Below, one piece after another: positions 1-47,007 of a stretch of 47,007 bases of DNA. The notes under the pieces are model-generated. The model had not been told where the DNA came from. It did not search any database and saw nothing but the letters and a program-made list of their open reading frames with translations. This stretch comes from an uncultured archaeon. Its GTDB lineage: Archaea; Asgardarchaeota; Lokiarchaeia; Sigyniarchaeales; SOKP01. The stretch spans positions 1-47,007 of the forward strand of contig CAZWEM010000038.1 of NCBI GenBank assembly GCA_964632315.1, given 5' to 3'. Position numbers and translations under genes: made by a program. The first letter of the stretch is position 1; each line of letters begins with the position of its first letter.

Positions 1-10
1 AAAGAATAAA

Positions 11-418
11 CTATTCTACTTTAAACCATAATGGACTCATATCTTTTACTAAGCCATTATAATTAACAGTAAGTTCTTCCCCTTTACCAATATTACGAAT
101 AGCTCTGAATTGAATTGCCTTGTTTTTATAATCGTACAAATATTTTAAGTTAGGTTTATAAGAGTGATTGATGAATTGACTCACACTAAACGTAATAGCA
201 TTTTTAAATTTTGGCATATGTTTTGGATCTTCCCAGATATAGCAGTAGTTAAAGAGCACTGTATTTCGTATTTTGGAGTACTCCTTATTAGGAATTAATA
301 CAATGTGAGCGAGGTCTACGAGGGTATTTCTTTTAATGTCTTTTTTAGCAAAGCCACCTCTTCCTTTAGTTTCAGAAATGTACTTCACTTCAATAAATTC
401 GTGCATAAAAAATATCAA
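11..418 (-). CDS. SET domain-containing protein (lysine methyltransferase-like); start may be the ATG at 406
   Basis: KGRGGFA N-terminal motif, FINHSYKPN and GEELTVNY are SET signature motifs. Confidence 0.9.
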   Translation of the reverse strand: MIFFMHEFIEVKYISETKGRGGFAKKDIKRNTLVDLAHIVLIPNKEYSKIRNTVLFNYCYIWEDPKHMPKFKNAITFSVSQFINHSYKPNLKYLYDYKNKAIQFRAIRNIGKGEELTVNYNGLVKDMSPLWFKVE

Positions 419-436
419 CCTTCATTTATGCAAAGT

Positions 437-1024
437 TTATTCTAAAGATGCATGTCTGTTATCAATATCCTTTTCTGTTACTCCTAATATATCCATTAAA
501 GTGCCTCCAATTGAATCTAAAACTGAAAGAGTTGAGATATCAAACAAACTCGTGTATGGAGCTAAAGTTCTTGTGGATATCGCTTTGTCTTTACTTTTCC
601 CTTTAACTTCAATGATACAATCAGATATATTTCCTATGGTACTTTTTGGATTTCCTGTAAGTAAAGCTATTTTTCCTCCAATAAGATTTGCTTTTTGAGC
701 AATTGCTACTGGAGAAGTTGTCTCTCCACTTCCACTTATTATAATAACCAAATCATTTTTTGTATATTGATGTGTAATAGCATCAGAAATAAAACAGGAA
801 TTAATTCCTAAATGCATTAATCTCTGAGCAAAACACCTTCCAACGAACCCGGATCGCCCTGCACCATACACAAAAACCTTATGATTGTTCTTATTAATCA
901 TAAGAATCAGATCAATTAATTCTAAAATGCGTCGAATATCAATTACGTTAGAATTTAATTTTAATTGGTCGATGATTTCTTGTAAAATCATTAAGAATCT
1001 TTCACTTCGATTTATCTCATTCAT
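437..1024 (-). CDS. phi: SIS-domain 6-phospho-3-hexuloisomerase-like protein
   Basis: VFVYGAGRSG, ISGSGET and C-terminal RHASLE match the PHI/HxlB family. Confidence 0.8.
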   Translation of the reverse strand: MNEINRSERFLMILQEIIDQLKLNSNVIDIRRILELIDLILMINKNNHKVFVYGAGRSGFVGRCFAQRLMHLGINSCFISDAITHQYTKNDLVIIISGSGETTSPVAIAQKANLIGGKIALLTGNPKSTIGNISDCIIEVKGKSKDKAISTRTLAPYTSLFDISTLSVLDSIGGTLMDILGVTEKDIDNRHASLE

Positions 1025-1036
1025 GACTATCTCCTC

Positions 1037-2290
1037 CTAATCTTCTTCCTCTGAAAATTTAGGGTTAACACATTTCCGCCATTGTGAAACCGTTTCTTTT
1101 GGTCCTAAACCAATTATCAAATCTCCTTCTTGAAATATAAATTCTGGTTTAAAGCTATAAATCCAAGTGTTATTTCTTTTAGCTGCGATAATATGAAAAC
1201 CTCGTTTATATCTTTTATCTTGTAATTGTTCATAAGTTTTGCCCTTAAAAAAAGATTCCGGTGATAAAGTTTCCCTTACTATGATTTCTTGAGTCTCTTC
1301 AATTGCCTTTTGAAGGATAGGGTGTGGTTCAAAGCCCTTTAAAATATTTTCTGCAATATGGGCTGCAGCATCAGCTATTTGTTCACATGAGAATACAATT
1401 CGCATTATTCCAGTTAAATCTCTTGGGGAGTCAAAATCGTGGGCAAAACCTAATAATCCCTTTTCGAACGATATGTTTAAACCGTCCATTAATTCTTCCA
1501 TTTCAAGTACGTCTTCAGCAACTTCGTAGTTATTAAGAAAGATTGAGGCTAATGATAATTCTATCATTGTTTCGGAAATATCCGTTATGTATATATAATC
1601 TTTTTTAAGCTCTTGAAGATATTCCAATAATTCAGGGTCTGTGAGATCATAAACAGATTCTGAATTATCACTTTTTAACTCGAATGAAATTGGATCATCA
1701 TCATATGCAAGTTTTTTAAGTTGACGTATTGGATCTAATTCACCTTTCACAATTAGAATATCATTCTCTCTCAGGATCTCTTCTTTATCAAAGCTCCATT
1801 TATCATCTCTTCTAATTGCGATAATATCTACTCCATAATTAGAGCGGAAATGAATATCGCGACGACATTGACCTATAAATTGACAGTTTTTCTTGACGCC
1901 TAGTTTCACAATTGGTTCAGGAACATCATGCCAAAACAATTGAGTAAACTCTTGAATGTCGCTATTTATATAAACTACCTTGGCAATATCAGCCAATGCA
2001 TCTGAAATTTTATCAATAGAATATCCCATTACCACAATAGGTTCTAAGGTTTTTGCTTCTTGAAACCCACCGACATGAGTTTGAACTATCTGTACATTAA
2101 GTAAAAATGTCAATTCATGAATTCTCCCTTCCATTTTCGAAACTTCATCAGCAATCTCTTTACTTCCAAATTTAATAGCGCTATATGCTAAGTCTATCAT
2201 CAAATCTATGCTTGACTTCATTTCCTTGATGATTTCTTTTAATGATAATGGAGTATACTTGAACTTTTTTTTTTTCTTGCTATTTGTCAT
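1037..2290 (-). CDS. Tandem (PhoU + TrkA-C/RCK_C) x2 regulatory protein
   Basis: Two PhoU-like helical units (LMIDLAYSA..DKISDA; TMIELSLAS..EQIADAA), each followed by a TrkA-C unit (GVDIIAIRR..DILIVKG; GFHIIAAKR..GDLIIGLG). Adjacent to MgtE-like genes. Confidence 0.8.
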   Translation of the reverse strand: MTNSKKKKKFKYTPLSLKEIIKEMKSSIDLMIDLAYSAIKFGSKEIADEVSKMEGRIHELTFLLNVQIVQTHVGGFQEAKTLEPIVVMGYSIDKISDALADIAKVVYINSDIQEFTQLFWHDVPEPIVKLGVKKNCQFIGQCRRDIHFRSNYGVDIIAIRRDDKWSFDKEEILRENDILIVKGELDPIRQLKKLAYDDDPISFELKSDNSESVYDLTDPELLEYLQELKKDYIYITDISETMIELSLASIFLNNYEVAEDVLEMEELMDGLNISFEKGLLGFAHDFDSPRDLTGIMRIVFSCEQIADAAAHIAENILKGFEPHPILQKAIEETQEIIVRETLSPESFFKGKTYEQLQDKRYKRGFHIIAAKRNNTWIYSFKPEFIFQEGDLIIGLGPKETVSQWRKCVNPKFSEEED

Positions 2291-2314
2291 TTACTTTTTT
2301 CAACCTTTTGAGAT

Positions 2315-2866
2315 TTAATTAAAAATATTTATAAACATAATAAGAGCTAGGGGAGTTAAGAAATCCAAGAGGGATGTTGTAAAAGGAATTAAAAAATTGT
2401 TAGGATCCTTTCCTCTTTTAAATAAAAATACTGAAGAAGTAAAAAGAAAGACAAACATTATTCCAAAAAGGATTATAATTGTTATAATGATAATTACCAC
2501 AATTAAAAAAGGATTAACTATTTGTATTCCAGTCATTAGTCCGATACTATATCCTAGTATTATTAAAGAAATCATACTTAATAAAATTGTAATTAAAAGC
2601 CCTAAAAAATCCTCTCTCAATCTTTCTGATTTTTGAATTTTGGGAGGTAAACTTCCAATGTAAAGATGAGAAGTTAGACGAGAAGTTAAAACTGTTGAGA
2701 TATCTCCAATCAACGAATTTAAAGAAGGAAGGACTAATAAGATTATAGGGAAACTATATAATATCGCATCATTAAATGAAAGAAATGTACCCGTAAAAAC
2801 ACCTATTATTGTCGACAATATTACTATGATAATTGATTCTTTGAATATCTTTTTAAAATACTCCAA
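2315..2866 (-). CDS. MgtE-family divalent cation transporter membrane subunit
   Basis: About five TM helices; GDISTVLTSRLTS and GKDPNNFLIPFTTSLLD motifs; TTG start preceded by SD-like GGGGTG. Confidence 0.85.
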   Translation of the reverse strand: MEYFKKIFKESIIIVILSTIIGVFTGTFLSFNDAILYSFPIILLVLPSLNSLIGDISTVLTSRLTSHLYIGSLPPKIQKSERLREDFLGLLITILLSMISLIILGYSIGLMTGIQIVNPFLIVVIIIITIIILFGIMFVFLFTSSVFLFKRGKDPNNFLIPFTTSLLDFLTPLALIMFINIFN

Positions 2867-3418
2867 TTAGGGCACCCCCAAAATAATAATTGTAATATAA
2901 AAGCTTAAAACCGTAGAGAAATCACCAATCGCAGTCATGATTGGACCAACCACATTATTAGGATCTAATCCGTATTTAAAAGCAAATATGTTCAAAAGAG
3001 TGGAACATGGTACTGTAATCAATAGTGTCATTAAAATAGAAATGATTGGTAAAAAAAATAGGGTAATAAGTTTTAATTCCAATCTTATAAAAAATGTATT
3101 AAGTAGGATCGCAGCAATTCCAATTATGCTGGATGTTGTTAAAGATAAACTTAATGTTGCTAGTGCATTTTCAAGCCATGATCTAAAATTAAACTCTCCA
3201 ATAATGATATCTCTTGAAGTTCTGGCAATGAATGGTCCACTAACATTTCCACGCATTGAAAGTAATGCGGGAATAATGAGTATTAGAATTGGAAAACTTG
3301 AAAAATTTAAAATTAAGATTGATAGAATGGTACCACCAAGAAGATCTCCAATAATTGAGACAATTTCTGAAGGAAATACTTCTCTAATAACCTTTCCTTT
3401 AGAATCTTGCTTTTCCAT
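2867..3418 (-). CDS. MgtE-family divalent cation transporter membrane subunit
   Basis: PALLSMRGNV and GLDPNNVVGPIMTAIGD MgtE motifs. Confidence 0.85.
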   Translation of the reverse strand: MEKQDSKGKVIREVFPSEIVSIIGDLLGGTILSILILNFSSFPILILIIPALLSMRGNVSGPFIARTSRDIIIGEFNFRSWLENALATLSLSLTTSSIIGIAAILLNTFFIRLELKLITLFFLPIISILMTLLITVPCSTLLNIFAFKYGLDPNNVVGPIMTAIGDFSTVLSFYITIIILGVP

Positions 3419-3681
3419 AAGTTATCATCATCAATATTTGAAGATTTAGAACTATTACTTTCACTCATCCTTCTAAATTTTATTAAACATCAAGCCTATA
3501 TAAAGTTTTTTTATTAAGTTTTGATTTATAATATATTCATATTTAACTTTCATTAAATCCTTCAGAAGTCGACTCTGACTTAGATTTTAAGAGTTTTCTC
3601 CGCTGGAATTAGGTATGCCTAATTATATAACCAAAAATAAGAATTTAATCTAACTAAAAAAAAAAATAAAAAATTTTTAAA

Positions 3682-4443
3682 TTATTTTATTTTAGAGCCA
3701 CATTCAGCACAATAAGAACCATAATCTGATGCTTTGGCTCCACACATTGGACAAAAGTTACCTATTTCTGAATTCTCTTGAGATATAACCACACTCGAAG
3801 AACGTGAGTTTGAATTAACTACTTGTACTACTTGTTCGACCGGATTTGGTATTGTAATTTGACTTAGTTTACTAAGTTTAAAGTATCCAACTATCCTGAA
3901 AATGAACCCAATTATTATAGTAATACCAAACATGAAAAGGCTATAAAGTAATGCACTGGTTTCAAGATTATCGACACCTTCAACTGTATCCCTTAATATT
4001 AGACTTGGAAGCATTTTTTCATTTTCTTTTAAAAATAAATTCAAGTTTTTCCATGCATTTTTCTCAGTCGCGAATGATGAAATCATCAAAATAAAGCCCA
4101 TAAGCAATAATAAAGCACCTATTAGGATTGTGATATAAATTCTCTGAAAAGGTACTAATAATCCAACTGCAATAAAAATCCCTCCTGGAATTAGGCTAAA
4201 TAGCGCAAGAAATCCTCTTGTTATTGATGAAACCATTTTTGACCGATATAACTCAAGAGCTTGATCATTCAAGGAGTAATTGATTAGTTTAATATTTTTT
4301 AAAGCATTATACATAAACACAAGATAAAGTATTAAAGCAATAGGGCCGATAGCGGGGATTAAAGAGATTAGCATAAATATTGCTACATTTTGAATGTTCT
4401 TTCCAAATTCTCGGAGCTCCACATAAACAGAATTATTCCACAT
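3682..4443 (-). CDS. Membrane protein with C-terminal zinc ribbon
   Basis: Several hydrophobic helices; C-terminal CPMCG..YCAECG. Confidence 0.75.
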   Translation of the reverse strand: MWNNSVYVELREFGKNIQNVAIFMLISLIPAIGPIALILYLVFMYNALKNIKLINYSLNDQALELYRSKMVSSITRGFLALFSLIPGGIFIAVGLLVPFQRIYITILIGALLLLMGFILMISSFATEKNAWKNLNLFLKENEKMLPSLILRDTVEGVDNLETSALLYSLFMFGITIIIGFIFRIVGYFKLSKLSQITIPNPVEQVVQVVNSNSRSSSVVISQENSEIGNFCPMCGAKASDYGSYCAECGSKIK

Positions 4444-4604
4444 TTTTTTATCACATTAAATATTTTTTATCTATATTAATTTCAAGAAAAGAGCTTTATG
4501 TTTTATTTGGAGTCCAATTTTTGATAAAAGAAGGCAAACCCAATGAAAATAAAATACTGGTAAATATGGAGGGATATAAAGAGAAAAGTAAAAAAATATA
4601 GAAG

Positions 4605-4715
4605 TTATGAACTAATTAGCAGAGATTTATCTTCTTCGAATTTAAATACAACTTTAGCTGTAGCAGCTCTCATACCTAAATTCAAAATTGGAAATTCAAG
4701 ACTAAGCCCTATATT
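4605..4715 (-). pseudogene. Decayed fragment paralogous to the small gene at 11357-11653
   Basis: Manual translation NIGLSLEFPILNLGMRAATAKVVFKFEEDKSLLISS*; 15/20 aa identical to NFGTSAAIAKVVFKFEEDES at ~11.5 kb. Confidence 0.7.
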
Positions 4716-4880
4716 TTACTGATTTATTCGATTTTATTTCTAAATATTAACCTTAACTTAGAATTTTAACTTCAATAAAAATATTAACATGTAGTAACAT
4801 CAATAACTTATATATTCATAACTTAAGAATTAATATTAAGGAATTGTGAGGTTTAACAAAACTTACCAAATATAGTATAA

Positions 4881-6311
4881 TTGCTTTTTGAATTAAGTCG
4901 AATAAAAATTATGATTCAAATAAAAGTACCAAAAAAAAATTGCATAATACTGTTCTTAATTTGTTTTAGTTATTTTATGGATCCTCAGCTCAGTAAGAAA
5001 GTTATTTATATTAATAATAATAATCAAATCCTTAAAACTAATGTTGATTATTCTGAAATTTCTAATAATGGAGTAATTTCTTCTGAAGGAAACGATATTT
5101 TTTGGTTTATCCAAATTACAGACACACAATTTGTTTGGCTAAATCAAAAAAATCTGGAAATGTTTAATAGATTCCTTAATGAAACGAATAACGTTATTAA
5201 TCCACTTTTTATAATTAACACTGGAGATATAGTCGATGCTGATATGGGAAGACATCAAAATAGTGAAGAATGGCAAAAATATAACGAGACATTAACAGCT
5301 AATAATATTAATTCATCATCTTATATCGATTTAGTTGGAAATCACGATGGGTCTGAAGACCCTCAATATGAATACTTTCTCAATTACTCTATGACAGGAA
5401 GTGAATATAAAACTACTCAAGTTTCTTTTAATCATTCGTTTGCTTTTGGAAATTATGCTTTCATTGGACTCAATACCGCGAAGGATTCATATAGTAATCT
5501 TCTTGAATTTGCTTTTACGGGGTCCTTAAATACAAAAGAATTAGATTGGTACGAGAAGGAACTAATAAGGTACAAAAAATACGATGAAATTTTTATTTTT
5601 GGGCATCACCCCCCTTTCTTTTCTCCATACTATAAAATTATTTCTAATCTAAGCTCAACTGGTAAATCTTTTTTTGATCTAAATAGTGAATTTAATGTTA
5701 AATACTATTTTTGTGGTCATATTCACCAAAACTATATCGAAAAAAGAGAGGGTTTGACAACGATAATAACAGATAATTTCGATGATAATAATGGTACATA
5801 TAGAATTGTTGCAGTAAGTCAAAATCAAATCTCAACTTCAATTGAAAATGTAGGAAAATGGCCAAAAGGAATAATTATTTGTCCAACAGATTGTAACCTC
5901 TATGATCCTCAATATAAGTTAGAAAGCCCTGAAATTCAAGTTCTTGCTTGGGATCCTAAAGGAGTGATTAATGTAGAGTGGTGTGCGTATCTAGAAGATG
6001 GAATATTATTTAAAAACTGGAGTTCTTTAAATAAAAATGCTAATGAAGATTCTTTATGGGAAGGAGAGATTTCTAGAGGTTTAAAAGATAATAAAAACTA
6101 TGTCATCAAGGTAAGAATTACAGGTGAATCCGCTCAAGTTATAAGAAAAATTATATATAGCCCTCAAAAATACACTAATTATGAGATAATAATAATGATT
6201 TTTATAAGTTCGTTTATTGGAATCGTTTCAATCTTTATTATCATCATTCTTCGCTCAAAAAAACTGAATTTTGCACATATCCTTCGAAATTTAAGTAAAA
6301 AAAATAATTGA
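4881..6311 (+). CDS. Membrane-anchored calcineurin-like metallophosphoesterase (TMEM62-like); likely start ATG 4911
   Basis: QITDTQ, TGDIVD, GNHD, FGHHP and CGHIH metallophosphoesterase motifs; N-terminal hydrophobic segment and C-terminal TM helix. Confidence 0.85.
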   Translation: MLFELSRIKIMIQIKVPKKNCIILFLICFSYFMDPQLSKKVIYINNNNQILKTNVDYSEISNNGVISSEGNDIFWFIQITDTQFVWLNQKNLEMFNRFLNETNNVINPLFIINTGDIVDADMGRHQNSEEWQKYNETLTANNINSSSYIDLVGNHDGSEDPQYEYFLNYSMTGSEYKTTQVSFNHSFAFGNYAFIGLNTAKDSYSNLLEFAFTGSLNTKELDWYEKELIRYKKYDEIFIFGHHPPFFSPYYKIISNLSSTGKSFFDLNSEFNVKYYFCGHIHQNYIEKREGLTTIITDNFDDNNGTYRIVAVSQNQISTSIENVGKWPKGIIICPTDCNLYDPQYKLESPEIQVLAWDPKGVINVEWCAYLEDGILFKNWSSLNKNANEDSLWEGEISRGLKDNKNYVIKVRITGESAQVIRKIIYSPQKYTNYEIIIMIFISSFIGIVSIFIIIILRSKKLNFAHILRNLSKKNN

Positions 6312-6353
6312 AAATTAGATATCCAAAAACAAATCTCAAAAAATAAAATTACA

Positions 6354-7976
6354 ATGTCGCTTTGGAAAAAAATAGCAAAAAACGAATTTCGGCTGGCTAC
6401 TTATCGCTTCAGGAAAAATAGAAGACTTTTTTTTCTTTATTTGATTTCTGGCTTTACTTATTGGGGTTTTTATTTTGGTCCAAACTTGTTAAATATTCTC
6501 CTTCCTCAATTTTTAAGTTATTATGCTTATCTTTATGCAGATGTTTTAGTTTTGTATTTTGAATATTTTTTCGCTCTTATTTTTCTTTTAAACATATTAC
6601 TTCCATTATACAACTTATATCAAAAAAAGGAAAATAAAGTGAAAGAAATTATTTTGAAGTTGCCCATTAAACCTAAAGACATCTTTCTTGGAAAATTTGT
6701 GTGGAAAATACCGTTTTATATCCTATTTGTATTGTTTATTGGTCCATTCTTTACCAGTTTGTTAGGTCAGTTAAGGGAGTTAACTCTTTTTCATATCATT
6801 ATTATCTACTTATGTATTTTTGCACTTTTAATCTTTAGTCAATTAATTGGAATTGTAATTTCAAATTTTGTAGATTATAAATTAAGTAATAGTCAAAAAG
6901 CTTTGAATTTTCGTAAAATAAGAATCCTAGCAATTGCTTTAATCCTAATAATAATTTACTTTTTGATTCGATTTTTAAGTACTTTATACTTTTCTTCACC
7001 AGAATTACGAAATTGGCTCATTATTTTCCCATCTTTTTGGTATTCCACTATAATAATCTATCTAATTTACCCTACGATGGCATCATTAAATATTTATAAT
7101 ATTTGGATAATAATTTTTCTAGCAATCGCTATTCCTATCATAATATTTATTTTCACTTATAAGAATTCTAATAAGTTTTATGTTGTAAGAAGAGAAAGTA
7201 ATTTATTAGGATTAAATACAGAAAAAAGTAGATCTTTTTATAACCTTTTAAGAAAAATTACATTAAAAAAATGGAGGGGATTGGTACAAACCCATTTTAA
7301 AGAATTTTTCAGAAATGAAGATTATATGTTAAAGTTTTTTTATACTATTATCATAAATGTAATTTTCGGAGTCGTTCTGGCATTATCTCTTAGTCAATTC
7401 GAGTTTGAAGTTATCAATGACTTACAAATATATAAGATTTTAGAAATTGTAATAATATCTTGGATTGGAAGCATTTTATTTGGTACAATGTCAGGTGCGT
7501 ATATCTTTTTTGAGTCAAAAAGCTTGTTAATCACTTATAAGAAATCATTAAGAGGTCCAAAAGCATTAATTTATTCGATTTTTTACTTTTTGATTTTCTT
7601 AATTGTTTTAATTGATCTAGTATCTGTAAGTGTGTTTACATTTATCTTTAATTTAGATATATTTACGGTTTTAATTTTTATTTTAGTTTATTTTTTTTTA
7701 AACCTAATAATTACTGTAGAAATGATCGGGATTCAATGCTTAAAACCTGTATTTAAAGATAGAAAATCCATAACTATGATAAATGCATATATTTTGATCC
7801 TCTTACAAGTAATTTCATTGTTTCTCTCACTTCTCCTTTTTATTCCAAATGTATTTGAGGATTTAACTCCAAGTTTGGCATTATTATTCATATTCCTAAT
7901 TCATTTTGGTATATCTTCAGGAATAGGAAGTTTATTATTTTTTGTTGGAATTAAAAGAATAAACAAGTATGAATGA
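6354..7976 (+). CDS. Polytopic membrane protein, probable ABC-2-type permease
   Basis: Many TM helices in two halves; IAKNEFRL, LPIKPKDIFLGK and PSFW motifs typical of ABC exporter permeases; ABC ATPase at 10514. Confidence 0.65.
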   Translation: MSLWKKIAKNEFRLATYRFRKNRRLFFLYLISGFTYWGFYFGPNLLNILLPQFLSYYAYLYADVLVLYFEYFFALIFLLNILLPLYNLYQKKENKVKEIILKLPIKPKDIFLGKFVWKIPFYILFVLFIGPFFTSLLGQLRELTLFHIIIIYLCIFALLIFSQLIGIVISNFVDYKLSNSQKALNFRKIRILAIALILIIIYFLIRFLSTLYFSSPELRNWLIIFPSFWYSTIIIYLIYPTMASLNIYNIWIIIFLAIAIPIIIFIFTYKNSNKFYVVRRESNLLGLNTEKSRSFYNLLRKITLKKWRGLVQTHFKEFFRNEDYMLKFFYTIIINVIFGVVLALSLSQFEFEVINDLQIYKILEIVIISWIGSILFGTMSGAYIFFESKSLLITYKKSLRGPKALIYSIFYFLIFLIVLIDLVSVSVFTFIFNLDIFTVLIFILVYFFLNLIITVEMIGIQCLKPVFKDRKSITMINAYILILLQVISLFLSLLLFIPNVFEDLTPSLALLFIFLIHFGISSGIGSLLFFVGIKRINKYE

Positions 7977-7999
7977 ACCTAAAATTTTTTTGTTATTAA

Positions 8000-8257
8000 T
8001 TAAGATGCTCTTTTTTTCTTTTTTCTATAAATGTAATCAATCACATAAGGCACAATTAAAAATAATATTCCATACGGATTAGATATAAAACTGGAAGATA
8101 TACGATAAGATAAATCAGTAGGATTATATTTAAATATATAAAACAACAAAAATAAATAGGCAGCAAAACCAAATAGTACTAATAAATAATCGGCTTTCAT
8201 CTTCCATAAAATTCCTGAAAGAATTAAAATAAAAAATATTGCGTTAAGATACTCCAT
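8000..8257 (-). CDS. Small membrane protein
   Basis: 85 aa, hydrophobic helices, basic C-terminus. Confidence 0.55.
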   Translation of the reverse strand: MEYLNAIFFILILSGILWKMKADYLLVLFGFAAYLFLLFYIFKYNPTDLSYRISSSFISNPYGILFLIVPYVIDYIYRKKKKRAS

Positions 8258-8304
8258 TCTTGTATTGATTGTAGGTAGTTTAAAATATAATAAAAAAAAA
8301 TAAA

Positions 8305-10104
8305 TTAAAATTTAATATGTTTTTTCTTAATTGAAGTTACTATTATCCCTATTGACAATAGGAGAATACCACTAAATACTAATAAAGGATAACCTGGAAT
8401 TATCTCCGGTTCAGTTGTTGTAGTTTGTAACTCAATAGCTGCAACTTCTTGATCATTATAGTCTAAACGAATATGATCGAGTACGCCTTTACTATTCCAA
8501 TTCATATCAAAAGTTATATCTTTGTTGACATCTGGTACATTATATACATAATTTGTGTCAATTCCACTCCAATCATAACCTTTTCCTATAAATAAGCTAC
8601 CAGTTGATAAGAACTGCTCAATTAAAGCTCCTTCATCTATAGGAAATGTCGTTGGATCTAATACGTACATTTGATAATACTGGAAAATATTTAATCCAAT
8701 TAAATCCGTTAAATTTGTCCAATCGCTCATTTCAACTTTAATCTGAAAGGTAACATTTATGGGTACTCCTTTAGGTCCTCCAGGAATCAACTCTAACTCA
8801 TCACCGATATGATCTATTATTGCTTTAAGACTAAATTTTTGAAACCCTCCCAATAGTTCAAACTGGTAAAGATAGGTATCAACTTGTACCAGAAATTGGT
8901 TAAACATCAGTTGAGCCTGAGAAATATAATAGGACCTTAATTCATCTATTGATAAACTCATCCAATTTTCAGGAAAATATGAGCTGTACGTTGAATTAAT
9001 GGCATATAACATTGCAGATACTTGTTCTTTTAATAGATCATTTATAGGTATAGATCGTTGGTCAGGTGGTACCATTGTGGCAAAATTGGAAATTGTCATA
9101 TTAATAAGGTAGCTCATATCTACTGAATATAAATCGAAAGGCACGGTACTATTTAAAGCCTCAAAAAATGCATCTAAAGTATAAGAAAGATTATAATCTT
9201 GATATCCTTGAAATATTATTGGAAATACTAATTCTGGTATCGATAATTCGTCCCAATCACCTGGTATTAGCCCACCTAAAGAATAATTTAAACTCTGAGC
9301 ATAACTTTCAAAAATCGAAAAAATGTCATATCCTGAAGTCATATTTTCGATTTGATCTATTAATGTTTGCGGAAGAATTGGAAACATGTTTTGTACCAAA
9401 TCAGGTAAATCCATATATAGCCAGTTAAGAGGGACCATACCAGGAAGTAGAGTCGTATTGATAAAATCAAATATATTTCCCATATAAAGCTCGATAAGAC
9501 TAGAAATCGTCATATCCTCCCAACCTACGGGTAAAACATCTATAGAGAAAGTGTCATCGATAGTATTGATTATCAATTCTAAAATTTCTGATAAACTATA
9601 ATCCTCAAATCCTGGAATAGTTTTATTTAAACCATCTATTACATGATCGAAAAAATTAACGATACTATCTGATTTCCATTCATCAGGAATTGCTCCCGAT
9701 AAGATAGTAGCGTTAAATGTTTCTACAGATTTGTCAATTGAATTTTCCATAAATGCTGATATGTTAAGCATTTTCCAATCATCAGGAATTAATCCAGGAG
9801 CAAAAAGATTGTTTATCATGTTAACATAATCATCGTAAGCCAATAAAATGGCTTCAGAAGCATTCAAATTTGTATAATCTCCTAAATCAGTTGTTGAAAT
9901 ACTTTCTATTGTATCGTTAATTAAAGTTATACAATCGTTTTTTAAAGAATATACACCATCTTTATTTAAACCTAAATCCCAAATATATTCTTCGCCTTCG
10001 GAAATACCAACATAACTAGATTCTTGTGCAACAATGAAATTTCCAGAGCAAACAAATAAAAAAATACTTACTAACACATAACCGACAATTTTGATTTTCT
10101 TCAT
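8305..10104 (-). CDS. Secreted/surface protein with internal repeats and PGY-TM-basic C-terminal sorting signal
   Basis: Signal peptide MKKIKIVGYVLVSIFLF..; acidic composition with many N-x-S/T sequons; ends TTTTEPEIIPGYPLLVFSGILLLSIGIIVTSIKKK. Confidence 0.8.
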   Translation of the reverse strand: MKKIKIVGYVLVSIFLFVCSGNFIVAQESSYVGISEGEEYIWDLGLNKDGVYSLKNDCITLINDTIESISTTDLGDYTNLNASEAILLAYDDYVNMINNLFAPGLIPDDWKMLNISAFMENSIDKSVETFNATILSGAIPDEWKSDSIVNFFDHVIDGLNKTIPGFEDYSLSEILELIINTIDDTFSIDVLPVGWEDMTISSLIELYMGNIFDFINTTLLPGMVPLNWLYMDLPDLVQNMFPILPQTLIDQIENMTSGYDIFSIFESYAQSLNYSLGGLIPGDWDELSIPELVFPIIFQGYQDYNLSYTLDAFFEALNSTVPFDLYSVDMSYLINMTISNFATMVPPDQRSIPINDLLKEQVSAMLYAINSTYSSYFPENWMSLSIDELRSYYISQAQLMFNQFLVQVDTYLYQFELLGGFQKFSLKAIIDHIGDELELIPGGPKGVPINVTFQIKVEMSDWTNLTDLIGLNIFQYYQMYVLDPTTFPIDEGALIEQFLSTGSLFIGKGYDWSGIDTNYVYNVPDVNKDITFDMNWNSKGVLDHIRLDYNDQEVAAIELQTTTTEPEIIPGYPLLVFSGILLLSIGIIVTSIKKKHIKF

Positions 10105-10513
10105 TTAGAATTGCCCCTAATTGAATTGTTAATTTATTTTAAAATTCAAATTAATTATATTAATTATTAAAATAAAACCCCATGTATTTAAAGATATCTT
10201 ATAATTGCTTAATAATCGATTATATCACACTTCTTAAATCCCCTATTAAAAGATCTATGATTGAGTTTACGGATCATTGATACCTTAATTTTCTCTCACT
10301 TTTAAAAGTAAAAATAATTTATAAACAGCATTAATTTAAAAATAAACTTAGAAATATTTGTGAGAAATAAATTCTTTGTAGATTTATGATTAAAATATGC
10401 ATTAATAGAAGCTAAACATAATAATATTTTAAGAAATAATCTTTTCTGATAGTAATTAATTTTGGTATTATAAAATTCATAACTTTTAGTGTACCAAATA
10501 CGGGATAGAAAAA

Positions 10514-11278
10514 ATGGATGATAAGTATGCAATTATTACTCAAAATCTTACAAAAAGATATGGGAAAATCCCCGCGTTAACAAATTTGAACATTAAGATA
10601 CCTTATGGTATAATATATGGTCTCCTTGGGCCTAATGGGGCAGGAAAAACTACGACTGTTAAACTTCTTAATTCTATAATAAAGCCTAGTAGTGGAAATG
10701 CAAAAGTCATGGATTTTGACATTATTAATCAACAAGAAAGTGTTAAGTTAAATTGTGGATATTTATCTGAAACACCAAGTTTGTACGAAAGACTCACAGC
10801 AAGAGAGTTTTTAGAATTTGTAGGTGAATTGTATTTTCTTACTCCTAAAAAATTAAATAATCGAATTACAGAATTACTCACATTATTTGATTTAAATCTT
10901 AAAGAAAATCAGTTAATCGAACAGTACTCTAGAGGGATGAAACAGAAGATTGGCCTTTGTGCCGCATTAATTCACGATCCAAAAATCCTATTTTTGGACG
11001 AACCTACTGTAAATTTAGATCCCGAAACAAATAGAACGGTAAAGGATCTTATAATAAAATTGGCAAGGAAAACAAAAAAAACAATCTTTATTTGTACTCA
11101 TTTACTCGCTACAGCAGAAGAATTATGCGATAGTATTGGAATTATTAATAATGGAATCCTTTTAATTGAAGGAAAACCTCTGGATTTAACTAAATCTTTT
11201 AAAGCTAAAAATTTAGAAGAAGTATATTTAAAGATATTAAAAACACCTACAGATAAAAATGTTCTATCTTGGAGATAA
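10514..11278 (+). CDS. ABC transporter ATP-binding protein
   Basis: Walker A GPNGAGKTT, signature YSRGMKQK, Walker B LFLDEP, H-loop CTH. Confidence 0.95.
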   Translation: MDDKYAIITQNLTKRYGKIPALTNLNIKIPYGIIYGLLGPNGAGKTTTVKLLNSIIKPSSGNAKVMDFDIINQQESVKLNCGYLSETPSLYERLTAREFLEFVGELYFLTPKKLNNRITELLTLFDLNLKENQLIEQYSRGMKQKIGLCAALIHDPKILFLDEPTVNLDPETNRTVKDLIIKLARKTKKTIFICTHLLATAEELCDSIGIINNGILLIEGKPLDLTKSFKAKNLEEVYLKILKTPTDKNVLSWR

Positions 11279-11356
11279 TAGATTGAAGCTAATGGAAATA
11301 ACTTTTAAAGTAATTCTTATGATATATATAAAAAGAAAAGTAAAAAAATGTAAAAT

Positions 11357-11653
11357 TTACGAGCTGACAAGTTGGAACAGAATCGAGGCATGTGGAATAA
11401 AAAATTGATCTCCCTTTTTTATGACAACAGTATGGAAATATTCCGCCAAACCTAAAAATCCACGGATTACAGATTCATCTTCTTCAAATTTAAAGACTAC
11501 TTTAGCAATTGCGGCACTCGTACCAAAATTTACCTTATCGTAAACTCGCTCATCAATTTCCGCAGAAATGACGCCAATTCAATTCAATAACGGTATTTTG
11601 AGTTCGTTTACTATTTCATAAACCCTTTTGATAAATAACTCACGTTTTGGAAT
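11357..11653 (-). CDS. Small hypothetical protein interrupted by a 30-nt stop-containing segment (88 aa if removed); start ATT 11653 or TTG 11674
   Basis: Manual translation IPKRELFIKRVYEIVNELKIPL[LN*IGVISAE]IDERVYDKVNFGTSAAIAKVVFKFEEDESVIRGFLGLAEYFHTVVIKKGDQFFIPHASILFQLVSS*. SD-like GGTGG lies 6 nt before the ATT. The paralogous fragment at 4.6 kb shows many synonymous differences. Confidence 0.7.
11558..11587 (-). other. Candidate 30-nt archaeal-type (relaxed bulge-helix-bulge) mRNA intron
   Basis: UUGAAUUGAAUUGGCGUCAUUUCUGCGGAA contains the in-frame UGA (11581-11579). Central helix CCGU/GCGG is followed by UA^U and AA^A; cutting after the second nucleotide of each removes exactly 30 nt and restores the frame. 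Confidence 0.55.
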
Positions 11654-12032
11654 CGTAAACCACCATATCTTCAATCTTTTTGTATTTTCTTTCGATATTT
11701 CACTTAAAATTCAAATTTTAAAATATCTATTATTTTGGTAATTTAATGAAATATGATATATAATAATATTAGATTTTGTATTTTTAATTATATTTTTTTT
11801 GATTCTCATTTATTTTTTAAGATTAAATCATAGGAAATAGTGTTAAAGGAAAATGATACTATTTAGGTTTTATAATTTTGATATAATATGTGGATATCAG
11901 TTATCTTGTATTTTGTTCTCTCCTTTATACGAAAAATATAAAATTATAAATGAAAATTAATATAATACCATTAAGATTATAAAATATATATTTTCCTATT
12001 TCTGAAAAAAATTTAGAGGATTTGAATAAACT

Positions 12033-12764
12033 ATGGTATCTAAAGAACAAAAAAAGTTGGAACGCGTTGTAAATTTCATGAAAAAAGGTTTACAATCATT
12101 ATCTGATGATCTTGAAGACACAATCAAAGGAATAAATGATTTCATTAAATCTTTAAATAAGGCTTTAAAGGATTTAAAAGATGTTGAGGTGGTTCCAGAT
12201 GTAAAAACTGTTAGTACTTCCTCTAAAAAGGTGGTTATGGCTAATCCTGAAACAGCAAAAACTGCGGCTGCTAGTACATTGTTCAATTTGTTAAGTGGAG
12301 CAGGTCCAGAAATCTCTACACCTGCAAGCGCCTCAAATATTCCTGCAGCCCCAGCTGCTCCGGCTATGAGTGGCCCTCCAAAAAAACCGGCAAGTGGTCC
12401 TCTCTCAAAACCACCTTCTGGTGGAGGTCCCCCTAAAGCACCTAGTGCACCTAGTACACCGCCGAAAGCACCAGTTGCAGGAGGCCCACAACGCTCAAAT
12501 CTACCCCCAGCACCTAAGTTACCACCTGCCCCCGGTAGTGGCCCTCCAAAGGTACCAGGTGGAAGTACCGTACAAACACCTTCATTTGCAAAAAGACCGA
12601 GTGCTCCTATGGCCCCATCTGGAGGAGTCCCCAAACCTCCTGGAGCATCAACAACACCTCCTCCCTCCCCCGTTACTCCACAGGCAGGTGGAGGCTTGAG
12701 TTCTTTGCGAGATGAGATGCTTGAAGAATTAAACAGACTTAAGAAAATAATGAGGGGAGAATAA
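12033..12764 (+). CDS. Proline-rich protein with N-terminal coiled coil and C-terminal WH2/VASP-like helix
   Basis: Heptad-like first ~50 aa; long Pro/Gly/Ala/Ser region; C-terminus GGGLSSLRDEMLEELNRLKKIMRGE. Confidence 0.8.
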   Translation: MVSKEQKKLERVVNFMKKGLQSLSDDLEDTIKGINDFIKSLNKALKDLKDVEVVPDVKTVSTSSKKVVMANPETAKTAAASTLFNLLSGAGPEISTPASASNIPAAPAAPAMSGPPKKPASGPLSKPPSGGGPPKAPSAPSTPPKAPVAGGPQRSNLPPAPKLPPAPGSGPPKVPGGSTVQTPSFAKRPSAPMAPSGGVPKPPGASTTPPPSPVTPQAGGGLSSLRDEMLEELNRLKKIMRGE

Positions 12765-12859
12765 CTTCTTCACTTTTCTCATTGTTTATCTCAATTTTAT
12801 GATTGAAATTATTCATACCTACTAAAACTTTTTTTATGCTAAAAAGAATCACATAATTA

Positions 12860-13600
12860 ATGACAAGATTCTTAATGTGTGACAAGGATGTTCCAATTGT
12901 GGTTCCAAAAAAGATACTAGTTATTGCTCCTCATCCAGATGATGAAATCATTTCATGTGGAGGTACTATAATGAAATACCAAAAATTAGGCTCAGAAATA
13001 ATTATTGTTGTAGCTACACCAGGTATAGGAGGATATGCACAACTTTCTCAAAAAGAGAGCGTAATAGAACGTAGACACGAGGAATTAGCTAATGTAAAAA
13101 AGATTTTAAATTGCACCATAATTGAACTAAATTACGAAGATCTAATGGTAACAAGAAAAAAAGTTGCGACCATGACCAATTTGATCAGGGACCAACAACC
13201 ACAAGTGATCCTGATGCCTCATTTTTCAGATTTTCACAGAGTTCATAGACATTTATCCTATATTTGTAGGGAAGCAATTTATCACTGTACCACTGGAAAA
13301 GCATATGGGGGACATGAAAGAAATTGGATTCCTTTTGGAGTATATTATTATGAATCTCCCTCATGTAAATTTCAATACGTCGAAGGAAATGTTTTCCTGA
13401 TTGTCGATATTTCAAAATTTTGGAACGAAAAAGAAGAAATATTTAATCACGTATATTTTTCACAAAGGGAAGTATTAGAACGAGTAGTTGAATGGGCTAA
13501 AGATACAGCAACATTAAGAGGAAATGAGATTAATTCTCTATACGGAGAAGCTTTTATTCCGGAAACTACATATACTCCAATGAAATTGTTACTCGTATAA
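12860..13600 (+). CDS. PIG-L/LmbE family N-acetylglucosaminyl deacetylase
   Basis: APHPDDE, RRHEE, DFHRVH and YGEAF motifs. Confidence 0.9.
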   Translation: MTRFLMCDKDVPIVVPKKILVIAPHPDDEIISCGGTIMKYQKLGSEIIIVVATPGIGGYAQLSQKESVIERRHEELANVKKILNCTIIELNYEDLMVTRKKVATMTNLIRDQQPQVILMPHFSDFHRVHRHLSYICREAIYHCTTGKAYGGHERNWIPFGVYYYESPSCKFQYVEGNVFLIVDISKFWNEKEEIFNHVYFSQREVLERVVEWAKDTATLRGNEINSLYGEAFIPETTYTPMKLLLV

Positions 13601-13733
13601 TTAATTGCTTGCATACGATCCAAAAATAAAATTATTTGATCTTTCAAGAAAAACAAAAGATCAATAGAAAATCATAAATTATTTAACGCAATTGTATGGA
13701 TATAGAATAAAAATTTTTAGATAGTGTAACTTA

Positions 13734-14849
13734 ATGAGAAATCTCACTGTTGTGCTTGATATTGGACAGTTTTCCTCAAAAGCAGGCTTTGCTGGTGAAG
13801 ATTTTCCCTCTCAAGTATTTTTTACAATAGTGGGTAAACCAAAATATCAACAAGTTAATTTTGATATAGGGATTCCTTCCCAGGATGAGTTTTACGTTGG
13901 GGATGAAATTCAATCATTAGGACTTTATAAAATTACATATCCTATTGAAAAAGGAATAATTCAAGATTGGGTTTCTTTTGAGAAAATAATAGATTATATC
14001 TTTTACAGTTTAAGAGTTGATCCAACCTTAGTTAATCTACTATTTGCCGTGCATCCTTTGTTTCCGCAACAAGATTTAAAAAGATTATTTGAATTGTTTT
14101 TAGAACAGTATCAATGTAATGCTTTTTATCCTGTACTAGATTCAATGCTTACTCTATATGCTGGAGGTTTTCAAACGGGCTTGGTAATAGAGATAGGAGA
14201 TAGTATCACTCGGATAGTTCCTATTTATGAGGGGTACAAGATAAACCATGCAATACGGATCTTAGACATTGGTGGTCGTACATTAACTCGTTACATGGAA
14301 AAAATTTTAGGAGAGATTGGTTTTTCAGCAGATTCTTCAATTAGAAGAGAATTAGTTAGGGCTTTAAAAGAAAAAGCTTGTTTTGTATCGCTTGATTATA
14401 AAGAAGATATTAAAAGAAAAGAACAATATGAAAAACCTTACTCTTTGCCTGATGGATCTACGATCATATTAAATAGGGAAAGATTTGATGTTCCTGAATT
14501 ACTTTTCAATCCTAGTTTGGAACTAGAAGAAGATCCATTACCTAAAGCCATTTTAGATGTCATTGAGAATTGTGATTTAGATATACGTCCAGAATTGTTA
14601 AACAACATTTTTTTATCTGGAGGTTCTTCAATGTTTCCAAATATTAAGTCTAGAATTTATCAAGAATTAGAACTTGAATTAGCAAGAAGAAAGAAAAAGA
14701 CTCACTCAATCAAAATTATAGCTCCACGAGAGAGAACTTTTTCAGTATGGGTAGGCGGTTCTATTTTAGCTATGATTCCAGAATTTTCTAAAAATTGGAT
14801 TAGCCGAGCTCAATATTTTACAGATGGGATTCCAGATAATCTCTTATGA
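13734..14849 (+). CDS. Actin-family protein (divergent Asgard actin / actin-related protein)
   Basis: KAGFAGEDFP, YVGDE, YPIEKGII, VPIYEGY, KEKACFV, YSLPDG, LSGGSSMFP and SVWVGGSILA are collinear with actin. Confidence 0.95.
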   Translation: MRNLTVVLDIGQFSSKAGFAGEDFPSQVFFTIVGKPKYQQVNFDIGIPSQDEFYVGDEIQSLGLYKITYPIEKGIIQDWVSFEKIIDYIFYSLRVDPTLVNLLFAVHPLFPQQDLKRLFELFLEQYQCNAFYPVLDSMLTLYAGGFQTGLVIEIGDSITRIVPIYEGYKINHAIRILDIGGRTLTRYMEKILGEIGFSADSSIRRELVRALKEKACFVSLDYKEDIKRKEQYEKPYSLPDGSTIILNRERFDVPELLFNPSLELEEDPLPKAILDVIENCDLDIRPELLNNIFLSGGSSMFPNIKSRIYQELELELARRKKKTHSIKIIAPRERTFSVWVGGSILAMIPEFSKNWISRAQYFTDGIPDNLL

Positions 14850-14951
14850 GTTTTATCTTGAAATTTGTATTACATGCATATTACTTTTTATTAAAAATAA
14901 TATTCTGATATTATCTTCAAAGGAAATTAATTAAATTTAGATGTGAACTAA

Positions 14952-15314
14952 ATGGAAAACGATTTTAATAATGCTTTTGAACAATCTAAAATATTGAAAA
15001 GATATTACCAACCTGATTTTTCCCAATTATTTAATAAAATTAAAGATATTAAAACTCCTGTGAAGAAGGAAATATTAATGGGACTTTTGGATGGAAATTG
15101 GCATTCTGAGTTAGATCTTATAAGAGTTGCAAAACGACAACAAAAATATATGGGTGCTGTAACCTTAGGAACTATGGTAAATTCATTAAATAAGATGCTT
15201 AAAAATGATTACGTAGAGAAAAGGATTTCAGAAGGCAAAATGTATTATAAAATTTCAGATAATTATGTGGGGTTAACACGCGCCGCTTATAACAAGCAAA
15301 AATTTGTTTTATGA
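14952..15314 (+). CDS. Hypothetical protein, winged-helix-like
   Basis: Helical core followed by YVEKRISEGKMYYKIS wing-like hairpin. Confidence 0.6.
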   Translation: MENDFNNAFEQSKILKRYYQPDFSQLFNKIKDIKTPVKKEILMGLLDGNWHSELDLIRVAKRQQKYMGAVTLGTMVNSLNKMLKNDYVEKRISEGKMYYKISDNYVGLTRAAYNKQKFVL

Positions 15315-15354
15315 TTTCAAATCTTCTTTTTTACAATCTTATTCTAAATAAATT

Positions 15355-17526
15355 TTATCTTTTAATACAATCATCATTTAAAATCGTATAATCTTTGCAA
15401 TTTGAACAAAAACCACTTCCATTTTTATCTTTTAATCCACGATTCCAGCACAATGGGCACAGATAATATATAAATGATTTACCTCGCTGTTTTAGATCCA
15501 CCTTAAAAACATTAAAACCGCATAATTTACATGTCGAATTTAGAAGTCTTAGTTTTCCTCTTTTAGGAAGTGATAGAAATGTTTTACATGTATCATCAGA
15601 ACAAACAAGAAACCTTTTGTTTTTTAGATTGATAAATTTCATGGGATGATTATTACATTTTGGGCATTTAGCACTTGTTAATTTATCAAATTTATTGGTA
15701 GTTTTTTGGGTACCCATATTTTTAATATTATATTCTTTTATAGAAGAGGAGATCTTAATCTTGGCTTGTAAGAATTTATCAAATAATTCAAGAAATTCTT
15801 TTCTTACCTCATTAACCACTTGGTGCATTGATCTTTTTTGATCCTTGATTTCTTCAAGTTTTTTTTCCACTTCTTTAGTAAAATCAGGTTTAAGAAAAGG
15901 TAACCAAATCGAAATTAAATTTTCTATAATAAAAGCCCCTAGTTCCGTTATAGCATAATTTCGTTTAATTCTTCTAATATTTTTACGATAACTTAAGATT
16001 TGAATGATTTGAGGTCTTGTAGATTTCGTACCAAGATGATTTGCTTCCATTAATTTTAATAAAGAAGTATCAGTATATCTTGGAGGGGGTTTGGTTTGCT
16101 TATTATTAAACTCTACATTTTTAATTGGAATTGTGGATCCATGTATTTGAATTAATTTATCATAGTTAGGTTTTAGAAAGGGTGCTATGGCATAAAATCC
16201 CACTGATACTAACACAACAGTTTGAGCTTTAAAAGGTTCATCTTTAATTTCTAATTTGAGCTTCTGAATGGACTCTGAAGCCCTTTCACCAAATAAAGCT
16301 AAATAATGTCTTGTTAGAATATCATAAACCTTTTTTTGGACCCCATTATCGAATTTAGCACTTGATAATTCTACACTTTCTAAAGGAGTTATAGGCGGAT
16401 GATCTCCTGCATCTATTTTTCCTTTAGTTGGTTTAAGTTGCTTTGTTTTTAGAAGGTTTACGGTATAAGTTCCATACAATGAATGTGTTGCTAACTTTTG
16501 AAGGATCAGGTCATGATTAAAATCACTTTTATAGATATCACTATCAGTTCTAGGATACGTTATTAATTTATTTAAGTATAAGGAATTCATAGCGCTTAGG
16601 GCTACTTTGGCAGAAATTTTAAGCGTTTTTGTCAATAAAATTAATGCTTTAGAAGTATTTAATGGAGCTGGTGGAAATTTGAACCCGATATCTGTTTTAT
16701 TTTCAATAATATTTGCTATTTGTTCATTTTTTATTTTATTATAGATTTTTAGAGCCTTCAATTCCTCCTCTTTAAGAAATGGATTTTTTTCATGACTAGC
16801 TTTAAAGGTTCCCTGTGAATGAATAAGATTTGCCTCTATTATAAAATAAAGCTTAGGGACAAATTCATCTATCTCCTTTTCCTTGAGATATATTAAATAT
16901 AACAAACTAGTTTGTACACGGCCAATCGAAGTAAATTTTACATTATATTTATTTAAAAGAGGCTTAAAAGTCTTAGTGGCTTGTCTTGTGGCTGAAAATC
17001 CTATAAACGCATCGATTATTGCTCTAGCTTCCCCTGAATCTGCCCAACTATATTTTGGAGAAACAAGTGAGTTCATCTTAGTGAGTATTTCATTCTTCTG
17101 TAGGGAACTTAACCAAAGCTGGGAAACCTTAATATTTTGATTCGTTTTCTTTATAAAATTTAGTGCATCTATTAAACCAATATTACATCCTTCAATATCA
17201 GCATCAGTACCTATAATGCAATGGTTTGCTTGCTTAGAATATTCCTTTAACGCGCTTATATGAGAGTTCGTATTTTTTATTGGATATTTTTTTATGGCAT
17301 TTGGATTAGTGATTATATCACGTGGATTCGAGCTCGTCCAGCTTTCAAAGGCTTTAGTGTTTCTGTATTCAAGTATATGCCCCCTTAATGGAATAACAAA
17401 TACATTCTGATTTTTGACATGATAAATATTTAAATACTTATCCTTTTTAATAACATTTACCGGTCCTAAAGCTTCAGCAATGGCTTGTGCTGCTTTATTT
17501 TTTTCAGATATGATTATTGTCGACAT
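15355..17526 (-). CDS. topA: DNA topoisomerase type IA with C-terminal zinc ribbons
   Basis: TOPRIM SEK..GH..TDADIEG, SIGRVQT, catalytic ITYPRTDS, HPPITP, LGTKSTR; multiple CxxC motifs. Confidence 0.95.
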   Translation of the reverse strand: MSTIIISEKNKAAQAIAEALGPVNVIKKDKYLNIYHVKNQNVFVIPLRGHILEYRNTKAFESWTSSNPRDIITNPNAIKKYPIKNTNSHISALKEYSKQANHCIIGTDADIEGCNIGLIDALNFIKKTNQNIKVSQLWLSSLQKNEILTKMNSLVSPKYSWADSGEARAIIDAFIGFSATRQATKTFKPLLNKYNVKFTSIGRVQTSLLYLIYLKEKEIDEFVPKLYFIIEANLIHSQGTFKASHEKNPFLKEEELKALKIYNKIKNEQIANIIENKTDIGFKFPPAPLNTSKALILLTKTLKISAKVALSAMNSLYLNKLITYPRTDSDIYKSDFNHDLILQKLATHSLYGTYTVNLLKTKQLKPTKGKIDAGDHPPITPLESVELSSAKFDNGVQKKVYDILTRHYLALFGERASESIQKLKLEIKDEPFKAQTVVLVSVGFYAIAPFLKPNYDKLIQIHGSTIPIKNVEFNNKQTKPPPRYTDTSLLKLMEANHLGTKSTRPQIIQILSYRKNIRRIKRNYAITELGAFIIENLISIWLPFLKPDFTKEVEKKLEEIKDQKRSMHQVVNEVRKEFLELFDKFLQAKIKISSSIKEYNIKNMGTQKTTNKFDKLTSAKCPKCNNHPMKFINLKNKRFLVCSDDTCKTFLSLPKRGKLRLLNSTCKLCGFNVFKVDLKQRGKSFIYYLCPLCWNRGLKDKNGSGFCSNCKDYTILNDDCIKR

Positions 17527-17652
17527 TTATAATTGGGTTTTGAAATTTGGTGAGATTTTAATGTTTTTTTAATGCTTGTAAAGTTAATGATGACACTTTT
17601 TAAAAATTCTATTCTTATCTCAAGTAATTCGATATTAAATTAGATAATTAAT

Positions 17653-20600
17653 TTATTCTGGAAAAACAATATTGAATGTTGCTCCCTTTTCCAACCCCTC
17701 TGATTCAACCCAAATTTTGCCACCGTGAGCTTCAATGATTCCCTTAGATATATATAGTCCCAATCCGCTTCCTTTTTCAAAAGTTGAAAATTTATCCAAA
17801 TCTCTCTCCAAAGCTACAAATTTGCCAAATAATTTTTTTATCTGTTCTTTATTTAGCCCCTTTCCATGATCAATGATTTTAAAATTAATTGAATCCTTGT
17901 CTTTAAAAGCTTTTATGCAAATTGTACCTGAATTCTTCGATGCATAGATTGCATTTGTGATAAGATTAGAGAAAACTTGAGACATTCTGAAACGATCGAC
18001 ATTTAAATAAATGTTTTCGTCGATATCCATTATTATATTCAACTTTTTCTGATTTATTTGAAAATGCAATTCATTGATACTGTTTTTTATTAGGTCACCA
18101 ATTTTTTCGGATCGAACTTCAAGCTCCATTTTTTTAGCATCAATCTTCATCACATCTAATAATTTATTGATATAATCCTCCAATCTATGCACGTTGCTCA
18201 AAACCCTATTTAAATCTTCCTTAATTGATGATTTTATTTCTTTTTCTCTCATTAAAATAAGATCTACATATCCACCCACAGAAATAAGGGGTGTTTTGAG
18301 TTCATGTGCTGCAATACTAATGAAATCTGTCTTGAGTTTATCTAACTCTTTTAATTCAATATTTTGCTCACGTAATTTTTTCTCTGAATCTTTTAGCTTT
18401 TCTTCGGCAATAACTTTTTCCGTAATATCTTGAATAAGAACTTGAAAAAGAGTCTCTCCTCCAATCGACACCTCCGATATTTCAGATTGGATCCAGGCAA
18501 CACTTTTATCCTTCTTAAAAATTTTAGTGAGACGAGTTTTAACACTAGGATCTGAAAGATTTTTTTTACCCATTAGATATTGTATGTCTCTTACTGCTGG
18601 TTGGGTTTCATTGGGATAAATTCCGATTAATTCTAAATAATTATTTCCAATTAATTGGTCTTTATTATAACCAAATAATTTTGATATTGTAGAATTCATA
18701 TCAACTATTTTACCAAATCGATCGAGTAAAATTATTCCGTATGGAGAATTTTCGAACAGATGACGAAACTTTTTTTCTGATTCAATTAGCTTTTCTTCTG
18801 CTTCACGTTTTTCAGTGATATCTATAAAAGTAATGAAGATAGCTGCTCTTCTTTTGTAAAGGATTCGTTTCGAATGAAGTTCAATCCACTTGATTTTATT
18901 AGTTTTAGTCATTATTCTACACACATAATGAGAACTTAAATCAGAATCTTCATCGAGTTTTTTTCTTAATTCCTCTACAACCATTTCTAAATCGTCATAA
19001 TGAATTTTTTGTATAAATTCATTTTTTGGCCAATCTTTAATCTCCTCACTGGTATAACCTGTCATTTTAGAAAGTGCAGCGTTTGTGTAAATCAAATACC
19101 CATCTTGCAAGATAGCAATACTTAAATTTGATTGTTCAGCAATATTACGGAACTTTTCCTCAGATTCTTGTAGTTCTTTGGTCCTTTTGGATACCATAGT
19201 TTCCAGATCCTTATTTAAAATTCTAAGCGCTTCTTCTGATTTTTTTAACTTGATATTGGTGATTTTTTTCTCGGTAATATCCCCAATTAAAACTTGGATT
19301 AACGTTTCATCTCCTAACTTAATTTTCGAGCTTTGTAAAGTTAACCATAGCTCTTTCCCATCTGCTCTAGTAATTTGAAAGTCAAGAGGTTTCATTCTAA
19401 CATCATCTAAGAACTTTTGAAATTTTTCTTTAAAAAATGGGATATAATAATCAGATTTACCGAACATCAATAGAATATCTTCAAAATTCTTGCCAATTAA
19501 CTCTTTACTTACAAATTTATGCGAAAGAAATTTATCTGTAGTAGAATTTACATCTAATATTTTCCCATTCGAATCTACTAACCAAATTGCATTAGGAGAT
19601 TTATCAAAAAGGTGTCTATACTTCTTTTCTGAAGCGATTAACTTCCGCTGTAATAAATATTTTTCAGTAATATTTTTGATTAGCCCAAAAAATCCAATTT
19701 TAGCTCCTTCTGAATCATATCTTAAATTAACCGAAGCTTCCACATAAACAGTTTGACCATCTTTATTAAAAAATTCAAGTTCAAGATTTTGAATTCCTTG
19801 TTCAGTCTTGTAGACATTGCTAAACGATTCAAAAATGCGATTTTGATTTTCTTGATAGGTCATTTCGGCATAATTTTTTCCTAAAAGAGCTTCTTTTGAA
19901 TATCCTGTTATTTCTCGAAATGCATCGTTAAAGAAGGTAATATTGCCATTTAAATCAACCTCATAATATCCTTCAGTTATATTCTCTAAGATGGAACGAT
20001 ATTTTTTTTCCGATTCTTTTATTTTTTTTTCTGCTTTAAATCGATCACTCATATCGCTATAAGTTGATAGAATACCTATTACGTTCCCTTCTAAATCATG
20101 AAGTGGAACTCTATTGACTTCATAATAAACCTTCGATTTGTCTGCAGCTATCCAAGATTCAATTGATGCCTCACTCTTATTGTTTTGAATTACTCTATTC
20201 TCACACTGTCTGATATGACTTAAATTATCTTTTGGCCAAATTAATTCTTCGTCAGTTTTTCCATTTAAAAATCTCACATCGTTTATCCCGTTAATTCGAG
20301 CATAATTAATGTTACATCCTAAGTATTTTAGTTCAAGATCCTTCCAATATATGAGTTGTGGAATATTATCAATTACTAGATCCAACATCTCGCGAGTTTC
20401 GTGAAAATCGATTTTTGAATCGTTTGATCGGAGTAAATTCCAGTATCGTATCTCAGGTAACTTAGCTGTAATTTCTTTGTAGAGGTCCAACTTGGATTCC
20501 CAGATTGCTTCAGATTCTTTAAATTCAGAGATATCGTGCATCAAGAGAAGAATTTTTACTTTTTCTGATGGTAAATTTAAGCTGGATCCCTTAATTTCAT

Positions 20601-20877
20601 AAAATTGATATCCTTTTTTACTCTGAATTCTAACTTGATCAATTGCTTTACCTTCATTGAGAACTTTATCCAAGAATTTTAGAAATCTGGTTTTATCTTC
20701 AAAATGAATAAATTCGGTCATATTTTTTAAATGAGAAGAATAACCAAGTTCGTTTAGATGTTTTTTCTGGTTAATATATTCACAGTTTAATTCTTCGTCT
20801 AAAATATAAATTAATCCATCAAAATTATTGAACAAGATCTTGTTGATATCATAGTTCTGATCGGGAAAAGATTCCAT
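17653..20877 (-). CDS. Cytoplasmic multi-PAS sensor histidine kinase
   Basis: About six PAS/PAC repeats (ESEKKYR/FR..DITEK); H-box AAHELKTPL; N-box NLITNA; DHGKG and GSGLGL. Confidence 0.95.
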   Translation of the reverse strand: MESFPDQNYDINKILFNNFDGLIYILDEELNCEYINQKKHLNELGYSSHLKNMTEFIHFEDKTRFLKFLDKVLNEGKAIDQVRIQSKKGYQFYEIKGSSLNLPSEKVKILLLMHDISEFKESEAIWESKLDLYKEITAKLPEIRYWNLLRSNDSKIDFHETREMLDLVIDNIPQLIYWKDLELKYLGCNINYARINGINDVRFLNGKTDEELIWPKDNLSHIRQCENRVIQNNKSEASIESWIAADKSKVYYEVNRVPLHDLEGNVIGILSTYSDMSDRFKAEKKIKESEKKYRSILENITEGYYEVDLNGNITFFNDAFREITGYSKEALLGKNYAEMTYQENQNRIFESFSNVYKTEQGIQNLELEFFNKDGQTVYVEASVNLRYDSEGAKIGFFGLIKNITEKYLLQRKLIASEKKYRHLFDKSPNAIWLVDSNGKILDVNSTTDKFLSHKFVSKELIGKNFEDILLMFGKSDYYIPFFKEKFQKFLDDVRMKPLDFQITRADGKELWLTLQSSKIKLGDETLIQVLIGDITEKKITNIKLKKSEEALRILNKDLETMVSKRTKELQESEEKFRNIAEQSNLSIAILQDGYLIYTNAALSKMTGYTSEEIKDWPKNEFIQKIHYDDLEMVVEELRKKLDEDSDLSSHYVCRIMTKTNKIKWIELHSKRILYKRRAAIFITFIDITEKREAEEKLIESEKKFRHLFENSPYGIILLDRFGKIVDMNSTISKLFGYNKDQLIGNNYLELIGIYPNETQPAVRDIQYLMGKKNLSDPSVKTRLTKIFKKDKSVAWIQSEISEVSIGGETLFQVLIQDITEKVIAEEKLKDSEKKLREQNIELKELDKLKTDFISIAAHELKTPLISVGGYVDLILMREKEIKSSIKEDLNRVLSNVHRLEDYINKLLDVMKIDAKKMELEVRSEKIGDLIKNSINELHFQINQKKLNIIMDIDENIYLNVDRFRMSQVFSNLITNAIYASKNSGTICIKAFKDKDSINFKIIDHGKGLNKEQIKKLFGKFVALERDLDKFSTFEKGSGLGLYISKGIIEAHGGKIWVESEGLEKGATFNIVFPE

Positions 20878-21022
20878 TCTTCTATCTCGCCTCTAGTTAA
20901 ATTTATCTTAATCTTATCTAGATAATAATTACAGTTATGATATATTAATTATATTTAATTTTACTAATTATAAGACTAAAATAAATATATTAGATAATAC
21001 TTCTAAAAATTGAGGAATATCA

Positions 21023-21625
21023 TTGTCATTCATCGAGCCATCATTCGAAATTGATACCAAAGGAAGAGTAATTTGTCAAGCTCACTCATCATATCCATTT
21101 TTCGTAATGCCAGGCAAGACTCATTATCAAGAAGTTCAAATGGAAAAGATATTGACTTGTAAAACTTGCAAACATTATCAAGTAGATGAGTGTTTCTTTC
21201 CAAAATCAGAAATTGATAAGATAGAAGAGGATAGAGCAGAAAGAGTTTCCTTTAAATGCGTTTTATGTGGTAATAAAATTGATAGGATGTTAACTATTAT
21301 TCAAATGTTATATATTAAACAACGTAAAGGAATAGATCTTCCCTTACTTTGTTGTATTTGCCATGAAACGTTAAAAAAAAAAAATTTTGAAGAATACTAT
21401 GAAAAAAGACTATTTATTGCAGTATTTTTAGATCTTGTTATCATTTTAGGTCTAATTGTTTCAATTGTGACTATGCCGCCTCCTTATGATATTATAAATT
21501 CAATTTTATTTCCAGTATCAATCATCATGTTCAAGCAAATATTGAAGAAAGGTTTTCAATTAAATTTGTCAGTTAGAGATATCAGGAAAGGAAAAAAATT
21601 TTATGATAAATTTTTCAAATCCTAA
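21023..21625 (+). CDS. Cys-rich (putative zinc-binding) membrane protein
   Basis: CQAH, CKTCKH..C, CVLC and CCIC followed by two TM helices. Confidence 0.7.
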   Translation: MSFIEPSFEIDTKGRVICQAHSSYPFFVMPGKTHYQEVQMEKILTCKTCKHYQVDECFFPKSEIDKIEEDRAERVSFKCVLCGNKIDRMLTIIQMLYIKQRKGIDLPLLCCICHETLKKKNFEEYYEKRLFIAVFLDLVIILGLIVSIVTMPPPYDIINSILFPVSIIMFKQILKKGFQLNLSVRDIRKGKKFYDKFFKS

Positions 21626-21635
21626 TAAAGTTCAT

Positions 21636-22127
21636 TCATAATCGAGCATCAAAAATTTCTTTTATCGATTTTTGGCGCTTTTCACCTTCTAGTATCTCCC
21701 GCCACCTTGGCTCAATTGAATCAAAAGCTTTTACCGCTAAATTTTTTATCTCTTCGAACTCAGAATCTAAAAATGGACTAAGCTGCGGTAATGCTCTTTT
21801 ATCTTTTATTCTCATTAGGCTTTCAATAATAAAAATCAAATTCCTTTTATCAAGATGTTCCTTTTCGAGTTCATAATTTAAATTTTCTAAAATTCGTAAT
21901 GTTGCTCTACCATCTCCAATTCTTCCTAAAGCCTCGATGATCCTCAAAGAAACGGAGGAATCTTTTTCTGATTTTAATGCTTTACATAATAAATTGACTG
22001 CTCTTCCATCTTGCAAAAATCCTAACTGTCGAGCTGCTTCAGCACGATCCTCCCACTTTTTAGCGTGAAATAGTTGTTTTATTAGGTCATTATAATTTTC
22101 ATTTAAAGACTTCCAATCCATAATCAA
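21636..22127 (-). CDS. HEAT (PBS-lyase-like) repeat protein
   Basis: RAEAARQLGFLQDGRAV, IIEALGRIGDGRA and SLMRIKDKRAL repeats. Confidence 0.85.
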   Translation of the reverse strand: MIMDWKSLNENYNDLIKQLFHAKKWEDRAEAARQLGFLQDGRAVNLLCKALKSEKDSSVSLRIIEALGRIGDGRATLRILENLNYELEKEHLDKRNLIFIIESLMRIKDKRALPQLSPFLDSEFEEIKNLAVKAFDSIEPRWREILEGEKRQKSIKEIFDARL

Positions 22128-22190
22128 GTAAGGTTAAATCGAAGATTATTATAATTTACCTTTTATAAAATATAAAAAATTGAATTAGAT

Positions 22191-23522
22191 TTATTTAGCA
22201 AGTATAGAATTCATGTGATCAATTCTTTTTTGAAGTAATGAAGCTGTCCCTACATCTTTTCGATGGAATAATTTTCCCTCAACACAATGAACACCCGCCT
22301 CAGCAATTTTTTCGGCATCATTTAAATTATTTGCAATTCCTAAAATACCCATCGCTCGAGAAGAAGTGGTAAATATTCCGTTATCTTTCTTGTAAACTGA
22401 AGCATAGTAATATTTTACGCCCAATTCATGCAATTTTTCATGATTTATAATAATTTTCTCATCTTTTAATGGAGCTGTGGGATATCCTTCAGGAGCTAAA
22501 TATTTACAAACAGTTGCTTTTCGTTCAAATTCAACTTTGGTTGTAATATTTTTATTAATTATTCCATAACAAATGTCTATGAAATTGGTTTTTAATAATG
22601 GTAAAACATTCATAGCTTCAGGATCTCCGAAACGAGAATTAAATTCTATCAATTTATTTCCATTCTTCGTTTTCATAAATTGACCGTAAAGAAATCCTTT
22701 ATACGGTACTCCTGTTTCCTTTTTAACTGCAGCAACTACTTTCTCCATATCTTTTATAGCATCATCAACATCACTTTTAGTAATGAAGGGCATTAAATGA
22801 TCTTCTAAAGAATATGATCCCATCCCTCCAGTATTAGGCCCCTCATCATTTTCGTATGCTCGCTTATGATCTTGGACTAAAGGAGTTCCAACAACATTTT
22901 TACCATCACAAAAAGTTTGTAATGTAAATTCCTCACCATCACATTTTTCCTCTAAGAGGAGAGAGTTCTTGGAGTTAGTGATTTCTTTACAATAATCTAA
23001 AATATCTTTTCTGGAAAATAGATGATCACCAAATACCTTAACACCTTTCCCACCTGTTAGACCATCGGGTTTTACAACAACATTCTCTTCTCCGACTTTA
23101 TTTAAATATTCATCTATCCCTTCCATTGATTTAAATTGCTTACTTTGAACATTTGAAGCGACTTTGTATTTATCAAGTAAATTTCGCATAAAGACTTTAG
23201 ATCCCTCGAGCTGAGCTGCCTCAATTCTGGGACCCACACAAGGAATCTCATTTTTTTCGAGAGCATCAACAATACCTACAACTAAAGGCGCTTCCGGACC
23301 AATCACAGCAAAATCAATTTTATTTGCTTTACAAAAATTTGTGATTTCTTTAAAATCAGTTTCAGAATGTATCTTGATTCTTCCTTGACTTAAATCTTCT
23401 AATCCAGCATTCTTAAAACTCATGAATGCAAAAAGTCTTGCACCATATTTAACTAAAGTTTCTCCTATTACGTGTTCTCGTGCACCATGACCTACTATTA
23501 AAACATTAACCATTTTTTTCAA
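22191..23522 (-). CDS. purD: Phosphoribosylamine--glycine ligase
   Basis: GHGAREH, IGPEAPL, LEGSK, GGKGV, QDHKRAY..GPNTGGMG and EFNSRFGDPEA motifs. Confidence 0.97.
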   Translation of the reverse strand: MKKMVNVLIVGHGAREHVIGETLVKYGARLFAFMSFKNAGLEDLSQGRIKIHSETDFKEITNFCKANKIDFAVIGPEAPLVVGIVDALEKNEIPCVGPRIEAAQLEGSKVFMRNLLDKYKVASNVQSKQFKSMEGIDEYLNKVGEENVVVKPDGLTGGKGVKVFGDHLFSRKDILDYCKEITNSKNSLLLEEKCDGEEFTLQTFCDGKNVVGTPLVQDHKRAYENDEGPNTGGMGSYSLEDHLMPFITKSDVDDAIKDMEKVVAAVKKETGVPYKGFLYGQFMKTKNGNKLIEFNSRFGDPEAMNVLPLLKTNFIDICYGIINKNITTKVEFERKATVCKYLAPEGYPTAPLKDEKIIINHEKLHELGVKYYYASVYKKDNGIFTTSSRAMGILGIANNLNDAEKIAEAGVHCVEGKLFHRKDVGTASLLQKRIDHMNSILAK

Positions 23523-23658
23523 TAAATTTAGTAGTTGTTATATTAGTGATTGTGTCAATTTCAAATTTTAACTTAGTTATTAACCAAAAATTATTCTTTT
23601 ATAAATTATTAAATTTAATCAGAATATATCAGTAAAGGATAAAGGTTTTTTAACAAAA

Positions 23659-24804
23659 ATGTCAGATGAATTATATAAAAAAGCGGGAAATATTATTATC
23701 AAAGCGGGTATGCTTCCATTTCCAGTAACAGATACACTTATGGAAATTTTAAAGATTCTTTACACATCTGAAGAAGCAGAATTTATAATAAAGGCTTTCA
23801 GAAGGAAAACTTCTCAAACGATGGAAGAACTAAAAAAGTATAGTAAAATGGAAGAAGATGAAATATTAAACATAATTGAACCATTAGTTAAAAAGGGAGC
23901 CGTTTTTAAATCACAAAGTTCAAAAGGATTAACAATCTACAGAATTTTGCCACCTATCTTCATTGGTATATTTGAATATTACCTTATGAAGAAAATTAAA
24001 TATACGGATGAGGAAAAAAAAGTAGCCGTCCTTTTTAAAAAACTTTTTGGAGAAATAAGGGATATAATTCAAGAGAAATACGATATGTTTCTTCCAGCAT
24101 TTTCTGTTGTCCCACCCGTCGATCGAACAATTCCGATTCTAAAAAATATTGATGGTAAAGAGATCGAAATAGAAATCAATCAAGAAATTGACTCCCCAGG
24201 TGAAAAGATTTTACCTAAACAAGATATTAAGGAAATCATCCGAAGTTTTGATGATATTGCTGTAGGGCACTGTTTTTGCAGGCAACATCATGATTTATTA
24301 GGTGAACCCTGTAAGTATGATGCCCCGAGAGAAATTTGCTTTACACTTGGGAAATCTGCTAAATTTACCTCTGAAAATGGATTTTCAAGATTAATTTCTC
24401 AAGAAGAAGCTTTAAAGTTAATTGATGATGCTGCGGAAGCTGGGTTGGTTCATAAAGTATACCATCCTCAAGGAAACATTTCTAAAGATGAAACTTCCAT
24501 CTGTAACTGTTGCAAGGATTGTTGCGGAACTTTTGAATTGTGGAAAGGTGGGACAATGCCAATGATTAATTCCACCAATTATTTATCTAACATTGATCAA
24601 GAACTTTGTGTCGGATGTGGTATCTGTGTTGAGCGTTGCCCTACTGATGCTATTGAACTTGATGATAATGATAAAGCAATAAGAAATGCAGAGTATTGTA
24701 TTGGATGCGGAGTTTGTGCTCACTTTTGCCCTGAAAATGCAATTTCCTTATTAGAAGGGATGAGAAAAGTATTCGTGCCTCCCCCTAGATTACGTCCAAA
24801 TTAA
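23659..24804 (+). CDS. 4Fe-4S dicluster (ferredoxin-domain) protein with additional Cys motifs
   Basis: CVGCGICVERCP and CIGCGVCAHFCP; also CFCR, ICNCCKDCC and an N-terminal HTH-like region. Confidence 0.9.
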   Translation: MSDELYKKAGNIIIKAGMLPFPVTDTLMEILKILYTSEEAEFIIKAFRRKTSQTMEELKKYSKMEEDEILNIIEPLVKKGAVFKSQSSKGLTIYRILPPIFIGIFEYYLMKKIKYTDEEKKVAVLFKKLFGEIRDIIQEKYDMFLPAFSVVPPVDRTIPILKNIDGKEIEIEINQEIDSPGEKILPKQDIKEIIRSFDDIAVGHCFCRQHHDLLGEPCKYDAPREICFTLGKSAKFTSENGFSRLISQEEALKLIDDAAEAGLVHKVYHPQGNISKDETSICNCCKDCCGTFELWKGGTMPMINSTNYLSNIDQELCVGCGICVERCPTDAIELDDNDKAIRNAEYCIGCGVCAHFCPENAISLLEGMRKVFVPPPRLRPN

Positions 24805-24942
24805 TAAACATTTTGAATAATCATCTTTTTTATTTTAAATCATAAACTCATCGAGAGAAGATTACTTTTATAAGTTTACTGAATTTCTTTTTACTAGTAA
24901 GATAAATTCAATGTTGAAACAGAGACAAACTAACGATAAAAT

Positions 24943-26328
24943 ATGAAAAGAAGCGATATTATTAATATTATTTTAGCTATTGGTGGTGTGATTATTCTTT
25001 CTTCAACAGCTTTAATTATTTATTTAAATGTGCCCATAAAAAGCGCTAGTGCTTCGACTCAAATCTCAAACTTCACTAGGAATGCATCTAAAGTTGAGAT
25101 TAATACCCAGGTTCCAGTAGGGAATATCTTTTTTATAGAAATGAATCAAGCTTCTTCAAATATAATCGAAGTTAAATGGGACATTAAATATTCTGGTTAT
25201 TATCTACCTCAACAATGTATCATAACAAAATATACAGTTCAAGATACTAAAATAAAGATACTCATTGATACTCAGAAAAACATAGATATAGATTCCTTAA
25301 ATCTGAAAATATTTTTCAATCCTATGTTTCTTTATAGTTTTATATCGAATACAGAAGTCGGCAATATTAATTTTAACGCTTTCAATGTCGAAATAAAAGA
25401 TTTTTTTTTTAAGAGTACTTCAGGGGAACTGAATATCAAGTTAAACAAAAGCTTAATTTATGGAGATTTTCGCTTGTCAAGTGATACCGGAAAGATAAAA
25501 ACAACTTTGGATCATCTTGTTTTTTCAAATAATTTCGTTTGTAACTCAAATACTGGCGTGCAATTACATGATATTTGGAATGTTAAGTTTAATTCAATAG
25601 CAGACATAAATTTAAATTCGAATAATGGATATATTCAATTTTATTGGGCAAATCATTTTATTAAATCTAATAATGTCAACTTAAACGTTTACTCAAATAC
25701 AGATTTTAGAGTTAAGATTTGGTGTCCTCTCTCAATTATGAGGAGTCAGGTTTCGCTATCTACTATAACTGGCAGTAAAGTATTTATAAAACCAGTTGGT
25801 TCTTTTGAAGAAGTTGATGAGAATTTTTACCAAACGAGTAAAATAGATGATTCATCTTTAGATTGTTATAATATAACTGCAACTTCTAATTATGGACAAC
25901 TCCGGGTTCAATTCGTTAATTGCTTTAAATGGTCTCGAATCTGTGATTATACTCAAGATTTCTTACCTTACAACGTAAATTCATGTGGGAATCATACTCT
26001 TACTGATAAGCATTATGCTATCAATTCTGTTGATTTTTTTAATGTCAAATATATATATTTAAATGAGACGAGGAGCCTCCCAGTCAGTTATCAACCACTT
26101 CCAAGCACAAGTGAAAATTTAGTTTTTATAGACTGGGAAATAAATTACGTTCACGCAATGGGTATTGGAGTTGGTAAACTTGATGTAAAGATAGTAAATT
26201 ACATCAAAGATGACAGATTTTTAATATATCTGGCTCTTGATTTTGCATTAGATCGAATTTTACCTACTTTTAATAAGTGTAATTTCACGGTTTACTATAA
26301 TCCAAATTATAATTTTAATCATGATTAA
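24943..26328 (+). CDS. Membrane-anchored extracellular beta-rich protein
   Basis: N-terminal TM helix; repeated S/T-x-x-G-x-I/L beta motifs (TEVGNI, STSGEL, SDTGKI, SNTGVQ, SNNGYI). Confidence 0.65.
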   Translation: MKRSDIINIILAIGGVIILSSTALIIYLNVPIKSASASTQISNFTRNASKVEINTQVPVGNIFFIEMNQASSNIIEVKWDIKYSGYYLPQQCIITKYTVQDTKIKILIDTQKNIDIDSLNLKIFFNPMFLYSFISNTEVGNINFNAFNVEIKDFFFKSTSGELNIKLNKSLIYGDFRLSSDTGKIKTTLDHLVFSNNFVCNSNTGVQLHDIWNVKFNSIADINLNSNNGYIQFYWANHFIKSNNVNLNVYSNTDFRVKIWCPLSIMRSQVSLSTITGSKVFIKPVGSFEEVDENFYQTSKIDDSSLDCYNITATSNYGQLRVQFVNCFKWSRICDYTQDFLPYNVNSCGNHTLTDKHYAINSVDFFNVKYIYLNETRSLPVSYQPLPSTSENLVFIDWEINYVHAMGIGVGKLDVKIVNYIKDDRFLIYLALDFALDRILPTFNKCNFTVYYNPNYNFNHD

Positions 26329-26357
26329 ATCTACAACTTGACGGTTGAATTAATAGA

Positions 26358-26762
26358 CTAACTAATAGGGGATAGCTTATTTTGATACAAATTAATTATT
26401 TCAGAAATTTCCCTTAATTTTATGGAAAATTCTTTGATTTGTTTTAAATACACTTTTTGAAGTTCATTTAATGATTCTTTTAGCTCAGATAAATCAAATA
26501 CCAGAAAAGCGGCGTCAACTTTATTAAAAAAGCTATGATTTATTGGATTAAAAGATCTCTGTCCTCCGATATCCCATAAATTTACTCTTATATGCTCGTT
26601 TTCAAGTCTATATTCTTTCCGAGAGATGTTGCTTCCTATTGTAGGGATATATGTGGAAGGAACTTCTTTTCCTAGATAAGATTGAACTATAGATGTCTTT
26701 CCGACCTCACCAGTGCCTAATATCACTAATTTAATATTGACTTCCGAAACAATCATAACCAA
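26358..26762 (-). pseudogene. C-terminally truncated Rab/Ras-like small GTPase
   Basis: G1 GTGEVGKT, G2 YIPTIG, G3 WDIGGQ; no intact NKxD or G5; only 134 aa. Confidence 0.7.
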
Positions 26763-26838
26763 TTCTCTAGCTAATGATCTGTCAAGATGTTTTAATAAAT
26801 TATAAAAAGAGAAATATACAAATTTGATTTAATTCCTA

Positions 26839-27423
26839 TTATTCTGCCTTTTTCTCTTTAAATTTTAGGTAAGCAAACATAATACGCTGGATTACTGTTA
26901 TGGTTGATCCAATCGCAAGAAATATAGATGTCCACATTAAAGCCGTTGGAATCCAAATCTGTATTAATGATCCAATAAATAATATTGGAACTCTATCCGT
27001 TCGTTCCAATAGTCCCACTCCATATAAATTGTCGATTCCTAAAGCTTCTATTTTTGCCCTCGTATAACTAGTTAGGAAAGCACCTACTAAAGCTATTAAT
27101 CCTATTTCTATGGAAGTATAAAGCCCAAGAATTAACCCAAAATATAAAAAAAAGTCACCAATTCGATCCAGAGTTGAATCTAAAAAGGCTCCTAAAATTG
27201 TAGGACCTTGAAGTCTTGCAACTACGCCATCTAATTGGTCTAAAAATTCAGTTATGAAAAGAAAAATGACAAATAGAAGTGGTAATTTAAAAATAAAGCC
27301 AAAAAACACGATTATAGTAGAGATCATACCACCAATCGTAATAAAATTTGCAGGAATTCTCTTGATTTTTCTCGCAAGTGGTTGGAGTAACTTCTCAGAG
27401 AACTTTTTCACACGTAGCAACAT
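26839..27423 (-). CDS. pgsA: CDP-alcohol phosphatidyltransferase (archaetidylinositol-phosphate synthase-like)
   Basis: DQLDGVVAR..GAFLDSTLDR signature; SYTRAKIE and GLLERTDR. Confidence 0.85.
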   Translation of the reverse strand: MLLRVKKFSEKLLQPLARKIKRIPANFITIGGMISTIIVFFGFIFKLPLLFVIFLFITEFLDQLDGVVARLQGPTILGAFLDSTLDRIGDFFLYFGLILGLYTSIEIGLIALVGAFLTSYTRAKIEALGIDNLYGVGLLERTDRVPILFIGSLIQIWIPTALMWTSIFLAIGSTITVIQRIMFAYLKFKEKKAE

Positions 27424-27468
27424 ATTTCTCAGGGTTAAATGTTTTTGAGTAGAATATCCTAAAAAAGA

Positions 27469-28962
27469 TTATATTCCATAGATTGGATAGAATTTTTTCT
27501 CAATATAGTTTATAAAATACATCGGGTTGAGATCTTCTCCAGACACTTTCTTGATTAAATCTCGGGCGTAATATGTTTTTCCATATTGATAAATATGATC
27601 CTTTAAGTAATCTAATAGGATCGAAAATCTTCCATTTTCGATATCAATCCGTAAATTTGGGATATCGGAAAGTACTTTATTATAAATTTGTGCAGCGTAG
27701 AGGTTGCCCAAAGCATAACTAGGGAAATAACCAAACCCACCGCCGGACCAATGTACATCTTGGAGTATTCCTTGTGCGTCATTTGGTGGTAGTATACCAA
27801 GCAAGTTTTCCATTTTTTCATTCCACAGTTCGGGTAGTTCATCTACTTCAACTGAATCTTCAACAATCATTTTTTCCAATTCAAATCTCAAAATGATATG
27901 AAGGGCATAGCTTACTTCATCAGCTTCTACTCTTATAAGAGAAGGTTGAACCACATTGATAGATCGATAGAATTCTTCTAAAGGATAATCCTTTAAAACA
28001 TTTGGAAATGTCTCTTGAAATTGTGGAAACCAAAATTTCCAGAATCCCTTGCTTCTTCCAATAATATTTTCCCATAGCCTTGATTGACTCTCATGAATGC
28101 CCATAGATGATCCATCAGCTAGCAAGGTATTATGAATTTCTTCCATAAAATTCATTTGATATAAAGCATGACCACATTCATGAATCGTTCCAAATAAGCA
28201 TGCTGGAAGAAATTCTTCATTAATACGAGTAGTTATGCGGGTATCGTTCGATGAGATTGAAGTGGTAAAGGGATGAGTCGATTTGTCTTGGCGAGCAACA
28301 TCAAAATTGAAATTTAACTTCTTTATTACTTCAATACTAATTTGCCATTGTTTTTCAGGGTCATATTTTTTCTTCAATACTGCTTGAGAAGGTTTATTAT
28401 TAGATGCACCTAACTTTTTAACAATTTTTATTAGTTTTGGTTTGAGTTCGGTAAATATGGATGAAATCCAGCTATAAGTAGCACCAGGTTCATAAAGGTC
28501 GATTAAAGTCGAATAAGGAGTGGGGCCTGTAGCGAGCTTTTCAGCATATTCCTTTTTCAATTCGATTATCTTTTCTAGTGATGGTTTAAATATTGAAAAA
28601 TCACTTTTTTCTCTTGCTTTTTCCCATTTAATAAACCCGATAGATGCTTGTTTAGAAATCTCTCCTATTAATTCATCGGGAATCCTAATTGCATGATCAT
28701 ATTCTCGTCTCGCTTCTCTGACTAAGGCAGTTTCAATGTCATTCATATTTGGGACTTTTTCAGCCTCTTTTATCAAGTGATTTGTTTTTTCTGATTTGAT
28801 TCTTTTATGAACTAATTGACTCATTAATGCAATTTGTTCTGATCGCCCTATATTTCCTCCCTTGGGCATATAAACAGCTTGATCCCAGCTTAAAAGGGAT
28901 CTAATATAATTTAATCTAACAATTTCAGCAAAATACTCTTTTAATTGTTGTAATTTTTCCAT
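27469..28962 (-). CDS. M32 family metallocarboxypeptidase (Taq-like)
   Basis: HPFT, HECGHALY, HESQSRLWEN, IRVEAD, LQDVHW and GYFPSY motifs. Confidence 0.95.
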   Translation of the reverse strand: MEKLQQLKEYFAEIVRLNYIRSLLSWDQAVYMPKGGNIGRSEQIALMSQLVHKRIKSEKTNHLIKEAEKVPNMNDIETALVREARREYDHAIRIPDELIGEISKQASIGFIKWEKAREKSDFSIFKPSLEKIIELKKEYAEKLATGPTPYSTLIDLYEPGATYSWISSIFTELKPKLIKIVKKLGASNNKPSQAVLKKKYDPEKQWQISIEVIKKLNFNFDVARQDKSTHPFTTSISSNDTRITTRINEEFLPACLFGTIHECGHALYQMNFMEEIHNTLLADGSSMGIHESQSRLWENIIGRSKGFWKFWFPQFQETFPNVLKDYPLEEFYRSINVVQPSLIRVEADEVSYALHIILRFELEKMIVEDSVEVDELPELWNEKMENLLGILPPNDAQGILQDVHWSGGGFGYFPSYALGNLYAAQIYNKVLSDIPNLRIDIENGRFSILLDYLKDHIYQYGKTYYARDLIKKVSGEDLNPMYFINYIEKKFYPIYGI

Positions 28963-29016
28963 TTACATTAACTCGTATAGTTTAACTAATTAATGATTAT
29001 TTGTTTATTCAAAAAT

Positions 29017-30135
29017 TTATAGTTGTTCTAAATTTGGATCTATTAAGGTTTTTTTTGTTTTGTACCTACCATATTTTTTTGCTAAATTAATCATCATATC
29101 TAATCTCTCTAATGGAGTTCCTCGATTTACTCCACCACCAGTTGATAAAATATATCCACTGCCAGGACCATAAATTTTAATATTTTCAATTATTTTCTGT
29201 TCTAATACTATTTCATTAGGTTCACGCAACATTACGTCTCTTCCTGGGATTTGTCCTATAAGTGCAAATTTATTCTCCAAATTCGAAACAATTTCCTTTG
29301 CTTTAACATGATTTCCCCATTCTTGTCCATGAAATAATGAATACCCCCAATTTCCAATTTCGTGAAGAAAATGATCGCTGCGATTTTCTGAATGATACAT
29401 CATCGCTCCAGTCAGGGGTTTTAATTCCTCACAAACTCGTGCATGATAAGGACTAAAAAATTCATCCACTAGTTTTTTATTCATAAATCCACTAACATGA
29501 TCAGCTATCATTATTATTGTAGAGAACCCACCAATTAATTTAACCCATTCTTTCTGAAATTGAATAACAATGTTCATGCACTTTTCAATTAGATTATGCA
29601 TTAAATCTGGCTTTTTAATAAAATGGAACATTAATTTATCATATCCATAAATTAATCCCGCTATCTCAACTGGTCCGAATTCTCCTGTTCCAGCGGGTCT
29701 AATTCCAGAATCTAATGAATATTCGATTTTTTTGAGCCAATCTCCCGTACCCGGCACGTCCCATAAATTTTCAGGAACTTTAAACGATTCTATCTCATTA
29801 GGGCCTTTAATGGCACGTTCTATTACTGATGGAATTAAATCCTCCGGTTCCATTAACTTGCAACCCAAAGCTTCAGCAACAGCATAAGGTTGATATATTG
29901 AAACGGCACAATATGCTTCAGGGAATCGTTCCTTAAATCTTTCTCCAGTTTCAATCTGTAAGTCTACATCAGATAAATAATCTTTTACTTTTTTTTCTGC
30001 AAAATCAGCCATCAAATCAAATTCCGGGAAAAACAGTATAGGAACATGATCAGGCTTTAAAAAAGCCATTGCTTTCAACATTCTCTGGGTTGGGTCTAAC
30101 TGTTTAGCTGAAGTTTGTTTTTTTTCATTAGGCAT
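29017..30135 (-). CDS. Uroporphyrinogen decarboxylase / MtaA-CmuA methyltransferase family protein
   Basis: PDHVP, AEALGC, GPVEIAGLIYG, FFSPY and GYILSTG..GTPLE pattern. Confidence 0.8.
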   Translation of the reverse strand: MPNEKKQTSAKQLDPTQRMLKAMAFLKPDHVPILFFPEFDLMADFAEKKVKDYLSDVDLQIETGERFKERFPEAYCAVSIYQPYAVAEALGCKLMEPEDLIPSVIERAIKGPNEIESFKVPENLWDVPGTGDWLKKIEYSLDSGIRPAGTGEFGPVEIAGLIYGYDKLMFHFIKKPDLMHNLIEKCMNIVIQFQKEWVKLIGGFSTIIMIADHVSGFMNKKLVDEFFSPYHARVCEELKPLTGAMMYHSENRSDHFLHEIGNWGYSLFHGQEWGNHVKAKEIVSNLENKFALIGQIPGRDVMLREPNEIVLEQKIIENIKIYGPGSGYILSTGGGVNRGTPLERLDMMINLAKKYGRYKTKKTLIDPNLEQL

Positions 30136-30231
30136 AAATACTTGAATAATTCATAGTTAAAAAATCAGATTTATCAATTTTGTTATTAATGAAGCCAAAG
30201 TTGGTTTTTTAATAAATAGAGGTTAAAAAAA

Positions 30232-31731
30232 TTACAAATTGTAAATAGGTAAAAATTTTTCCTCAATATACTTGAAGAAATAGTCTGGATTCAAGTCTTC
30301 TCCAGTTATTCTTCTAATTAATTCATTGGCTCTATAAATTGCACCATATTGATGAACATTTTCCCTTAAATATGTAAGAAGAAATGAAAATTCTCCTTTT
30401 TCATAATTTTTGGGTAAACTTGGATTTTTATTTAAGGCATTGGCATAAATTTGCGAAGCATAAAGACTACCAAGGAAGTAGGTTGGAAAATATCCGATTA
30501 GTCCCCATCCCCAATGTATATCCTGCAAACACCCTTCTGCATCATCTGATGGAGTAATGCCCAAAAGATCTTCAAATTTAGAATTCCAGACTTCCGGTAA
30601 CTCACTTACTTCTATCTTTCCGTCAATCAAATCTCTTTCTATTTCAAATCTCAAGATGATATGTAATCCGTAAGTAACTTCATCAGCATTTACACGAATA
30701 AAGGAAGGCTTCACAACATTTACAGATCTATAAAACTCTTCCATCGGATAATTACTTAAATTTTCTGGAAAATATTCTTGAAAAGTCGGATACCAATACT
30801 TCCAAAATTCTCTGCTTCTCCCAACGATATTTTCCCACATGCGAGATTGACTCTCATGAATACCCATGGAGCATCCATCTGCTAGAATTGTATCATGTAT
30901 TTCTTTTTTAAATCCCATATCATAGAGAGCATGCCCTGTCTCATGTATTGTACCAAAAATGCATTCATTTAAAAAATCCTCTGTTGTTCTCGTGGTAATT
31001 CTAGTATCCATCGAGGATAATGAAGTAGTGAATGGATGTGTTGAAAGATCTTGTCTTCCATGATTAAAGTCAAAGTTTAGCTTTTTCACAATCTCAATAC
31101 TAAGGTCGAACTGCTTTTTTACATCATATTTTTTACGAAGTATATCTTGCCTTGGTTTATTTGCAGATAAATCGAGTTTTTTAACAAAGTCACTTAATTT
31201 TGGTTTTATATTATTGAAAATATCCACAATCCATTTATAGGTTGCTCCTGGCTCAAATAAATCAATTAGGGTTGAATATGGATCAGGATGGGTTGCCAAT
31301 TTTTCTGCTTTTTCTATTTGTAATCGTATATTTTTTTCTAATAAGGGTTCAAAATCAGAACCTTTTAATTTTTTATTCTGCCTAGCTCCTTTCCAAGCTT
31401 CTACTGCTTTAGATCCTGTTTCAGAAATTTCCATTACCAATTTTTCAGGTAATTTGGTTGCTTGTAGGTATTCTCGTTCTGATTCCCGGATTAATGCTTT
31501 TTGAATTACATCTAAATCTTTTTGCTCCTTTGCTTTATTAATCAGTTCACCCGTTTTATCGGCAGTTACTCGTTGATGGATTAGTTTTTCAATCAAGGAA
31601 AGTTGTTTTGCTCGTCCTTCTACAGAACCAGAAGGCATATAAGTTTCTTGATCCCAATTTAATAGGGAATTTATATATGAAAGTCTTTTAATTTCAGTAA
31701 AATAATCTCGTAATTCTTCTATAGCTGACAT
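30232..31731 (-). CDS. M32 family metallocarboxypeptidase, second paralog
   Basis: HPFT, HETGHALY, HESQSRMWEN, IRVNAD, LQDIHW and GYFPTY motifs. Confidence 0.95.
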   Translation of the reverse strand: MSAIEELRDYFTEIKRLSYINSLLNWDQETYMPSGSVEGRAKQLSLIEKLIHQRVTADKTGELINKAKEQKDLDVIQKALIRESEREYLQATKLPEKLVMEISETGSKAVEAWKGARQNKKLKGSDFEPLLEKNIRLQIEKAEKLATHPDPYSTLIDLFEPGATYKWIVDIFNNIKPKLSDFVKKLDLSANKPRQDILRKKYDVKKQFDLSIEIVKKLNFDFNHGRQDLSTHPFTTSLSSMDTRITTRTTEDFLNECIFGTIHETGHALYDMGFKKEIHDTILADGCSMGIHESQSRMWENIVGRSREFWKYWYPTFQEYFPENLSNYPMEEFYRSVNVVKPSFIRVNADEVTYGLHIILRFEIERDLIDGKIEVSELPEVWNSKFEDLLGITPSDDAEGCLQDIHWGWGLIGYFPTYFLGSLYASQIYANALNKNPSLPKNYEKGEFSFLLTYLRENVHQYGAIYRANELIRRITGEDLNPDYFFKYIEEKFLPIYNL

Positions 31732-31915
31732 TTTTATACAGTTTTAGTTTAAAATAAATTAATTTAAACAGATTAATATCATTAGAAAAAAAAAGTTTAG
31801 TATTCTGAAGTTTAGAAATTTTTCTGAAGTAGAAACTTCTAAATATTACTTCTTTCTTAAGTTTTTTATAATAAAGAAATAAATAGAATATTATAAAATA
31901 TATAAAGGTCTAATT

Positions 31916-32119
31916 ATGAATACTTTAAACTATGAGAATTTCACTATTTCTATATTTTTTATTATTATTTTAGTAATATTAAACTTGATTTTGACAATGA
32001 TTTACATACAACTTATAACCACGGGAGTCATTATAATGAGTATAATTCTTTTAATATTCATAGTAATTAGAAATAATAATGCTACTCTTGACAAAGAAGA
32101 TTTATTTAAGGAAGAATAA
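31916..32119 (+). CDS. Small two-TM membrane protein
   Basis: 67 aa, two hydrophobic helices, acidic tail; co-oriented with the next gene. Confidence 0.55.
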   Translation: MNTLNYENFTISIFFIIILVILNLILTMIYIQLITTGVIIMSIILLIFIVIRNNNATLDKEDLFKEE

Positions 32120-32154
32120 AAACTTTTTAAAATTTAATTATTTAGGTATTTAAA

Positions 32155-33417
32155 ATGGAAGAAATTTATATCAATATCGAATTAATAGCACTATTAATCG
32201 TAGCTACACTTAGTTTGTGGATTAAAAGCAGAGCTTTCAACTTAAAATTAATAAAAATGGTTTTTATTGCGTTCCTAATTATTAATCCTCTGCAACTATT
32301 GCTTAATTTAAAATCCCATAGCCTACTAATTGATGTCGTATTGATTTTCTTTTCTGAAATAATAGTAATCCATAATTTAATTTCAATCATTATAAAACCT
32401 AATCTTGATCGCCTTTTTCAAAATTCATTCGTCATGATTGCTACAAGTTTAATTGGGATAATCTTTGCAGAAAATGTTTTAATTATAGCTGGTTGGCTTG
32501 CTTGTTTAGCATTTTTTATTTTGATTAATTTTTTTGTAAGTGGAGACCCTAAAGAATTCAATGATTACCTCCCGTTTATAATTTCAATTTCAACTGGTAT
32601 TGCTGGTATCTTTATAGTTTCTCTCTTTTTTAGCCTATTAACAAGTAATGTTTCTATTATAGGATTAAATGCTGGTTTTGGGATATATGTAATCATTTTA
32701 CTTTTTGCCATCGGGACTTTAGCAGGTGTTTTCCCTTTTAATTTGCTTTTAAATAAATTCTTTAAAGATTCTGATTTTCAAACCTTAAGTCTTTACATGA
32801 TCACTCTATATTCTCTTCTGTTCTTCCTAATACGTTCGTTCTTTTTAACTGGGCCTTTTTCACCTCTAATCGGGTTAATTTTTCTAATAATATCTATTAT
32901 AGGACTGATTGTTACAAGTTTCAATATTTTTAATGAACTTTTTATTAATTTTGGACGAACTAAAATTTCTTTAAGGAAAACATTGGGATGTCTATTTATA
33001 TTGGATTTTAATAGCGTTTTACTCATGGCTTCATTGTTTTTTTTCATAGATCTGACATTCAATAGCATTATTTTGAACTATATATTTTTCGTATTTTTAG
33101 CTAAGTTTTTGCTCATGGTTCCATTACAATTTAAAATAAAAAAAGTTGATACGGATAGTCTGAATAAAGTTCATAATCTATTCCAAGAAGATCGCTTTTT
33201 AGGAATATCAGCATTAATTTCAGGATTAATTGTTTCATTCCCAATAAGCATTATATCTTTCTATATTATTCTAAATCCATTGTTTTCGTTTCAGATTCAA
33301 TCTAATATAATAATCTTTACAAGTCTAATTATTATTTTGGTAGTTCATGCATTTTATGTCTTAACAAACATAATAGGACTATCATCAATTTCAATAAAGA
33401 TTAACTTCAATAATTAA
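32155..33417 (+). CDS. Polytopic membrane protein, divergent MrpD/NuoN-like (proton-conducting transporter fold)
   Basis: Twelve or more TM segments; LAGVFPF and AKFLL..DTDSLNKVHNL resemble antiporter-like subunit motifs. Confidence 0.55.
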   Translation: MEEIYINIELIALLIVATLSLWIKSRAFNLKLIKMVFIAFLIINPLQLLLNLKSHSLLIDVVLIFFSEIIVIHNLISIIIKPNLDRLFQNSFVMIATSLIGIIFAENVLIIAGWLACLAFFILINFFVSGDPKEFNDYLPFIISISTGIAGIFIVSLFFSLLTSNVSIIGLNAGFGIYVIILLFAIGTLAGVFPFNLLLNKFFKDSDFQTLSLYMITLYSLLFFLIRSFFLTGPFSPLIGLIFLIISIIGLIVTSFNIFNELFINFGRTKISLRKTLGCLFILDFNSVLLMASLFFFIDLTFNSIILNYIFFVFLAKFLLMVPLQFKIKKVDTDSLNKVHNLFQEDRFLGISALISGLIVSFPISIISFYIILNPLFSFQIQSNIIIFTSLIIILVVHAFYVLTNIIGLSSISIKINFNN

Positions 33418-33432
33418 AATGTGAAAAAAAGA

Positions 33433-34959
33433 TTATATTTTAAGTTCATTTCTTACAAAAACTTCAGCTGCCATTTCGAGATCTTCAATTTTTAAAGGTC
33501 TTGATAATGCTTTTTCTAGATCTGAGATAAGTTGCTTACATAGATTAATACTTAAAGAACTCCCTTTTTTTTCGATTAATTTTTTTAATTCATCTGGATT
33601 AATGACTCCATCAATCGTAGGCTCTAACTTTTCTTCAATTATTAATGGTTTAGGTTCTGATTTTAAAGGTTTTCCTCCTTTTAAATCAATTTTCACGTCC
33701 GAAGGGGTCAAAAATCTTTTATCCTCTGTCTTTTCATCTTTATCAAATAAAGTGAGACCCCCGAGGGATTTCTCTTCTTTATTAACCTTTTCTAATGTGC
33801 CAAAGGATTGAAATTTTTTCACTTTTTGTTGAGAGATTTGATCCTCACCAGGTAATGGCTTTACCTTTATTTTAGTATCAAATTGTATTTTATCAGGTAT
33901 TTCAAACTTTTTTCTACTTTCCCTAATCTTTCTCAATTGGTTTCGTTCATCAACTTTTGCTTGAAGACTTTCTATTTTAGTTGTAAAATTTTGTATCAAA
34001 TTTAGATCTTGGTAATTATCACACATTTTTATCAGTTCTTTATATTTTGCAATTGCCATTACTAAATTTGATTTCTCTTCTAAATTTTCTGCCTCTTTTA
34101 ATAACGTGAAATATTCATCTGGCAAAGATTTTTTTAAATTTAACTTTTCAGAAATAATTTGATCAAACTGCTGTCTTGCTTCAGTTTCCTTCATCGACAT
34201 TTCATTAAAATCTGGAATCTCTAATTCATTTCTTATAAATTTAATATCTGAGTCGTCTATTAGATCTCGCTTGTTTCCTATAATTATTAATTTTGATAAT
34301 ATTGCATCTTGATTATAAAGAGATCTGAAATGTTCAATGACTCTTAGATGATAATTAGATATATCAAATATAAAAATGACCAAATCTGAACCACTGATAA
34401 ACTTTGGCCATAGCAGAGAGAAGTTATCTTTTAGTTCAAAATCCCAGATATCGAATGAGAGTTTATTAATTGAATAAGTTGAAACCTTCGCAAAATTCAT
34501 TATATGTTTTTCATCCCCGTCTCGCAATAGCTCATATAAGGATGTTTTCCCCGAGTTAGTAGGACCTATAATGGATATCTTTGAATGAAATTCTTGTTGT
34601 AATGGCTCAATGAATTCTAAAAATTGATTTTTCTTGAATTCGGAGTCTTCCATCTCTTCGGGATATTTAAATAATTCTATAAATTGTGCTACAGTAGCCT
34701 TTAATGCTGCTTCGACCCTTTCTAATTGATCAATCAGATCTACAACGAATATTATGGTATAATCTCCTGAAGATCGATAGAATATCTGAAAATCTGCAAT
34801 TGGTCTCTGAAATGTCTTACCTGGCATTGGCATCTCCAAATAAGACTTAACTAATTCTATAACGTTTTTTAATTCTTTGTCTCCAAGTGCTATGGCATAA
34901 GAATAACTGAATATTGGAAGTTTTTTTGCTTTATGAAATACATGTATTTGACGTAGCAT
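33433..34959 (-). CDS. Multidomain protein: longin-like N-terminus, Arf-like small GTPase, helical (MIT/TPR-like) region, low-complexity linker, small C-terminal helical domain
   Basis: G1 GPTNSGKTS, degenerate G3 WDFEL, LWPKF, IFIFD, G4 GNKRD; the flanking domains are inferred from secondary-structure pattern. Confidence 0.8.
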   Translation of the reverse strand: MLRQIHVFHKAKKLPIFSYSYAIALGDKELKNVIELVKSYLEMPMPGKTFQRPIADFQIFYRSSGDYTIIFVVDLIDQLERVEAALKATVAQFIELFKYPEEMEDSEFKKNQFLEFIEPLQQEFHSKISIIGPTNSGKTSLYELLRDGDEKHIMNFAKVSTYSINKLSFDIWDFELKDNFSLLWPKFISGSDLVIFIFDISNYHLRVIEHFRSLYNQDAILSKLIIIGNKRDLIDDSDIKFIRNELEIPDFNEMSMKETEARQQFDQIISEKLNLKKSLPDEYFTLLKEAENLEEKSNLVMAIAKYKELIKMCDNYQDLNLIQNFTTKIESLQAKVDERNQLRKIRESRKKFEIPDKIQFDTKIKVKPLPGEDQISQQKVKKFQSFGTLEKVNKEEKSLGGLTLFDKDEKTEDKRFLTPSDVKIDLKGGKPLKSEPKPLIIEEKLEPTIDGVINPDELKKLIEKKGSSLSINLCKQLISDLEKALSRPLKIEDLEMAAEVFVRNELKI

Positions 34960-35141
34960 AATTAATGAAGTTATATTCTTTTATAATACCAAATAAGATG
35001 CTTAATAATCATATATTTCTTCTTCCTAATATATTTTAACTAAGAGAGGAAAAGAAAAATAGTAAAAGATTTTAGAAATCGAACCATATTTTCTATAATT
35101 GACCAAAAATAATATGCTTTAAAGCGTAATTTTCTACAAAA

Positions 35142-36095
35142 ATGCCTTTATTACCTGAACATATCGTTTACTTCTTGGAGAAAGAGTTAGATTCTAAATT
35201 TCAATCAGAATTACTCGAGTTATTGAAAACAAGAATTCATAAGTTATGTTTTGAAGAATGTGAAATCGATAGGATTCAATGTACCCTTACTCCTCTTTGC
35301 ACACGAAGGTTCCTGCTCAAACTCCGCCTAATGAATGGATTAACCATCGATGATCAGCCTAAATTTTGCTATAGTGTACATAAAGGCATAGTACAGCGAG
35401 ATTTTCTAAATAAAACCGTTGTATATAAACCTAATGATGCATTTCTCTATTTGATCGATTTTTTGGATGTTTTTTTTCATGGGGATTATAGAAAATTAAA
35501 TAAATTTCTTTCAAAAAAGGATTTTAAAGAAGCAATAAAAATCTTTGATGATCGAATCCAAAATAGAGATGAAAATTTTCAATATATCATATCGAATAAC
35601 AAGAATTTTATCATCTTCAAATTCGAAGAGAAAATACATGTTCTATTTATAAATGAGAATTATGCGCTTTGTAATGCTAATAGAGAGAGCATTACCAATT
35701 TGGAAATATTAAGAAGTCTTTGTGAGTTATTTGCTCGAATTTTTTTTCCTGAAGTTAAGCTGAAAGTAAATCCAAATAATAATCTCGAAATTACGACAAC
35801 TATTCCAGTAGATATCCTTAAAAGTGTTAGTAAAGAACCTCCTTTAAAAGATAATGAGTCAAAAAAAGATGATTATTTTTGGAATGTCTTTCCTAATGAT
35901 TTAGATGTTTTAAGTCAATATTGTGTAAATGTTAAATTATCATTTAATCGAAGGGATGATTTAGTAATTAAATTACTAATAAATCCAAATTCAGTAGGTA
36001 ATAAAAATATCCCAATTCTACGTTATAGAGATTTAAGGTTAATATTTAACATAATCTTTCGTTTGTATAATGATTTTTATATAATTTGGGCCTAA
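35142..36095 (+). CDS. Hypothetical protein with Cys-rich N-terminal region
   Basis: 317-aa ORF; CFEECEIDRIQCTLTPLC and FCYSVH. Confidence 0.75.
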   Translation: MPLLPEHIVYFLEKELDSKFQSELLELLKTRIHKLCFEECEIDRIQCTLTPLCTRRFLLKLRLMNGLTIDDQPKFCYSVHKGIVQRDFLNKTVVYKPNDAFLYLIDFLDVFFHGDYRKLNKFLSKKDFKEAIKIFDDRIQNRDENFQYIISNNKNFIIFKFEEKIHVLFINENYALCNANRESITNLEILRSLCELFARIFFPEVKLKVNPNNNLEITTTIPVDILKSVSKEPPLKDNESKKDDYFWNVFPNDLDVLSQYCVNVKLSFNRRDDLVIKLLINPNSVGNKNIPILRYRDLRLIFNIIFRLYNDFYIIWA

Positions 36096-36124
36096 AATTA
36101 AAAAAAAGTAAGAGAAAACTGAAA

Positions 36125-37342
36125 ATGAGTGAAGAAAAACAAGAAAACCCGGAAATCGTTAAAATAAAGGATTTCATACGTGATGATAGATTTGATGATG
36201 CAGTTCAAATCATCGCTTTATATCTAGGAGATTCAACTGATAACGACTATTTAGATAGATTAGAAGAGATTATCGAACTGTTATTAACATTACATGGTGG
36301 ACGTACGGTGCTTAGGTTTTTAATAGAACAACTCGTGATTGATATTCCTTCATTGTTAGAAAATCTTTCGAAGAAAGACTCAGTATTGAGATATTCTTTT
36401 TTGCTTTTATTAAAAAATGTGTGTGAAAATGAATGTGATTTATTCCTACCTTTCTCTGACGAATTACTAAAATCTGAAGACCCAAATGTTCGAGAAGCAG
36501 CATTACAATTACTTATATTCATGGCAGGAGGGGATAAGGAAATTGAGGATGAGGAATTAATATCTGAAATTTCAAACTTGTTGATGGATCAAAAACCATT
36601 CGTAATTGAAAAAGCAATTCAAGCGCTAAAAGCATTTGGAACAATAAGTCCATCTCTTGTTACTCGCATAATTAAAACTCAGGTTAAAGAAAATCCTGAT
36701 AATGAAGAGCTCAAGCAAAGTGTTGATAATATTTTGAAAGCAATCGTTTCAGTTGAAAAAATTGATGAAATAGTTGAAGAAGAGGAAGAAGAAGTATCTG
36801 AAGAAAATGTTATCAAGCAAGAAGAGACTCAAATTTCTGATAAAGAGCTTGAATTGAAAAAGAAAGAAATTGAATTGAAGAAAAAGAAATTAGAATTAGA
36901 AGAAAAAGAAAAACAAATAGAGGAAAAGCTCATCCAAGAAAAAGAGAAAAAATTGAAATTAAAAGAAGAAAGTATCGAATACGAAGTAGAAGACACATCT
37001 AAAACGGAAGATTTACCAAAAAAAATTAAGAAAAAAATAAAAAAAGAAGAAAATGAAATCATCGATAAAGAAATTGAACTAAAGAAAAAGAATTTAGAAA
37101 TTAAGAAGAAAAAAATTGAATTAGATTTAAAGGAAAAAGAATTAGAGGAAATTGCTATTCAAGAACGAGAAAAAGCTTTAAAAATAAAAGAAGAATTAAT
37201 AGAAAAAGAATCGGAATTATCACAAGTTGAACTCGAATTACATCAGAAGAAAATTGAAGAAAAAGAGCAAAAAATTAAGGAAGATGAACTAAAGCGAGCT
37301 GAAAAGAAAATCGATGATTTAGATAAACCTAAAAACGATTAG
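36125..37342 (+). CDS. HEAT/ARM-repeat protein with long E/K-rich coiled coil (ORF track start 36086; ATG 36125 preferred)
   Basis: DPNVREAALQLL and PFVIEKAIQAL HEAT motifs; charged C-terminal half. Confidence 0.8.
   Translation: MSEEKQENPEIVKIKDFIRDDRFDDAVQIIALYLGDSTDNDYLDRLEEIIELLLTLHGGRTVLRFLIEQLVIDIPSLLENLSKKDSVLRYSFLLLLKNVCENECDLFLPFSDELLKSEDPNVREAALQLLIFMAGGDKEIEDEELISEISNLLMDQKPFVIEKAIQALKAFGTISPSLVTRIIKTQVKENPDNEELKQSVDNILKAIVSVEKIDEIVEEEEEEVSEENVIKQEETQISDKELELKKKEIELKKKKLELEEKEKQIEEKLIQEKEKKLKLKEESIEYEVEDTSKTEDLPKKIKKKIKKEENEIIDKEIELKKKNLEIKKKKIELDLKEKELEEIAIQEREKALKIKEELIEKESELSQVELELHQKKIEEKEQKIKEDELKRAEKKIDDLDKPKND
36821..37204 (+). repeat. Intragenic duplication of ~53 aa, 225 nt apart
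   Basis: EETQISDKELELKKKEIELKKKKLELEEKEKQIEEKLIQEKEKKLKLKEESIE versus EENEIIDKEIELKKKNLEIKKKKIELDLKEKELEEIAIQEREKALKIKEELIE. Confidence 0.8.
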
Positions 37343-37349
37343 TACGATT

Positions 37350-38411
37350 TTAATCATCATTTTCATTAATTTCGTCATCTTCATTTTCATCCTCCTCAAA
37401 ATCCAAACTTGAATTGGGTTTATTCTCTGTAATTGGAGTTGAATGAAGCCTTTTTACTATTTTTCGTATATCATCTATACGAAGACTATCTTGAGGTAAG
37501 TTTAATTGAACTTTTTTGGCAAGAGAATAAGCTAATTCAATATAATTTAAATCCTCGAGAAATTCCACGATCTGAATTTTATAATCAGCATCTTCTACAC
37601 CCTCCCCATATTCCATTAGTTTTTCCTTTAATAGAATATCAATCTTATCCGATCTTTCAACATATTTTACTTTTTTGACTAATTGCTTAAAACTATTCAT
37701 AATATTATACATTTCCGATTTTGGGTAATCATCAATATTTTTTAATACGTAGAAAATGTATAACTCGGCTTTTTCCCATCTCTTTGCTTGAATAGAGGCC
37801 TCCACCAAGTCTAGTAAGGCTAATTCATAAAGAAATTTAGATTCAATTCTCGGTATTATTTTTTCAAATATCCAATCAAGTAAATTTGGATGGCTAAATT
37901 GTTCAATAACATCAATTAAAAACTTTTCAACAGCATAATACAATTTCGCGTTTTCAGTTTTTACGGACGTTAAAAACGAAACTAATACATATTTCACTCG
38001 ACCCATTGCATCTTCAAGGTTTAAGGGGACTTCACCGAACTTATAAAATGCTGATTCTAAAATGGGTTGAATCTTATCTCGATTCTTGAAATCGTAGACA
38101 AAATATCCTGCCCAATTTGGTTGCTTTTCGGATGATAATTTTTTTAGATCACTCTTCGGTACTTCACTAATTGTTTTCTTTTCTTTTGAAATAAATTGCT
38201 TACCAGAGAGTTTATTCGCTTCTTCTTCACTAATTATCTTTAATAGGATATATTTTCTATTTTTGGGAACACGAAGCTGAAAGTAAACATCCTCATTACT
38301 ATCAAATAATAAAGCTCTCATTTCTTTAGGAAAAGTGATTCCTGTTTTAGTTTTTTTTACTACTGCTTCGTATATCAATCCTTTATTGTTTTCTAATTCT
38401 TCTTCAGACAT
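37350..38411 (-). CDS. Hypothetical protein: AbrB-like N-terminus plus alpha-helical repeats
   Basis: GITFPKEMRALL resembles the AbrB/MazE IxIPKxxR motif; helical C-terminal region; acidic tail. Confidence 0.6.
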   Translation of the reverse strand: MSEEELENNKGLIYEAVVKKTKTGITFPKEMRALLFDSNEDVYFQLRVPKNRKYILLKIISEEEANKLSGKQFISKEKKTISEVPKSDLKKLSSEKQPNWAGYFVYDFKNRDKIQPILESAFYKFGEVPLNLEDAMGRVKYVLVSFLTSVKTENAKLYYAVEKFLIDVIEQFSHPNLLDWIFEKIIPRIESKFLYELALLDLVEASIQAKRWEKAELYIFYVLKNIDDYPKSEMYNIMNSFKQLVKKVKYVERSDKIDILLKEKLMEYGEGVEDADYKIQIVEFLEDLNYIELAYSLAKKVQLNLPQDSLRIDDIRKIVKRLHSTPITENKPNSSLDFEEDENEDDEINENDD

Positions 38412-38431
38412 AATTAAAATACCTTTAAATA

Positions 38432-39025
38432 TTAACCAGTCATGTTAACTAGTTCTACACCTCGAACATTAAAGTTCATATCGATAAAAGCTAGTAGAGC
38501 ATGACCATTATGTGTATATACAATAGGTACTGGATATGATTCCGCATTTTTAATAAAGCTATTCTTTAAAATGAGAGGTAAAGTTTTATTACACGCGGGA
38601 CATGGAATATTTATTACTTTAACTAAACTCAATTTTTCAAAATTTGCAATAATTTCATTAACTTGAGTTTTAAAATTGTTAAAAATGCCAGATGAAAAGT
38701 TACCATATGACAAAATATAATCAACGTCATAAATCTCGTTGAATATTTTATGTACTTCTTCGATTAAAGCTTCTAACATTTGAAATTGCATCCCTGTATC
38801 TGCTCCCGCTGAACATATCTGTTTCTCATATCTAATGTAAGCAATTTTTAAATTCCCTTTATTTACGTGAAAAAAAATGTTTCGCATGGGATTTTGTTTC
38901 ACGATATTCATATCTAATATGAAACTTTTATAGGATCTTTCTGGTTTCCATTCGAATATGGTGAAATTATCTGTGCTTATGTTAATAAATTGTAATTCTT
39001 TCAGAATGTTTTTAAAATCGATCAA
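38432..39025 (-). CDS. Longin-like domain plus C-terminal CxxC/His metal-binding module
   Basis: Beta-beta-alpha-beta-beta-beta-alpha-alpha pattern; CPAC..YTHNGH..IDMNFNVRG. Confidence 0.6.
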   Translation of the reverse strand: MIDFKNILKELQFINISTDNFTIFEWKPERSYKSFILDMNIVKQNPMRNIFFHVNKGNLKIAYIRYEKQICSAGADTGMQFQMLEALIEEVHKIFNEIYDVDYILSYGNFSSGIFNNFKTQVNEIIANFEKLSLVKVINIPCPACNKTLPLILKNSFIKNAESYPVPIVYTHNGHALLAFIDMNFNVRGVELVNMTG

Positions 39026-39140
39026 TTTTCTAACTCAATCCAATACTTACTTTCAATAAAAATCAAGATTCTAATAAAATTAATGTATATTGAATTTATT
39101 TAAATTTTAATTTAAAAATAAACTCTTCTTAAGATGTTGA

Positions 39141-39485
39141 TTAACTAGTTTTAAATGATTTTGTAGCTCTCATTATTGCTCTCATATTATTTAAAGGTAA
39201 ATCTCTAGGAATTTCGCATCCAAACGCCAACCAATAACCCCCTCCTTGGGAAGCCGTAGAAATATGCTTAATGCAATCTTCATATACTTGACTCGGACTA
39301 CTATAAGTAAGTTTATTATAATTTAAATTACCCATAATAGTTACTTCATCACCTATTAATTCCTTTGCCCATTTTAAATCCACTTGGTAATCAAATTGAA
39401 TTGCTCCTCCTGGATTTGTCTCCATTGAGAAGTGAATATTTTGTGGAACAAATCCGCAACAATGAATTAAAGAAATCATTTTCAT
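39141..39485 (-). pseudogene. C-terminal fragment of a URO-D/MtaA family protein
   Basis: IHCCG, IMGNL and GGYWLAFGCEIP motifs; the N-terminal two-thirds of the barrel is absent. Confidence 0.75.
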
Positions 39486-39518
39486 TTCCTAACCTAATTA
39501 AGATTTAAAAAATCAAAA

Positions 39519-40355
39519 ATGAATAAAAAAAAGTTAAAACAAGAATTAGAATCATATCAAGAAACTGAAGTGCTGAAACAATTTAAAAATCTTCAATTTC
39601 ATATTATACTTGTTCAGCCGGAACATGCTGGAAATATTGGTTCAATCGCTCGAATAATGAAGAATTTCAATTTCGAGAATTTAACAATCTTTAATCCCAT
39701 TGAAAATGAGGAAAAGATACTTAGTTCTGAAACACATGGTTATGCGATGCATGGAAGCGATATTTTAGATAATTCAGAAATTATAACAATAAATCAAGAG
39801 GAACATCTTGAGGCTTTTAAAAAATTTATGAAGAAATTTGACTTAGTTTTTGCCACCACTGCTAAAGGTAAGCATTATAGAAACATAAAGAGATTGGCTA
39901 TTTTTCCTGATGATATTAATCTTCCTAGTTCAAAAAAGAACATCAAAATTGCAATCCTATTTGGAAAAGAATCACGAGGATTAACTAATGAAGAGTTAGA
40001 AACTGCTGATGTTTTAATTAGAATACCCACTGGAGATATATACCCAACTTTAAACATTTCTCACGCTTGTGGAATAATTCTATATGAATTTTTTAAAAAG
40101 ATTCATGCAATTCAATTAGGAAGAGGAATTAATCCTGTTTTGTTAGCTGATAAACAGGATAGAATATTGCTTTATGAAATTCTTTCTAAAATAATTAAAA
40201 CTCTTAAAATTAGAACACACAAAAAAGAAAGGGTACTCCTCGCTTTCAAAAACATATTTGAACGTAGTTTAGTCTCAAAAAAAGAATTGAGTCTTATCTT
40301 TGGTGTCTTTTCGAAAATAAAGAATATACTAAAAAATTTAGATTTATACGAATAA
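39519..40355 (+). CDS. trmJ: TrmJ/TrmH (SPOUT) RNA 2'-O-methyltransferase
   Basis: PEHAGNIGSIARIMKNF, FGKESRGLTNEEL and YPTLNISHA motifs. Confidence 0.85.
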   Translation: MNKKKLKQELESYQETEVLKQFKNLQFHIILVQPEHAGNIGSIARIMKNFNFENLTIFNPIENEEKILSSETHGYAMHGSDILDNSEIITINQEEHLEAFKKFMKKFDLVFATTAKGKHYRNIKRLAIFPDDINLPSSKKNIKIAILFGKESRGLTNEELETADVLIRIPTGDIYPTLNISHACGIILYEFFKKIHAIQLGRGINPVLLADKQDRILLYEILSKIIKTLKIRTHKKERVLLAFKNIFERSLVSKKELSLIFGVFSKIKNILKNLDLYE

Positions 40356-40375
40356 ATTTCGTATAAATTAAAATA

Positions 40376-40609
40376 TTAGTCCGCTACTTGATAGAGTCGT
40401 GGCTTTCTGTTATCATACACGATTATATCTTCGGGCATCGTTTTAATAATGCGTTTGATCACTTTTGAAAGTGCATTAGGATTTTTATACCCCATTGCAA
40501 ACGCCCAATCTCTCGCGGAAGACATACCTATTTCCCGAAGCTTGTCCAAACATATTTGCTCAAACGTTCTCATTACTAATTTTTGTCCCATTTTTTCTTT
40601 TACCTCCAT
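40376..40609 (-). CDS. Small helix-turn-helix-like protein
   Basis: SARDWAFAMGY..ALSKVI followed by a KPRLY wing. Confidence 0.65.
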   Translation of the reverse strand: MEVKEKMGQKLVMRTFEQICLDKLREIGMSSARDWAFAMGYKNPNALSKVIKRIIKTMPEDIIVYDNRKPRLYQVAD

Positions 40610-40813
40610 ATTTTTTTACTAAAATTAAAAATTGAACGTAAGCAACTAATTATGAAATGTTATGGTGCATGTTTCGGTGCTAGAAGTGTTATTAAATAGT
40701 AAATAAATCAATTTGGCGTTTTTAAAGCGTCGTTGCTTATATATAGCATTAGAATGAAATATTATAAAAATAGAAATGTCTGTCAAATGGGTTGAATTAC
40801 AAAAAAAGCTAAA

Positions 40814-40838
40814 ACGAATACAGGATCTTTGTATTCGT
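40814..40838. promoter_or_regulatory. Perfect 9-bp inverted repeat in a divergent intergenic region
   Basis: ACGAATACA-ggatctt-TGTATTCGT. Confidence 0.45.
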
Positions 40839-41099
40839 GGGATTTTTATGGGAGAAAAGAATAATAAATAGTGGATTCCAAAACGGTAAAATTATATTTC
40901 ATGCTGTAATATTATCAAAAAAAATACAATGGGTAGGGAGTGGGAAAGTAAAAGTTTCAAAATATCGGGAAAACATTGCCAATAATACAGATTTTTTGTA
41001 TTCTAAGCATGATCGAGTGTAAATTTAGTTTTTATTTACATCTTGCTTACATTATGCGTGGGATTATTTTTTTAATGTCGTAAGATATTATTAAATATA

Positions 41100-41564
41100 A
41101 TGCCATTAACGTTCGATGAATTTTTAGAAAAATACAAAATAGATGATTTTACAAAATCTCTAGAGATAAAAGGACAAGAAAAAGTAAATTTTTATAATGA
41201 CATAACCGAGATAATTAAAAGTGTCTGTAGAATATTTGACAAGCTTACAACAATTGGTTCACTCCGTGGAGGTCAAGTACTCATGAGTTTAGCTAAATTG
41301 GAAGGTTCTGAAACGGTTATTAATAAAACGGACGTTAAAAGGAATTTGGCTATTGATAGATTAGAAAAACTATTACATGCATTTGACTATTTAGAACAGA
41401 ACAATTATATCAAAATTGAGAAGAAAACATCAAAATTTCATGTTGTTTCAATAAATGAAAAAGACAATCCTGATTTCTCTTTATTTAAAGATATAATACA
41501 GAAATATTGGCTAAGTCCAGAAGAAGAATTAGAAAAAACAAAACGTTGGAGCGGAGTAAAATGA
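41100..41564 (+). CDS. Hypothetical winged-helix-like protein
   Basis: INKTDVKRNL..AFDYLEQNNYIKIEK pattern. Confidence 0.7.
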   Translation: MPLTFDEFLEKYKIDDFTKSLEIKGQEKVNFYNDITEIIKSVCRIFDKLTTIGSLRGGQVLMSLAKLEGSETVINKTDVKRNLAIDRLEKLLHAFDYLEQNNYIKIEKKTSKFHVVSINEKDNPDFSLFKDIIQKYWLSPEEELEKTKRWSGVK

Positions 41565-42523
41565 GATCATCTAACAGGCGTAAAGATCATTTAACTTTTG
41601 AAGATGAAGAAAGTACTATGAATTCAATTGAAATTATTAGAAAAGAATTTTTTACAAAAACGATACGTTCCTTGATTTATATTGTCATTATTATAGCAAT
41701 ATATACTACATATTTAATTGTGACTTACCAACCAGATCTTTTCGGAAATATCATGATATTAAACACCATAAGCCATACTACTTTTTCAAATTTAACTATT
41801 GCATGGGGTTTATTCAGTACGACCATCTTTTCGGTTGTATATCTTTTCAAAATAATATACATGAAATTTACTCCTTCTTTAATCAGTTTTGTTAAAAATG
41901 AATCTTCTAACATTGGATTTGAATTTGAGAAAAAATATAATAGTGGTCTTTTGTTTTTGCTCTTAAATAGTATTGCCATAAGCATTTTGATATACATGGA
42001 TTTTGGAGTGATTCAATTTCAGAATTCGCCTTTTGATCTTTTCTTTCAAGTCGTATTTGTGATTTACTTAGTTTTGAGTCTTATTATTCCTTCAATATTC
42101 GCTCTAGTAAATGATAAGTACATTATAAAATTAAAAGAAAATTTCTATATTATTTTCGATTTCCAATTTAAGATAAGAAAGCCCAAGGAAGAGGATTCAA
42201 ATCTTCTAGGCATTCGTTTGACCTCAAACAAGTTAAGTTCAAAATTTGATAGGTGTGGAAAAGTAGTATACTCCAGGATTTCTCAGAGAAGATGGTTGTC
42301 TCGAAAGCAAAAATCAAAGTTAAACCCATATCTCTATTTTCACGAGTTTTCAACGCCTATTAATTTTCAAAAACAATTTTTGAATATAGCATTAGCTTTG
42401 AATGAATGGCAAGATTATTATGGGAGCAGAATCCTGTGTTTTAATGCTAGAACACCACTAAATAGAGGAAGTCAAAAAGAAAAATTTCTGGATTATCATG
42501 AATTTTTTAACATAAATAGATAA
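41561..42523 (+). CDS. Membrane protein (four TM helices) with basic C-terminal domain; the ATG overlaps the upstream TGA (ATGA)
   Basis: ATGA coupling at 41561-41564; four hydrophobic helices. Confidence 0.7.
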   Translation: MRSSNRRKDHLTFEDEESTMNSIEIIRKEFFTKTIRSLIYIVIIIAIYTTYLIVTYQPDLFGNIMILNTISHTTFSNLTIAWGLFSTTIFSVVYLFKIIYMKFTPSLISFVKNESSNIGFEFEKKYNSGLLFLLLNSIAISILIYMDFGVIQFQNSPFDLFFQVVFVIYLVLSLIIPSIFALVNDKYIIKLKENFYIIFDFQFKIRKPKEEDSNLLGIRLTSNKLSSKFDRCGKVVYSRISQRRWLSRKQKSKLNPYLYFHEFSTPINFQKQFLNIALALNEWQDYYGSRILCFNARTPLNRGSQKEKFLDYHEFFNINR

Positions 42524-42535
42524 TCCATTCAAGCT

Positions 42536-43177
42536 CTAAATTAAATATTTCTGCTGCAAATCAGCATATCTATAATAGTCACCGAATTGGGCTTCAACGA
42601 ATTCAAAAACTATCTCATATAATTGCCTTAGTAGTTCTTCTGGAAACGCTTTATGTTCGAAGATTATGTCGCATACTAATTCCTCTGTAAGAATTTGTGA
42701 ATTTACAGGAGTATTATATAGGAGAAAATTCATCATTGCTTGATCTACTTTATTTTTTACGACAGTTTTGATTAAATTTAAGCTTAAATCATTTTTAGTA
42801 TCAATATAATATGGAAAATTCATGTCATCGAGAATTCTTATATACCCTAAGTTTGTAAGAAGAGTATCAACACTGTATTCTAAGGAACCTAATTTTATTC
42901 CAAATAATTTACAGAAATCCTCTTTGGATTGATGGGCAGGAAACGCAAAGGGATGCCTTGAAACGATAAAATAAGCAGCAATAAAATACTTATATAAGTT
43001 ATGGGGAATTCTTTCAGCATTTTTTAGATAACGATAAACAATATTCATCACATCAGCTTTTAGTTCCTGTTTAATCTCAAATTTTTCCAAAAAATCCATT
43101 CCTTCTTTTAATAAGTCGATCGTGACTCTTTCCTTTGCATTATTTTCTTCATAATTAGGATTATAGACTTCTATCAT
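42536..43177 (-). CDS. All-helical hypothetical protein (weakly cyclin/TFIIB-box-like)
   Basis: YFIAAYFIVSR..SKEDFCKLFGI resembles the TFIIB-repeat AAxxYxxxR..xxEIxxxxGV pattern. Confidence 0.6.
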   Translation of the reverse strand: MIEVYNPNYEENNAKERVTIDLLKEGMDFLEKFEIKQELKADVMNIVYRYLKNAERIPHNLYKYFIAAYFIVSRHPFAFPAHQSKEDFCKLFGIKLGSLEYSVDTLLTNLGYIRILDDMNFPYYIDTKNDLSLNLIKTVVKNKVDQAMMNFLLYNTPVNSQILTEELVCDIIFEHKAFPEELLRQLYEIVFEFVEAQFGDYYRYADLQQKYLI

Positions 43178-43214
43178 TTTACAAAAACGACCTGTGATTT
43201 GTTTTTAAGGAAGA

Positions 43215-43239
43215 AATATCGAAGTGATATTTCGATATT
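43215..43239. promoter_or_regulatory. Perfect 9-bp inverted repeat, candidate operator
   Basis: AATATCGAA-gtgatat-TTCGATATT between divergent genes, upstream of a ribbon-helix-helix gene. Confidence 0.5.
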
Positions 43240-43381
43240 ATTTACATGACATAAGATCATCCTCATATATAAACCTATGCATCTTCAGTGATGCATTCAG
43301 TGATCGTAAAAACCGAACATTTAAATATGAAACATTTGATCAATTACTTAACCAAAACTAATTTTGTCGAATTGATTTTTA

Positions 43382-43810
43382 ATGTCATCAGAAGAGTCAA
43401 AATCCTCTAGCCTACCCCGTATAACCGTTAGTTTAGATCATTTTGATGATACAGTTATTAATCTGATGGCGGATAAAATGGGTAAATCTAAATCAGAAAT
43501 TATTAGAAACATCCTTAATGAGTGGATAATTTCAAATCCCGATGTGTTAAACTCAAAATATGGAATTGTTCCTGTAGATGTAAGAAGAGAAATTCAAATA
43601 AGAAATAAAGAACGTAATGTTGAAGATGATTTAGAAAAAATTGTCAAGTTCTTTAAAAGGATTAAAAGCATCGAAATTGATATGCTGGCTGAGAAATTAG
43701 TAATGAGTTCTAAAACTCTAATGGATTTAATTGATGATTATGGAGACGAATTAGAAAAGAAAGGATTGAAAATTAATATCGAAAGAAATTTAATTCATAA
43801 AATAGATTAA
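43382..43810 (+). CDS. Ribbon-helix-helix (CopG-like) regulator with C-terminal HTH-like domain
   Basis: RITVSLD..MADKMGKSKSEIIRNIL. Confidence 0.8.
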   Translation: MSSEESKSSSLPRITVSLDHFDDTVINLMADKMGKSKSEIIRNILNEWIISNPDVLNSKYGIVPVDVRREIQIRNKERNVEDDLEKIVKFFKRIKSIEIDMLAEKLVMSSKTLMDLIDDYGDELEKKGLKINIERNLIHKID

Positions 43811-43823
43811 TTGAGGAGAGTGA

Positions 43824-44006
43824 ATCACCATTTTAATTAGAGCATCCGAAGAAATTGGAGATTTTATCCTTGAGGAACAAGTTAAACAAAAAGACATATA
43901 CTCTGGTAAAGAGAGCATTACATTTAATGATCGACATCCTATTTATAAAACTCTCATGAAGTTAGAATTTGAAAAGGCAATTCGCGAGTATTTAAGAAGC
44001 ATATAA
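43824..44006 (+). CDS. Unannotated ~58-60 aa ORF with non-canonical (ATC/ATT) start
   Basis: Manual translation ITILIRASEEIGDFILEEQVKQKDIYSGKESITFNDRHPIYKTLMKLEFEKAIREYLRSI*. Preceded by GAGGAGAGTGA; fills the gap between two co-oriented ORFs. Confidence 0.5.
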   Translation: MTILIRASEEIGDFILEEQVKQKDIYSGKESITFNDRHPIYKTLMKLEFEKAIREYLRSI

Positions 44007-44021
44007 GGAGAGGGGGTTTAT

Positions 44022-44210
44022 TTGACGATTGGTGAACTTGAAGAACGGTCAATTTTCGCACTTTACATGTCTGAAATTGTAGTTCCCTTCTCACAAGTTA
44101 TTAAAAAAAAGGAAAAAGGAGTAAAAACTAAATATCAAAAATTGAGTAACATTCCAGTAGAATCACAACGAGAAAACTACATACTTCTGTTAAAGGAAGA
44201 ATTAATTTAA
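44022..44210 (+). CDS. Small hypothetical protein
   Basis: TTG start preceded by GGAGAGGGGG; 62 aa. Confidence 0.45.
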   Translation: MTIGELEERSIFALYMSEIVVPFSQVIKKKEKGVKTKYQKLSNIPVESQRENYILLLKEELI

Positions 44211-44532
44211 CATAATCTTCAAGCTGATTATAACAAAAGCTGATTTATAAAAATCTCCTTATTAACGACATAATCACCATATAATAATTTTATAATCAAA
44301 GATTAATTTCTGTCAAATTATTTTCTTTTTGTTGAAACCAATATTGAGGATACATTCTTAGAAAGATATATAAGCAAATTAAACCTAATTTTAAGCTAAA
44401 TTAGAAAAAGTAATTTGAATCCAAATTTTATTAAATCCAGTTATTCCAAAAGCTAAAAAAAGTTAAGACTTTAAGATTCTAAAAAAAACAATATCAGAAC
44501 CTTATAAATTTAAAGATAGAAAGAGTTAAAAA

Positions 44533-45564
44533 ATGCCTGATAAAGAGCACGATAAAGATAAGGAATTTGATGAGTTTATCAAAAAACCAATTGACATAGA
44601 TAATTCCGATTATTATTCCTATTTTCTGTCAATTCTCAATGGAGAGATATTTGGAACAGAACTACCCGACAAAAAATATTCTATAATTGAAGGAATACTC
44701 ATTAGTATTTTAAATGAGCTTGGCAAAATTAAGGATGAGGATTGGAAGATTGACTCATATATATATTTTATACCTTCAATTAAGGTAAACCGACTACTCG
44801 AAGAAAACATCACGAATATTTTAAATTCTGTTGATATGATTGAAGACGATTGTGAGAAACGAAATATTTTTTATGTGATCGTTGATACATACCAAGAAGC
44901 GGATTTATTGGAAAAATATTTTACAGTTCTTTTTCACGCACTCGAGAAAATTAATGATGAGTTCGAAAGACAATTCGGATTTGAATATTTAATGTTTCTT
45001 ATAACAAAGACTCGTTTGGTGGACGAGAATTTTGCAGATATTTTAAACACTATCTTCAAAATGGACATCGATGAGGTATTAAGAAATGCTTTTTCCACGC
45101 TAACCTCTTTGCTTAGGGAGACAGAAGTATCTGAAGAAAATTTTATCGAGTTTTTGAACTCGTTAGATAAATTATCTGTTGATAATAAATTATATGCCTT
45201 TCCAGATATAATTACTACACTTAAAGGATCAAATTTACCTGAGATACAAAAGTTAACAAAGTTTTCATTAATTCGAGCCAAATTTCCAAATATTTTAAAA
45301 ACAATCTGCAGATTAGATGATGAAAATGATAAAAGGTATAACATTTGCCATCTACTTTTTTCAATAAGAAAAACGTATTTTTTAGAAGAAAATTTCTTAG
45401 CCATTTTGGATACTATTGATACTATAAAAAACACAAGTTATAGAAAAGCTAATCTTGAAAATGTGATTTCGGCAATTAAAGAAGAGAATTCATTCATGGA
45501 AAAAGTAAAGTTGATTAAAGAGCGATTTCCTGGATATTCAGATGAATTAGCGAAATATCTATAA
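44533..45564 (+). CDS. Acidic alpha-helical repeat protein
   Basis: ~38-aa repeats: LLEENITNILNSVDMIED, LLEKYFTVLFHALEKIND, LVDENFADILNTIFKMD, VSEENFIEFLNSLDKLS, FLEENFLAILDTIDTIK. Confidence 0.75.
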   Translation: MPDKEHDKDKEFDEFIKKPIDIDNSDYYSYFLSILNGEIFGTELPDKKYSIIEGILISILNELGKIKDEDWKIDSYIYFIPSIKVNRLLEENITNILNSVDMIEDDCEKRNIFYVIVDTYQEADLLEKYFTVLFHALEKINDEFERQFGFEYLMFLITKTRLVDENFADILNTIFKMDIDEVLRNAFSTLTSLLRETEVSEENFIEFLNSLDKLSVDNKLYAFPDIITTLKGSNLPEIQKLTKFSLIRAKFPNILKTICRLDDENDKRYNICHLLFSIRKTYFLEENFLAILDTIDTIKNTSYRKANLENVISAIKEENSFMEKVKLIKERFPGYSDELAKYL

Positions 45565-45692
45565 AATTAGAAAGTTCATAATTGAAATGATTTCGAAAAT
45601 TTGATTTAGAGAGATATGAAAGATAAGTAAGTTTTGTAAATGACTTAGATTCTCGATCTTTTTATTTATTCATATTTCAATTAAAGAGAGAA

Positions 45693-46865
45693 TTAATTTA
45701 ACGTCGTTTTCTCATTCCTTCTCCTATTGATTACCTTTAGAATAATATAAATCAATAATCCAATACCGAATCCAATTGGGAGATTGATAAAGAAGCTTAA
45801 TAAAGCCGTGGGAATTACAATCAAAATAAATTCCTTCATTTTAAATTCTTTGAAAGATACTTTTGCTAAAAGAAACGCAGTATAGAGTAACATTGCACCA
45901 AATATTGATATTGGAAATGCTGTAAAAATGTTTAATAACAGATTGGAAAAAAACACTCCTAACACTATCTCAATCAACCCTTCCATAATCATTGAACCGC
46001 CTGTCCTTGCTCCAAATGCATATTGAGCAGCTAAACCTCCAGATCCGTGGCATAGCGGAATGCCACCAATAAAAGGGCTTAATAGATTGATATAACCCAT
46101 GTTAAAAGATAAGGTATTTGCGTCTAACTTTCGAGCTCTATCAGGAAATAAATCTCTTGCTAAAATGATTGTAGCAATCATTACATTAGTTAAAGTTAGA
46201 ATGAGTTGACCTATGCCTGCGAATAACATTCCATAAAGAAGATCAATTAAATTAGGAACATAAATTGAAATTTGAGGTAGTTGAAAGGACAAATTATCTA
46301 AATTTAATTCGCCGGTAAAAATCATAATTGCTATTCCTAAAAAAACAAGGAGAATTGATGAGGGTATTTTTTCATATTTGAGTAGACCGATGATAATTGA
46401 TAGAGAGATGAGGGCTAAAATCACATTATCATACATCAATGTTAATGCCTCCCAACCCAATATTAACCCCAAACCTAATTGTATTCCTCTTACAAGTATT
46501 ATTGGTACTTTGTCAATGATCTTGTTCAACTTTTTTGAAATTCCTAATAAGAACCAAATCACTCCCGTTCCAAAACCAGTCGAAATAACTAAACTCTGAT
46601 TCCAATTTTGAGAGAGTGCAACAGTTCCGATTGTTTTTTGAGGTTGAACTGGCAGAGGTAAATTAAATCTAATACCTAAAATGATGTTTGTTAAACCCAA
46701 ACATATGAAAATTCCAGCAGGATTAAGTCCTACAATTGAAATGTAGCCAATAACGAAAGGTATTAATGTTCCCCAATCTCCAAATGAACCAGCTAATTCA
46801 CTAATTGTAAACTTTTGCTTAATCGTAATTTTTTTTTTAATTTCTTTTTTAGGGATCGAAGTCAT
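45693..46865 (-). CDS. MOT1-family molybdate/sulfate transporter
   Basis: ELAGSFGDWGTLIP, PLPVQPQK and GGIPLCHGSGGLAAQYAFGARTG motifs. Confidence 0.9.
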   Translation of the reverse strand: MTSIPKKEIKKKITIKQKFTISELAGSFGDWGTLIPFVIGYISIVGLNPAGIFICLGLTNIILGIRFNLPLPVQPQKTIGTVALSQNWNQSLVISTGFGTGVIWFLLGISKKLNKIIDKVPIILVRGIQLGLGLILGWEALTLMYDNVILALISLSIIIGLLKYEKIPSSILLVFLGIAIMIFTGELNLDNLSFQLPQISIYVPNLIDLLYGMLFAGIGQLILTLTNVMIATIILARDLFPDRARKLDANTLSFNMGYINLLSPFIGGIPLCHGSGGLAAQYAFGARTGGSMIMEGLIEIVLGVFFSNLLLNIFTAFPISIFGAMLLYTAFLLAKVSFKEFKMKEFILIVIPTALLSFFINLPIGFGIGLLIYIILKVINRRRNEKTTLN

Positions 46866-47007
46866 AAAAAGAATGATCTTGACTGACTTAATACTAATAA
46901 AATTTTATTATCTTAAGTATTATAAAATTATATTAAATTTAATTGTGATAATATCATACAATGAATAAGATTACTTAAAATGGGTAATTATTAATGAAAG
47001 AAATCCA

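What the first reader, a model, noticed from the sequence alone, without database searches (positions are those of the whole stretch)
11558..11587. Candidate tRNA-endonuclease-type (bulge-helix-bulge) intron in a protein-coding mRNA of a probable Asgard archaeon
Seen: a minus-strand frame reads ...KIPL-LN*IGVISAE-IDERVYDK..., open and protein-like on both sides of a single in-frame TGA (11581-11579). The RNA can pair CCGU (11593-11590) with GCGG (11563-11560) as a 4-bp central helix, followed on each strand by three unpaired nucleotides (UAU, AAA). An inner stem GAAUUGA/UCAUUUC (one mismatch) and exon-exon pairings (CUCA/UGAG, GUAAAC/GUUUAC) flank it. Established: the archaeal splicing endonuclease EndA cuts after the second nucleotide of each bulge and RtcB ligates; archaeal mRNA introns of this kind are best known from crenarchaeal cbf5. 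Applying that rule removes exactly 30 nt, deletes the stop and gives in-frame CCG UUA|AUU GAU (P-L-I-D), an 88-aa protein. Inference: a spliced mRNA intron that makes expression depend on splicing, conceptually like non-spliceosomal HAC1/XBP1 splicing. Caveats: pairing next to the bulges is imperfect (relaxed BHL/HBh-type). Alternatives are UGA recoding or bypassing aided by a competing hairpin (CGUCAUUUC-UGCG-GAAAUUGAUG), a pseudogene insertion, or an assembly error.
Basis: partly seen in the sequence, partly recalled or inferred. Interest (0 to 1): 0.92.

Follow-up and report, generated by a model that had tools for sequence, protein, structure and literature searches.

The report
tRNA-type mini-intron in Asgard protein gene
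A 30-base insert carrying a stop codon splits a small, highly conserved gene of a Loki-type (Asgard) archaeon. It has the RNA shape that the tRNA-splicing enzyme cuts, and relatives carry matching mini-introns at this and two other sites of the same gene, so the message almost certainly has to be spliced, something printed so far for only one archaeal protein gene (cbf5).

Summary
The minus-strand gene 11653..11357 is broken by one in-frame TGA inside a 30-nt insert (11587..11558).

- **Homologs:** More than 370 Asgard homologs, mostly exactly 88 aa, read KIPL-IDER and lack exactly these 10 codons.
- **Geometry:** The insert ends sit in a bulge-helix-bulge core: a 4-bp helix CCGU/GCGG and two 3-nt bulges. 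Cutting after the second bulge base gives the homologs' junction. A random 30-nt spacing in this genome does this 2.4% of the time.
- **Other introns:** I found 29 more in this gene family, 30 in 24 gene copies. Seven are at this site, 19 at ELFI|KRVY and 4 at HTV|VIK. Three copies carry all three. Lengths are 29-41 nt and some shift the frame. All 30 obey the same cutting rule, with compensatory changes in the helices.
- **Selection and machinery:** The exons are under purifying selection. The genome has alpha- and beta-like EndA genes and RtcB.

No RNA evidence could be obtained.

The scan has already noted the same kind of intron in other genes of this genome (histone, gyrB, chelatase and others). 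Papers in the library searched report such mRNA introns only for crenarchaeal cbf5.

The parts
11588..11653 (-). Exon 1 (22 codons, IPKRELFIKRVYEIVNELKIPL). The first codon is ATT at 11653-11651, where most homologs have ATG.
11558..11587 (-). 30-nt intron in phase 0. Excising 11588-11559 gives the same product.
   Evidence: Absent from homologs. BHB cut rule.
11357..11557 (-). Exon 2 (66 codons, IDERVYDK...LVSS, plus the stop codon at 11359-11357)
11579..11581 (-). In-frame TGA inside the intron. It would end an unspliced product after 24 codons.
11590..11593 (-). Central helix H, 5' strand (CCGU, exon 1)
   Evidence: 28 of 28 cells paired across 7 same-site introns
11560..11563 (-). Central helix H, 3' strand (GCGG, intron)
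11587..11589 (-). 5' bulge UAU. The predicted cut lies between 11588 and 11587.
   Evidence: Geometry. Cut rule between bulge bases 2 and 3 from PMC2738675.
11557..11559 (-). 3' bulge AAA. The predicted cut lies between 11558 and 11557.
11565..11585 (-). Inner helix h' (11585-11579 pairs with 11571-11565, one U.U mismatch) with the 7-nt loop 11578-11572. The pair next to the bulge (11586/11564) is also U.U.
11540..11556 (-). 3'-exon side of the outer pairings: U11556 with A11594 (the only in-register h pair), UGAG 11552-11549 with CUCA 11602-11599, and GUUUAC 11545-11540 with GUAAAC 11611-11606
11660..11664 (-). Shine-Dalgarno-like GGTGG, 6 nt upstream of the ATT codon
   Evidence: GGTG lies 6-10 nt before the first codon in the orthologs, five of which also have ATT or ATA there

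Best explanation
The 30 nt at 11587..11558 are a bulge-helix-bulge (archaeal, tRNA-type) intron inside the mRNA of a conserved 88-aa Promethearchaeota-specific protein of unknown function.

Proposed mechanism: in the transcript, the last exon bases CCGU pair with GCGG near the intron's 3' end, and a 3-nt bulge follows on each strand. The splicing endonuclease EndA, here probably an alpha-beta heterotetramer, cuts after the second base of each bulge. RtcB then joins the exons to give ...CCG UUA|AUU GAU... (P-L-I-D), and the intron is released, probably as a 30-nt circle. Without splicing, translation stops at UGA after 24 codons.

Shown here: the insert, its exact absence from homologs, the geometry, its recurrence and covariation in other genomes, purifying selection on the exons, and the presence of the enzyme genes.

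Inferred: that cleavage and ligation actually happen, and by these enzymes.
For: 1. Homologs lack exactly the 10 codons. More than 370 proteins, mostly 88 aa, do so, and the columns that are invariant across the 17 aligned sequences, the window's copy included, flank the insert on both sides. In the genus search, 36 of the 41 other species had a match, and the window's copy was the only ortholog listed with a stop inside the match or with an insert at this site.
2. The BHB rule reproduces the homology-defined junction, against a chance rate of 2.4% per register.
3. Six more introns sit at the same site (29-41 nt) in G105, three other genome records and two metagenome contigs. Their central helix is paired in 28 of 28 cells, against 7-12 of 28 when the partner is slid. 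The synonymous third base of the Pro codon (G or A) covaries 7 of 7 with the intron base opposite it (C or U). Among the five of near-equal length, 92% of cells pair, four pairs show double changes, and 0 of 500 shuffles reach the covariation score.
4. A further 19 introns lie at ELFI|KRVY and 4 at HTV|VIK, all with the same core and exact frame restoration. Three gene copies hold all three introns. For the ELFI|KRVY site, 90.8% of cells pair, 10 pairs show double changes, 0 of 500 shuffles match, and slid controls reach 33-56%.
5. Several of these introns are 29, 31, 37, 38 or 41 nt long and shift the frame, so they cannot be translated through.
6. Against intronless orthologs, the window's exons differ at 38-53 synonymous and only 2-9 non-synonymous codons.
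7. The genome has two EndA paralogs. One resembles the crenarchaeal alpha subunit and has Tyr, His and Lys; the other has Ser in place of the His and looks beta-like. It also has RtcB. Asgard EndA is described as the (alpha-beta)2 type with the L1 loop that confers broad specificity (PMC5829648).
8. The intron has no other copy in the genome.
Against: - There is no RNA-level evidence.
- The window's motif is relaxed. The outer helix h has only 1 bp in register, the first h' pair is U.U, and the minimum-free-energy fold shows a 2-nt 3' bulge.
- The fold is no more stable than shuffled sequence, and a competing hairpin dominates the centroid of the short construct.
- RNAalifold on the ELFI|KRVY set recovers h' and an outer helix but not the 4-bp H.
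- No same-species second assembly confirms the insert in DNA.
- The gene begins with ATT rather than ATG.
Confidence: 0.88

Rival explanations
1. The gene is a pseudogene, a once-intact gene recently killed by a 30-nt insertion, and the BHB-like geometry is coincidence.
For: Only this species among 42 in the genus has the insert at this site. It carries a stop codon, the first codon is ATT, and a 44%-identical paralog exists on contig 28. Degenerate copies of the family do exist: a frameshifted paralog in G007.
Against: The geometry has about a 0.1-2% chance. The same site holds structurally equivalent, covarying inserts in six other gene copies. There is no further damage, and every column that is invariant across the 17 aligned sequences is invariant in the window's copy too. 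Synonymous codon differences outnumber non-synonymous ones by about 10 to 1. ATT or ATA starts behind a GGTG motif recur in five other copies that are otherwise intact once their own mini-introns, where present, are removed.
Confidence: 0.05
2. The insert is removed or skipped at the RNA or translation level, but not by EndA/RtcB. Examples would be another nuclease-ligase pair or ribosomal bypassing helped by the hairpin.
For: A hairpin and a stop codon lie shortly after the would-be take-off site, as in T4 gene 60.
Against: The would-be take-off codon and the codon before the resume point do not match (UUA against GAA). In all 30 introns the boundaries sit at fixed positions in two 3-nt bulges 4 bp apart, which is the EndA ruler and not a bypass feature. 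Both enzyme genes are present.
Confidence: 0.03
3. UGA is recoded (selenocysteine or read-through) and the 10 codons are translated.
For: The genome has a tRNA-Sec gene, and Asgard archaea use selenocysteine (PMC4989117 and PMC11227280, listed).
Against: No homolog has any residue at these 10 positions, let alone Cys or Sec. Same-site inserts of 29, 38 and 41 nt change the frame. The insert sequences are not conserved as protein.
Confidence: 0.01
4. The 30 nt are an assembly or sequencing artefact and are not in the real genome.
For: The genome is a metagenome bin of 119 contigs with 8.6% estimated contamination. No reads could be laid on it, and no independent contig with this exact allele was found.
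Against: An artefact would not produce a covarying BHB in register with the reading frame. Independent assemblies from other samples carry equivalent inserts at the same site.
Confidence: 0.02

Closest known systems
BHB intron in the cbf5 (pseudouridine synthase) pre-mRNA of Crenarchaeota (Watanabe 2002; Yoshinari 2006; Yokobori 2009, PMC2738675)
   Same: It is a short intron in a protein-coding mRNA. It has a mostly relaxed bulge-helix-bulge motif, predicted cuts between bulge bases 2 and 3, and a hetero-oligomeric EndA. It is present in some species and cleanly absent in others.
   Different: The gene is different (an 88-aa family of unknown function) and so is the phylum (Asgard/Promethearchaeota). 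There are three intron positions in one 88-codon gene, with up to three introns in one copy, whereas cbf5 has one. For cbf5, spliced cDNA was sequenced; here there is no RNA evidence.
Non-canonical tRNA introns of Asgard archaea and Thermoproteales (bioRxiv 10.64898/2026.10.13.758758; Marck and Grosjean 2003, as cited in that preprint)
   Same: The motif, the size range (tens of nt) and the presumed enzymes are the same. In both cases the exon supplies half of the motif, and there are many gains and losses between related genomes. Aragorn finds only 30 tRNA genes here, 19 of them called with introns.
   Different: The host RNA is an mRNA. The exon half of the helix is made of codons, so it covaries through synonymous sites.
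HAC1/XBP1 unconventional mRNA splicing (IRE1 cleavage; in metazoans ligation by RtcB)
   Same: It is a non-spliceosomal, protein-enzyme excision of a short intron from an mRNA, changing what is translated, with RtcB-type ligation.
   Different: The nuclease and the recognition motif differ. HAC1/XBP1 splicing is a regulated stress switch, and nothing here shows regulation. This is an analogy only.
Translational bypassing (T4 gene 60; byp elements of yeast mitochondria)
   Same: A short, stop-containing, hairpin-forming insert lies in a coding sequence that must be skipped to make the protein.
   Different: Bypassing needs matching take-off and landing codons, which are absent here. The 4-bp helix with two 3-nt bulges has no role in bypassing.

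Membership tests
Archaeal bulge-helix-bulge intron (EndA/RtcB substrate) | A 4-bp central helix formed by the last exon bases and bases near the 3' end of the intron | tested here: met
   CCGU (11593-11590) pairs with GCGG (11563-11560). Across 7 same-site introns, 28 of 28 cells pair, with a G-C to A-U double change.
Archaeal bulge-helix-bulge intron (EndA/RtcB substrate) | Two 3-nt bulges on opposite strands; cutting between bulge bases 2 and 3 yields the mature junction | tested here: met
   The cuts at 11588/11587 and 11558/11557 give P-L-I-D, identical to the intronless homologs. The rule holds for all 30 introns found. The rule itself is taken from PMC2738675.
Archaeal bulge-helix-bulge intron (EndA/RtcB substrate) | Strict hBHBh' form: stable outer (h) and inner (h') helices directly adjoining both bulges | tested here: not met
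   For the window, h has 1 bp in register and h' has 6 of 8 pairs with U.U next to the bulge. It fits the relaxed (HBh'-like) class, which only (alpha-beta)2 or epsilon2 EndA enzymes cut (PMC5829648).
Archaeal bulge-helix-bulge intron (EndA/RtcB substrate) | The host encodes a splicing endonuclease able to cut relaxed motifs, and the RtcB ligase | tested here: met
   There are two EndA paralogs. The contig 28 copy is best matched by crenarchaeal heterotetramer EndA chains (such as 3p1z_B). The contig 8 copy lacks the catalytic His. RtcB is on contig 26. Substrate range was not measured.
Archaeal bulge-helix-bulge intron (EndA/RtcB substrate) | Excision seen in RNA (spliced junction, circular intron) | not testable with these tools
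cbf5 pre-mRNA intron family | Located in the cbf5 gene at the catalytic Asp codon | tested here: not met
   The host gene is an 88-aa Promethearchaeota family with no Pfam match over the cut-off. The mechanism is of the same kind, but this is not the same intron.
Selenoprotein gene (UGA = Sec) | Homologs have Cys or Sec aligned with the UGA | tested here: not met
   The whole 10-codon stretch is absent from the homologs.
Programmed translational bypass | Matching take-off and landing codons flank the gap | tested here: not met
   UUA lies before the gap and GAA before the resume point. Gap lengths and sequences differ between same-site inserts.

The most novel reading that the evidence does not exclude
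Protein-coding genes of Loki-type Asgard archaea are routinely split by heritable EndA/RtcB-spliced micro-introns. These sit at defined positions, persist across genera with compensatory evolution, and are gained and lost like eukaryotic introns, with up to three in one 88-codon gene. On this reading, the closest prokaryotic relatives of eukaryotes already run an obligatory mRNA-splicing layer that could also be used to gate expression.
Probability: 0.65. Interest if true: 0.93.

Novelty: new member of a known kind. Interest (0 to 1): 0.85.

Why it matters
In print, enzymatic (tRNA-type) splicing of archaeal mRNAs rests on a single gene, cbf5, in Crenarchaeota. Here a different gene in Asgard archaea shows 30 such introns at three positions across many species, with covariation between synonymous codon bases and intron bases.

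If RNA data confirm splicing, three things follow:
- Gene callers systematically break or miss such genes in Asgard genomes.
- Split protein genes and obligatory mRNA splicing exist in the lineage nearest to eukaryotes.
- Intron gain, loss and position conservation can be studied in a prokaryote.

It also gives a compact test substrate (an 88-codon gene with one to three introns) for Asgard EndA biochemistry.

Tried and rejected
- **Exact allele in metagenomes:** a search for this allele, spliced or unspliced, found nothing.
- **Thermodynamics:** z-scores of -1.16 and 0.0 show that stability is not evidence.
- **RNAalifold:** on the ELFI|KRVY introns it recovers h' and an outer helix but extends h' instead of forming H. 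Support for H therefore rests on pairing counts and the cut rule.
- **Naive motif scan:** a BHB-core plus ORF-restoring scan of the window gave 848 hits and is useless without homology.
- **Mobility:** the intron has no other copy in the genome, so there is no sign that it is mobile.
- **False leads:** the G013 and G063 partial matches are contig ends. The G007 match is a frameshifted paralog, not an intron. One pattern hit, in a Rubripirellula genome, is chance.
- **Protein function:** no Pfam match passes the cut-off. A confident AlphaFold model (pLDDT 88.8) has no Foldseek match in the PDB. The Atlas shows only its own Promethearchaeota cluster.
- **Recoding:** Sec recoding and bypassing were considered and rejected, as set out under the rival explanations.

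Full report
**Observation.** On the minus strand, one frame is open from 11698 to 11357 apart from a single TGA at 11581-11579. The minimum-free-energy fold of 11615-11536 reproduces them: the two exon-exon helices, the CCGU/GCGG helix and the inner stem. The fold is no more stable than shuffled sequence (z = -1.16; 0.0 for a 54-nt construct, where a competing hairpin dominates the centroid). Energy is therefore not evidence.

**The insert is absent from homologs.** Reading the TGA through and searching gave more than 370 proteins, all from Asgard (Promethearchaeota/Lokiarchaeota-labelled) sources and mostly exactly 88 aa. In the alignment they read ...NELKIPL-IDERVYDK... and lack exactly the ten codons of the window. 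About 60% of the columns are invariant, and they are invariant in the window's copy too. The insert is therefore 11587..11558, or equivalently 11588..11559. In the window's own genome this is the only close copy; a 44%-identical paralog lies on contig 28. In the genus search, 36 of the 41 other species genomes had a match, and none of the orthologs listed has an insert at this site.

**Geometry.** With the last exon base at 11588 and the last intron base at 11558, exon bases -5 to -2 (CCGU) pair with intron bases -5 to -2 (GCGG). Each cut falls after the second base of a 3-nt bulge. This is the rule used for archaeal introns, cbf5 included (PMC2738675).
- At a fixed 30-nt spacing in this genome, such a helix occurs at 2.4% of positions.
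- A helix with at least three G-C pairs occurs at 0.024%.
- A helix plus an inner stem of at least 6 of 8 pairs occurs at 0.115%.
- The other possible register does not form the helix.
- The motif is relaxed: the outer helix has one pair in register, and the inner stem starts with U.U.

**More introns in the same gene family.** tblastn over the fetched loci showed that other species carry short, stop-containing or frame-shifting inserts in this gene. A class-wide search (161 genomes, 144 with the gene), degenerate-pattern scans of metagenome and genome contigs and a script that tests every BHB-core cut gave 30 introns in 24 gene copies:
- seven at KIPL|IDER: the window, G105, three other genome records and two metagenome contigs, 29-41 nt;
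- nineteen at ELFI|KRVY, 29-37 nt, including two in a paralog;
- four at HTV|VIK, 29-31 nt.

Three copies (L057, L058, L059) carry all three introns, and two (G105, L060) carry two. In all 30, a 4-bp helix with two 3-nt bulges sits so that the standard cut restores the conserved protein exactly. Inserts of 29, 31, 37, 38 and 41 nt change the frame, so they cannot be translated through.

**Covariation.**
- *KIPL|IDER site:* the central helix pairs in 28 of 28 cells, against 7-12 of 28 when the partner is slid by 1-3 nt. Its third pair is G-C in three copies and A-U in four, so the synonymous third base of the proline codon changes together with the intron base opposite it. For the five introns of near-equal length, 92% of cells pair, four pairs show changes on both sides, no shuffle in 500 reaches the covariation score, and slid controls give 25-42%.
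- *ELFI|KRVY site (14 sequences):* 90.8% of cells pair. Ten of 17 pairs show double changes, eight of them among the nine inner-stem pairs, one in the central helix and one in the outer helix. No shuffle in 500 matches, and slid controls give 33-56%.
- *Caveat:* RNAalifold on that alignment recovers the inner stem and an outer helix but extends the inner stem instead of forming the 4-bp helix. Related sequences also inflate shuffle tests.

**Is the window's gene alive?** Against nine intronless orthologs (73-83% nucleotide identity), the spliced reading frame differs at 38-53 synonymous but only 2-9 non-synonymous codons. The first codon is ATT, where most homologs have ATG. The same ATT or ATA, 6-7 nt behind a GGTG motif, recurs in five other copies that are otherwise intact once their own mini-introns, where present, are removed. 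This looks like a non-canonical start, not decay. An in-frame TTG at 11674 is an alternative start.

**Machinery.** The genome encodes two EndA paralogs.
- The contig 28 copy is closest to crenarchaeal heterotetramer EndA chains (such as 3p1z_B) and keeps Tyr, His and Lys.
- The contig 8 copy has Ser in place of the His and looks like a structural beta subunit.
- RtcB is present.
- Asgard EndA has been described as (alpha-beta)2 with the L1 loop that gives broad specificity (PMC5829648).
- Aragorn finds only 30 tRNA genes, 19 of them called with introns. This agrees with a 2026 preprint on heavily interrupted Asgard tRNA genes.

**Alternatives.** Each is set out in full under the rival explanations.
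- *Sec or read-through:* the genome has tRNA-Sec, but homologs have nothing at these positions.
- *Bypassing:* the take-off and landing codons do not match.
- *Pseudogene:* contradicted by the geometry, the recurrence, the covariation and the selection pattern.
- *Assembly artefact:* cannot be excluded directly for this allele, but independent assemblies carry equivalent inserts at the same site.

**Novelty.** Five literature searches found mRNA introns of this kind only for crenarchaeal cbf5, and no paper on Asgard protein genes. Absence from this library is not proof. The scan's earlier notes report the same kind of micro-intron in other genes of this same genome (histone, gyrB, chelatase, acetyl-CoA synthetase, an E2, gap, mvhD). 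I did not test those. They agree with a genome-wide phenomenon.

**Limits.** No RNA or read-level data were available. The protein's function is unknown: a confident model has no PDB match. Whether splicing is constitutive or regulated is open.

Noticed in passing
window 11651-11664 (-); also L010, L021, L033, L034, L050, L053: The conserved first codon of this gene is ATT or ATA instead of ATG in the window and at least six other gene copies (one of them a paralog), each 6-7 nt behind a GGTG(G) Shine-Dalgarno-like motif. This suggests a recurrent AUU/AUA initiation codon.
   Followed up: partly
L023 (G019), L046 (G120), L047 (G116), first about 45 nt of the gene: Three species share the same odd N-terminus. 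ATG ATT is followed by a 4-nt and then a 1-nt extra stretch, so M-I, PKRELF and FIKRVYE lie in three different frames. The second shift sits exactly at the ELFI|KRVY intron site. It could be imprecise intron loss, frameshifting, or use of an internal GTG start.
   Followed up: partly
L056 about 4228-4262 (Ga0209977_10007768): This metagenome copy, which has the KIPL|IDER intron, also lacks one T inside the ELF-I codons (CTCTCATT instead of CTCTTCATT). That is a frameshift at the other intron site. It may be a sequencing error or a scar of intron loss.
   Followed up: no
L057, L058, L059: Three copies of an 88-codon gene carry three BHB mini-introns each, about one intron per 30 codons.
   Followed up: yes
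window 2315-3418 (-): Two adjacent 183-aa open frames with similar membrane-protein sequence, both containing a D-P-N-N motif, are separated by a single stop (...LGVP*LEYF...). They may be two genes, or one gene interrupted.
   Followed up: no
window 12033-14849 (+): Next to the intron-bearing gene lie a 243-aa protein with a long Pro/Ala/Gly-rich middle and coiled-coil-like ends, a PIG-L deacetylase, and an actin homolog (Pfam Actin, E = 8.7e-91). This is an Asgard-typical neighbourhood.
   Followed up: partly
G000 contig C35 2538-2630: Aragorn calls a tRNA-Sec (anticodon tca) gene, so the organism probably uses selenocysteine elsewhere.
   Followed up: no
window about 11745-11758 (-) and the matching upstream regions of L006-L009 and L056: A conserved upstream word (CATATTTCATT) lies 50-100 nt before the start of the orthologs. 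It is a likely promoter or regulatory element, and it sits about 35 nt further upstream in the window.
   Followed up: no
G000 contig C6 86175-86216: A 41-nt stretch is 86% identical to part of exon 2 (E = 3e-5).
   Followed up: no

Follow-up and report, generated by a model that had tools for sequence, protein, structure and literature searches.

A conserved Asgard modular adaptor family with a portable terminal helix, encoded near a divergent actin gene in a Sigyniarchaeales genome

The DNA analyzed in this study (the window) comprises 47,007 nucleotides of an uncultured archaeon of the Asgardarchaeota (Lokiarchaeia; Sigyniarchaeales; contig CAZWEM010000038.1, assembly GCA_964632315.1). We examined one gene of the window, termed P0001, together with its product and its neighbours. 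Conservation was assessed in an alignment of 25 diverse family members with an overall identity of about 62-87% (alignment A1), and an AF2 model of P0001 was made from a 94-sequence alignment. The genes and features at the locus are as follows.

11357..11674, minus strand: gene for a protein of about 88 aa with a 30-nt insert at 11558-11587; divergently transcribed, a neighbour conserved phylum-wide
12033..12764, plus strand: adaptor gene P0001, a 243-aa ORF with an ATG start
12042..12179, plus strand: N-terminal heptad (coiled-coil) helix, residues 4-49; AF2 pLDDT about 97
12207..12230, plus strand: TVSTSSKK stretch, residues 59-66; T59, V60, S61, S63, and S64 invariant in A1
12246..12299, plus strand: short conserved helix AKTAAASTLFNLLSG, residues 72-89; AF2 helix 72-87, pLDDT 63-73
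12300..12686, plus strand: basic Pro-rich disordered tether, residues 90-218, recognized by composition, pLDDT <60, and (G)PPKAP-type repeats
12501..12527, plus strand: proline motif LPPAPKLPP, residues 157-165; invariant in A1
12579..12599, plus strand: conserved PSFAKRP, residues 183-189; P183, F185, K187, and R188 invariant in A1
12687..12761, plus strand: GGG hinge and terminal, putative docking helix LSSLRDEMLEELNRLKKIMRGE, residues 219-243; invariant in A1
12860..13600, plus strand: PIG-L family deacetylase gene (Pfam PIG-L, 2.2e-24), between the adaptor and actin genes
13734..14849, plus strand: divergent actin paralogue (ARP-like; Pfam Actin, 305 bits), 42% identical to the Lokiactin of the same genome
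14952..15314, plus strand: gene for a 120-aa protein that accompanies the actin paralogue on its downstream side; no Pfam family

All sequence elements that a previous sequence-only reading had listed for 12033-12764 were present, and the reading frame is real. An antisense ORF at 11996-12634 overlaps the P0001 gene and is a side product of the CCN/GGN-rich stretch. The N-terminal heptad helix was recovered in the model; in its best register, 12 of the 15 a/d positions are occupied by L, I, V, M, or F. This helix is nearly invariant in A1, a PDB search with the full-length family profile returned coiled coils only, and the helix probably oligomerizes P0001. An ESM Atlas search with the head gave no usable match. 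The TVSTSSKK stretch that follows is missing from distant family members. The short helix was also modelled as such, in agreement with the earlier reading; L83 never varies in it, and at least 90% of sequences keep L87 and G89, members with 30% identity included. A Pfam search with this helix produced only sub-threshold coiled-coil-type noise.

The tether consists of 31% Pro, 15.5% Ala, 13% Ser, and 12% Gly, has a net charge of +10, and contains 16 PxxP motifs, so the Pro-rich disorder read from the sequence was borne out, as was the caveat that long polyproline is missing (the longest Pro run in P0001 is 3). The number of (G)PPKAP-type repeats differs among homologues, and LPPxPK[LM]PP is carried by 79 of the 94 family members. 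LPPAPKLPP was compared with the MIM2 consensus φPxφPxxPφP (Kojima 2016, quoted in PMC5840170) and rejected as a MIM2: with Ala allowed as φ, 2/94 members matched versus 1.9 expected from shuffled tethers, and under the strict consensus 0/94 matched.

The C-terminus, GGGLSSLRDEMLEELNRLKKIMRGE (residues 219-243), forms a helix from 222 to 241 in the AF2 model (pLDDT 88-95), which stops two residues short of the stop codon. All 25 of these residues are invariant in A1, including the charged positions that face the solvent, which argues for a specific partner surface. Across the whole family, M229 is invariant, and R226, E228, L233, L236, and K237 are each kept in at least 90% of sequences. The sequence-only reading had staked itself beforehand on conservation of this motif, which proved to be extreme, so refutation was avoided on this point. 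Together with the tail, the head, the short helix, LPPAPKLPP, and PxFAKRP are invariant in A1, and the conservation of P0001 far exceeds chance. A PDB search with the tail profile gave no match, and a search of the window's own genome for the tail motif by regular expression and tail HMM detected only the P0001 gene.

More than 200 clusters are homologous to P0001, and none of them carries a Pfam family. Similarly, a Pfam hmmscan with the whole protein (E<=1) yielded only sub-threshold coiled-coil-type noise, with no WH2, EVH1, Snf7, or PRC. The family profile matches 266 of 400 Asgardarchaeota genomes, and all organism-labelled matches are Asgard except for a single contig, which is probably mis-binned. 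P0001 belongs to an undescribed, strongly conserved Asgard modular adaptor family, which is among the more widespread proteins of the phylum without a family assignment. The terminal helix is also found on other scaffolds. In P0162, P0166, and P0170, a Zn-ribbon-like domain follows two to three copies that are set between Pro-rich linkers; the Ras-like GTPase P0157 has two copies; in P0168, a TM segment, a coiled coil, and a Pro-rich stretch precede the helix; and in P0153 it follows an N-terminal amphipathic MGIFSKLMFW and a Pro-rich stretch. A search for longer or fused forms of P0001 itself detected only P0127, in which a TM segment is followed by the entire P0001-type module and then a TIR domain. 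The terminal helix is thus a portable module, present in tandem or membrane-anchored in other Asgard proteins, a recurrence that suggests a portable peptide for docking.

As had been noted from the sequence, the P0001 gene is co-oriented with an actin-family gene and lies two genes upstream of it, with the PIG-L deacetylase gene in between. The PIG-L gene was found at 54 of 80 related loci; it is absent at L006, L007, and L008, where the adaptor gene directly abuts the actin gene. The genome encodes five actin-family genes, of which two are of the Lokiactin type (428-443 bits). A synteny check across Asgard genomes, proposed in the earlier reading, gave a divided answer: actin adjacency held at 56/59 loci among close relatives and at 0/12 loci in six other families. 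The P0001 gene is therefore tied to the actin paralogue within one GTDB family only. In families f5, f7, and f19, the adaptor is kept and an orthologue of the neighbouring actin paralogue is absent. Outside family f1, the adaptor neighbourhoods, apart from the 88-aa gene, consist of unrelated housekeeping genes and show neither a cytoskeletal nor an ESCRT theme.

The 88-aa gene was located within 3 kb of the adaptor gene at 7/7 f1 loci, at 8/12 loci of other families, and in 4/5 very distant genomes. It adjoins the adaptor gene in f1, f5, f6, f7, f19, f21, f26, f27, and at one f3 locus, and depending on the locus the two genes are divergent, convergent, or co-directional. Every GTDB family with the 88-aa protein also has the adaptor (f1-f7, f19, f20, f21, f26, f27, and, through genus g76, f31). 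Across the phylum, the P0001 gene is tied to the gene for this alpha/beta protein of about 88 aa. Pfam returned nothing above threshold for the small protein, and PDB sequence searches returned nothing or noise. Its single-sequence AF2 model (pLDDT 72) had no Foldseek match in the PDB at E<=0.001; in a wide VIA search, nucleotidyltransferase-like or RsfS-like cores ranked best with Z 7.5, a value within the stated noise band. In the Atlas, the protein matched its own cluster and weak NTase-like rows.

The sequence-only reading had proposed an NPF/VASP-like actin binder with a WH2-like tail. The modular layout of that proposal stood (a probably oligomerizing helix, a Pro-rich tether, and a conserved terminal amphipathic helix), whereas the WH2 identity found no support. 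A WH2 motif comprises an amphipathic helix of two to three turns, a flexible linker that often contains Gly, and an extended LKK(T/V); binding in the actin groove is known for eukaryotic WH2 motifs, the G-actin-binding site of VASP, and thymosin beta-4. The suggested WH2 profile search produced no PF02205 match, either with whole P0001 (E<=1) or with residues 200-243 (E<=10), and none was obtained at E<=10 in the tandem-motif regions of P0157, P0162, P0166, and P0170, although for so short a motif weak matches are lost to the HMMER filters. Sub-threshold coiled-coil-type noise was all that Pfam gave for the tail and the tandem arrays. L236-K-K-I239, previously taken for a WH2-type LKK, lies inside one continuous helix in the AF2 model, which is a free-chain prediction from which the bound state could differ. 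In 30 aligned motif copies, Gly occurs between the first turns and LKKI in two and Pro in none. With LKKI in a continuous helix, spacer Gly rare, and Pro absent, the tail is unlike a helix, linker, and extended LKK(T/V). While L236 and K237 are strongly conserved, position 238 may be K, S, E, H, T, G, R, or A, and position 239 may be I, V, L, M, Y, or A but is never T. The WH2 identity is unsupported in view of the missing profile match, the placement of LKKI within a helix, and the confinement of actin adjacency to one GTDB family. The link of P0001 to actin is weaker than it first appeared.

These results bear on the possibility, which we consider doubtful, that P0001 binds the actin groove and that its multimerized arms sequester, deliver, or nucleate Lokiactin or the neighbouring actin paralogue. 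Pointing in this direction, the P0001 gene lies directly or one gene upstream of the divergent actin gene at nearly all full-flank loci of its own GTDB family (the 56 of 59 above), and, by reading of its sequence, the paralogue has retained the acidic pair (ED) and the greater part of the groove residues (LYAGG..., WVGGSILA). By analogy, an oligomerizer, a Pro-rich tether, and an amphipathic L-K-x-φ helix may parallel VASP and WASP; the tandem helices with Pro-rich linkers in other Asgard proteins recall tandem-WH2 nucleators; and there is an archaeal precedent in arcadin-2, whose last 17 residues bind crenactin as a C-terminal helix in the groove (Kd about 31 nM; PMC5173319). The niche is open, since a literature search found no stand-alone Asgard nucleator or elongator. 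Against this stand the absence of WH2 profile and PDB matches for the tail, the unbroken helix through LKKI, the variable third and never-Thr fourth LKK positions, and Pro runs too short for classical profilin-binding polyproline. The genomic evidence outside the family also weighs against it: actin adjacency is absent from the six other families, three families retain the adaptor with no orthologue of the paralogue, and in two closed f3 genomes the paralogue lies 43 and 273 kb from the adaptor gene. In addition, co-immunoprecipitation with Lokiactin in L. ossiferum recovered gelsolins, profilin, and an Arf GTPase (10.1101/2025.11.30.690169), the tags of that table being unmatched to the P0001 family. 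We regard as unlikely the strongest form of the proposal, in which the P0001 family would be the first stand-alone Asgard actin-groove-binding assembly factor, multimeric and VASP- or tandem-WH2-like, that delivers or nucleates Lokiactin.

Two other explanations look away from actin. P0001 could be an adaptor whose conserved partner is the 88-aa protein, in a process unrelated to actin and ESCRT; the small protein would then bind either the tail helix or the head, made up of helices 4-49 and 72-87. Beyond family f1, no neighbour other than the 88-aa gene is conserved, and it occurs in three relative orientations; no family has the small protein without the adaptor; and the remaining neighbours outside f1 are unrelated housekeeping genes. 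However, the two genes are mostly on opposite strands and hence form no operon, and they are separate in f3 (3/4 loci), in f4, and in G114. Since proteins and lineages of other architectures carry the tail helix too, the partner of the tail is probably more general, and the small protein has neither a family nor a convincing fold match. On balance, we hold this explanation to be rather unlikely. Alternatively, P0001 could be purely structural, with helices that form only homo-oligomeric or intramolecular coiled coils, for example as a spacer or condensate-former. Its head and tail helices have a strong amphipathic character (hydrophobic moments of 0.58 and 0.50), the PDB matches of the family profile are coiled coils only, and its middle is of low complexity. 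Such pure self-association is nevertheless quite improbable: the 25-residue tail is wholly invariant down to its solvent-facing charges, the helix is reused on unrelated scaffolds that lack the head, and the AF2 model leaves the tail unpacked on the head (pTM 0.23).

The tail was then compared with peptides of the ESCRT system. The same genome encodes a Vps4 MIT domain and, adjacent to Vps4, an ESCRT-III protein of the Vps2/24/46 class that ends in ...KELEDELNKLKSRD; 13 orthologues in the genus end in KELE(E/D)(E/Q)L(N/R)KLKS(R/K)D. EMLEELNRLKK of P0001 aligns with ELE(D/E)ELNKLKS of this protein. Among the six-frame ORFs of the genome (2.9 million residues), the pattern [DE][LM]x[DE][DE]Lx[KR]L[KR] has exactly two matches, the ESCRT-III tail and the P0001 tail. 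The looser E-φ-x-x-E-φ-x-K/R-φ-K/R occurs near the C-terminus of just three ORFs in the genome, within the last 30 residues of 89/94 P0001 family members, and in 4/12 ESCRT-III tails from five other Asgard genomes. Both patterns were composed after the two sequences had been seen, which makes their rarity a post hoc observation. MIM1 peptides bind an MIT domain in the groove between its helices 2 and 3. In the P0001 tail, conservation is highest at M229, L233, L236, and K237, which have MIM1-type spacing (0, +4, +7, and +8). The strict eukaryotic MIM1 consensus is (D/E)xxLxxRLxxL(K/R), and P0001 departs from it at -3, where Arg226 replaces an acidic residue, and at +3, where Glu232 replaces Arg; the Asgard ESCRT-III tails likewise have Glu at +3. 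The Leu/Ile-rich C-terminal helix of Asgard Vps2/24/46 was described as MIM1-like and modelled on the Vps4 MIT domain by Lu et al. 2020 (PMC7240154). Judged by its sequence, the P0001 tail resembles a Vps4-recruiting, MIM1-like peptide at least as much as an actin-binding motif.

Our best single guess, a tentative one, is that P0001 may recruit Vps4 or another MIT protein, with the tail docking onto the MIT domain and Vps4 as the prime candidate, because E228, M229, E232, L233, R235, L236, and K237 reproduce the E-φ-x-x-E-φ-x-K/R-φ-K of the genome's own ESCRT-III tail. In such a mechanism, several flexible arms would be set out by an oligomeric head, to which the 88-aa partner may contribute. 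The docking helix at the end of each arm would recruit a soluble factor, and this factor would be an MIT-domain protein, Vps4 foremost. Several observations weigh against the MIM1 assignment. The conserved tail exceeds a MIM1 in length, and its invariant flanks, LSSLR and IMRG, have no counterpart in ESCRT-III tails, and the strict consensus is missed at two positions. The motif is internal and in tandem in other proteins, which is unusual for MIM1 and typical of WH2 arrays, and the proline motif of the tether falls outside the MIM2 consensus. No conserved gene linkage ties P0001 to ESCRT or Vps4; ESCRT-III genes within 10-15 kb of the adaptor locus were found only in G117, and the neighbours outside f1 are housekeeping genes. 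P0001 also lacks an ESCRT-III (Snf7) domain. There was no match to Snf7 (PF03357), and the AF2 model contains a single long helix instead of the helical hairpin of an ESCRT-III core.

P0001 shares features with several known systems but coincides with none of those compared. Like WH2 motifs and the Ena/VASP site, its tail is a short amphipathic helix with an L-K-K-hydrophobic stretch, preceded by a Pro-rich region and a Gly hinge; the protein probably has an oligomerization helix as well, and as with WH2, tandem copies of the terminal helix exist in other proteins. Unlike Ena/VASP, it has no EVH1 and, with no Pro run longer than 3, none of the polyproline stretches that load profilin-actin, and its heptad helix is N-terminal instead of C-terminal; unlike WH2, it lacks a profile match and its LKKI is within an unbroken helix. 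Arcadin-2 of Pyrobaculum is also archaeal, its conserved C-terminal helix is the active element, and its gene adjoins that of crenactin (PMC5173319). However, its binding depends on a Trp (PMC5173319; PDB 5LY3), which the P0001 tail does not have, and arcadin-2 belongs to the arcade cluster of the Thermoproteales, whereas the actin neighbourhood of P0001 is lineage-restricted. Asgard MIM1 proteins and the IST1-like proteins, which carry MIMs behind a Pro-rich linker (PMC5840170), share with P0001 a C-terminal amphipathic helix after a Pro-containing segment (PMC7240154, PMC5840170). With Asgard MIM1, P0001 further shares hydrophobics at 0, +4, and +7, a basic +8, and the pattern common to its own genome's ESCRT-III tail. 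In contrast to MIM1 ESCRT-III proteins, P0001 has no ESCRT-III core, its head is a single coiled-coil helix, and its conserved helix is about eight residues longer, with the LSSLR/IMRG flanks and Glu in place of Arg at +3. Finally, CdvA of the Sulfolobales is likewise a non-ESCRT adaptor that combines a coiled coil and a flexible linker with a C-terminal docking peptide; this peptide recruits a component of the ESCRT-III system (PMC12818579; PMC5840170), as the P0001 tail may. But CdvA has a PRC-barrel, and its tail (E3B) binds the CdvB winged helix, not MIT.

Asgard actin and ESCRT systems serve to reconstruct the origin of the eukaryotic cell. P0001 is absent from the published regulator lists that we found (gelsolins and profilins for actin; ESCRT-I, -II, -III, and Vps4). 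Its invariant tail implies a specific partner, and the tail is reused on GTPase-linked and membrane-anchored proteins. If the actin-binding proposal were true, elongation or nucleation factors built from an oligomerizer, a Pro-rich arm, and a groove-binding helix would predate eukaryotes. Whether the partner is actin, the 88-aa neighbour, or an MIT protein such as Vps4, a short helical recruiting code displayed on flexible proline arms would amount to a eukaryote-style wiring of cellular machines.

The ORF at 12033-12764 (+) encodes the 243-residue protein P0001, hereafter the adaptor. Its gene is a G+C island, with 45.5% G+C against 29% for the window; an antisense ORF overlapping it (11996-12634) was rejected as an artefact of CCN/GGN codons. 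The features described in the sequence-only reading were confirmed. In the AF2 model, the heptad helix covered residues 4-49 with a pLDDT of about 97, and 12 of its 15 a/d positions were hydrophobic, while the short helix AKTAAASTLFNLLSG was found at 72-87. The Pro-rich region, said to hold many PxxP motifs, proved to be a tether of 129 residues with 31% Pro, 16 PxxP motifs, and a net charge of +10, and its longest Pro run was three residues, in line with the caveat that long polyproline is lacking. The C-terminal tail GGGLSSLRDEMLEELNRLKKIMRGE was also present, forming a helix at 222-241 (pLDDT 88-95). The interpretation was borne out in part: the modular layout stood, and the WH2 identity was not supported. 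The protein is likely a modular Asgard adaptor in which a proline arm connects an oligomerising head to a docking helix, and its gene is coupled in the genome to that of an 88-aa protein.

The homologues of P0001 fell into more than 200 clusters, none of which has a Pfam family. All were "hypothetical" or unnamed except P0083 (DNA polymerase III gamma/tau), probably a mis-annotation, and every homologue with an organism label came from a Loki-, Hermod-, or Odin-labelled Asgard MAG. The head, TVSTSSKK, the short helix, LPPAPKLPP, PxFAKRP, and 25 of 25 tail residues were invariant in 25 diverse members (62-87% identity), among which the number of (G)PPKAP repeats differed. An exhaustive profile search yielded 52 representative clusters, and the four-part layout was retained in some full-length members at only about 30% identity. 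The adaptor profile matched 266 of the 400 genomes of the phylum, strongly in GTDB families f1 (the own family) to f7, f19-f21, f26, f27, and parts of f31, whereas composition may have contributed to the weak matches (E of 1e-6 to 1e-9). In the f27 orthologues, from very small closed genomes, head, tether, and tail (...SLKNEMLKELKRLKKLMTG..) were all retained. When one genome per prokaryotic species was scanned with a pattern, the only matches were Asgard-labelled contigs and one probably mis-binned contig, L149 (DATKTW010000083.1), on which this Asgard-specific gene is filed under a "Nanopelagicaceae bacterium" MAG.

An all-against-all comparison of the flanks revealed one gene that recurred across families, encoding a protein of about 88 aa and located here at 11357-11674 (-). 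Its distance from the adaptor gene was at most 3 kb at 7/7 f1 loci examined, at 8/12 loci of other families, and in 4/5 very distant genomes, in divergent, convergent, or co-directional orientation; by family, the protein was found only inside the range of the adaptor. No Pfam or PDB relative of it was detected. Its single-sequence model (pLDDT 72) had the topology alpha-beta-beta-alpha-beta-beta-beta and gave fold matches at noise level only. At one f5 locus that also contains the 88-aa gene (L054), a tRNA-intron endonuclease gene (4293-4838, -) was located 1.2 kb upstream of the adaptor gene, probably by coincidence.

A PIG-L deacetylase gene (12860-13600, +), an actin-family gene (13734-14849, +; Pfam Actin, 305 bits), and a 120-aa ORF follow the adaptor gene on its 3' side. 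The actin neighbour pointed out in the sequence-only reading was a local feature. Among close relatives, the actin paralogue was within 2.5 kb of the adaptor gene at 56 of 59 full-flank loci, and PIG-L was located between the two genes at 54 of 80 loci; in contrast, no actin gene was found within 6 kb of the adaptor at any of 12 loci from six other GTDB families. The adaptor-actin synteny in f1 was not above that of other f1 flanking genes, such as topoisomerase. The paralogue shares 42% identity with Lokiactin. Its f3 orthologues, from two closed genomes, show 49-51% identity to it and are separated from the adaptor gene by 43 and 273 kb. Because f5, f7, and f19 retain the adaptor but have no orthologue of the paralogue, and because the 12 loci of other families have no actin gene within 6 kb, the function of the adaptor family cannot depend on the actin paralogue.

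Several further arrangements were recorded around these genes. The 120-aa protein (14952-15314) has no Pfam assignment and accompanies the actin paralogue: almost every f1 locus examined had it 3' of the actin gene (46-74% identity). The adaptor, the 88-aa gene, and the actin paralogue all fell within 45 kb in one genome (G135, C1:2215475-2260819), and in another (G138, C1:456402-467103) the 88-aa gene was 9 kb from the actin paralogue and 263 kb from the adaptor. A 227-nt contig from the marine-sediment metatranscriptome run X20 was identical to 12268-12494 inside the adaptor gene (word depth about 36), and none of the rest of the 4.1-kb stretch, including the small gene, PIG-L, and the actin gene, was found in that run. 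Because DNA carry-over is possible, this match is a weak sign that the adaptor gene may be transcribed.

The 20-residue tail helix (consensus SLRDEMLxELxRLKxIMRG) occurs once in the own genome and recurs elsewhere in several other architectures:

P0162, P0166, and P0170 (other Asgard genomes): two to three tandem tail helices separated by Pro-rich linkers, ahead of a Zn-ribbon-like domain, with no GTPase
P0157 (other Asgard genome): tail helix between a Ras-like GTPase and a Zn-ribbon-like domain
P0168 (metagenomic): TM segment, coiled coil, and Pro-rich stretch, with the tail helix at the end
P0153 (metagenomic): Arf-like N-terminal amphipathic MGIFSKLMFW and Pro-rich stretch, then the tail helix
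P0127 (metagenomic): TM-anchored whole adaptor module fused to a TIR domain

Judged from these architectures, the tail helix behaves as a putative docking peptide on a flexible arm that is often membrane-tethered. P0157, P0162, P0166, P0170, and the own-genome protein at C29:32269-33060 (-) belong to one family, in which a Zn-ribbon-like C..C....CC.C domain is conserved; the own-genome homologue has the GTPase and this domain and lacks the tail helix. Among archaea, the closest parallels to a coiled coil or scaffold that ends in a docking helix are arcadin-2, a binder of the crenactin groove (PMC5173319), and CdvA of the ESCRT-III system (PMC12818579, PMC5840170).

What the tail helix docks to was weighed among four possibilities, one of which, the actin groove, is a broader form of the sequence-only idea. 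Lokiactin co-immunoprecipitation in L. ossiferum recovered gelsolins, a profilin, and an Arf GTPase (10.1101/2025.11.30.690169). In the literature searched, Asgard WH2-like motifs appeared only inside gelsolins, and no regulator of a WH2, VASP-like, or proline-rich kind was described as standing alone. WH2 profile searches matched neither the tail nor the tandem arrays, and no PDB match for the tail was found. LKKI lies within an unbroken predicted helix, preceded by Gly in only 2 of 30 aligned copies and by Pro in none of the 30, and the third position of LKK varies. The tail failed the tests of WH2 membership that were applied, and the actin groove is a somewhat unlikely partner. Docking to the recurrent 88-aa protein, or to another partner, is likewise somewhat unlikely, and self-association as the only role of the helix is improbable.

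Vps4 or another MIT domain may, tentatively, be the partner. The own Vps2/24/46-class ESCRT-III, whose gene adjoins Vps4, ends in KELEDELNKLKSRD, its 13 genus orthologues end in KELE(E/D)(E/Q)L(N/R)KLKS(R/K)D, and the C-terminal helix of Asgard ESCRT-III has been called MIM1-like (Lu et al. 2020, PMC7240154). When aligned on ELN, EMLEELNRLKK of P0001 and the ESCRT-III tail form ELEEELNKLKS were identical at 7 of 11 positions. Of the shared patterns, which are post hoc, [DE][LM]x[DE][DE]Lx[KR]L[KR] had exactly two matches in 2.9 million six-frame residues of the own genome, the tail of P0001 and that of the own ESCRT-III, and the broader E-φ-x-x-E-φ-x-K/R-φ-K/R matched 89/94 family tails, 4/12 ESCRT-III tails from five other Asgard genomes, and only three own-genome ORFs near the C-terminus. 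The most conserved positions of the family (E228, M229, E232, L233, L236, and K237) have the MIM1 spacing 0/+4/+7/+8. However, the strict eukaryotic consensus was unmatched, nothing in ESCRT-III corresponds to the invariant flanks LSSLR and IMRG, the tandem internal copies look closer to WH2 arrays, and the adaptor has no conserved linkage to ESCRT genes. LPPAPKLPP did not fit the MIM2 consensus and was rejected as such a motif.

In one genome (G117, C1:2271544-2287485), the adaptor and the 88-aa gene are loosely linked to two ESCRT-III genes at 10-15 kb. The only other own-genome protein with a terminal E-φ-x-x-E-φ-x-K-φ-K, possibly MIM1-like, is a 436-aa ORF (C30:12370-13677, -) ending in ..HEIKEELDKLKTQNNEIEM. 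MIT-like repeats are expanded in the own genome (among others at C34:33165-34145), which encodes a 2357-aa protein with at least four MIT-like matches and several smaller MIT-like proteins; a GTPase-MIT-like fusion at 33433-34959 of the window had been noted in the sequence-only reading. Should the tail helix prove MIM-like, the MIT-like proteins of the own genome would be alternative receptors to Vps4.
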